From Candidatus Minimicrobia sp. QA0096 (GTDB taxonomy: Bacteria; Patescibacteriota; Saccharimonadia; Saccharimonadales; Saccharimonadaceae), in assembly GCF_963967315.1 (NCBI RefSeq), contig NZ_OZ017288.1, forward strand, positions 240,001 to 272,000: a stretch of 32,000 bases of DNA. Direction: 5' to 3'. The notes beneath the pieces were generated by a model. That model was given only the letters and a program-made list of their open reading frames with translations. It was not told where the DNA came from and did no database searches. The position numbers and the translations under genes are program-made. Positions 1 to 32,000 of the stretch are shown one piece after another. Numbering within the stretch: the first letter of the stretch is position 1; every line of letters starts with the position of its first letter.

Positions 1-593
1 ACGCCTGACAATAAATTACCCCATTGATCTGATCCACCAATTTGCAGATTCACGCCATATTGATTAAATAGATGCCAAAAATCATAGCCCTGAAGTAAAG
101 TGTAAGTGAATTCCGCAAAGCTCAAACCTTTGCCGTTGTTAATGCGCGCCTTGAAAAATTCGCGGCTCACCAAATCTGCCATATTGAAATTCTTACCGAT
201 ATCGCGAAGAAACGGCAACAATTCCAACTCAGCCAGCCAGTCAGCGTTATCAACCAAAGTAAAATCTCGTCCAGCAAAAATCCTCGAAACTTGGGATTTT
301 AAGGCTTGTTTATTATGCTCAATTTCCTCGTACGAAAGCAAATTTCGCTCTTCCGTGTCGCGCATATCGCCAATCATTCCTGTGCCGCCGCCAACGAGCA
401 AAAACACCTTATGTCCGCGCTCCAGAAAATGTCGAACCATCATATAAACAGCCAAATGCCCAACATGCAAGCTGTCCGCCGAAGGATCCGTCCCCAAATA
501 GAGCGTGAAATTCTCCGAATCGATAAGTTTGTCGTCAGTAAATGTGGTCTGATTCCAGAATCCACGCCATTGTAATTCTTCTGATAATTTCAT
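1..593 (-). CDS. tyrS: Tyrosyl-tRNA synthetase, N-terminal part (gene runs off the left edge of the window)
   Basis: Absent from the ORF track because it is truncated. My minus-strand translation from ATG at 593-591 gives MKLSEELQWRGFWNQTTFTD..LYLGTDPSADSLHVGHL..GGGTGMIGD..LQGYDFWHL..IGGSDQWGN. This contains the class I HIGH motif (HVGH) and the TyrRS GGSDQWGN block. A GGAG Shine-Dalgarno (plus-strand ctcc 598-601) lies 4 nt upstream of the ATG. Confidence 0.9.
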   Translation of the reverse strand, partial: MKLSEELQWRGFWNQTTFTDDKLIDSENFTLYLGTDPSADSLHVGHLAVYMMVRHFLERGHKVFLLVGGGTGMIGDMRDTEERNLLSYEEIEHNKQALKSQVSRIFAGRDFTLVDNADWLAELELLPFLRDIGKNFNMADLVSREFFKARINNGKGLSFAEFTYTLLQGYDFWHLFNQYGVNLQIGGSDQWGNLLSG

Positions 594-651
594 ATCACTC
601 CTTTTCTATATATTAGTATATCAATTTTACAATTGAAGCGAAACATATGCG

Positions 652-660
652 TGATATAAT
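652..660 (+). promoter_or_regulatory. Extended -10 element (TGaTATAAT) 6 nt before the PBP start codon; predicted leaderless transcript
   Basis: tgatataat at 652-660, then agaatt, then GTG at 667. TTGAAG at 633-638 gives a 16-nt spacer. Confidence 0.5.
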
Positions 661-666
661 AGAATT

Positions 667-3327
667 GTGAAGAAAAAGACTACGATAAGCACCGCCGGAC
701 ACGGCTCAAGCGATAAGAAATCTCCGTCGAAACGGATGAACTTATATGCCAATTTGGCGCAGAAACATAAGACTAAAAAAGACAAGGACGCGCGCGAACG
801 AGCGGAATATTTGGCGACTTTGCCGAAACATCCCGTAAAGCGATTCTTTTATCGATTACATCCGAAGCGACTAGCGAAATATTGGTTCTCCAAGCGCGGC
901 GGACTGATGGCTCTGAAAATTCTTGGCGTCGGTATTTTGTTGATGTTGCTACTTATCGGCGGAATGTTCGCTTACTTCCGTAAAGACCTCGATAAAATTC
1001 GCCCTGGCGAGCTTGCTAAGCGCGTTCAAACGACTGTCACTAAATATTACGACCGCAACGACAATTTGCTTTGGGAAGATAAAGGCACAGGTAATTATCA
1101 ATTGGTTGTCGAATCTGACCAGATTAGCGACTATTTGAAAAAAGCCACTGTCGCAATCGAGGACCGAAATTTCTACAATCACCACGGCATCAGTATTAGT
1201 GGTATGTTGCGCGCAATGCTCTCAACCGCTTCACGCCGCCAAGTTCAGGGTGGATCGACTCTGACACAGCAGCTAGTCAAGCAAGTCTTCTTCGCAGATG
1301 AGGCCGGCGACCGATCAATTAGCGGTATTCCTCGAAAGATCAAGGAAATCATCCTCGCAATCGAAGTTGAGCGCATGTATAGCAAAGACCAAATTCTGTC
1401 ATTATATCTGAATGAGTCTCCATACGGCGGTCGTCGCAACGGCGCAGAATCAGCCGCTCAGACGTACTTCGGCAAGCACGCCAAAGATCTGACGCTGGCG
1501 GAAGCGGCGCTAATTGCCGGTATTCCACAGAATCCAACTTACTATAATCCATACAACACCGCTGGAAATAAGGCTTTGATTGCCCGACAACATACAGTTC
1601 TGGATTACATGGCTGAGCAAGGCGTTATCACCAAGGATGAGGCTGAAAAAGCTAAAAAGATTGATATCTTAAGCACGCTTAAGCCACAGACCGAGCACTT
1701 GGAGAATATTAAGGCTCCTCACTTCCTATTGATGGTTCGCAATCAGTTGAGTAAAGAGCTTGGCGAATCAGTCGTTGGACGCGGTGGATTGACGATTAAA
1801 ACCACCCTCGACTGGCGAATTCAGGAGAAACTTGAAAATGAAATGAAATCGTTCTTTGCAACGGGTCGACCAGATTCTGTGCGAATTAGTAACGGCGCCG
1901 CAACAGTCGAAGACGTTCAGACTGGACAAATCGTAGCGCTTGTTGGTAGCCGTGACTTTAATTACACTGGCTTCGGTCAGGACAACGCCGCAGTTTCCTA
2001 TATCCAGCCAGGTTCCACGATTAAGTCGCTTGTCTTTGCTCAATTATTTGACAAACACGACAGCAAGCAAGCATACGGTAGCGGCACAGTCTTAGCTGAC
2101 GAGAACATTGATAAACTGTACGGCGCAACTCTGAGAAACTGGGACAATAAGTTTATGGGTGCCATCAATATTCGAAGAGCACTAGCCCTATCCCGAAACG
2201 TCCCAGCTATTAAAGCCGCTTACATCGTTGGTGACGGATCCGCTAAACCAGTCGTCGAGGGAATCCGCAGGATGGGCGATCCTAACTATTGCCGTCAGGA
2301 AGAAAATGCCGGTGGTTACGGACTCGGTGCAGCAATTGGCGCATGTGGAACCAAGCAGACAGAATTGGTGAACGCTTACTCAACATTGGCGCGAATGGGA
2401 GTCCAAAAAGACATTTCAAGTGTTATCGAGGTAAAGAACAGCCAAGGTGAAACTCTGAAAAAATGGAAAGACGAAGGCAAGCAAGTTATCGACTCGCAAT
2501 CAGCGTACATTGTGAACGACATCTTGTCCGACCGAACCCCTGGACTTCACGGCTGGATGGGCGTCAATGGCGTTCGAACCTCTGCAAAGACTGGTACATC
2601 GGACAAAGGCTCGCAGCCAAAAGACCTCTGGATTATCAGCTACAGCCCAGCTCTGGTTATGGGAATGTGGCTCGGAAACTCCGACACCAGCGTGATTGGT
2701 ACATCAGCTTCTAACTACGGAATGCCGGTGATTAGAAAGGTTATGGAGTTCGCCCACACCCAAGTTTACGCCAAAGAGGGTAAATGGAAGTCAGGTCAAT
2801 GGTATGAGCGACCAAGCGGAATCCAGACTGTCAACGGTGAACTCTATCCGTCATGGTGGAATAAGAGACAAAGTCAATCTACAGAGAAAATTACCTTCGA
2901 TAAAGTCTCTAAGAAAAAGGCGACAAACTGTACTCCGGATGGCGCAAAGGAAGAAATTGAAGTGACAAAGATTATTGATCCTTTGACTAAGAAAGAGTCA
3001 ATTACCGTTCCTTCAGGCTACGACGCGAACGCAGAAGATGACGTTCACAAGTGTGACGACACTAAACCGCAAATTGGAGCAATATCATACACCAACAGCG
3101 GTAAGAAATATACGATAAATGTCGACATTACAGCAGGAACTTGGGGCTTATCGGCAATCGAAATTACCGTGGACGGAAAGAGCATTAAGAGTTTAGAAAT
3201 TACTTCAAGCGGCAAGCAGACCGCCACAGTAGAGCTTGATACGGCGGGAGCGCACACAGTTTCTGTAACCGTAAGAGACTCGGCATATTACACCGCCACG
3301 TCAACTGGCAGCATTCAAGTTAACTAA
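667..3327 (+). CDS. Class A bifunctional penicillin-binding protein (GT51 transglycosylase + transpeptidase) with an N-terminal membrane anchor and a C-terminal ~90-aa beta-rich extension
   Basis: 886-aa ORF. GT51 motifs EDRNFYNHHG, GGSTLTQQ, RKIKE. Transpeptidase motifs STIK (SxxK), SRN (SxN), KTGT. Hydrophobic anchor ILGVGILLMLLLIGGMFAYF. The start is GTG at 667; the first in-frame ATG is codon 24 (nt 736). Confidence 0.9.
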   Translation: MKKKTTISTAGHGSSDKKSPSKRMNLYANLAQKHKTKKDKDARERAEYLATLPKHPVKRFFYRLHPKRLAKYWFSKRGGLMALKILGVGILLMLLLIGGMFAYFRKDLDKIRPGELAKRVQTTVTKYYDRNDNLLWEDKGTGNYQLVVESDQISDYLKKATVAIEDRNFYNHHGISISGMLRAMLSTASRRQVQGGSTLTQQLVKQVFFADEAGDRSISGIPRKIKEIILAIEVERMYSKDQILSLYLNESPYGGRRNGAESAAQTYFGKHAKDLTLAEAALIAGIPQNPTYYNPYNTAGNKALIARQHTVLDYMAEQGVITKDEAEKAKKIDILSTLKPQTEHLENIKAPHFLLMVRNQLSKELGESVVGRGGLTIKTTLDWRIQEKLENEMKSFFATGRPDSVRISNGAATVEDVQTGQIVALVGSRDFNYTGFGQDNAAVSYIQPGSTIKSLVFAQLFDKHDSKQAYGSGTVLADENIDKLYGATLRNWDNKFMGAINIRRALALSRNVPAIKAAYIVGDGSAKPVVEGIRRMGDPNYCRQEENAGGYGLGAAIGACGTKQTELVNAYSTLARMGVQKDISSVIEVKNSQGETLKKWKDEGKQVIDSQSAYIVNDILSDRTPGLHGWMGVNGVRTSAKTGTSDKGSQPKDLWIISYSPALVMGMWLGNSDTSVIGTSASNYGMPVIRKVMEFAHTQVYAKEGKWKSGQWYERPSGIQTVNGELYPSWWNKRQSQSTEKITFDKVSKKKATNCTPDGAKEEIEVTKIIDPLTKKESITVPSGYDANAEDDVHKCDDTKPQIGAISYTNSGKKYTINVDITAGTWGLSAIEITVDGKSIKSLEITSSGKQTATVELDTAGAHTVSVTVRDSAYYTATSTGSIQVN

Positions 3328-3332
3328 ATAAA

Positions 3333-4139
3333 CTATTGTTTATTCACCAAACTAATCAGCTCAGCCTCGTGTTGAGCTGATGTTTTTGAGCGACCATTTG
3401 TGCGCTTTTTAGGAACGCTAGTCTTCTGCTTTACAGGTTTTTTCTGTTCAACCACAAGCTTCGCAAACATCATTTTTCCAGCGTCGGTCTGCAAGCTTCG
3501 GATAATCTCAATTTTCTTCGTTTGCCCAATGTAGCGCTTGGCGTTCTCAACAACCACCATCGTTCCATCTTTCAAATAGCCAACCGCTTGATGAGAATCT
3601 TGCCCCTTCTGCGACAGCTCCAAATCCAGCTCATCACCAGGCAAATAACTCATCCTCAAACTTTTCGCCAGCTCATTGATATTCAAAACCCTAACGCCGT
3701 CAACTTGCGCTACCTTATTCAAATTGTAATCAAGCGTCAACACTGCCGCATCCATTTCCTTTGCCAATTTCAGTAAGCGCGAATCCACACCTTCTGGTAC
3801 GCGAACATTATCATCATACAGCTCGAATGAAGACTTCAAAATATCCTTAAGCTCCTTCACAACATCCATACCGAATCGCGCCCTTTCGCGCTTGTCATGG
3901 TCTGCGCCGTCGGCTAATAATTGCAATTCTGTCAATACACTCCTTGGTACGATAACTTTTCCCAGCAAAAATCCAGTCTTCGCCAGCTCAGTCACTCGCC
4001 CATCCATGAGTACTGACGTGTCGACCAAAATCGGCGCCGCGCCCACAGATGAATTTCGTCGCGGTTTTGCCAAGAGATAAACTTCGGCTACCAAACCAAG
4101 CAACATTATAATTATTATCAATCCGTAAAAATCTTTCAT
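3333..4139 (-). CDS. PIN/TRAM domain protein (YacL-like), N-terminal membrane anchor
   Basis: 268-aa ORF. N-terminal hydrophobic helix, PIN-like segment ILVDTSVLMDGRV..VPRSVLTELQLLAD, and a C-terminal TRAM-like beta region (GYLKDGTMVVVENAKRYIGQTKKIEII). It sits directly downstream of radA, as yacL does in Firmicutes. Confidence 0.75.
   Translation of the reverse strand: MKDFYGLIIIIMLLGLVAEVYLLAKPRRNSSVGAAPILVDTSVLMDGRVTELAKTGFLLGKVIVPRSVLTELQLLADGADHDKRERARFGMDVVKELKDILKSSFELYDDNVRVPEGVDSRLLKLAKEMDAAVLTLDYNLNKVAQVDGVRVLNINELAKSLRMSYLPGDELDLELSQKGQDSHQAVGYLKDGTMVVVENAKRYIGQTKKIEIIRSLQTDAGKMMFAKLVVEQKKPVKQKTSVPKKRTNGRSKTSAQHEAELISLVNKQ
3356..3387 (+). terminator. Rho-independent terminator of the PBP gene, embedded in the 3' coding end of the convergent PIN/TRAM gene
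   Basis: Perfect 8-bp stem TCAGCTCA (3356-3363) / TGAGCTGA (3373-3380), 9-nt loop, followed by TGTTTTT (3381-3387). It lies 29 nt after the PBP stop codon (3325-3327). Confidence 0.7.
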
Positions 4140-4150
4140 TTTTTCCCTTT

Positions 4151-5500
4151 CTATTGTAAATAGTCAATCAGCGCCTGCCGCATATCACTGACGCCTTTTA
4201 TAAATTTATCTTTATGAACTTTTGGCGCAATCGCATAAGTGAAGCCCAGCTTCTTCGCCTCTTTAATTCGAGCTTGCCAATTCGTCGCCGAGCGAACCTC
4301 GCCACCCAAACCAATCTCGCCAAACACCACAGCACCTTCGTCCAGACTTCGCCCAGCGCTAGCGCTAGCAATCGCCATCGCCACAGCCAAATCGGCCGCT
4401 GGATCATTTAATTTCAGGCCGCCGACCACATTGACATAAATATCTTTGTCCGCCAACTTCAACTTGGTTCTCTTCTCTAAAACCGCCACCAATAGATTCA
4501 ATCGATTCAGATCAAAACCACTCGCCGTGCGCTTAGGATAGCCAAAATTCGTCGGATTAACTAGCGCCTGAATTTCCACCAAAAGCGGACGTGCGCCTTC
4601 CATGGTCGCCAGCACAATTGACCCATCCAGATTCTGACGCTCCGCCAGAAGTTCCGCCGACGGATTCTTTACGATTCTTAGTCCCTGCTCGTCCATTTCA
4701 AAAATCGCCGCCTCATTAGTCGAACCATATCGATTCTTCTGTGCTCGAACAACTCGAAAACCGCCATATCGATCGCCCTCAAAGTTCAGTACAACGTCCA
4801 CCAAATGTTCCAATATCTTCGGCCCAGCAATTGAGCCCTCTTTAGTGACGTGGCCAACCAAAATGACTGCCGTACCCGAAGCTTTGGCGGCGCGAATAAT
4901 CACGTTTGATGAGTTTGTGATTTGGCTAACCGACCCCGGAGCAGAGGAAATCTCGCTGAGAGAAATTGTCTGAACCGAATCGACAATTGCCAAATCATAC
5001 CCGCCTTGCTGAATTGACGCTGCAATATCTTCCGCGCTATTACTGGACGCCAGCTGCATTTTTTCCGAATCAGCCGCACCCAAACGCTCCGCACGAAGCT
5101 TCACCTGAGAAACCGACTCCTCGCCGCTCACATATAACACCGATTTTGTCTTGGCGATATGTGCCGCAACTTGCGCCAGCAGCGTACTTTTCCCAATTCC
5201 TGGCTGACCCGCCACCAACACCACGCCGCCAACCAGAAAACCACCACCCAAAACAGTGTCCAAATCGTCAATTCCCGTGCTTAATCTTTCTAGCCCAGCC
5301 TCAGAGGCAGCTTCACGAATGCTAGACGTTTTCAAGGCTTTGCCGCGCCCAGCCGATTTATCAACAACGGACGACCCGCCAGAAGAAACGACCTGCTCGA
5401 CTAGCGAATTCCATTCCCCGCAATTTTCACACCTGCCAGCCCACTTTGAAAAACTAGCTCCGCACTGCTGACAAACAAATTGACTTCTAGCTTTCGCCAT
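4151..5500 (-). CDS. radA: DNA repair protein RadA/Sms
   Basis: 449-aa ORF. N-terminal zinc ribbon CQQCGASFSKWAGRCENCGEWNS, Walker A GQPGIGKST, KNRYG motif, Lon-protease-like C-terminal domain. GGAGG SD upstream. The start overlaps the upstream stop codon (TAATG). Confidence 0.95.
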   Translation of the reverse strand: MAKARSQFVCQQCGASFSKWAGRCENCGEWNSLVEQVVSSGGSSVVDKSAGRGKALKTSSIREAASEAGLERLSTGIDDLDTVLGGGFLVGGVVLVAGQPGIGKSTLLAQVAAHIAKTKSVLYVSGEESVSQVKLRAERLGAADSEKMQLASSNSAEDIAASIQQGGYDLAIVDSVQTISLSEISSAPGSVSQITNSSNVIIRAAKASGTAVILVGHVTKEGSIAGPKILEHLVDVVLNFEGDRYGGFRVVRAQKNRYGSTNEAAIFEMDEQGLRIVKNPSAELLAERQNLDGSIVLATMEGARPLLVEIQALVNPTNFGYPKRTASGFDLNRLNLLVAVLEKRTKLKLADKDIYVNVVGGLKLNDPAADLAVAMAIASASAGRSLDEGAVVFGEIGLGGEVRSATNWQARIKEAKKLGFTYAIAPKVHKDKFIKGVSDMRQALIDYLQ

Positions 5501-6480
5501 TATTTCGCCCCCTCCAAACTATCCAAACTTTTATTCAATTCATCAATCTGCACGCCCAATTCCCTGAGCCTCAAAACATCAGAATTATAAGAATTGATCT
5601 CAGAATTCAAATTGGCACGCCTTTCGTTCAACTCCGAGAGCTCCGCCTTCAAGGCTTGACGTTGACTATAAAAATCACTCTGCGACAAGAATCCGCCGCT
5701 AGTGCCCGCTCGCCGATTAAAGTCCGCCACGCGACCATTATAATCCGCCAAATCAGTCGAATATTGCGATAATTCTCTGTTCAATTTTTCCTTCCGGGCC
5801 TTCAACGACTCACTCAACTTCTGTGCTTCATTTTCTCTGGATTCAAATTTTTCTTGATATTGCGCATGCAGTTTCACGACTTCGGATCTATCGGTAAAAT
5901 ATCGTCGGTAATATTCTTCCAGTTCGTCGCCCAAATCGGCAAATTCCGTCCCTAAAATTGAGTGCAGCTCGTTAGCTCTAGTTCCAGGTTGCGCGCGATC
6001 ATAATACTCTATCCGCTCAGACAATTTTTTATTTTTCACATTGTTATAAGCCTGCTCCAAAAGCTCGCTTAAATGAGATTTTTCCGACGCGCTCAACCTT
6101 TCCCAAGCAGCGTGCAACATCTCATGCGCCGCCGTCACTTCTTTCACGCCGTCAAGCTCAGAATTGGTCACGTTATAAATATAAATATCCCTAGACGACG
6201 GATTGTAACAACCCAAAATCGCGTTTCCCTTTTCCACACGCCGACAATCTTCGTTAAACTCATTTGCCGATTTGATTTGCGGATTAGAAACATAGAACAT
6301 TTTTCTGCCAGTGTCTGACATTTTCACGCGGTCAGCAATAGCGACAATTTCCGCACTCGGCTTATATTGCCACAGCGTAATCTCATCAATAATTTGCTGA
6401 CGATTCATCATCACAAAAACCGCAGCAGAAAGTACAATTATCGGCGTGAGGACGCTGAATATTTTACGCACGATTGACAT
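5500..6480 (-). CDS. Membrane-anchored hypothetical protein with an HExxH (HEMLH) zinc-metallopeptidase-like motif and a long C-terminal coiled coil
   Basis: 326-aa ORF. N-terminal TM helix (IFSVLTPIIVLSAAVFVMM). TAAHEMLHAAW is encoded at 6112-6126. The C-terminal ~150 aa is heptad-like and rich in E/K/R/L/N/S. AGGTGG SD upstream. It overlaps the clpC 3' end by 17 nt and the radA start by 1 nt. Confidence 0.8.
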   Translation of the reverse strand: MSIVRKIFSVLTPIIVLSAAVFVMMNRQQIIDEITLWQYKPSAEIVAIADRVKMSDTGRKMFYVSNPQIKSANEFNEDCRRVEKGNAILGCYNPSSRDIYIYNVTNSELDGVKEVTAAHEMLHAAWERLSASEKSHLSELLEQAYNNVKNKKLSERIEYYDRAQPGTRANELHSILGTEFADLGDELEEYYRRYFTDRSEVVKLHAQYQEKFESRENEAQKLSESLKARKEKLNRELSQYSTDLADYNGRVADFNRRAGTSGGFLSQSDFYSQRQALKAELSELNERRANLNSEINSYNSDVLRLRELGVQIDELNKSLDSLEGAK

Positions 6481-8920
6481 TAATCACCACCTTATCATTA
6501 TCAATTTTAGCCTCCAGCGCGTCGCCAGGTTTTGCTTTATTTGACAGTAAAACATCGCTCAGCGGATCCGCTAATTCCGACTGAATTGTTCGTCTTAAAA
6601 CTCGCACGCCACGTTGCTCGTCAAATCCCCGATCAATCAACCAACACTTCGCCGAAGAAGTAATATCAAGCGTCATTCCATGTCGACCAACAGCTTCGAT
6701 CAAGTCAGACGTGAGATTATCAAAAATCTTTCGTACGACCGAACGAGAGAGTGGCTTAAATGTAATCACGCTATCAAATCTGCCAATCAATTCTGGACGC
6801 AAAAATTCCTCAAGCTCACGCAGAGCGGCACGCGAATTTTTCTCGTGACGATTTTCGCTAGCCGACTTTTTCTGCCCAGACGCACCAAATCCCAGCTCCG
6901 AATCCTGAATCATTTGCTCGGCGCCGACGTTGCTCGTCAATATGACAATCGTCTGCCGAAAACTCACCGTTCGCCCGTGAGAATCGCTCAACTTGCCGTC
7001 CTCCAAAATCTGCAAAAGCAGATTCAGAACGTCGGGATGCGCCTTTTCAATTTCATCGAACAATACCACGCTATACGGTCGACGACGAACTTTATCCGTT
7101 AATTTCCCGCCATCCTCATAGCCAACATAACCAGCCGGCGCACCAACCAGCCGACTAGCCGTGTGACGCTCGGAAAACTCGCTCATGTCAATTTTAATCA
7201 AGCTATCCTCGCCACCAAAAACTTCCCGCGCCAGAACTCGCGCCAATTCCGTTTTGCCCACTCCAGTCGGACCCAGAAAGATAAACGACCCAAGCGGCCC
7301 ACTCTGACGATTTAGTCCGGCTTTATTGCGGCGAATCGCGCGCGCCAGTTGCTCAATCGCTTCATTCTGACCAAGAACGCTCTGGCTCAGTCGTTTTTCC
7401 AAGCGAATCAAATCTTTCATCTGATTTAATGATAATCTGTCAATCGGAATATTCGTCATTGCCGAAACCGCTCGACGCAAATATTCATCAGTCAACACCG
7501 GCTCATCACTGGCTTCATCTCTCAGCGCTTCGGCTTGCAATTCCAATTGTCGCATTTGCATCTTAAATCCTGCGGCTTTTTCATAATCCTCAGCCTCGAC
7601 CGCGGCGTCAATTTTTCCAGCCAATCGCTTAATTTGGCGAGCCAACTTGTCCTTACGCGACAATTTTATTGGTGAGCTAGACTTCAATAAACTCGCTGCC
7701 TCGTCAATCACGTCGATCGCTTTATCTGGCAAAAATCGCTCCGTCACGTAACGCTGGCTCAAATCCACCGCCTCAGTCAACATTTCGTCAGGAATCTGAA
7801 CTTGATGATGCTTAGCCAAATTGACACTTAAGCCGCACATCATCTCCACCGCCTCTTCTGGCGATGGCTCATTGATCGTCACCGACTGGAAGCGCCGTGA
7901 CAACGCAGCATCTTTTTCGATATGTTTTCGATATTCATCAAACGTCGTCGCGCCAATTAGTCGCACCTCGCCTCGCGACAACGCTGGCTTCAATACATTC
8001 GCCGCGTCCATCGAGCCTTCGGCCGAACCAGCGCCAACCAACAGATGTAACTCGTCAATAAACAAAATAACTTCTTGATGTTTTTTGGCGACCGCCAGAA
8101 CTTTTTGCAATCTCTCCTCAAATTGCCCGCGATATTTCGTCCCAGCAATCATCGCCGTCAAATCCAGTTGAAAAAGTCGCTTACCCTTCAAAAATTCGGG
8201 AACTTTATTATCATCAATCCTCTGCGCCAAGCCCTCAACGACCGCAGTTTTACCGACGCCAGGTTCGCCAATCAGCGCTGGATTATTCTTGCTACGCCGA
8301 CCTAAAATCGTGATCATTCGCTGAATTTCCGAGGCTCGACCAATAACCGGATCCAAAAATCCTTCGCTAGCACGCCGCGTCAAATCGACACCAAATTTCT
8401 CCAAAACTCGCAAATCGCCAGAATTTTTACTCGCCACACTGCGTTCACTCTGCAGAGATTCAAACTGCTGTTTATCAAACACATCTTCCAAACTTCCACG
8501 CAGATTGTCAATGTCGACATTCATATCTCGCAGCAATTTAGTCGCTCGCGCCTCGTGTTGCTGCAGCATTCCATAAACGATGTGTTCTGTGCCAATTTTT
8601 TCCTGTCCAAATTCAACCGCTAATTGCCAAGCAATTCTTATCAATTCAACAACTTCTGCGCTTAGACCCTTACTTACAATCGTAATCACCAGCGGCTTTG
8701 CGGTCAGATTCAATGCCATTTCCGCACGATCCAAAGTTACGCCGTTTTCAGCCAAAATCTTCGCGCCTAGCGACGAATTTTGCGCCAACACACCAAGCAA
8801 AATATGCTCCGTGCCAACATATTCACTCCCCTCATTATGCGCCAGAAAACCAGCCCGTCCCAAACTGGCCCGAGCCGTTTCCGTCAGCCGAGGTTCTAAT
8901 TCAGAAAAATCTTCTGACAT
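6464..8920 (-). CDS. clpC: ATP-dependent Clp protease ATP-binding subunit ClpC (class I AAA+ unfoldase)
   Basis: Duplicated Clp_N repeats ([11 protein letters not shown] / [11 protein letters not shown]). Two AAA+ modules (GEPGVGKT and GPTGVGKT Walker A). Short UVR-like middle domain ([17 protein letters not shown]). LGF ClpP-docking tripeptide. I place the start at ATG 8920-8918 ([10 protein letters not shown]..) because GGAGGG sits 5 nt upstream. The ORF-track start at 8980 would overlap nusA and has no RBS. Confidence 0.9.
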
Positions 8921-8960
8921 ATCGCCCTCCTTTCGTTTTCGGCGATTCGCAGAAGGCAGC

Positions 8961-10082
8961 TTATTCCGCCACCTCCTCAACTACGCTCATCAAGCTATCC
9001 TCAATATTCTTTCGAGGTTTTGGCTCTACCTTAACAGGAGCTTTTGCTTCGATGTCTAATTCATAGCCAGTCAATCGACTTGCCAAGCGAACGTTCTGTC
9101 CGGCACGACCGATTGCTATTGACTGCTGGTCTTCACTAACATAAACCGTCGCACGCTTCTCGTCTTCATTGACAGTCACACTCAAAACCTCTGCTGGACT
9201 CATTGCATTAGCAATAAATCCAGCCGCATCTTCCTCATATGGAATAATGTCAATTTTTTCCTGCTCGCCAATTTCATTCATCACAGCCTGAACGCGGGCG
9301 CCGTGACCACCAACAAACGTACCGACTGGATCAACGCCAGGTAGCGCTGAAGAAACCGCCAATTTAGTTCGGCGACCAGCTTCGCGAGCGATTGCCTTAA
9401 TCTCAACTGCACCAGTTTCCATCTCTGGAACTTCTTGATTGAACAAGAATCGCACAAATTCTTCATTGCCGCGGCTAAGAATCAATTGCGGACCGCGACC
9501 TTCGCGCTCAATGTCCTTAATATAAACCTTAATTCGACGACCAACGCCGTAATATTCGCCAGGAATTTGCTCACTCTGAGGCATAATTCCGACAGCCTTG
9601 CCCAGCTCAATTCGCACAACACGTGGCTCAACTCGCTGAACCGTACCAATAACAACCGTACCGATTTTATCTTCAAATTCCGCCAAGACAACTTCACGCT
9701 CAGCTTCGCGCAAACGCTGCAGAATCACTTGCTTAGCGGTCTGAGCAGCAACTCGACCAAAAGTCGTCACGTTATGAGTTTCCATCACAACTTCACCGCC
9801 AAGTTCAGCCGCAGAATCTATCTCCTTAGCTTCCTCTAGGTCGATTTGATTGGCGTCATTCTCAACTTCTTCAACGACAGTTTTAACAACCGACACGACA
9901 GCCGTACCGTTATTGATATTCAAGCTAGCGCGAACCAACTGATCTCGCGTACCGTTATCACGACGCCAAGCCGCCGCAATCGCCTGCTCAATCACGCTCA
10001 AAACTGTTTCTTCTGGCAAGTTTTTTTCTTCAGCAATCGTACGCACTGCCAACGTCAACTGCTTGATATTCAAGTCTTCCAT
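8961..10082 (-). CDS. nusA: Transcription termination/antitermination factor NusA
   Basis: 373-aa ORF with NusA N-terminal domain, S1 domain (GTVVIGTVQRVEPRVVRIELG) and two KH domains (..AIGRAGQNVRLASRLTGYELDI). GGAG lies 6 nt upstream of the ATG. A TATAAT hexamer (minus strand, plus coordinates 10102-10107) gives a short SD-containing leader. Confidence 0.9.
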   Translation of the reverse strand: MEDLNIKQLTLAVRTIAEEKNLPEETVLSVIEQAIAAAWRRDNGTRDQLVRASLNINNGTAVVSVVKTVVEEVENDANQIDLEEAKEIDSAAELGGEVVMETHNVTTFGRVAAQTAKQVILQRLREAEREVVLAEFEDKIGTVVIGTVQRVEPRVVRIELGKAVGIMPQSEQIPGEYYGVGRRIKVYIKDIEREGRGPQLILSRGNEEFVRFLFNQEVPEMETGAVEIKAIAREAGRRTKLAVSSALPGVDPVGTFVGGHGARVQAVMNEIGEQEKIDIIPYEEDAAGFIANAMSPAEVLSVTVNEDEKRATVYVSEDQQSIAIGRAGQNVRLASRLTGYELDIEAKAPVKVEPKPRKNIEDSLMSVVEEVAE

Positions 10083-10136
10083 TATGTTCTCCTTCTTATT
10101 AATTATATCTTTTTCCGTCTCAAACTTCCATAAACG

Positions 10137-10160
10137 AAAAACTCCGACCTGCCGGCCGGA
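10137..10160 (-). terminator. Rho-independent terminator downstream of the GNAT gene
   Basis: On the minus strand: UCCGGCC-GGCA-GGUCGGA (7-bp stem with one G-U, tetraloop; plus coordinates 10143-10160), followed by G UUUUU (10141-10137). On the plus strand the same stem has an A-C mismatch, so it reads best on the minus strand. Confidence 0.6.
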
Positions 10161-10198
10161 TTAGTACTTTTCTATTGTAGCGGAAAGATTCTATTCTG

Positions 10199-10657
10199 TC
10201 AATCCAATTCTTTTCGCCAAAGAGATAAACATTTCTTAGTGGATGGCGATATTTGGTCAAAGCCAATTCTTTGGTAAAACTCTTCAGCGGATTTTAGGGA
10301 ATACAATTTGACGGCACGCGCGTCTGGATATTCACCAGCCAAAGCTTCAATAGCCGCCCGACCAATTCCTCGCTTGCGCGCAATTTCCCTAACAAAAAGG
10401 TCTTCTATAGTAATCTCGCCGTCACCATTAGAGCATACAGTCATAAGTCCAGATGACAACTCTTCGCCAGGAGTATCGATAGCAAATACATCACTACCGT
10501 AGTAATTATTCATGCCTTTTACATATTCTATTAAATCCTTTTTCGCACTATCCGTAAACTCGCAGCCCAAAACGGACTCCGAATGAGCTATGGCTGCCCG
10601 TTCCAAAGCCTCATCATCATTCACCGACAATTTAGTAAGACATACTTCAGATTTCAT
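10199..10657 (-). CDS. GNAT family N-acetyltransferase
   Basis: 152-aa ORF. Acetyl-CoA binding signature RKRGIGRAAIEAL (R/Q-x-x-G-x-G/A) and a C-terminal FYQRIGF typical of the GNAT fold. Confidence 0.8.
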   Translation of the reverse strand: MKSEVCLTKLSVNDDEALERAAIAHSESVLGCEFTDSAKKDLIEYVKGMNNYYGSDVFAIDTPGEELSSGLMTVCSNGDGEITIEDLFVREIARKRGIGRAAIEALAGEYPDARAVKLYSLKSAEEFYQRIGFDQISPSTKKCLSLWRKELD

Positions 10658-10663
10658 TCTACC

Positions 10664-10691
10664 ATTTTATCATAAAAACGTATTTTGTCAA
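10664..10691 (-). promoter_or_regulatory. Promoter of the GNAT gene: TTGACA-16-TGaTAAAAT, with the -10 hexamer 6 nt from the ATG (predicted leaderless)
   Basis: The minus strand reads TTGACAaaatacgtttttaTGaTAAAATggtagaATG. The -35 is at plus 10686-10691 and the extended -10 at 10664-10672. Confidence 0.6.
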
Positions 10692-10693
10692 TA

Positions 10694-11383
10694 TTATACT
10701 TCCACGCATTTTTCCAGGATTCCCGACATCGCGCTTTTTTCAGCTTCCGTTACCCACAAGCGATATCGTCGCTTTATTGCTATCTGGCGCGCTACATACT
10801 GACAACGAAACGGCTTATTACTCGGCAGCCAAGTCGCCGCGTCGCCGTCACCTTTGGCTTGATTTGCTGGGCCGTCAACCGCTAATAAATTTAATGGATC
10901 ATTCGCTAATTTCTCTCGTTCTTCTGGAGAAATTTGCTGCGCACCCTTTTGCCAAGCATCGCTCAAAGCCACGACGTGATCAATCTGAACCTTAGAACTG
11001 GTTTTTTCACCGCGCTGAAATTGAATTGTTTGACCAGTGTATGGATCATTCAGCACACCCGACAAAACTCGACATTTTTCATCAATTTTCTCATCCGTCA
11101 AATCTCGGGCCAGAATCACTTCCCGCACAGAGCAGCCGTTAATTTTGCCCCAGCCGTTTCCAAATTGCTTTCTGGAATAACCAGTCTTTGGTGCACGTCC
11201 TTTGACTTCTATCTTTTCCAATTCCGATTTGGCGTTCGAAGCACCAAATAATTCTCGTTGCGTTGAAGTTTGAATTGTCTGAGGTTCGGGCTGTGAAATT
11301 TGTGAAGCCCAAATCGCCGCGCCGACAATCAAAATCACCAGCGCAACCACCACTTGCCGACGTCGTATTTTATTCACCCTCAT
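10694..11383 (-). CDS. Membrane-anchored/secreted DUF1524-type HNH (His-Me finger) nuclease
   Basis: 229-aa ORF. N-terminal signal-anchor (RRRQVVVALVILIVGAAIWA). C-terminal block QIDHVVALSDAWQKGA..NDPLNLLAVDGPANQAKGDGDAATWLP matches the pattern I know from actinobacterial and firmicute DUF1524/HNH endonuclease family proteins. Confidence 0.75.
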   Translation of the reverse strand: MRVNKIRRRQVVVALVILIVGAAIWASQISQPEPQTIQTSTQRELFGASNAKSELEKIEVKGRAPKTGYSRKQFGNGWGKINGCSVREVILARDLTDEKIDEKCRVLSGVLNDPYTGQTIQFQRGEKTSSKVQIDHVVALSDAWQKGAQQISPEEREKLANDPLNLLAVDGPANQAKGDGDAATWLPSNKPFRCQYVARQIAIKRRYRLWVTEAEKSAMSGILEKCVEV

Positions 11384-11389
11384 GACTGT

Positions 11390-11397
11390 ATTATAAT
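11390..11397. promoter_or_regulatory. Palindromic ATTATAAT that reads TATAAT on both strands, each 6 nt from a divergent ATG (nuclease at 11383, pepN at 11404)
   Basis: Plus strand: TATAAT 11392-11397, taaact, ATG 11404. Minus strand: TATAAT = plus 11395-11390, acagtc, ATG 11383-11381. The two hexamers overlap by 4 bp. Confidence 0.55.
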
Positions 11398-11403
11398 TAA
11401 ACT

Positions 11404-13905
11404 ATGACTAAAGTTCCACGCTTACTTGACACATTCACACCAAATCATTACAACCTAACTCTCGATTTAACACGCGCCGAGAAAAAAGAATTTTCTGGCA
11501 CAGTTATCATTTCTGGCGATTCCACCAGCGAATCAATTTCGCTACATTCCAAAGGCTTAACAATTCAATCAGCCACAATCAACAATCAGCCCGCCGACGT
11601 TTCATTTGGTGAGTTTGACGAATTGAGATTATCTCAGCCGAACCTTAAAGACGGAAATCACACAATTCACATCATTTTTTCCGGAAATATTACCGACGCA
11701 ATGCACGGCTTGTATCCTTGTTATTTCACTCACGACGGCGTTAAAAAACAGCTTTTCGCGACTCAATTTGAATCACATCACGCCCGCGAAGTTTTCCCTT
11801 GCGTTGATGAGCCGGCCGCCAAAGCCGAATACGATTTGACACTAATCACCCGAACAGGAATAGCAGTTTTGGGAAATATGCCCGTAAAAAGCGAAGAAGA
11901 AAATGGCGACTCACTCACAACGACATTTGAGAAAACCCCACGAATGAGCAGCTATCTTCTGGCTTTTGTCATCGGTGAATTGCACAAAAAATCCGCCCGC
12001 ACCAAATCTGGCGTCGAGGTTAACGTCTGGGCAACGCCAGCTCAGAATGAAAATACATTAGATTTTGCGTTAGATATAGCCGCTCGCTCAATTGATTTTT
12101 ATGATGAATATTTCGGCGTCAAATATCCATTGCCAAAATCCGATCACGTCGCCCTTCCCGACTTTTCGTCTGGCGCAATGGAAAACTGGGGCTTAATCAC
12201 TTACCGAGAAAGTTGTTTACTGGCAGACCCTGAGTTGACCCCAGAATCATCCAGGCGCTTCATTGCCACGGTTATCGCGCACGAACTTAGCCATCAATGG
12301 TTTGGCAATCTCGTTACCATGAACTGGTGGAACGACTTATGGCTCAACGAAAGCTTTGCCAATATGATGGAATACGTGGCGATTGATGCACTCCAGCCAG
12401 ATTGGCGTATGTGGGAAGATTTTGCCACAAATGAAGTAACAGCCGCACTCAGGCGCGACAGCTTAGACGGCGTACAATCCGTTCAGGCCGACGTCAATCA
12501 TCCAGATGAAATCAGCACATTATTTGACCCGGCGATTGTTTATGCTAAGGGCGGACGGCTGCTTGCTATGGTTAGAAAACTTATAGGCGAAGAGGCATTT
12601 CGCGCTGGACTTAAATCATATTTTGAAAAATTCGCGTATAAAAATACCGTCGGAAATGACTTATGGCAAGAATTAGAGTCGGCGAGCGGTCAGCCAATCG
12701 TCAATTTAATGAACGCTTGGATTTCCCAGCCAGGACTCCCTGTCGTATCGGTTTCAAGCAGCCACGACACGGCAACTTTAAGTCAAGAGCGATTCTTCAT
12801 TGGTGAACACCAACCATCCGACGCATTATGGCCGATTCCATTATTCGCAAACCAGCCACTTGACGTAAAAATCTTGAATCAAAAAGAAACCACCGTTTCC
12901 ATTGAAAAGCCATTGCAATTAAACTGTGGCTTAAGCGCCCACTTCATCACCAAATATGATGAATCCACTCGCGAATATTTATTGAAAAACATTACAGAAT
13001 TGCCAACCTTGGATAAGATTTGTATCTTACAGGACGCGACAATACTCGCCCGCGCTGGATTTGAAAATTCGGCGTCACTACTTCCATTGGCATTGTCGCT
13101 AAAAACCGAAACCAACGAAAAAGTCTTCGGTATGGCGGCTGGTTCTTTGACAGAACTACGAAAATTCGTCGATGACAATGACGCCGCCAGAGATTCATTA
13201 AAGAAAATTTCTGGAGAATTTGCGCGCGCCACATTTGAAGAGCTTGGCTGGGATGAAAAAGACGGAGAATCGGATGACGACCGCGAACGACGCACCACAG
13301 CTTTGAGTTTGATGATGTATAGCGAAGATAAAGAAGTTTTGGACGAGGCAAAAACGCGTTTTGACAGCAATAAGCCGGAAGACTTACCGACAGAAATTCG
13401 AGCTTTAATTATCAGCGTAAACGTAAGACATTTTGAGACGCCAGAGATGATTGAAAATCTCTTTGGCACATATAAAAACACGCCGTCAAATGACCTGCAG
13501 AATGATATTGCAATTGGACTAACTTCCACTAAAAACCCTGAAACAGCAGAAAAAATTCTTGCCAACATTAAAAATTCCAATGTTATCCGCCCGCAAGACG
13601 CCAGCCGTTGGTTTGTGTATTTAATTCGGGCCAGAGAAAGCCGCCAGATTGCGTGGAATTGGCTGAAAGAAAACTGGGCGTGGGTCGAAGATACGTTTGG
13701 CGAAGATAAAAGCTATGATGACTTCATTCGCTATGCCGCCACAGCCCTACTAACAACCGACGAACTTAATGACTTTCGACAATTCTTTGAACCGATGGAA
13801 AATATTCCAGCCCTCGCCAGAACGATTAAGCTGGGAATTACCGAAATATCAGCACGCGCTGAACTGATTAAACGAGACAAAGAGGCGGTTATCTCCGCGT
13901 TGTAA
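11404..13905 (+). CDS. pepN: Aminopeptidase N (M1 family zinc metallopeptidase)
   Basis: 833-aa ORF. GAMENWG exopeptidase motif, HELSHQWFGN..(18 aa)..WLNESFA zincin motif (HExxH-x18-E), and an ERAP1-like C-terminal helical domain. Confidence 0.95.
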   Translation: MTKVPRLLDTFTPNHYNLTLDLTRAEKKEFSGTVIISGDSTSESISLHSKGLTIQSATINNQPADVSFGEFDELRLSQPNLKDGNHTIHIIFSGNITDAMHGLYPCYFTHDGVKKQLFATQFESHHAREVFPCVDEPAAKAEYDLTLITRTGIAVLGNMPVKSEEENGDSLTTTFEKTPRMSSYLLAFVIGELHKKSARTKSGVEVNVWATPAQNENTLDFALDIAARSIDFYDEYFGVKYPLPKSDHVALPDFSSGAMENWGLITYRESCLLADPELTPESSRRFIATVIAHELSHQWFGNLVTMNWWNDLWLNESFANMMEYVAIDALQPDWRMWEDFATNEVTAALRRDSLDGVQSVQADVNHPDEISTLFDPAIVYAKGGRLLAMVRKLIGEEAFRAGLKSYFEKFAYKNTVGNDLWQELESASGQPIVNLMNAWISQPGLPVVSVSSSHDTATLSQERFFIGEHQPSDALWPIPLFANQPLDVKILNQKETTVSIEKPLQLNCGLSAHFITKYDESTREYLLKNITELPTLDKICILQDATILARAGFENSASLLPLALSLKTETNEKVFGMAAGSLTELRKFVDDNDAARDSLKKISGEFARATFEELGWDEKDGESDDDRERRTTALSLMMYSEDKEVLDEAKTRFDSNKPEDLPTEIRALIISVNVRHFETPEMIENLFGTYKNTPSNDLQNDIAIGLTSTKNPETAEKILANIKNSNVIRPQDASRWFVYLIRARESRQIAWNWLKENWAWVEDTFGEDKSYDDFIRYAATALLTTDELNDFRQFFEPMENIPALARTIKLGITEISARAELIKRDKEAVISAL

Positions 13906-13946
13906 ATAATTTGGTCGCATTATTTTATGGTTTTTGACAAAATCTA

Positions 13947-13975
13947 TTGACATTTTATTCTATTAGTGGTATAAA
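13947..13975 (+). promoter_or_regulatory. Strong sigma70-type promoter of orphan cassette 1: TTGACA-17-TGgTATAAA
   Basis: TTGACA at 13947-13952, 17-nt spacer, TG at 13967-13968, TATAAA at 13970-13975. Predicted TSS is near 13982. No start codon follows within 8 nt, so a ~190-nt leader is predicted. Confidence 0.65.
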
Positions 13976-14173
13976 TAGACACAGCTTTTGTTGACAGAAC
14001 AAATGTTTTGTCTGAAAGCGCACTTTGACAAGTGAAGAGAATCTATAAGACGAAGGTGAGATTTTGCGGTATTCTAATAAGTGCCTCAAAACCTCATCTT
14101 CGATATATGCCATCCGGGCGTTGATCAGTGTTTCCAGCACGGGCGTTCGCCCAGATGAGGAGAGAGTACTACA

Positions 14174-14560
14174 ATGTCGTTTATTACCGATGAAGTCAAG
14201 GCAAAGAGGGCTGCCAACCTCAAGGAAACAGAGGAGAGGATGGAGACACTCAGGAGAAATGAAGTCTCCCGTTTTCTCGAAGAGGGAATCCCCACACTGT
14301 GCGAGGAAGCCAGGAAAGCCGCAATCAATGAATACCTTATGAAAGGTAAGCTTCCAGATAAGATCTGTATCTCTGATCATAACCGTCTAGTCACTCCGGC
14401 AGTTGCAAACAGTCGCGGGTGTCGTAAGGAGCTCCTTAAGAAACTCCAGAGCCTCGAAGAGAAGGTCTGTGGTATTGAATTCCAATACACAGACTCCAAC
14501 ACGTGGGGAATTACTCCCGACCCCTGTATTGTCATCTACTTCTCCAACAACCAGGAGTAG
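14174..14560 (+). CDS. Orphan hypothetical protein (128 aa, soluble, 5 Cys), atypical codon usage
   Basis: 387-nt ORF with GAGGAG (14157-14162) upstream of the ATG. Codon choice is visibly different from flanking genes (Lys mostly AAG, 5 of 9 Arg as AGG/AGA, Leu CTC, G/C-rich third positions). I recognise no family. Confidence 0.55.
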   Translation: MSFITDEVKAKRAANLKETEERMETLRRNEVSRFLEEGIPTLCEEARKAAINEYLMKGKLPDKICISDHNRLVTPAVANSRGCRKELLKKLQSLEEKVCGIEFQYTDSNTWGITPDPCIVIYFSNNQE

Positions 14561-14623
14561 CAGGCAATAGCCTCGCAAACATGGCGAGTCTGTAGACTCT
14601 CCGTCAGATTCTCTCACTTGTCA

Positions 14624-14680
14624 TGTTTGCTCCATAGATGCGTGTCTATGCTGATGAGTCGGAAACGACGAAAGCGAACA
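14624..14680 (+). ncRNA. Hammerhead self-cleaving ribozyme, type III topology; predicted cleavage between C14632 and C14633
   Basis: UGUUUGCU-C(17) | helix I CAUAGAU-GCGU-GUCUAUG | CUGAUGA | helix II GUCG-GAAA-CGAC | GAA | AGCGAACA. All invariant core positions are present (C3 U4 G5 A6 G8 A9 G12 A13 A14 A15.1 U16.1 H17=C). Helix III is 8 bp and open; helices I and II are capped. Confidence 0.9.
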
Positions 14681-14682
14681 AT

Positions 14683-15672
14683 TTACTCCAACACCACACA
14701 TTCTTCAACTACAGGCGGATTTCCGTCGACAGAAATTGCCAGCATTTGCATATCACAGCTTCCATACTGCGCATTTTTGGCAATGAATATTTCAGCAGCA
14801 AAACGCATTTGTTGCTGTTTTTTATTTGTAATCGCCGCCAAGCCATCGCCAAAATTGTCATTTTTACGATATTTGACCTCTGTAAAATATAAAACATTAT
14901 CTTTTTTACTAACAATATCAATTTCACAATATCGCGTTCGCCAATTCCGCTCTATAATCTCATGACCATCAGCGACCAACCAATCCGCCGCCGCTTGCTC
15001 ACCTTTATCACCAGTTTGACGCGTTGTGTCTTTTTGCTGGTTTTTAGACTTTCCGTCGTCAGACGCATTTTGCGAATTCGCCCCAGTATTAGCATATTTA
15101 GCCAACGGCGCAAAACTCAATCGATGAAGTGGCGTTATGCCCAGATTATCAATAGCCGCTCGATGCTTCACCACACCATAACCAACGTGCGAAGAAAAAT
15201 CATATCCCGGATAAATATTATCCTGCTTCGCCATAAATTTATCGCGAGCCACCTTAGCAATAATCGACGCCGCCGAAACGCTCGGAATCAGACCGTCGGC
15301 TTTCGCTATAATTGTTACATACTTTTCTAGCGGTGTGCCCGCCAAAAAATTGACCGTCCCATCGATAATAATCTCATCAAACTTCGAGCCATTTTTCTGA
15401 CATTTCGCTTGAATTTCTTTGACTGCGCGCCGCGTCGCCAGTTTAAGCGCCTCGCTCATCCCTATTTCATCCAGCTCCTCAGCAGAAACCCAACCCAACG
15501 CCCAAGCCGATGTTTGCTCGCGAATTTCCTCATCAAGCAACTCACGTCGTTTTTTGGTCAATTTTTTACTATCATCCAGTCCTTCAATTTCAGCGCCACC
15601 CAAAACCACCGCGCCAATCACCAACGGTCCAGCCCACGCGCCGCGCCCGACTTCATCAATCCCCAGAATCAC
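14683..15672 (-). CDS. rnhB: Ribonuclease HII fused to a C-terminal YraN/UPF0102-family endonuclease-like domain
   Basis: 329-aa ORF with a GTG start. N-terminal ~200 aa is RNase HII (MILGIDEVGRGAWAGPLV, DDSKKL, SAASIIAKV). A low-complexity linker follows (NTGANSQNASDDGKSKNQQKDTTRQ). The C-terminal ~110 aa fits the YraN pattern (GEQAAADWL..G..IIERNWR..YCEIDIV....VLYFTEVKYR....G....AI..KK). Confidence 0.85.
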   Translation of the reverse strand: MILGIDEVGRGAWAGPLVIGAVVLGGAEIEGLDDSKKLTKKRRELLDEEIREQTSAWALGWVSAEELDEIGMSEALKLATRRAVKEIQAKCQKNGSKFDEIIIDGTVNFLAGTPLEKYVTIIAKADGLIPSVSAASIIAKVARDKFMAKQDNIYPGYDFSSHVGYGVVKHRAAIDNLGITPLHRLSFAPLAKYANTGANSQNASDDGKSKNQQKDTTRQTGDKGEQAAADWLVADGHEIIERNWRTRYCEIDIVSKKDNVLYFTEVKYRKNDNFGDGLAAITNKKQQQMRFAAEIFIAKNAQYGSCDMQMLAISVDGNPPVVEECVVLE

Positions 15673-16153
15673 CTGACAATCTTCCCTTTTTCGTTATAAA
15701 ATCCGCAATAGTCCAGCCAATCCAAACTGTTGCCGCGCCTAATGTATTCGCCAAAATATCCCAATTCGTGTCGTCCAATTTTATACTCGCCAAGCCCACC
15801 TTGACCATAAATAATTCCGCCAACTCATTAATACAACCCAGTGCCGAAACTAAAGCAAATACTGAAAACGCCATCACCAACCAGTGCGCCCGCCATTTCA
15901 TCGACGAAACCAAATACACCCAGAACAGCCCCGTAAATAGACCGCCACCCACAAAGTGTGTCGTAAAACTAGTGTCCTGTCCGTCAATCAACGGCGATGG
16001 CAAATACCAAGATATGAAAAACAACAAACACGCTACGTAAAGTAGCCAGCGATATTTTTGCTCACTATCAAAGCCGTTTTTCTTCAAAGCATAAGGAGCC
16101 GCCACAGCCAAGGTCGTCGGAACAAGGACGGATATATAATGAAATATTGCCAT
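15656..16153 (-). CDS. Hypothetical integral membrane protein (about 5 TM helices)
   Basis: 165-aa ORF with several hydrophobic helices (VLVPTTLAVAAPYAL, LLYVACLLFFISWYL, GGGLFTGLFWVYLV, LVMAFSVFALVSALG, LGAATVWIGWTIA). It overlaps the rnhB start by 17 nt. I recognise no family. Confidence 0.7.
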   Translation of the reverse strand: MAIFHYISVLVPTTLAVAAPYALKKNGFDSEQKYRWLLYVACLLFFISWYLPSPLIDGQDTSFTTHFVGGGLFTGLFWVYLVSSMKWRAHWLVMAFSVFALVSALGCINELAELFMVKVGLASIKLDDTNWDILANTLGAATVWIGWTIADFITKKGRLSGDSGD

Positions 16154-16159
16154 ATTGAG

Positions 16160-16168
16160 ATTATAACA
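16160..16168 (-). promoter_or_regulatory. Extended -10 (TGtTATAAT) 6 nt before the ATG at 16153; predicted leaderless
   Basis: The minus strand reads caTGtTATAATctcaatATG. Confidence 0.5.
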
Positions 16169-16172
16169 TGAG

Positions 16173-16197
16173 AAAACCGCCTCAGATTAAGAGACGG
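16173..16197 (-). terminator. Rho-independent terminator of rplS
   Basis: On the minus strand: CCGUCUC-uuaaucu-GAGGCGG (7 bp with one G-U; plus 16177-16197), followed by UUUU (16176-16173). It lies 26 nt after the rplS stop codon. Confidence 0.7.
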
Positions 16198-16222
16198 TTT
16201 TTAATGATTAGCCAATTGACAA

Positions 16223-16744
16223 TTACGCGTCTTTATGGCGAGCTGCAACTTCAGCAGCCTTAGCGTCAAGTTCAGCCTGAGCGGCATCTTTTTCAGCTTG
16301 TTTTGCAGCAGCAGCCTGAGCAGCTTCTTCCTTCAAGCGTTCAGCTTCCGCTTCTGCCTTAACGTCATGAATGTCATTAACAGCAGCGCGATCAAAGTTC
16401 TTAGCTGTCAAGCGAGCTGACTTACCGCTACGCTGGCGAAGGAAGCTTAAGAACTTGCGGCGAACCTTAGCACGACGAACAATCTCAATCTTCTCAATCA
16501 GTGGACTGTGCATCAAAAATGACTTTTCAACGCCAACGCCTGAAGCAATCTTTCGAACCGTAATGCGTGATGTGTGTGATTTTTTATTGTCGGTGCGGAT
16601 AACAACACCCTCGAACATCTGAATACGCTCTTTGTTGCCTTCCTTAATTTTCTGGTAAACGCGAACTGTGTCACCACTGCGAGCATCGACAACTGCTTGC
16701 TTTTTTTGTGCTTGGTTGATTTTGTTGATTAACTCAAAACTCAT
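16223..16744 (-). CDS. rplS: 50S ribosomal protein L19 with a ~55-aa Ala/Glu/Lys-rich C-terminal extension
   Basis: 173-aa ORF. The L19 core is GDTVRVYQKIKEGNKERIQMFEGVVIR..ITVRKIASGVGVEKSFLMHSPLIEKIEIVRRAKVRR. The tail is ..KAEAEAERLKEEAAQAAAAKQAEKDAAQAELDAKAAEVAARHKDA. AGGA SD lies 6 nt upstream. Confidence 0.95.
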   Translation of the reverse strand: MSFELINKINQAQKKQAVVDARSGDTVRVYQKIKEGNKERIQMFEGVVIRTDNKKSHTSRITVRKIASGVGVEKSFLMHSPLIEKIEIVRRAKVRRKFLSFLRQRSGKSARLTAKNFDRAAVNDIHDVKAEAEAERLKEEAAQAAAAKQAEKDAAQAELDAKAAEVAARHKDA

Positions 16745-16850
16745 AATTTTTCCTATCTTCCGAACTCGCTCCGACTGGCCACGCAGTTGTACCTCTGCGG
16801 CTCCACATCAAACAAAGCTCGAATATTTAACTCTCGTACAATTACATAAG

Positions 16851-16879
16851 ATAATAACACAAATATGAAGAAATATCAA
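16851..16879 (-). promoter_or_regulatory. Candidate rplS promoter TTGATA-17-TGtTATTAT, giving a ~100-nt leader
   Basis: The minus strand reads TTGATAtttcttcatatttgTGtTATTAT (-35 at plus 16874-16879, -10 at 16851-16856). The rplS ATG is at 16744. Confidence 0.45.
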
Positions 16880-16895
16880 TTAAATAAAATTGGAG

Positions 16896-16901
16896 TATAA
16901 T
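16896..16901 (+). promoter_or_regulatory. TATAAT hexamer 6 nt before the malic enzyme ATG (16908); predicted leaderless
   Basis: gagTATAATatagttATG. The -35 region is weak (ATATCA at 16873-16878). Confidence 0.4.
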
Positions 16902-16907
16902 ATAGTT

Positions 16908-18041
16908 ATGGATTACAATAAATTAGCACTCGAACTACACGAAAAATACAAAGGTAAAATTACGACTAGCCTCAGAGATAAAGAGGAGCTTAATCGCGAC
17001 AAGCTTAGCGCTTATTACAGCCCTGGCGTCGGCGCAGTCAGCCAAGCAATTGCCGAAAATCCAGCCGATTTACCAAAGTACACTTGGACAAACAATCTAG
17101 TCGCCGTAATCTCAGACGGCTCAGCGATTTTGGGCTTAGGCAATTTGGGACCAAAAGCCGCCATGCCAGTCATGGAAGGAAAAGCTTTATTATTTAAGCA
17201 TTTTGCCGATGTCGACGCAGTGCCAATTGTGTTAGACGTTCACGAGCCAGAAGAAATTATTGCCACCGTTAAAGCCATTGCGCCAAGTTTCGGTGCCATC
17301 AACCTCGAAGACATTGCCGCACCAAAATGCTTTGAGATTGAAGAACGATTGAAGGCAGAATTAGATATTCCAGTCTTCCACGATGATCAACACGGCACAG
17401 CTGTCGTTGTATTAGCGGGCTTAATTAACGCCGCTAAATTGACAGGACGAGACCTGGCAGATTGCAAATTCGTGGTCATCGGCGCAGGCGCAGCTGGCAC
17501 GGCAATCATCAAATTGTTAAATCTTTACGGGGCAAAAAACATCGTAGCGGTAGATAGCCGAGGAATTGTCGGAAAATCACGCACAGATTTGAACGCTGAA
17601 AAAACCGCGCTATTGGAATACGTCGACGCATCGCAATCTGGCTCAATTGAAGACGCCATCACTGACGCAGACGTATTCATCGGCGTATCGCGTGCAGGAC
17701 TTCTCACTCCAGAATTAGTCCAAAAAATGGCGAAAGATCCAATCGTATTCGCACTAGCAAATCCTGTTCCAGAGATTATGCCAGATGTCGCCAAAGAAGC
17801 CGGCGTCGCAATCATCGGTACAGGTCGTAGCGACTTCCCAAATCAGGTCAATAACTCTCTGGCCTTCCCTGGAATTTTCCGCGGCGCATTAGATCACGGA
17901 GTTAAGAAAATCACCGATCAGCACAAATTAGCGGCTGCTGAAGCGCTAGCTAACCTGGTCGAAAATCCAACCGTCGACAAAGTCGTCCCAACTGCATTTG
18001 ATGAGGGTGTTGTTGAAGCTATTGCGAATGTCATTAGATAA
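16908..18041 (+). CDS. NAD(P)-dependent malic enzyme (short form, no PTA domain)
   Basis: The ORF-track TTG start at 16890 lies in the -10 region, so I start at ATG 16908 ([18 protein letters not shown]). Typical blocks: [38 protein letters not shown], and the Rossmann motif GAGAAG. Confidence 0.9.
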
Positions 18042-18043
18042 GC

Positions 18044-19615
18044 CTAAGCACCAGCACCGTACTTAGCCGCATCACGAGAGTTTCCATCTATAAACAGAGC
18101 CACTAACGACTCCTGGTTCTGTTTGTCGCAAGCTCCTAAGAATAAAACTACTTCAGTCACTCCAGCTTCCTGAAGAGATTTTTTAGTCTCACTTTCATCG
18201 GGCATATCTTCAATGCTGACTTTTGACACATAAACTCTCTTGGCGTTATGCGTTTGTTCTTTCCAGGCGTAAATTATAAACGGATAAAGCTCTCTTAATC
18301 TGTTATTTAAGCCAATTGGCAAACCGACAGACTTATCTTCTGAAGTTGCTACACATTTAGCAGCCATAGTTAATTTGTCCTTAATAATAGGTAGAATGTC
18401 CCGCTTCTTCTCGTCGTTTTCGTATCCAGTCATTTTATGCTCGACCTTTTTAGCCTCTTCAGTGCGCGCGTCGACTACTGCGACCACAGTACCGTCACCA
18501 CCACGCTCAACATGCAGTACATCCACAATAGAATCTTCTTTAAGCCACGGAAACGTCTCGCTATCAAGCGTCACAGCATCTCCCGCCTTCAATCCAATTT
18601 CTACCAACTGAGAGCTGCCTTCTTCGATTGTCGGCTTCGATTTGTTTGATCTTTTTCTCTTAGCAACTTTTTTCAAAGACCCGCTCGCAATTTCACCCGC
18701 CACTTCGTAGGTTCTGAATTTTTCAGAAAGAACCTTTAGCTCACCTTCTAGAATTGACTCCATTTTTTCTTCCACCACGGATTTGGCAAGAGTTCGCACA
18801 TTCGGACAATTTTCCTCAAATACAATTTCCGTATATTCACGAGCTAACAACTCCTCGTCCAGATCTCTCATCCCGTCCGCACAATCGAGTATGGTTTTAG
18901 CCCACTCCAAGTCTCTTTCATAATTAAAGAAGGCTTCAACGCGCTCCATACGTACATCAACATTGCTCTCGAGCATTGCATTAAATTCGTCATATTTAAT
19001 CCCTGAAAAATCCGCCAACAGCTTGACTAATCTGTCCGTATTTTCACGAACTGGATCATATTCAGGCTGACTTACTTCAAATTCTATAAATGAAGAAGTA
19101 TCATCTTTCTCATGAACACTATCAATCACAGTCTCCTTAGTCTCTAATGTGAGTTGTATATATTCAGAGTCGGCAGCATCTGGGCTAAGATTATTATTCC
19201 TCTGAAATTTCTTTACTTTAGGAATTTTATGTCCTTCAAGATTGCAATACTTCGGAACATTAACTTCCGCTATTTTAGCGGGAAAAATTTTATCTAACGA
19301 CGATATAAAAGCATTTAGTGAGGCTTTATACTCCTTATTAAATTCCTCTTTTAACCGAGAACTCACTTCGTAAAAATCATAGCGGATCTCCAAATATTCA
19401 GGAGACTGGTCGTATGCATCCTTAGCCTGCTTAAGACTATCAATTACAGGCTTATATTTCTCAACCAAGTCCTTAAATATGGATGAATCTTTGGACACAT
19501 CTTCATATATATATTCAAGGAAATTGATAACAGTATCAAAAATTTCACAGACAGAGTCTTTCTCAGACTCTGAAGATTCGCTATCGTGACAAGAGTGTTC
19601 CGGAATTTCGCTCAT
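18044..19615 (-). CDS. Acidic 523-aa hypothetical protein (orphan), no signal peptide or TM
   Basis: Long ORF with its own promoter. It is rich in E/D/K and visibly AT-richer in codon use (ATA, AGA, TTA, AAG) than its neighbours. I recognise no motif. Confidence 0.8.
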   Translation of the reverse strand: MSEIPEHSCHDSESSESEKDSVCEIFDTVINFLEYIYEDVSKDSSIFKDLVEKYKPVIDSLKQAKDAYDQSPEYLEIRYDFYEVSSRLKEEFNKEYKASLNAFISSLDKIFPAKIAEVNVPKYCNLEGHKIPKVKKFQRNNNLSPDAADSEYIQLTLETKETVIDSVHEKDDTSSFIEFEVSQPEYDPVRENTDRLVKLLADFSGIKYDEFNAMLESNVDVRMERVEAFFNYERDLEWAKTILDCADGMRDLDEELLAREYTEIVFEENCPNVRTLAKSVVEEKMESILEGELKVLSEKFRTYEVAGEIASGSLKKVAKRKRSNKSKPTIEEGSSQLVEIGLKAGDAVTLDSETFPWLKEDSIVDVLHVERGGDGTVVAVVDARTEEAKKVEHKMTGYENDEKKRDILPIIKDKLTMAAKCVATSEDKSVGLPIGLNNRLRELYPFIIYAWKEQTHNAKRVYVSKVSIEDMPDESETKKSLQEAGVTEVVLFLGACDKQNQESLVALFIDGNSRDAAKYGAGA

Positions 19616-19652
19616 AAACTGATATTTTATCAGTTTATGGCTATAAAGTCAA
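19616..19652 (-). promoter_or_regulatory. Promoter TTGACT-17-TGaTAAAAT of the 523-aa orphan, with a perfect 9-3-9 palindrome over the -10/TSS (candidate operator)
   Basis: The minus strand reads TAA(pilB stop)TTGACTttatagccataaacTGaTAAAATatcagtttATG. The palindrome AAACTGATA-AAA-TATCAGTTT is at plus 19616-19636. The -10 hexamer is 8 nt from the ATG. Confidence 0.6.
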
Positions 19653-21275
19653 TTATATTACTCTGTTAACTTCTTCTAATGTTGTTTCGCCACGAAGAGC
19701 CGCCAACACGCCAGCCTGAAGCAACGTCACCATACCATCTTCTTTTGCAGCCTTTTCAATCGCTTCCGTATGAACATCTTCAACATCGCCGCGCAAGAAT
19801 TTCTGAATATTTTCACTCACGACCAGTTGCTCCATTACTGGAATTCGCCCCTTGTAGCCAAACGGAACGTCATCCGTCGGCACCGCACGCCAAAGCTTAA
19901 ACGTATCCAAATCTGGGCAATCAACATTCTCTGGCAAATCCTTCAAGACTTCTTTTACCCACTTACGAGTCGCCCCGTCTGGCTCATATTCTTCCTTGCT
20001 ATCATCCCACAATCTTCTCACTAGTCGTTGAGCAATAACCAGCCGAACCGCCGAGCTAAAAATCGGATTTTGCCCAATCATATCGATCATACGACTAAAC
20101 GCCGCCGCAGTCGAATTGGCGTGGAAACTGGACAATACCAAGTGTCCCGTAATTGACGCCTGAATCGCAGTCTTCGCAGTTTCATTGTCGCGAATCTCGC
20201 CAACCATCACCACATCTGGGTCAAGACGCAAAACACTGCGCAAACCATCAGCAAACCTCTGTCCATTTGTCGTATCAATTGGAATCTGAGCAATCCCAGG
20301 AATCGTATTTTCTACAGGATCCTCCAGCGTGATAATCTTTCGATCCTGAGTATTAAGAGCGTTCAAAATACTATATAACGTCGTAGACTTTCCTGAACCA
20401 GTTGGACCAACCATCAACAACATTCCGCGCGGATGAGAAATAACTTCATCGATTTGCTCGCGCTCTTTCTTTGAAATGCTCAATAGATCCAAGTTCAACA
20501 TTGACTCATCAAAGTTAAACAATCGAAGTACCAGATCCAAACCGTACACCGTCATCACGGCTTCCACACGCAAATTCAGCACGTGCGATGCGCCATCTCT
20601 ATGAATTTCCTGCTGCATATGTCCAGACTGAGGCTCTCTGGAAGCGGTAGAAATATTCGCACGAGACGCCAAAGTCGCCATAATCACTCGATATCTATCC
20701 CTACTAAGTTCCGCCACCGTGTGCAAAGCTCCGTCAACACGCATCCGAATTCGAATCGATTCGCGCTGGTTCTCAATATGAATATCCGACGCGCCCAACA
20801 GATCCGCTTGGTCAATCAAATAATTAAACACGTCATTTGTGCCGACGGATGCCAAAGTCTGAGTAACCTGCGCCAGAGTATCGCTATCACCTTCCTTGGC
20901 AATTTCAATATTGTCGTAAATCACTTTTTTTGGCGGATCAAACCTAAGCATAATTGACCGAAACGCCGAACCAGAAATTAAGAAGAAGAAAATTCGCTTG
21001 CCATTTTCAACATACTGATCTCGCATCCGCTTCATCAACGATTCAGAAGTTTGCGACGTAACACCAAATCGATAAGACTGGTCTTCCTCATTAAAGGCTA
21101 ACGGAACCAACCTGCCTTTATACATCTCTTCTATCGTTAAAACATCCTTAAGCAAAGGTAAAGTTTCTTCAAATTCCCGCCCGTCAAGATATTGAAGTCC
21201 TAAAATTGACGCTCGACGACGAGTAGCTTCCTCATCTTGCTCACGGCGTCGCGCCTGAATTTTATCTTCGTCCAT
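19653..21275 (-). CDS. GspE/PilB-family type IV pilus (or competence pseudopilus) assembly ATPase
   Basis: 540-aa ORF. T2SSE N-terminal domain (LGLQYLDGREF..LVPLAFNEEDQSYRFGV), Walker A GPTGSGKST, Walker B DPDVVMVGEIRD, His box SSFHANS. No CxxC...CxxC zinc motif is present in the C-terminal domain. Confidence 0.85.
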   Translation of the reverse strand: MDEDKIQARRREQDEEATRRRASILGLQYLDGREFEETLPLLKDVLTIEEMYKGRLVPLAFNEEDQSYRFGVTSQTSESLMKRMRDQYVENGKRIFFFLISGSAFRSIMLRFDPPKKVIYDNIEIAKEGDSDTLAQVTQTLASVGTNDVFNYLIDQADLLGASDIHIENQRESIRIRMRVDGALHTVAELSRDRYRVIMATLASRANISTASREPQSGHMQQEIHRDGASHVLNLRVEAVMTVYGLDLVLRLFNFDESMLNLDLLSISKKEREQIDEVISHPRGMLLMVGPTGSGKSTTLYSILNALNTQDRKIITLEDPVENTIPGIAQIPIDTTNGQRFADGLRSVLRLDPDVVMVGEIRDNETAKTAIQASITGHLVLSSFHANSTAAAFSRMIDMIGQNPIFSSAVRLVIAQRLVRRLWDDSKEEYEPDGATRKWVKEVLKDLPENVDCPDLDTFKLWRAVPTDDVPFGYKGRIPVMEQLVVSENIQKFLRGDVEDVHTEAIEKAAKEDGMVTLLQAGVLAALRGETTLEEVNRVI

Positions 21276-21281
21276 ATGAAA

Positions 21282-21290
21282 ATTATACCA
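21282..21290 (-). promoter_or_regulatory. Extended -10 (TGgTATAAT) 6 nt before the pilB-like ATG (21275); predicted leaderless
   Basis: The minus strand reads TGgTATAATtttcatATG. Confidence 0.55.
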
Positions 21291-21311
21291 AAAAGCTTAC
21301 GGTTTTACGAG

Positions 21312-21320
21312 TGATATAAT
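21312..21320 (+). promoter_or_regulatory. Extended -10 (TGaTATAAT) 6 nt before the trmH-family ATG (21327); predicted leaderless
   Basis: gagTGaTATAATagtgatATG. The 12-mer GTGATATAATAG also occurs at 651-662 before the PBP gene. Confidence 0.55.
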
Positions 21321-21326
21321 AGTGAT

Positions 21327-21887
21327 ATGAATCCAGAAATTACCCTGTTAGTCCACAATATTCGCTCGACACATAATGTTGGGGCAATTTTTCGCACAGC
21401 CGAAGGATTTGGTATAAAAAAGATTATTCTTAGTGGCTACACGCCGTATCCAGAATTGAGTTTATGTAGCAAGGCGCCTGTTTGCGCGCTTGCCGATGGA
21501 GAAATTCGATCTGAAGATCCTCGCCTGCCGCACATTCGCGAAAAAATCACTAGCCAAATTCATAAAACAGCCTTAGGTGCGGAAAGTTTGGTGCCGTTTG
21601 AGTTTTATGAAGATATCAATGACTGGATTGAGAAAAATAGACAAACAGAAAACTTGCCAATTGTCGCGCTGGAGCAATCAAAAGACAGTGTGATGCTATC
21701 AGAATTTCAGCCGCCTGAAAAATTTGCGCTGCTACTCGGAGAAGAAGTCCACGGAATCACGCCGGAACTTTTGGAAAACTGCGATTTCACTGTAGAAATC
21801 CCAATGTTTGGTCAAAAAGAATCATTCAACGTGTCGGTCGCAACAGGAATTGCGCTGTTCGGACTGATTTTCCCGAGAATGAAATAA
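21327..21887 (+). CDS. SpoU/TrmH-family RNA 2'-O-methyltransferase
   Basis: 186-aa ORF. SpoU motifs HNIRSTHNVGAIFRTAEGFGI, LLLGEEVHGI and IPMFGQKESFNVSVATGIALF. Confidence 0.85.
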   Translation: MNPEITLLVHNIRSTHNVGAIFRTAEGFGIKKIILSGYTPYPELSLCSKAPVCALADGEIRSEDPRLPHIREKITSQIHKTALGAESLVPFEFYEDINDWIEKNRQTENLPIVALEQSKDSVMLSEFQPPEKFALLLGEEVHGITPELLENCDFTVEIPMFGQKESFNVSVATGIALFGLIFPRMK

Positions 21888-21925
21888 TCTCAACAACGAA
21901 TAAATAAATCCCTCAAGTCTGATTA

Positions 21926-21954
21926 TTGACTTTATTAAACATATGTGTTATATT
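21926..21954 (+). promoter_or_regulatory. Strong promoter of orphan cassette 2: TTGACT-17-TGtTATATT
   Basis: TTGACT at 21926-21931, 17-nt spacer, TG at 21946-21947, TATATT at 21949-21954. Predicted TSS is near 21960-21961. Confidence 0.6.
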
Positions 21955-22016
21955 TGTATGAGCTTTCTTTGGAATCCCCCAGAGAAAGTAGTCCCCTACA
22001 TGAAAGGTTCGAGGAA

Positions 22017-22310
22017 ATGTTTGACATTTTCTTCATTCTCACAATTCTAGCAACCATGTATGTTGCATGGTACGCCTACAGGGCCCCTTCGGGGGTTAGT
22101 CACATATGGCACACGCTAGCCGCCGCGGCTGGCGGGTGGATGACAGTCTTTTTCATCTACTTCATGGTAGCAGAATCGCCACACCGGCCGATGTACCACA
22201 CGGTGCTGGTGGCTTTGTTCTACTGCACGACGGCGGCCACTTACACTACCCTGCAAGAGAGAGGTAAGACAGAGGTGAGGAATGAACTGCGGGACAATAA
22301 GTCCCGCTGA
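22017..22310 (+). CDS. Orphan small membrane protein (97 aa, 3 predicted TM helices, charged C-terminal tail); holin-like architecture
   Basis: I start at ATG 22017 because the ORF-track GTG at 21945 lies inside the promoter. Hydrophobic helices: FDIFFILTILATMYVAWYAY, IWHTLAAAAGGWMTVFFIYFMV, MYHTVLVALFYCTTAATYTTL. Tail: QERGKTEVRNELRDNKSR. Codon use is GC-rich and unlike the neighbours (GCC GCC GCG GCT GGC GGG; ACG ACG GCG GCC). Confidence 0.55.
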   Translation: MFDIFFILTILATMYVAWYAYRAPSGVSHIWHTLAAAAGGWMTVFFIYFMVAESPHRPMYHTVLVALFYCTTAATYTTLQERGKTEVRNELRDNKSR

Positions 22311-22317
22311 CAGTAGT

Positions 22318-22376
22318 ATAGTTAGCCCGCCAGAGCAACCAGCTCAGGCTGAGGCCTCTGTCAGCGGGCTAACTAT
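22318..22376. other. Long imperfect hairpin between the convergent orphan ORF and dnaE; candidate bidirectional terminator or 3'-end stabiliser
   Basis: 13-bp outer stem ATAGTTAGCCCGC (22318-22330) / GCGGGCTAACTAT (22364-22376). Inner 5-bp stem CAGAG (22331-22335) / CTCTG (22356-22360) with a 3-nt TCA bulge. Apical CCAGC..GCUG(a)G stem. The last base is the first base of the dnaE stop codon (22376-22378). There is no clear U-tract on either side. Confidence 0.6.
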
Positions 22377-25300
22377 CACTTTAGAACTACGCACTCTTCA
22401 CCCAGAGTGTTTTTTAATTGGCTCAATAGGTTATCATTAGCATCCACCTTAAACGGCAGACGCATGGCTGATTTCTCTTTCTCGCCCAGTACCAAAACCA
22501 CGTCAGTCGTGCCAGCATTCTCGCCGCAAACAGACTTCATTTTCACTAACCGCGAATGGTCATTTGGGTCTTTAATATACACAAATAACTTTGAAGCGGG
22601 AATTTCTGGCGCAACATTAACAGGTGCCGAATGAGTTTTTGACTGCGGTTTGGCGGCGTCATTCTTTACGGCAGACTTCGGAGAAGCTCCATTTTTCTGA
22701 TTACGATAAGCTTCACGGCGCTCTTTTTTTACAGCAGAGCTAATTTTTGGCGCATCCATTTTACGACCAGTCGACTCATAGCCATTGATATCGTTATCCG
22801 TAATCACAATAATATCATCGGCAATTAGTTTACTTTCATTGCCCAAATTTCCGTCACGATCTCGAGCTGAATTTTTACCAGAAACTCGAATCACCGCGTC
22901 CTGAACCAACTTAGCGCCAACTTTCTCATACAGATTTGGGAAAACAATTATTTCACCCTCGCCGAATTTATCCTCAATTCCCACGAACGCCATTTTCGAA
23001 CCGCTTTTTGTGACAATTGTACGAACGGTGCTAATAATTCCCCCGACCGTCATCATTCGACTATCGTACTCAGGAACTAATTGCGTCAATGGTTGAGTTT
23101 GCTCGCTCAAATACGTTTCATATCTATCAAGTGGATGCGCCGAGATATACAACCCCAACAATTCTCGCTCCCACATCAAGCGCTCTTTATCATCGTGTTT
23201 CACGGGAGCCTTCTGGAGATGAAGAGTCGATTGGACATTCGCCGCATCATCGCCGCCCAACATTCCAAACAAATTGGTCTGTCCACTGGCGGCTTCTTTT
23301 TGGAGCTTGGACGCAAATGACGTAATGGAATCCAGATTGAATAGCAAATCAGATCGATCGCCCATATCATCAAACGCACCAGATTTAATAAGCGACTCCC
23401 AGGCTTTCCTGTTGAACTTGCTGGTTGAAACGCGCCTAGCAAAATCCTCAACTGACGTAAACGGTCCATCTTCGCGCGCTCGCAGAACTTCCTCGACCGC
23501 ACCAATACCAACGCCCTTCACCGCCGACATTCCGAAACGAATTTTATTCTCATTCGGCACCACAGCAAACTCAACGAACGACTCGTTTACATCAGGGCTC
23601 AACACGCTAATTCCCATGTGCTTACATTCAGTAATTTCAATTGCCAGACGATCGGTATCATCATGGTCGCTAGTCATAAGCGCTGCCATAAACGCGTCGG
23701 GATAATGCGCCTTCAAATAAGCCGTCCAATAGGCGATCAAACCATAACAAGCGGCGTGCGACTTATTGAAACAATAGTTAGCGAACTCTTCCAGCTGAGT
23801 CCAGAAAGTTTCCGCAATTTCCTTAGTTGCGCCACCAACTTTAACCGCACCCTCGACGAATTCAGGCTTGACCTTTTTCATCAAGTCAATTTTTTTCTTA
23901 CCAACAGCCTTACGCAACGTGTCAGCCTGACCACCAGTAAATCCACACCATTCCTTAGAAATCTGCATAAACTGCTCCTGATAGACCAAAATTCCATAAG
24001 TATTTTTCAGCGAGTTTTTCATTCCAGAATGCAAATAAGTTATTTCTTCCTCGCCGTGTTTGCGCCTAATAAAGCTGTCAATAAACTGCATCGGGCCCGG
24101 ACGATAAAGAGCCACCATAGCAATAATATCTTCAAACGTAGTCGGCTTCAGTCCGCGCAAATATCGCTTCATTCCCGCCGATTCCAACTGGAACACGCCA
24201 GTCGTATCGCCGCGCTGAAACAGCTCATAAGTCTTTTTATCATCAAGAGGTAGCTCCGAAAGATTAATTTCTTTCTTATAAGCTTTTCGGATAATCCTCA
24301 TGGCGTTATTAATAATCGTAAGGTTCGAAAGCCCCAAAAAGTCCATCTTCAATAGACCCAACTCTTCAACCTCACCCATCGGGAACTGAGTTGCCACCAC
24401 ACCCTTTTGCGCCATTTCAAGCGGAATATAATTAGCCAACATATCTGGCGCAATCACCACGCCACAGGCATGAACGCCGTGGCTACGAATCGTCCCTTCC
24501 AACTGAATTGCATAGTCCAGAACTTCCTTCGCAGTCGGATTATTTTCATATTCATTCCGAAGGTCCGCATCCTCTTTAATACTCACAGACAACGGAATGT
24601 GACGCCCCTGGTTTGGCGGCGGAACTAACTTCGCCAAGCGGTCGCTCTCGGCGTACGGAACCTCCAAAACCCTAGCCACGTCACGCACCGCCATACGGCC
24701 AAACATCTTGCCAAACGTTGCGATATTACTGACGTGATCCTCGCCATATTTTTTCGCACAATATTCAATCACTTCGTCGCGACGCGTATCCTGAATATCG
24801 ACGTCGATGTCGGGCATAGAAATACGATCAGGATTAAGAAATCGCTCAAACAGTAGTCCATATTTCAGCGGATCAAGATCTGTAATGTTCAATGCATACG
24901 CAACAATAGAACCAGCCGCGCTACCACGCCCTGGACCAAAAACAATTCCTTGAGATTTTCCCCAGTTGATAAAATCCTGAACGATCAAGAAATAACCTTC
25001 ATAGCCCATATTTCCCATCACGCCAAGCTCCATCTCAGCGCGCTCACGAACCTCCTCGGATAACTGAGGGATAATCTCGTCAGGATCCAACTTTTCAGCC
25101 TCCTCCTTCGAAGCTCCATTGTAACGTTGTAGCAAACCTTGATATGTCAATCTGAGCAGATACGAATGTTCGTTCTCGCCGTCTGGCAATGGATATTTTG
25201 GAATAAGAATCCGCCCAAGCTCAATCTCAACGTCGCAGCGATCAGCTATTTTTTTCGTGTTGCGAATAACTTCAGGAAATTCCTCGCCCCAGTGATCGAT

Positions 25301-26116
25301 AATATCGCGCGGATCTGTCAAGTGAAGCTCAAAATCCTTCAAGCTCATTCGCTTTTCATCACTAAGATACGAGCCCGTCCCAACGCAAAGCAAAATCTCG
25401 TGCGCGTCTTGATATTCGTGCGTCAAATAGTGACCATCACAAGTCACCACCATTTCAATATCAAGCTCTTTCGAAAGCTTAATCAAGCCTTCGTTGATCT
25501 TCGCCTGCACGTCCCAGTGCGTGTTCGATTTCGGATGTCCGTGATCCTGTAGCTCCAAATAATAGCGATCACCAAAAATTGACTTATACCATTTGGCAAT
25601 CTCACGAGCGCGATCATAATCATCCTCTTTCAGAGCGACGCCAATTTCACCACTTGCGCAACCACTCAGAACAATCAATCCCTCGTTCAACTCCTCCAGC
25701 AAATCATGGTCAATTCGCGGCTTATAATACATTCCCTCCAGATTAGCGCGCGTCGACAACTTCATCAAGTTGTGAAAACCCGTGTTGTTCATCGCCAGCA
25801 CGGTCAAGTGAAAACGCTGCTTGTCCTTGCCCGGATCGCGGTCAAATCGCGAACGAGTCGCCACGTAAGTTTCAATTCCGATAATCGGCTTAATTCCCGC
25901 TTTTTTGGCAGTTTTGTAATAGTCCAGAATGCCGCTCATCGTGCCGTGATCGGTTACGGCGGCAGCCTCCATTCCGAGCTCCTTAACCTTATCAACCAAG
26001 TCATGAATCTTAGTCAATCCGTCCAGCACCGAATGGAAAGTGTGATTATGAAGATGCACGAAATCTGACGGCTTCAAAGCCGCCGACGATGATTGTTCGC
26101 TTTTCCCCTCAGTCAT
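22376..26116 (-). CDS. dnaE: DNA polymerase III alpha subunit
   Basis: PHP domain FVHLHNHTFHSVLDG, polymerase core PGRGSAAGS and ISMPDIDVDI, HhH and OB-fold regions. The start is set at ATG 26116 (MTEGKSEQ). The ORF-track TTG at 26125 overlaps the -10 hexamer. Confidence 0.95.
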   Translation of the reverse strand: MTEGKSEQSSSAALKPSDFVHLHNHTFHSVLDGLTKIHDLVDKVKELGMEAAAVTDHGTMSGILDYYKTAKKAGIKPIIGIETYVATRSRFDRDPGKDKQRFHLTVLAMNNTGFHNLMKLSTRANLEGMYYKPRIDHDLLEELNEGLIVLSGCASGEIGVALKEDDYDRAREIAKWYKSIFGDRYYLELQDHGHPKSNTHWDVQAKINEGLIKLSKELDIEMVVTCDGHYLTHEYQDAHEILLCVGTGSYLSDEKRMSLKDFELHLTDPRDIIDHWGEEFPEVIRNTKKIADRCDVEIELGRILIPKYPLPDGENEHSYLLRLTYQGLLQRYNGASKEEAEKLDPDEIIPQLSEEVRERAEMELGVMGNMGYEGYFLIVQDFINWGKSQGIVFGPGRGSAAGSIVAYALNITDLDPLKYGLLFERFLNPDRISMPDIDVDIQDTRRDEVIEYCAKKYGEDHVSNIATFGKMFGRMAVRDVARVLEVPYAESDRLAKLVPPPNQGRHIPLSVSIKEDADLRNEYENNPTAKEVLDYAIQLEGTIRSHGVHACGVVIAPDMLANYIPLEMAQKGVVATQFPMGEVEELGLLKMDFLGLSNLTIINNAMRIIRKAYKKEINLSELPLDDKKTYELFQRGDTTGVFQLESAGMKRYLRGLKPTTFEDIIAMVALYRPGPMQFIDSFIRRKHGEEEITYLHSGMKNSLKNTYGILVYQEQFMQISKEWCGFTGGQADTLRKAVGKKKIDLMKKVKPEFVEGAVKVGGATKEIAETFWTQLEEFANYCFNKSHAACYGLIAYWTAYLKAHYPDAFMAALMTSDHDDTDRLAIEITECKHMGISVLSPDVNESFVEFAVVPNENKIRFGMSAVKGVGIGAVEEVLRAREDGPFTSVEDFARRVSTSKFNRKAWESLIKSGAFDDMGDRSDLLFNLDSITSFASKLQKEAASGQTNLFGMLGGDDAANVQSTLHLQKAPVKHDDKERLMWERELLGLYISAHPLDRYETYLSEQTQPLTQLVPEYDSRMMTVGGIISTVRTIVTKSGSKMAFVGIEDKFGEGEIIVFPNLYEKVGAKLVQDAVIRVSGKNSARDRDGNLGNESKLIADDIIVITDNDINGYESTGRKMDAPKISSAVKKERREAYRNQKNGASPKSAVKNDAAKPQSKTHSAPVNVAPEIPASKLFVYIKDPNDHSRLVKMKSVCGENAGTTDVVLVLGEKEKSAMRLPFKVDANDNLLSQLKNTLGEECVVLK

Positions 26117-26124
26117 TAATAACA

Positions 26125-26133
26125 ATTATAGCA
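26125..26133 (-). promoter_or_regulatory. Extended -10 (TGcTATAAT) 8 nt before the dnaE ATG, immediately after the upstream gene's stop codon
   Basis: The minus strand reads TAG(stop, 26138-26136)cgTGcTATAATtgttattaATG. Confidence 0.45.
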
Positions 26134-26135
26134 CG

Positions 26136-26432
26136 CTATTGACGACGTTGCATTGTCTCAATTAAGTGGTTGATAAAATCAGCCAACGGCGGAAAAATGT
26201 CGGCAAATTGCCCCAAAATCCAAATCAATATCGCGATCAATAATGTCGCACCCAAAGCACTTCCAAGGCCAAAGAAAATTCCGCGAACAAAATTCACCCA
26301 GTAAACCTGATGGCGAGATTTATGAAAATCAAAAAACAAATCCTCCAAAATCGCCCGACGAGCACCGTTTTCGTTATCACGAACGACTTTTTTTGCCAAC
26401 TTATTTGACTGTTCTTTGGCTGACTTTTTCAC
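26136..26432 (-). CDS. Small membrane protein (98 aa), DUF5665-like
   Basis: GTG start with AAGG 9 nt upstream. The block ILEDLFFDFHKSRHQVYWVNFVRGIFFGLGSALGATLLIAILIWILGQF resembles the DUF5665 family as I remember it. The family call is unverified. Confidence 0.65.
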   Translation of the reverse strand: MKKSAKEQSNKLAKKVVRDNENGARRAILEDLFFDFHKSRHQVYWVNFVRGIFFGLGSALGATLLIAILIWILGQFADIFPPLADFINHLIETMQRRQ

Positions 26433-26688
26433 TCTTTTTTACCTTCTTCTTTGAGAAAAATTTCGAGAAAAATCCGCTCTTTGAAGCGAAGCTTTTGGCT
26501 AGTTCTACGCCAATTGAAACCGTACTCACAATTCCATTCAGACTAGCAATTCGCTGGCTTATTGCCTCCACGTTCTGCTGGGTTTGGCGAATTTGGCGCG
26601 TTAATTTGATGATGGAAATTGTCATAGCGATCATCATGATGACAAAAATCACCATCAAAATCACTAATATAATAAGCAATCCGTTCAT
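26401..26688 (-). CDS. Small membrane-anchored coiled-coil protein (95 aa), possibly DUF948-like
   Basis: N-terminal TM (LLIILVILMVIFVIMMIAMTISII), then a helical segment (LTRQIRQTQQNVEAISQRIASLNGIV) and a Lys-rich tail. It overlaps the next gene by 32 nt. Confidence 0.6.
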   Translation of the reverse strand: MNGLLIILVILMVIFVIMMIAMTISIIKLTRQIRQTQQNVEAISQRIASLNGIVSTVSIGVELAKSFASKSGFFSKFFSKKKVKKSEKVSQRTVK

Positions 26689-26695
26689 GTTATTT

Positions 26696-26701
26696 ATTAT
26701 A
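26696..26701 (-). promoter_or_regulatory. TATAAT hexamer 7 nt before the ATG at 26688, directly after the galU stop codon
   Basis: The minus strand reads TAA(galU stop)tgTATAATaaataacATG. Confidence 0.4.
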
Positions 26702-26703
26702 CA

Positions 26704-27597
26704 TTATTTTAGACGATCCGTCAGATGGGCGCGCAATTTATCACCAAAGTTAGGATCACGCAATCCAAAGTCAATCACCGTCTTCAAATATTCCAATTTA
26801 TCGCCAGTGTCATAATAAGTGCCGTTCGTAATCTCTACGCCATAGAAATCAAATCCGTCGTCAATCATTTGTTGCATAATTGGCTGAATTGTAAACTCGC
26901 CGTTGCCGTCAAATTCTTCCTTGGCTTTGTCTAGATAGCCGAAAATCTCGCCCGGAAGTAAATAGCTACTGACACTCGCCAAATCAGAAGGCGCGTTCTC
27001 CTTGCCCGGCTTTTCAACGATATTCGTCATTTTTATAACGCCATCTTTCACTCCTTGACCGTTGATAACTCCATAACGATCAAATTCCGCATCATCAGTT
27101 ATCTTCTTACATGACAGAACCGCTCCATCTAGATTTTCTGATGCCTCGATCATCTGCTTGAAACGACTTGGACTAGCCGCAATAAAGTCATCCGCAAATG
27201 TGTAAATCACAGGCTCATCATGATGAATCAAATGCGAGGCGCAGGCCAAAGGTGTTGCGTTGCCGTACGGGCCCTTCTGGCGGATATAAATAAAGTTTGC
27301 CATCTCAGCCAAATTCTGCACCTCGTCAATGAACGGCTGTTTTTTAGGACCGCCAGCACGCAAATTAGCCAAAAGCTCTTCATTCGGCTCGTCAAAATGA
27401 TCCTCGATTGCTCGCTTATTCGCGCTACCGATAATAATGATATCTTTAATGCCAGCCTCAACTAATTCCTCGACGACGTATTGAATAATCGGCTTATCAA
27501 TCAGCGGCAGCATCTCCTTTGGCATGGCTTTAGTTTGTGGCAAAAATCGTGTACCAAAACCGGCAGCGGCGATGATAGCTTTAGTTGGTTTTCTCAT
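26704..27597 (-). CDS. galU: UTP--glucose-1-phosphate uridylyltransferase
   Basis: 297-aa ORF. N-terminal signature AAGFGTRFLPQTKAMPKEMLPLIDKPIIQYVVEE. AGGAG SD lies 7 nt upstream. Confidence 0.9.
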   Translation of the reverse strand: MRKPTKAIIAAAGFGTRFLPQTKAMPKEMLPLIDKPIIQYVVEELVEAGIKDIIIIGSANKRAIEDHFDEPNEELLANLRAGGPKKQPFIDEVQNLAEMANFIYIRQKGPYGNATPLACASHLIHHDEPVIYTFADDFIAASPSRFKQMIEASENLDGAVLSCKKITDDAEFDRYGVINGQGVKDGVIKMTNIVEKPGKENAPSDLASVSSYLLPGEIFGYLDKAKEEFDGNGEFTIQPIMQQMIDDGFDFYGVEITNGTYYDTGDKLEYLKTVIDFGLRDPNFGDKLRAHLTDRLK

Positions 27598-27631
27598 ATT
27601 TCAGCTCCTATTCCCTATTATTTCAGCAATT

Positions 27632-29080
27632 CTAAAGTCTTTCGCGAATCAGTTTCTGAGCAAGGCTTGGATTAGCTTGACCCTTAGACTTCTTCATGAC
27701 TTGACCAACCAAATAGCCAATAGCCTTATCTTTTCCAGCCTTAATGTCTGCAATTGACGCCGCCGAAGCTGGATCGCTCAGAACTTCGTCAACGATTGCA
27801 GCAATCGCCGATTCATCAGAAACCTGTAATAAATTCTTCTCCTCAGCAAGCTTACGTGGATTTGTCGCGCCAGCCAGAAGCTCATTGAACAGTTCCTTTG
27901 CATTCGTGCTGGAAACTTCAGACTTCTCTGTCATTTCAGCCAATTCTATCAAATCGTCAACCGCCACACGTATAGATTCATTGTCCATTTGCGCGTCACT
28001 TTCGTCAGAAGCCGTCAATGCGCTCGCAAACCAATGCGCGACTCGCTTAGCGGAAGCCTCACCAGACTTTTCCTGAACTTCCAATGTAATCTGAGCATAA
28101 TCCTGGTTAGACAAAAGCGAATTGATAACAGATTTATCCAAGTTCAGCGCGCTCCATTTTTCCCTATATTCACCCGGAAGCATCGGCACTTTGGACTGAA
28201 TTTCAGTAATCACCTCGTCAGTCAGCACAACTGGCGGAATATCTGGGTCTGGCATATAGCGATAATCCTGCGCGTCTTCCTTTGACCTCTGAGAAATAGT
28301 TATTTGCTTGTCATCATTCCAACCTCTGGTTTCCTGAACAACTTCTTCGCCACGTTCCAAAATATCGACTTGACGCTTGAACTCATACTCAGCAGCCCTT
28401 TCAACGCTGCGGAAGGAATTGAGATTCTTAATTTCTGCGCGCTTTCCAAGCTCTGTTGCGCCCTTCTTTGCTACTGAAATATTAACGTCAAATCGCATAT
28501 TTCCGTGGTACAAATTACCATAAGTCACGCCCGCATAAACCATCAATTTATGAAGTTCCGAAACGTAAGCTTTAGCCTCCTCAGCCGAATGCATATCCGG
28601 CTCAGAAACAATCTCAATCAACGGCGTGCCAGCACGGTTAAGATCGACCAACGAATAGCCGTCGTGATGCGTTAACTTACCAGCATCTTCCTCCATGTGA
28701 GCATGATGGATTCGCACGCGTTTCAAAGAACCATCTTCCAATGGCGCATCGACATATCCAGCCAAAATAATCGGATTATACATCTGTGAAGTCTGATAGC
28801 CCTTTGGTAAATCTGGATAAAAATAATGCTTTCGATCAAATCGGCTAACGTGCGCAATCGGCGAATTCAAGGCTTTTCCAGCGAGAACCGCCAACTCAAC
28901 AGCGTGTTTATTCAAAACCGGCAACATCCCCGGCAAACCAAAATCAATCTGATGCGTCTTAGTATTCGGCTCAGCGTCGCGAGCGTCATTGTCGGCCGGA
29001 CTAAATAGCTTGGTTTTCGTCGCTAGCTGAACGTGACATTCGATACCAATTGTCATTTCATAATCGTCATATACACTCAT
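27632..29080 (-). CDS. gatB: Asp/Glu-tRNA(Asn/Gln) amidotransferase subunit B
   Basis: 482-aa ORF. EMTIGIECHVQLATKTKLFS N-terminus, a GatB/E catalytic core, and a C-terminal YqeY-like domain (KAIGYLVGQVMKKSKGQANP). Confidence 0.95.
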   Translation of the reverse strand: MSVYDDYEMTIGIECHVQLATKTKLFSPADNDARDAEPNTKTHQIDFGLPGMLPVLNKHAVELAVLAGKALNSPIAHVSRFDRKHYFYPDLPKGYQTSQMYNPIILAGYVDAPLEDGSLKRVRIHHAHMEEDAGKLTHHDGYSLVDLNRAGTPLIEIVSEPDMHSAEEAKAYVSELHKLMVYAGVTYGNLYHGNMRFDVNISVAKKGATELGKRAEIKNLNSFRSVERAAEYEFKRQVDILERGEEVVQETRGWNDDKQITISQRSKEDAQDYRYMPDPDIPPVVLTDEVITEIQSKVPMLPGEYREKWSALNLDKSVINSLLSNQDYAQITLEVQEKSGEASAKRVAHWFASALTASDESDAQMDNESIRVAVDDLIELAEMTEKSEVSSTNAKELFNELLAGATNPRKLAEEKNLLQVSDESAIAAIVDEVLSDPASAASIADIKAGKDKAIGYLVGQVMKKSKGQANPSLAQKLIRERL

Positions 29081-29502
29081 TATAATGCTCCCAAATCTTT
29101 TAATGCCTGTTCAAAACTCGCCATAGCTCGACGAAAACTCTGCGCCGTTACCGTTACACTGGTTTCGTGGGCAATTTGATTACGCAATTTATGCGCCGCC
29201 CAAAGCCCATTTTCATCGCTCCAATATCCCTTGCGAGATTTCATACGTTCGCCCATCGTTTCGCCAGCCACGCCGCAGTCGCGCATAGCTTTGTCCAGCA
29301 ATTTGTCCGCCTTCATTATCGCCATCTGCATACTTTCCGATTTTCTGGTTTCGACATTGCGCAAAATTTGCCGCCAAACCCTCTGGTACATTTCTTTGTC
29401 AATTTGACCGCGACCACGAGAAGTCAATTGAATGAAAATCATCAGCAAGGCGCCGATAATCAACGCCGCAACAACTATCGCAACCATCAATCCATCCATC
29501 AA
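29080..29502 (-). CDS. Small membrane-anchored helical protein with an R-N-x3-H (HEPN-like) motif; function unknown
   Basis: 140-aa ORF. N-terminal TM (MVAIVVAALIIGALLMIFIQL), then ~110 aa predicted helical. AHKLRNQIAHE has R107..H112 encoded at 29167-29184. It overlaps gatA by 4 nt and gatB by 1 nt. Confidence 0.75.
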   Translation of the reverse strand: MMDGLMVAIVVAALIIGALLMIFIQLTSRGRGQIDKEMYQRVWRQILRNVETRKSESMQMAIMKADKLLDKAMRDCGVAGETMGERMKSRKGYWSDENGLWAAHKLRNQIAHETSVTVTAQSFRRAMASFEQALKDLGAL

Positions 29503-30869
29503 ATCTTCTCCACTTCCGAAACTAGCTTCAGCAAGTTCTTGTCCGACTTGTAATCGCCAATAAGCTGCACGCCAATTGGCAAACCTTCATCACTATTTCC
29601 AGCTGGCGCGGCAACTGCAGGAAGTCCAGCCAAACTTGCTGGCACAGTCATAATGTCCGCCAAATACATTTTTATCGGATCGCTAGCATTCTCCCCAATC
29701 TTAAACGCAGGAGTTGGCGCAACCGGCATCAATAGCGCGTCATATCTGGTAAATAACTTCTTAAATTCGTCAATAAGCAGCGTCCTGGCTTTTTGAGCCT
29801 GCATATAATAAGCATCGAAAAATCCGCTTGACAATACAAAACTTCCTATCATGATTCGTCGCTTATTCTCAGTCATAAATCCTTCATTTCGACTACGACC
29901 ATAAAGTTCCGCCAAAGTTTTCACTTCCGCCGCTCGATGACCATATCGCACACCGTCATATCGCGCCAAATTTGAGGACAATTCCGCCGGCACAATTATG
30001 TAATACATCGCCAGAGAATGTTGCATCATGCTCAAATCTACTTCCTCGATTTCGTAACCAAGCTGCTTCAATTTCTCCGCATAATCAAGCGTTTTTTGGC
30101 GAACTTCCGCGTCCACGTCGTCGGTCATACACTGCTTGACTAGACCTATCTTTTTCTTTGCGAATTCTGGCTGATTATTCCAAAAATCAGGCAAAGTCGT
30201 CATATCTTTATCATCGCGACCAGCCATAATTTCCATCACCAAATCAGTATCTTCTGCGTTCGTAGCAAAACAACCAATTGTGTCCGTACTTGACGCCATC
30301 GCTACTACGCCATAACGGCTAACCGCCCCATAAGTCGGCTTAATTCCAACCACTCCGTTAAAGCTGGCTGGCTGACGAATCGAACCACCAGTATCCGTAC
30401 CAAGCGCAAACGGAACCACGTCAAGCGCCGTGACTACCGCCGATCCACCAGATGATCCGCCAGCAACTCGCGTTTTATCAGCAGCATTCTTGGTTGGACC
30501 AAATGCCGAGTTTTCCGTCGAACCACCGTGTGCAAAAGCATCCAAGTTCGCCTTACCGATGAAAATCGCACCTTCAGCTTCCAATTTCTCAACAGCCGTC
30601 GCCTGTAATGGCGCATTAAAGTTTTCTAGCATTTTTGAAGCGGCAGTCGTTGGCGCACCAAACGCCAAAAAATTGTCCTTCACAACAAATGGCACGCCCG
30701 CCAATCGCCCAGAAATCTCGCCAGCATCAACTTTTTCTGCTCGCTCCAGTGCACGCTCTTCCGTCAAGCTAAGCAGCGCATTATACTCCCCAATTTCACG
30801 CGCTCGTCGTAATACTTCTTTTACATTCTCAACTGCGCTCTTGCCGATAAAATCACTAATCTCACTCAT
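29499..30869 (-). CDS. gatA: Glu-tRNA(Gln) amidotransferase subunit A
   Basis: 456-aa ORF. Amidase signature GGSSGGSAVV and catalytic context GTDTGGSIRQPASFNG. Confidence 0.95.
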   Translation of the reverse strand: MSEISDFIGKSAVENVKEVLRRAREIGEYNALLSLTEERALERAEKVDAGEISGRLAGVPFVVKDNFLAFGAPTTAASKMLENFNAPLQATAVEKLEAEGAIFIGKANLDAFAHGGSTENSAFGPTKNAADKTRVAGGSSGGSAVVTALDVVPFALGTDTGGSIRQPASFNGVVGIKPTYGAVSRYGVVAMASSTDTIGCFATNAEDTDLVMEIMAGRDDKDMTTLPDFWNNQPEFAKKKIGLVKQCMTDDVDAEVRQKTLDYAEKLKQLGYEIEEVDLSMMQHSLAMYYIIVPAELSSNLARYDGVRYGHRAAEVKTLAELYGRSRNEGFMTENKRRIMIGSFVLSSGFFDAYYMQAQKARTLLIDEFKKLFTRYDALLMPVAPTPAFKIGENASDPIKMYLADIMTVPASLAGLPAVAAPAGNSDEGLPIGVQLIGDYKSDKNLLKLVSEVEKI

Positions 30870-31156
30870 TACAATACCTGCGGAACTTTCACTTGGTTAT
30901 TCTGTTTTTCCGGCGCCAAATCGAGCAGGCTCTCAACAGAAATCCCCACTTGAACTTCATCTTCGCGCCACACATTGCTCAGCCCCGTAACCTGATAAGT
31001 CGGCTCAACACCCGACACGTCAAGCTCACTCAACTGCTCAATGTAGCCAATTATATTTTCCAAATCTTGGCGCAGTCCGTCGGTTTCGTCATCAGTTAAT
31101 GCCAGACTACTCAAACTCGCCAAGTGCTGAATATCGCTGGTAGAAATAGTTATCAT
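30869..31156 (-). CDS. gatC: Asp/Glu-tRNA(Asn/Gln) amidotransferase subunit C
   Basis: 95-aa ORF directly upstream of gatA with a 1-nt overlap. Typical GatC pattern ..HLASLSSLALTDDE..L..DL..I..YIEQL.ELDV.GVEPT. Confidence 0.9.
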   Translation of the reverse strand: MITISTSDIQHLASLSSLALTDDETDGLRQDLENIIGYIEQLSELDVSGVEPTYQVTGLSNVWREDEVQVGISVESLLDLAPEKQNNQVKVPQVL

Positions 31157-31162
31157 ATCAAT

Positions 31163-31171
31163 ATTATACCA
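31163..31171 (-). promoter_or_regulatory. Extended -10 (TGgTATAAT) 6 nt before the gatC ATG (31156); predicted leaderless gatCAB transcript
   Basis: The minus strand reads TTTTTTTagTGgTATAATattgatATG, immediately after the upstream terminator. Confidence 0.55.
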
Positions 31172-31173
31172 CT

Positions 31174-31202
31174 AAAAAAAGCCGCCCACTAAAATGAGCG
31201 AC
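31174..31202 (-). terminator. Rho-independent terminator of the upstream membrane-protein gene
   Basis: On the minus strand: GUCGCUCA-uuuuag-UGGGCGGC (8 bp with G-U pairs; plus 31181-31202), followed by U7 (31180-31174). Confidence 0.7.
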
Positions 31203-31223
31203 TTTATTCTTCTCTGGGTTTTA

Positions 31224-31961
31224 TTACATTGAGTAATCTTTATATCGGCTAGTGTAGTCTAATTGAGAAGGCTTTACTGCACTACCCGTGTTGTGTGCCT
31301 TAACGGCAATTGTAATAGCGCCAGTCAATAATACGACAGAAGAAGCCACAATCAGCATCAAGGACAAAGCCTTTGACATGTTGCGTCCTTTGACAATTTG
31401 ACAAATGAAGTAAGCGCTAGTAGCAACAATTGCAAGAGCTAATGCATATGGCAAGAATTCACCCAAGTACAAACTCTTATAGAATTCGCCACCGTCACCA
31501 ACGCCGATAAATAGCAATGAGTTGATCAAAATGCTTACTAATCGAGCAACCAAGTCGACAGCTGGAATAATCAAAACCGCCAAACCGCCGTAAGTTACCA
31601 ATTTGTAAGCTGTTCGCTTTGTGTAGCCTTCACGCTCCGGAACAGCTTTTGATACGCGAGAGAATAGAACTAGTGACAATACAGCCAAAAGTACAGCAAA
31701 CACTGACGCTGCAATAATTCCCGTTCCCTGAGTTACCATTGATGGCGCGAAAAATCCGCCAACACTTCTTAATAACATTGATGTTGAATTCGTCCACAAA
31801 CCAAACACCTTGGTTATGATGTCAATCAGCAACATGACTGAAACAATCGCTGAGCCCATTGCTAAAGCGTATTCCAAAGTTAGCATCTTTGCCTTGCCCT
31901 TATTTGGGTCTTCGTATGCGTATTGTGGATATGCCTGGTAAGCATTTGGTTGCATCGGCAT
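31224..31961 (-). CDS. Polytopic integral membrane protein (5-6 TM), unknown function; true start may lie beyond the window
   Basis: 245-aa ORF with multiple hydrophobic helices. The reading frame upstream of ATG 31961 stays open to position 32000 (..KEQPQPTNVAQPE-M), so the N-terminus is uncertain. Confidence 0.7.
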   Translation of the reverse strand: MPMQPNAYQAYPQYAYEDPNKGKAKMLTLEYALAMGSAIVSVMLLIDIITKVFGLWTNSTSMLLRSVGGFFAPSMVTQGTGIIAASVFAVLLAVLSLVLFSRVSKAVPEREGYTKRTAYKLVTYGGLAVLIIPAVDLVARLVSILINSLLFIGVGDGGEFYKSLYLGEFLPYALALAIVATSAYFICQIVKGRNMSKALSLMLIVASSVVLLTGAITIAVKAHNTGSAVKPSQLDYTSRYKDYSM

Positions 31962-32000
31962 TTCTGGTTGCGCGACGTTTGTTGGCTGTGGCTGTTCTTT

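What the first reader, a model, noticed from the sequence alone, without database searches (positions are those of the whole stretch)
14624..14680. Complete type III hammerhead self-cleaving ribozyme, 2 nt from the stop codon of convergent rnhB-yraN
Reading the plus strand 5'->3', the elements are as follows. UGUUUGCU (14624-14631) is the helix III 3' strand and ends in U16.1. C14632 is H17, and cleavage is predicted after it. CAUAGAU-GCGU-GUCUAUG (14633-14650) is helix I, 7 bp including one U-G, closed by a tetraloop. CUGAUGA (14651-14657) is C3-A9. GUCG-GAAA-CGAC (14658-14669) is helix II, opening with the conserved G10.1-C11.1 pair and closed by a GNRA loop. GAA (14670-14672) is G12 A13 A14. 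AGCGAACA (14673-14680) is the helix III 5' strand; A15.1 pairs with U16.1, giving 8 bp with one G-U. Every invariant hammerhead core position is present. Three helices of the right polarity form, with I and II capped and III open, which is type III topology. A chance match of this size in 32 kb is very unlikely. The other CUGAUGA strings in the window lack helix II and the GAA. The motif lies 64 nt after the stop codon of an orphan ORF driven by a strong promoter, and it ends 2 nt before the TAA of rnhB-yraN on the other strand. I found only one copy, so it is not a viroid-like or retrozyme-like circularising unit. Possible roles (inference): defining the 3' end of the orphan mRNA, or cutting read-through transcripts before they run antisense into rnhB, since the 5'-OH downstream fragment would be exposed to decay. 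I cannot tell whether hammerheads have been reported in this lineage or context.
Basis: partly seen in the sequence, partly recalled or inferred. Interest (0 to 1): 0.85.

Follow-up and report, generated by a model that had tools for sequence, protein, structure and literature searches.

The report
Hammerhead ribozyme capping a small-gene cassette
A genuine self-cutting RNA (a type III hammerhead ribozyme) sits just after a small gene of an oral Saccharibacterium; the ribozyme class is well known, but here it belongs to a conserved, reusable promoter-leader-gene-ribozyme cassette whose anatomy suggests what the cut is for, namely trimming the message and leaving it capped by a hairpin.

Summary
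Window 14624-14680 (+) has every invariant hammerhead position and three helices in type III order, and on its own it folds exactly that way.

Rfam's Hammerhead_3 model scores it only 28.6 bits (cut-off 48.5). Comparative evidence outweighs that:
- 86 distinct sequences in the same register pair in 93% of cells, against 24-47% when the partners are slid.
- 13 of 15 variable pairs show compensatory changes.
- A model built only from unrelated relatives scores the site 72 bits.

The ribozyme is one part of a roughly 0.7 kb cassette from Saccharibacteria (Nanosynbacter). The order is a consensus promoter, a 5'-terminal hairpin, a leader, RAGATH-10 covering the ribosome-binding site, a small ORF, a 3'UTR and the hammerhead. 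The same untranslated regions flank at least 10 unrelated ORF families in at least 5 genomic slots.

Two further conserved, covarying RNA structures share the ribozyme's substrate strand. One is a 15-bp 3'UTR hairpin that would leave the cut mRNA ending in a hairpin plus 2 nt. The other is a helix of about 18-30 bp with the leader, 580 nt upstream. In silico, the hammerhead folds only when that leader is present (0/23 against 19/23 cassette types).

Best reading: ribozyme-made, hairpin-capped mRNA 3' ends without a terminator. Cleavage itself is untested.

The parts
13947..13975 (+). Promoter: -35 TTGACA (13947-13952), 17-nt spacer ending in TGn, -10 TATAAA (13970-13975). The predicted transcription start is about 13981-13983.
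   Evidence: Read directly from the sequence. It is conserved in all cassette types. The scan tool did not list it because its rule requires T at position 6 of the -10 hexamer.
13984..14019 (+). 5'-terminal hairpin P1: GCUUUU...GACAGAAC-AAAU-GUUUUGUC...GAAAGC.
   Evidence: MFE -14.6 kcal/mol, z -3.3. Both the inner and the outer stems covary between cassette types, for example GCUUUU/GAAAGC against ACUUUUG/CAAAAGU (by eye).
14026..14052 (+). Leader arm of the long-range helix: UGACAAGUGA-a-GAGAAUCU-auaa-GACG.
   Evidence: Inverted repeat I6. Cognate duplexes average -28.9 kcal/mol against -22.0 for non-cognate ones, permutation p about 5e-5. The core helix is 88% paired against 29-45% when slid, and 6 of 8 variable pairs have double changes.
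14088..14167 (+). RAGATH-10 RNA motif. The 3' strand of its closing stem overlaps the Shine-Dalgarno sequence GAGGAG, 7 nt before the ATG.
   Evidence: Rfam RF03147, 75.1 bits against a cut-off of 41.2. It is present in 13 of 14 related genome loci.
14174..14560 (+). Small ORF of 128 aa, of unknown function.
   Evidence: It has 67 homologues at 59-88% identity, one of them named Candidatus Nanosynbacter. No Pfam, PHROG or PADLOC match. The AF2 model has pLDDT 84.9 and no significant structural neighbour.
14575..14630 (+). 3'UTR hairpin I1. The arms are 14575-14589 and 14616-14630 (15 bp, 2 G-U). Its 3' arm contains the 5' strand of hammerhead helix III.
   Evidence: the 5' cleavage product folds this way, -30.9 kcal/mol, z -6.1. 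It is present in nearly all cassette types with a covarying linker. The sense strand is better than the antisense strand in 70 of 74 cases. Median z against shuffled upstream sequence is -4.8. It is absent from unrelated hammerheads, median z -0.75.
14602..14623 (+). 3'UTR arm of the long-range helix (CGUC-AGAUUCUC-UCACUUGUCA). It abuts helix III directly.
14624..14680 (+). Type III hammerhead ribozyme. Cleavage is predicted between C14632 and C14633.
14683..15672 (-). Convergent neighbour gene, an rnhB-yraN fusion. It is not part of the cassette, but its stop codon and last codons lie in the roughly 20 nt that travel with the cassette end.
   Evidence: Pfam RNase_HII 1.8e-35 and UPF0102 6.1e-23. 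The sequence after the ribozyme is similar in a second genomic context.

Best explanation
Window 14624-14680 is a functional type III hammerhead. It cuts its own transcript after C14632.

It is the 3' module of a self-contained expression cassette of Saccharibacteria. The order is: strong promoter, 5'-terminal hairpin, leader, RAGATH-10 over the ribosome-binding site, small ORF, 3'UTR, hammerhead. The cassette has no intrinsic terminator, so the cut makes the 3' end of the mRNA.

The strand that forms the 5' half of helix III has two other conserved partners. One is an upstream 3'UTR segment, which gives hairpin I1. The other, through the immediately adjacent nucleotides, is the 5' leader 580 nt away.

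Proposed order of events (inferred):
1. The leader pairs with the emerging 3'UTR. This keeps I1 from forming and leaves UGUUUGCU free to form helix III.
2. The ribozyme folds and cuts.
3. The downstream RNA is released.
4. The mRNA is left either as a 5'-3' panhandle or, once the leader lets go, with I1 as a terminal hairpin plus a 2-nt ...UC tail carrying a 2',3'-cyclic phosphate. Either form should resist 3' exonucleases.

Shown: the sequence, the conservation and covariation of all three structures, and the predicted energetics. Inferred: cleavage itself, the order of events and the stabilising effect.
For: Ribozyme identity:
- Every invariant position is present.
- The 57-mer has the hammerhead as its MFE fold.
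- Across 86 distinct sequences in a fixed register, 93.3% of cells pair against 24-47% when slid. 13 of 15 variable pairs have double changes, and the covariation score is 0.439 against 0.143 (0 of 500 shuffles reach it).
- The independent model R2 gives 72.4 bits.
- Relatives score 33.5-48.7 bits on Rfam RF00008, and one passes the cut-off.
- The tip of helix I (U16, G17, U20 of the alignment) is at least 90% conserved even where the stem differs entirely. This is what a loop-loop tertiary contact would require.

Cassette:
- The same ribozyme lies 45-150 nt after the stop codon of at least 10 unrelated ORF families in at least 5 flanking contexts.
- The promoter, P1 and leader are conserved.
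- No terminator-like site follows the ORF.

Hairpin I1.

Long-range helix.

Switch:
- The 3'UTR plus ribozyme alone prefers I1 (-42.9 kcal/mol) to the hammerhead fold (-35.3).
- With the leader, the MFE (-85.0) contains the long-range helix and the complete hammerhead. The same holds for the whole 702-nt transcript.
- Across 23 cassette types, helix III is in the MFE in 0/23 without the cognate leader and 19/23 with it.
- Controls: shuffled leaders 13/115, complementary tract reversed 4/23.
Against: - There is no experimental or transcript evidence of cleavage.
- The Rfam score is below the cut-off.
- 3 of 59 distinct family members carry C at the conserved U4, so not every copy need be active.
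- The 27 outgroup ribozymes were fetched with a pattern taken from the window's own core and helix II, and were kept only if helix I paired 7/7. Helix II and part of the helix I evidence are therefore circular. Helix III was not selected on.
- The long-range helix shows no G-U strand asymmetry (sense better in 28, worse in 42), so an RNA-level role for it is not proven.
- For a single locus, the ungapped complementarity is no better than shuffles.
- MFE predictions ignore tertiary structure and co-transcriptional kinetics.
- Non-cognate leaders also switch the fold in 41% of pairs, because all share UUGACAAG.
Confidence: 0.6

Rival explanations
1. The hammerhead is real, but its main job is insulation. 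It severs read-through RNA so that transcription from the strong cassette promoter does not yield long antisense RNA across the convergent rnhB-yraN gene. The shape of the 3' end of the upstream mRNA would be incidental.
For: The ribozyme ends 2 nt from the stop codon of the convergent gene. A second context also has a convergent gene ending right after it. There is no terminator.
Against: The same ribozyme is followed by a co-oriented cassette in L122 and by several other flanks. Cutting the RNA does not stop the polymerase. This reading does not explain why hairpin I1 ends exactly 2 nt before the cleavage site in nearly all cassette types.
Confidence: 0.15
2. The hammerhead is a negative regulator. 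Cleavage removes a protective 3' region and marks the mRNA for decay, as proposed for the 3'UTR hammerheads of rodent Clec2 genes. The leader pairing would report the state of the 5'UTR (RAGATH-10 or ribosome binding) to the ribozyme.
For: Predicted ribozyme folding depends on the leader. In the cassette types without RAGATH-10, the leader arm overlaps the Shine-Dalgarno sequence. Translation and cleavage could therefore be mutually exclusive.
Against: The cut leaves a very stable terminal hairpin (-30.9 kcal/mol, 61% of the ensemble). By general knowledge, that protects rather than exposes a bacterial 3' end. No protective element, such as a terminator, lies downstream of the ribozyme to be lost.
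Confidence: 0.1
3. The cassette is, or derives from, a selfish RNA-processing unit. In tandem arrays each unit is cut out by two hammerheads, its ends are held together by the leader-3'UTR helix, and it is ligated into a circle (for example by RtcB), as in viroid-like RNAs and retrozymes.
For: The 5'-3' complementarity brings the ends together. L122 holds tandem cassettes 960 nt apart. Cassettes move between genomic slots.
Against: The window has a single ribozyme. Each cassette has its own promoter, so the 5' end would be a triphosphate. The nearest genes are housekeeping genes, with no replicase, reverse transcriptase or recombinase. There is no phage or plasmid match. Perreault et al. looked for circles from clustered bacterial hammerheads and found none (PMC3088659).
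Confidence: 0.07
4. The leader-3'UTR complementarity is a DNA-level inverted repeat, for example the ends of an invertible or exchangeable gene segment, and has nothing to do with the ribozyme.
For: The helix has no sense/antisense asymmetry. ORFs between the repeats are swapped between strains.
Against: All of about 90 cassettes have the ORF in the same orientation relative to promoter and ribozyme. No recombinase gene lies within 3-5 kb. The repeat abuts helix III to the nucleotide, and the overlapping hairpin I1 is clearly strand-specific.
Confidence: 0.05
5. The motif is an inactive look-alike or decaying relic, conserved for another reason such as overlap with the end of the neighbouring gene.
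For: The Rfam score is sub-threshold. U4-to-C variants exist.
Against: The motif is conserved almost unchanged where the adjacent ORF is only 32-35% identical and where the flanking genes differ. The helices show compensatory changes.
Confidence: 0.03

Closest known systems
Type III hammerhead ribozymes (Rfam RF00008; viroid, satellite and bacterial examples)
   Same: The core is identical (C3-A9, G12-A14, A15.1-U16.1, C17). Helices I and II are capped and helix III is open. Helix II opens with G10.1-C11.1.
   Different: The Rfam score is below the cut-off. Helix III is long (7-8 bp), and its 5' strand is shared with two other conserved structures. The ribozyme is chromosomal, single, and in the 3'UTR of a protein-coding cassette.
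Clustered hammerheads flanking single genes in prophages and bacteria (Perreault et al. 2011, PMC3088659)
   Same: The ribozymes lie between short genes, and the authors proposed that long transcripts are processed into gene-length mRNAs. The non-Saccharibacterial relatives found here (L076 with three copies, L067 with two) look like that arrangement.
   Different: Each Saccharibacterial cassette has its own promoter and 5' hairpin, a competing 3'UTR hairpin and a leader complementary to the 3'UTR. The unrelated hammerheads lack that hairpin.
[quoted passage not shown] 2015 and 2017)
   Same: RAGATH-10 itself is in the 5'UTR of this cassette. Its name implies that the authors already knew these genes sit near hammerheads or twisters (PMC11061315).
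   Different: I could not read the 2015 paper or either supplement. Nothing held in the library describes RAGATH-10's position over the ribosome-binding site, or the cassette.
5'UTR-3'UTR pairing in bacterial mRNAs (icaR of Staphylococcus aureus, hbs of Bacillus subtilis; from my own knowledge)
   Same: A 3'UTR segment, partly pyrimidine-rich and anti-SD-like, pairs with the 5'UTR of the same mRNA.
   Different: Those cases involve no ribozyme. Here the paired segment abuts the substrate strand of a hammerhead.
Alternative folds that silence viroid hammerheads, and engineered allosteric hammerheads (from my own knowledge)
   Same: A more stable competing helix sequesters one ribozyme strand, so the active fold is conditional.
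   Different: Here the predicted activator is a distant segment of the same mRNA, and the competing helix doubles as the 3' cap of the product.

Membership tests
Hammerhead ribozyme | Conserved core C3 U4 G5 A6 N7 G8 A9 between helices I and II | tested here: met
   CUGAUGA at 14651-14657. It is invariant in the alignment apart from U4C in 3 of 86 sequences.
Hammerhead ribozyme | G12 A13 A14 between helices II and III, an A15.1-U16.1 pair, and a cleavage-site nucleotide H17 that is not G | tested here: met
   GAA at 14670-14672, A14673 paired with U14631, C14632. The U-A pair is present in 86 of 86 sequences and C17 in at least 90%.
Hammerhead ribozyme | Three helices around the core, supported by covariation | tested here: met
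   Helix I is 99% paired, with 6 of 7 pairs showing double changes. Helix III is 85% paired, with 7 of 8 pairs showing double changes. Helix II was fixed by the search pattern and so gives no information.
Hammerhead ribozyme, type III | Helices I and II closed by loops, helix III open | tested here: met
Hammerhead ribozyme, type III (Rfam RF00008) | Score at or above the curated gathering cut-off (48.5 bits) | tested here: not met
   28.6 bits, E 0.0015, model positions 7-48 of 54. Relatives with the same core and helix II score 33.5-48.7 bits, and one passes.
Hammerhead ribozyme | Tertiary contact between helices I and II, needed for fast cleavage at physiological Mg2+ | tested here: inconclusive
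   The tip of helix I (U-GYGU-R) and the NAAA loop 2 are conserved across otherwise unrelated stems. This is consistent with a contact, but the contact itself cannot be computed here.
Hammerhead ribozyme | Site-specific, Mg-dependent self-cleavage giving 2',3'-cyclic phosphate and 5'-OH ends | not testable with these tools
   Needs in vitro transcription or end-specific RNA-seq.
RAGATH-10 RNA (RF03147) | Score at or above the curated gathering cut-off (41.2 bits) | tested here: met
   75.1 bits at 14088-14167, full length. 13 of 14 related loci score 73.9-88.9 bits.
Intrinsic (Rho-independent) terminator | G+C-rich hairpin followed by a U tract downstream of the ORF | tested here: not met
   No terminator-like site lies between 14560 and 14800. 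Hairpin I1 is followed by UC and then the ribozyme, not by a U run.
Viroid-like or retrozyme circularising unit | Two ribozyme sites flanking the unit, or a tandem repeat | tested here: not met
   The window holds one hammerhead and no other self-cleaving family, even at E up to 10 in 13500-15200. A tandem pair occurs in one related locus, L122.
Invertible DNA segment (inverton) | Inverted repeats flanking the segment, both orientations observed, and a recombinase nearby | tested here: not met
   Inverted repeats are present. However, about 90 cassettes all have one orientation, and the neighbouring genes are housekeeping genes.

The most novel reading that the evidence does not exclude
This would be a natural long-range RNA switch. 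A segment of the 5' leader, 580 nt upstream, must pair next to the hammerhead's substrate strand to release it from a competing hairpin. Only complete transcripts would then be cut. The same hairpin afterwards caps the new 3' end. This ribozyme-based substitute for a terminator would serve a family of interchangeable small-gene cassettes, the first concrete and testable physiological role for a chromosomal bacterial hammerhead.
Probability: 0.3. Interest if true: 0.8.

Novelty: new member of a known kind. Interest (0 to 1): 0.55.

Why it matters
Hammerheads have been known in bacteria since 2010-2011. Their function there is still described as unproven (PMC3088659).

This case gives the question an unusually clear anatomy:
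- The ribozyme sits at a fixed distance after many different small ORFs.
- No terminator follows.
- A conserved hairpin ends 2 nt before the cut.
- A covarying pairing with the 5' leader is predicted to license folding.

The organism group (oral Saccharibacteria, TM7) now has cultured and genetically tractable members (PMC10633639, listed). The predictions can therefore be tested directly.

Two practical points follow. First, Rfam-based annotation misses this ribozyme subfamily. Second, RAGATH-10, a motif of unknown function, lies over a ribosome-binding site in the same transcript.

Tried and rejected
1. 'The leader is a degenerate second hammerhead.' The GAAAGCGCAC in the leader resembles GAAAGCGAACA, and model R1 gave a 9.4-bit hit at 13985-14057. 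I dropped this idea. GAAAGC simply closes hairpin P1 with GCUUUU, and the catalytic residues are absent.

2. Per-locus significance of the leader-3'UTR complementarity. Ungapped scores were no better than shuffles. The support comes from recurrence, the cognate versus non-cognate test and covariation.

3. Strand asymmetry of the long-range helix. None was found.

4. Function of the ORFs. Searches of Pfam, PHROGs and PADLOC, an AF2 model, and fold searches against PDB and BFVD gave nothing significant. The only hint was a sub-threshold Tad4 hit for another cassette family. The afdb50 library was unavailable.

5. Phage or plasmid origin. blastn of the cassette found no match. The viral-contig scan found only other hammerhead types.

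6. Other RNA families in the cassette types that lack RAGATH-10. None reached Rfam's gathering threshold.

7. Literature. Weinberg 2015 is not held, and the 2017 supplement is not held. No paper in the library mentions RAGATH-10. None of the listed hits links hammerheads with Saccharibacteria or Patescibacteria.

8. Weak Rfam hits in the region (CRISPR-DR31, miRNA families, FMN and others). I regard them as chance.

Full report
**The observation**

- Helix III: UGUUUGCU (14624-14631) with AGCGAACA (14673-14680), 8 bp with one U-G.
- Cleavage-site nucleotide: C14632.
- Helix I: CAUAGAU-GCGU-GUCUAUG.
- Core: CUGAUGA.
- Helix II: GUCG-GAAA-CGAC.
- GAA.

Folded alone, the 57 nt take precisely this structure as their minimum-free-energy fold (-17.6 kcal/mol, z -2.9). 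The ORF upstream ends with TAG at 14558-14560. The convergent gene, an RNase HII-UPF0102 (rnhB-yraN) fusion, has its stop codon at 14683-14685, 2 nt beyond the motif.

**Is it more than chance?**

Rfam alone is not convincing. In gathering mode the only hit in the window is RAGATH-10 at 14088-14167. In E-value mode Hammerhead_3 gives 28.6 bits against a cut-off of 48.5, aligned only over model positions 7-48. I do not accept it as one, for the following reasons.

The 128-aa ORF has 67 homologues. All 14 related genome loci are Saccharibacteria or Candidatus Nanosynbacter, and all carry the motif.

I then scanned metagenomes and viral contigs with the core plus helix II (GATGAGTCGNAAACGACGAAA). 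The scan returned about 80 further copies of the same ribozyme. It also returned about 30 unrelated type III hammerheads that share helix II and the tip of helix I but have entirely different helix I and III sequences.

Anchored on the invariant core, 86 distinct sequences align without gaps. The results on that alignment are:
- 93.3% of cells form pairs, against 24-47% when the partners are slid.
- 13 of the 15 variable pairs show changes on both sides.
- The covariation score is 0.439 against 0.143 in shuffles (0 of 500 shuffles reach it).

One caveat applies. The 27 outgroup sequences were kept only if helix I paired 7/7, and helix II was fixed by the search pattern. Helix III (85% paired, 7 of 8 pairs compensatory) is therefore the unbiased part.

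A covariance model built only from those 27 outgroup sequences scores the window site 72.4 bits over its full length. The next best hit in 32 kb scores 11.5 bits. The outgroup ribozymes score 33.5-48.7 bits on Rfam's own model, and one passes the cut-off. The window ribozyme therefore belongs to a real subfamily that Rfam's threshold only partly captures.

**What surrounds it**

Aligning the loci shows that the ribozyme is the last module of a unit of about 0.7 kb. In order:
1. A near-consensus promoter: TTGACA 13947-13952, a 17-nt spacer with TGn, TATAAA 13970-13975.
2. A hairpin, P1 (13984-14019), that starts at the predicted 5' end.
3. A leader.
4. RAGATH-10, whose closing stem overlaps the Shine-Dalgarno sequence.
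5. The ORF.
6. A 3'UTR.
7. The hammerhead.

No terminator-like site follows.

The same promoter, leader, 3'UTR and ribozyme flank at least 10 unrelated small ORF families of 80-260 aa. None of them has a recognisable domain. Several families occupy the same genomic slot, for example the rnhB side. The same family also occurs in several slots. One contig has two cassettes in tandem. At the pepN-rnhB slot the ORF can be only 32-35% identical while the ribozyme and leader are nearly unchanged. The neighbouring genes in the window are housekeeping genes. The cassette matches no phage or plasmid record.

**Two more structures share the substrate strand**

*Hairpin I1.* 14575-14589 pairs with 14616-14630 (15 bp). 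Its 3' arm is CUUGUCA plus the 5' strand of helix III, so only U16.1 and C17 are left unpaired.
- I1 is present in nearly all cassette types, at 13-17 bp and -18 to -32 kcal/mol.
- The short linker covaries (CAU/AUG, CU/AG, UGC/GCA, UAU/AUA).
- I1 is stronger on the sense strand than on the antisense strand in 70 of 74 cases, which marks it as an RNA structure of the plus strand.
- It far exceeds shuffled controls (median z -4.8).
- It is absent from the unrelated hammerheads (median z -0.75).
- The predicted 5' cleavage product folds into I1 with a 2-nt tail (-30.9 kcal/mol, z -6.1, 61% of the ensemble).

*The long-range helix.* The leader (14026-14052) is complementary to 14602-14623, which abuts helix III.
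- Cognate leader/3'UTR pairs are more stable than non-cognate ones (-28.9 against -22.0 kcal/mol across 25 types; permutation p about 5e-5).
- The ungapped core of the helix is 88% paired against 29-45% when slid, with double changes in 6 of 8 variable pairs, for example GACAAG/CUUGUC changing to GAUAAG/CUUAUC.
- This helix shows no G-U strand bias, and a single locus does not beat shuffles. Its RNA-level role is therefore likely but not proven.

**How it probably works**

ViennaRNA predicts that the 3'UTR plus ribozyme alone prefers I1 (-42.9 kcal/mol) to the hammerhead fold (-35.3). With the leader added, the optimum (-85.0) contains the long-range helix and the complete hammerhead. The whole 702-nt transcript gives the same result.

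Across 23 cassette types, helix III is in the optimum in 0 of 23 without the cognate leader and in 19 of 23 with it. The controls give 13/115 for shuffled leaders, 4/23 with the complementary tract reversed and 41% for non-cognate leaders.

My best reading has four steps:
1. The leader holds the 3'UTR open.
2. The ribozyme folds and cuts after C14632.
3. The downstream RNA is released.
4. The mRNA keeps a protected 3' end, either I1 plus 2 nt or a 5'-3' panhandle.

Together with the 5'-terminal hairpin, this would give a stable message without any terminator. Cleavage, the order of events and the stabilising effect are inferences.

**Rivals**

The rival readings, scored in their own section, are:
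- An insulator that protects the convergent gene.
- Ribozyme-triggered decay coupled to the state of the 5'UTR.
- A circularising selfish unit.
- A DNA-level inverted repeat.
- An inactive relic.

**Comparison with what is known**

The ribozyme is an ordinary type III hammerhead in sequence and topology. Clustered hammerheads that flank single genes in prophages led Perreault et al. to propose processing into gene-length mRNAs, with function unproven (PMC3088659).

RAGATH motifs were found near genes associated with hammerheads and twisters (PMC11061315). The discoverers therefore probably had these ribozymes in their data. I could not read the 2015 paper or the supplements. None of the listed hits in the held library links hammerheads with Saccharibacteria.

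I therefore file the ribozyme as a new member of a known kind. What appears undescribed is the cassette, the competing hairpin that also caps the product, and the leader dependence.

**Verdict**

Interest is 0.55. The class is known, but the context turns the old question of what bacterial hammerheads are for into concrete experiments.

Noticed in passing
window 14088-14167 (+): RAGATH-10 RNA (RF03147, 75.1 bits). The 3' strand of its closing stem (AGAUGAGG, 14150-14157) overlaps the Shine-Dalgarno sequence GAGGAG, 7 nt before the ATG at 14174. It therefore looks like a cis-acting translational element rather than a free sRNA. nhmmer or Rfam detects it upstream of roughly half of the cassettes.
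   Followed up: partly
window 13984-14019 (+): A hairpin sits at the very 5' end of the predicted transcript. It is conserved, with covarying stems, in all cassette types. By general knowledge this is the classical arrangement for protecting a bacterial mRNA 5' end.
   Followed up: partly
L001 3478, L006 3487, L107 11412: Three of 59 distinct copies of this ribozyme have CCGAUGA in place of CUGAUGA (U4 to C), a position normally conserved. These copies may be weakened or inactive.
   Followed up: no
window 14681-14700; L010/L011/L088 after the ribozyme: The roughly 20 nt after the ribozyme (TTTATTC[CA]AACA[CT]CA) are similar in two different genomic contexts. In each they supply the stop codon and last codons of an unrelated convergent gene (rnhB-yraN ...VVLE*, and a 388-aa convergent ORF ...MMFE* that I did not domain-test). 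This hints that the cassette end travels with, or replaces, the 3' end of its neighbour.
   Followed up: partly
related loci L015-L134: At least 10 unrelated small ORF families (soluble, membrane and lipoprotein-like) are exchanged between identical untranslated regions and between at least 5 genomic slots. L122 holds two cassettes in tandem. No recombinase, phage or plasmid link was found.
   Followed up: partly
L050, L051, L061, L122 (cassette ORF family 8): The 130-aa ORF of one cassette family weakly resembles Pfam Tad4, a phage inhibitor of Thoeris defence (22 bits, cut-off 25, E 2e-4).
   Followed up: no
L135-L156 (IMG/VR viral contigs): Many viral contigs carry hammerheads with the same core and a GUCG-UAAA-CGAC helix II, but with a closed helix III (CCGCCGAAAGGCGG). 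That is a different topology. A few viral contigs (L139, L141) carry type III relatives.
   Followed up: no
window 14597-14602 and 14154-14163: The pyrimidine tract CUCUCC in the 3'UTR is complementary to the Shine-Dalgarno region, and the whole-transcript MFE pairs the two. In cassette types without RAGATH-10, the leader arm that pairs with the 3'UTR includes the Shine-Dalgarno sequence itself.
   Followed up: partly
window 16223-16744 (-): Ribosomal protein bL19 (Pfam Ribosomal_L19, residues 5-113) carries a C-terminal extension of about 60 aa that is rich in Ala, Glu and Lys.
   Followed up: no
window 18044-19615 (-): A large (523 aa), acidic ORF with no Pfam match lies next to the malic-enzyme gene.
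   Followed up: no
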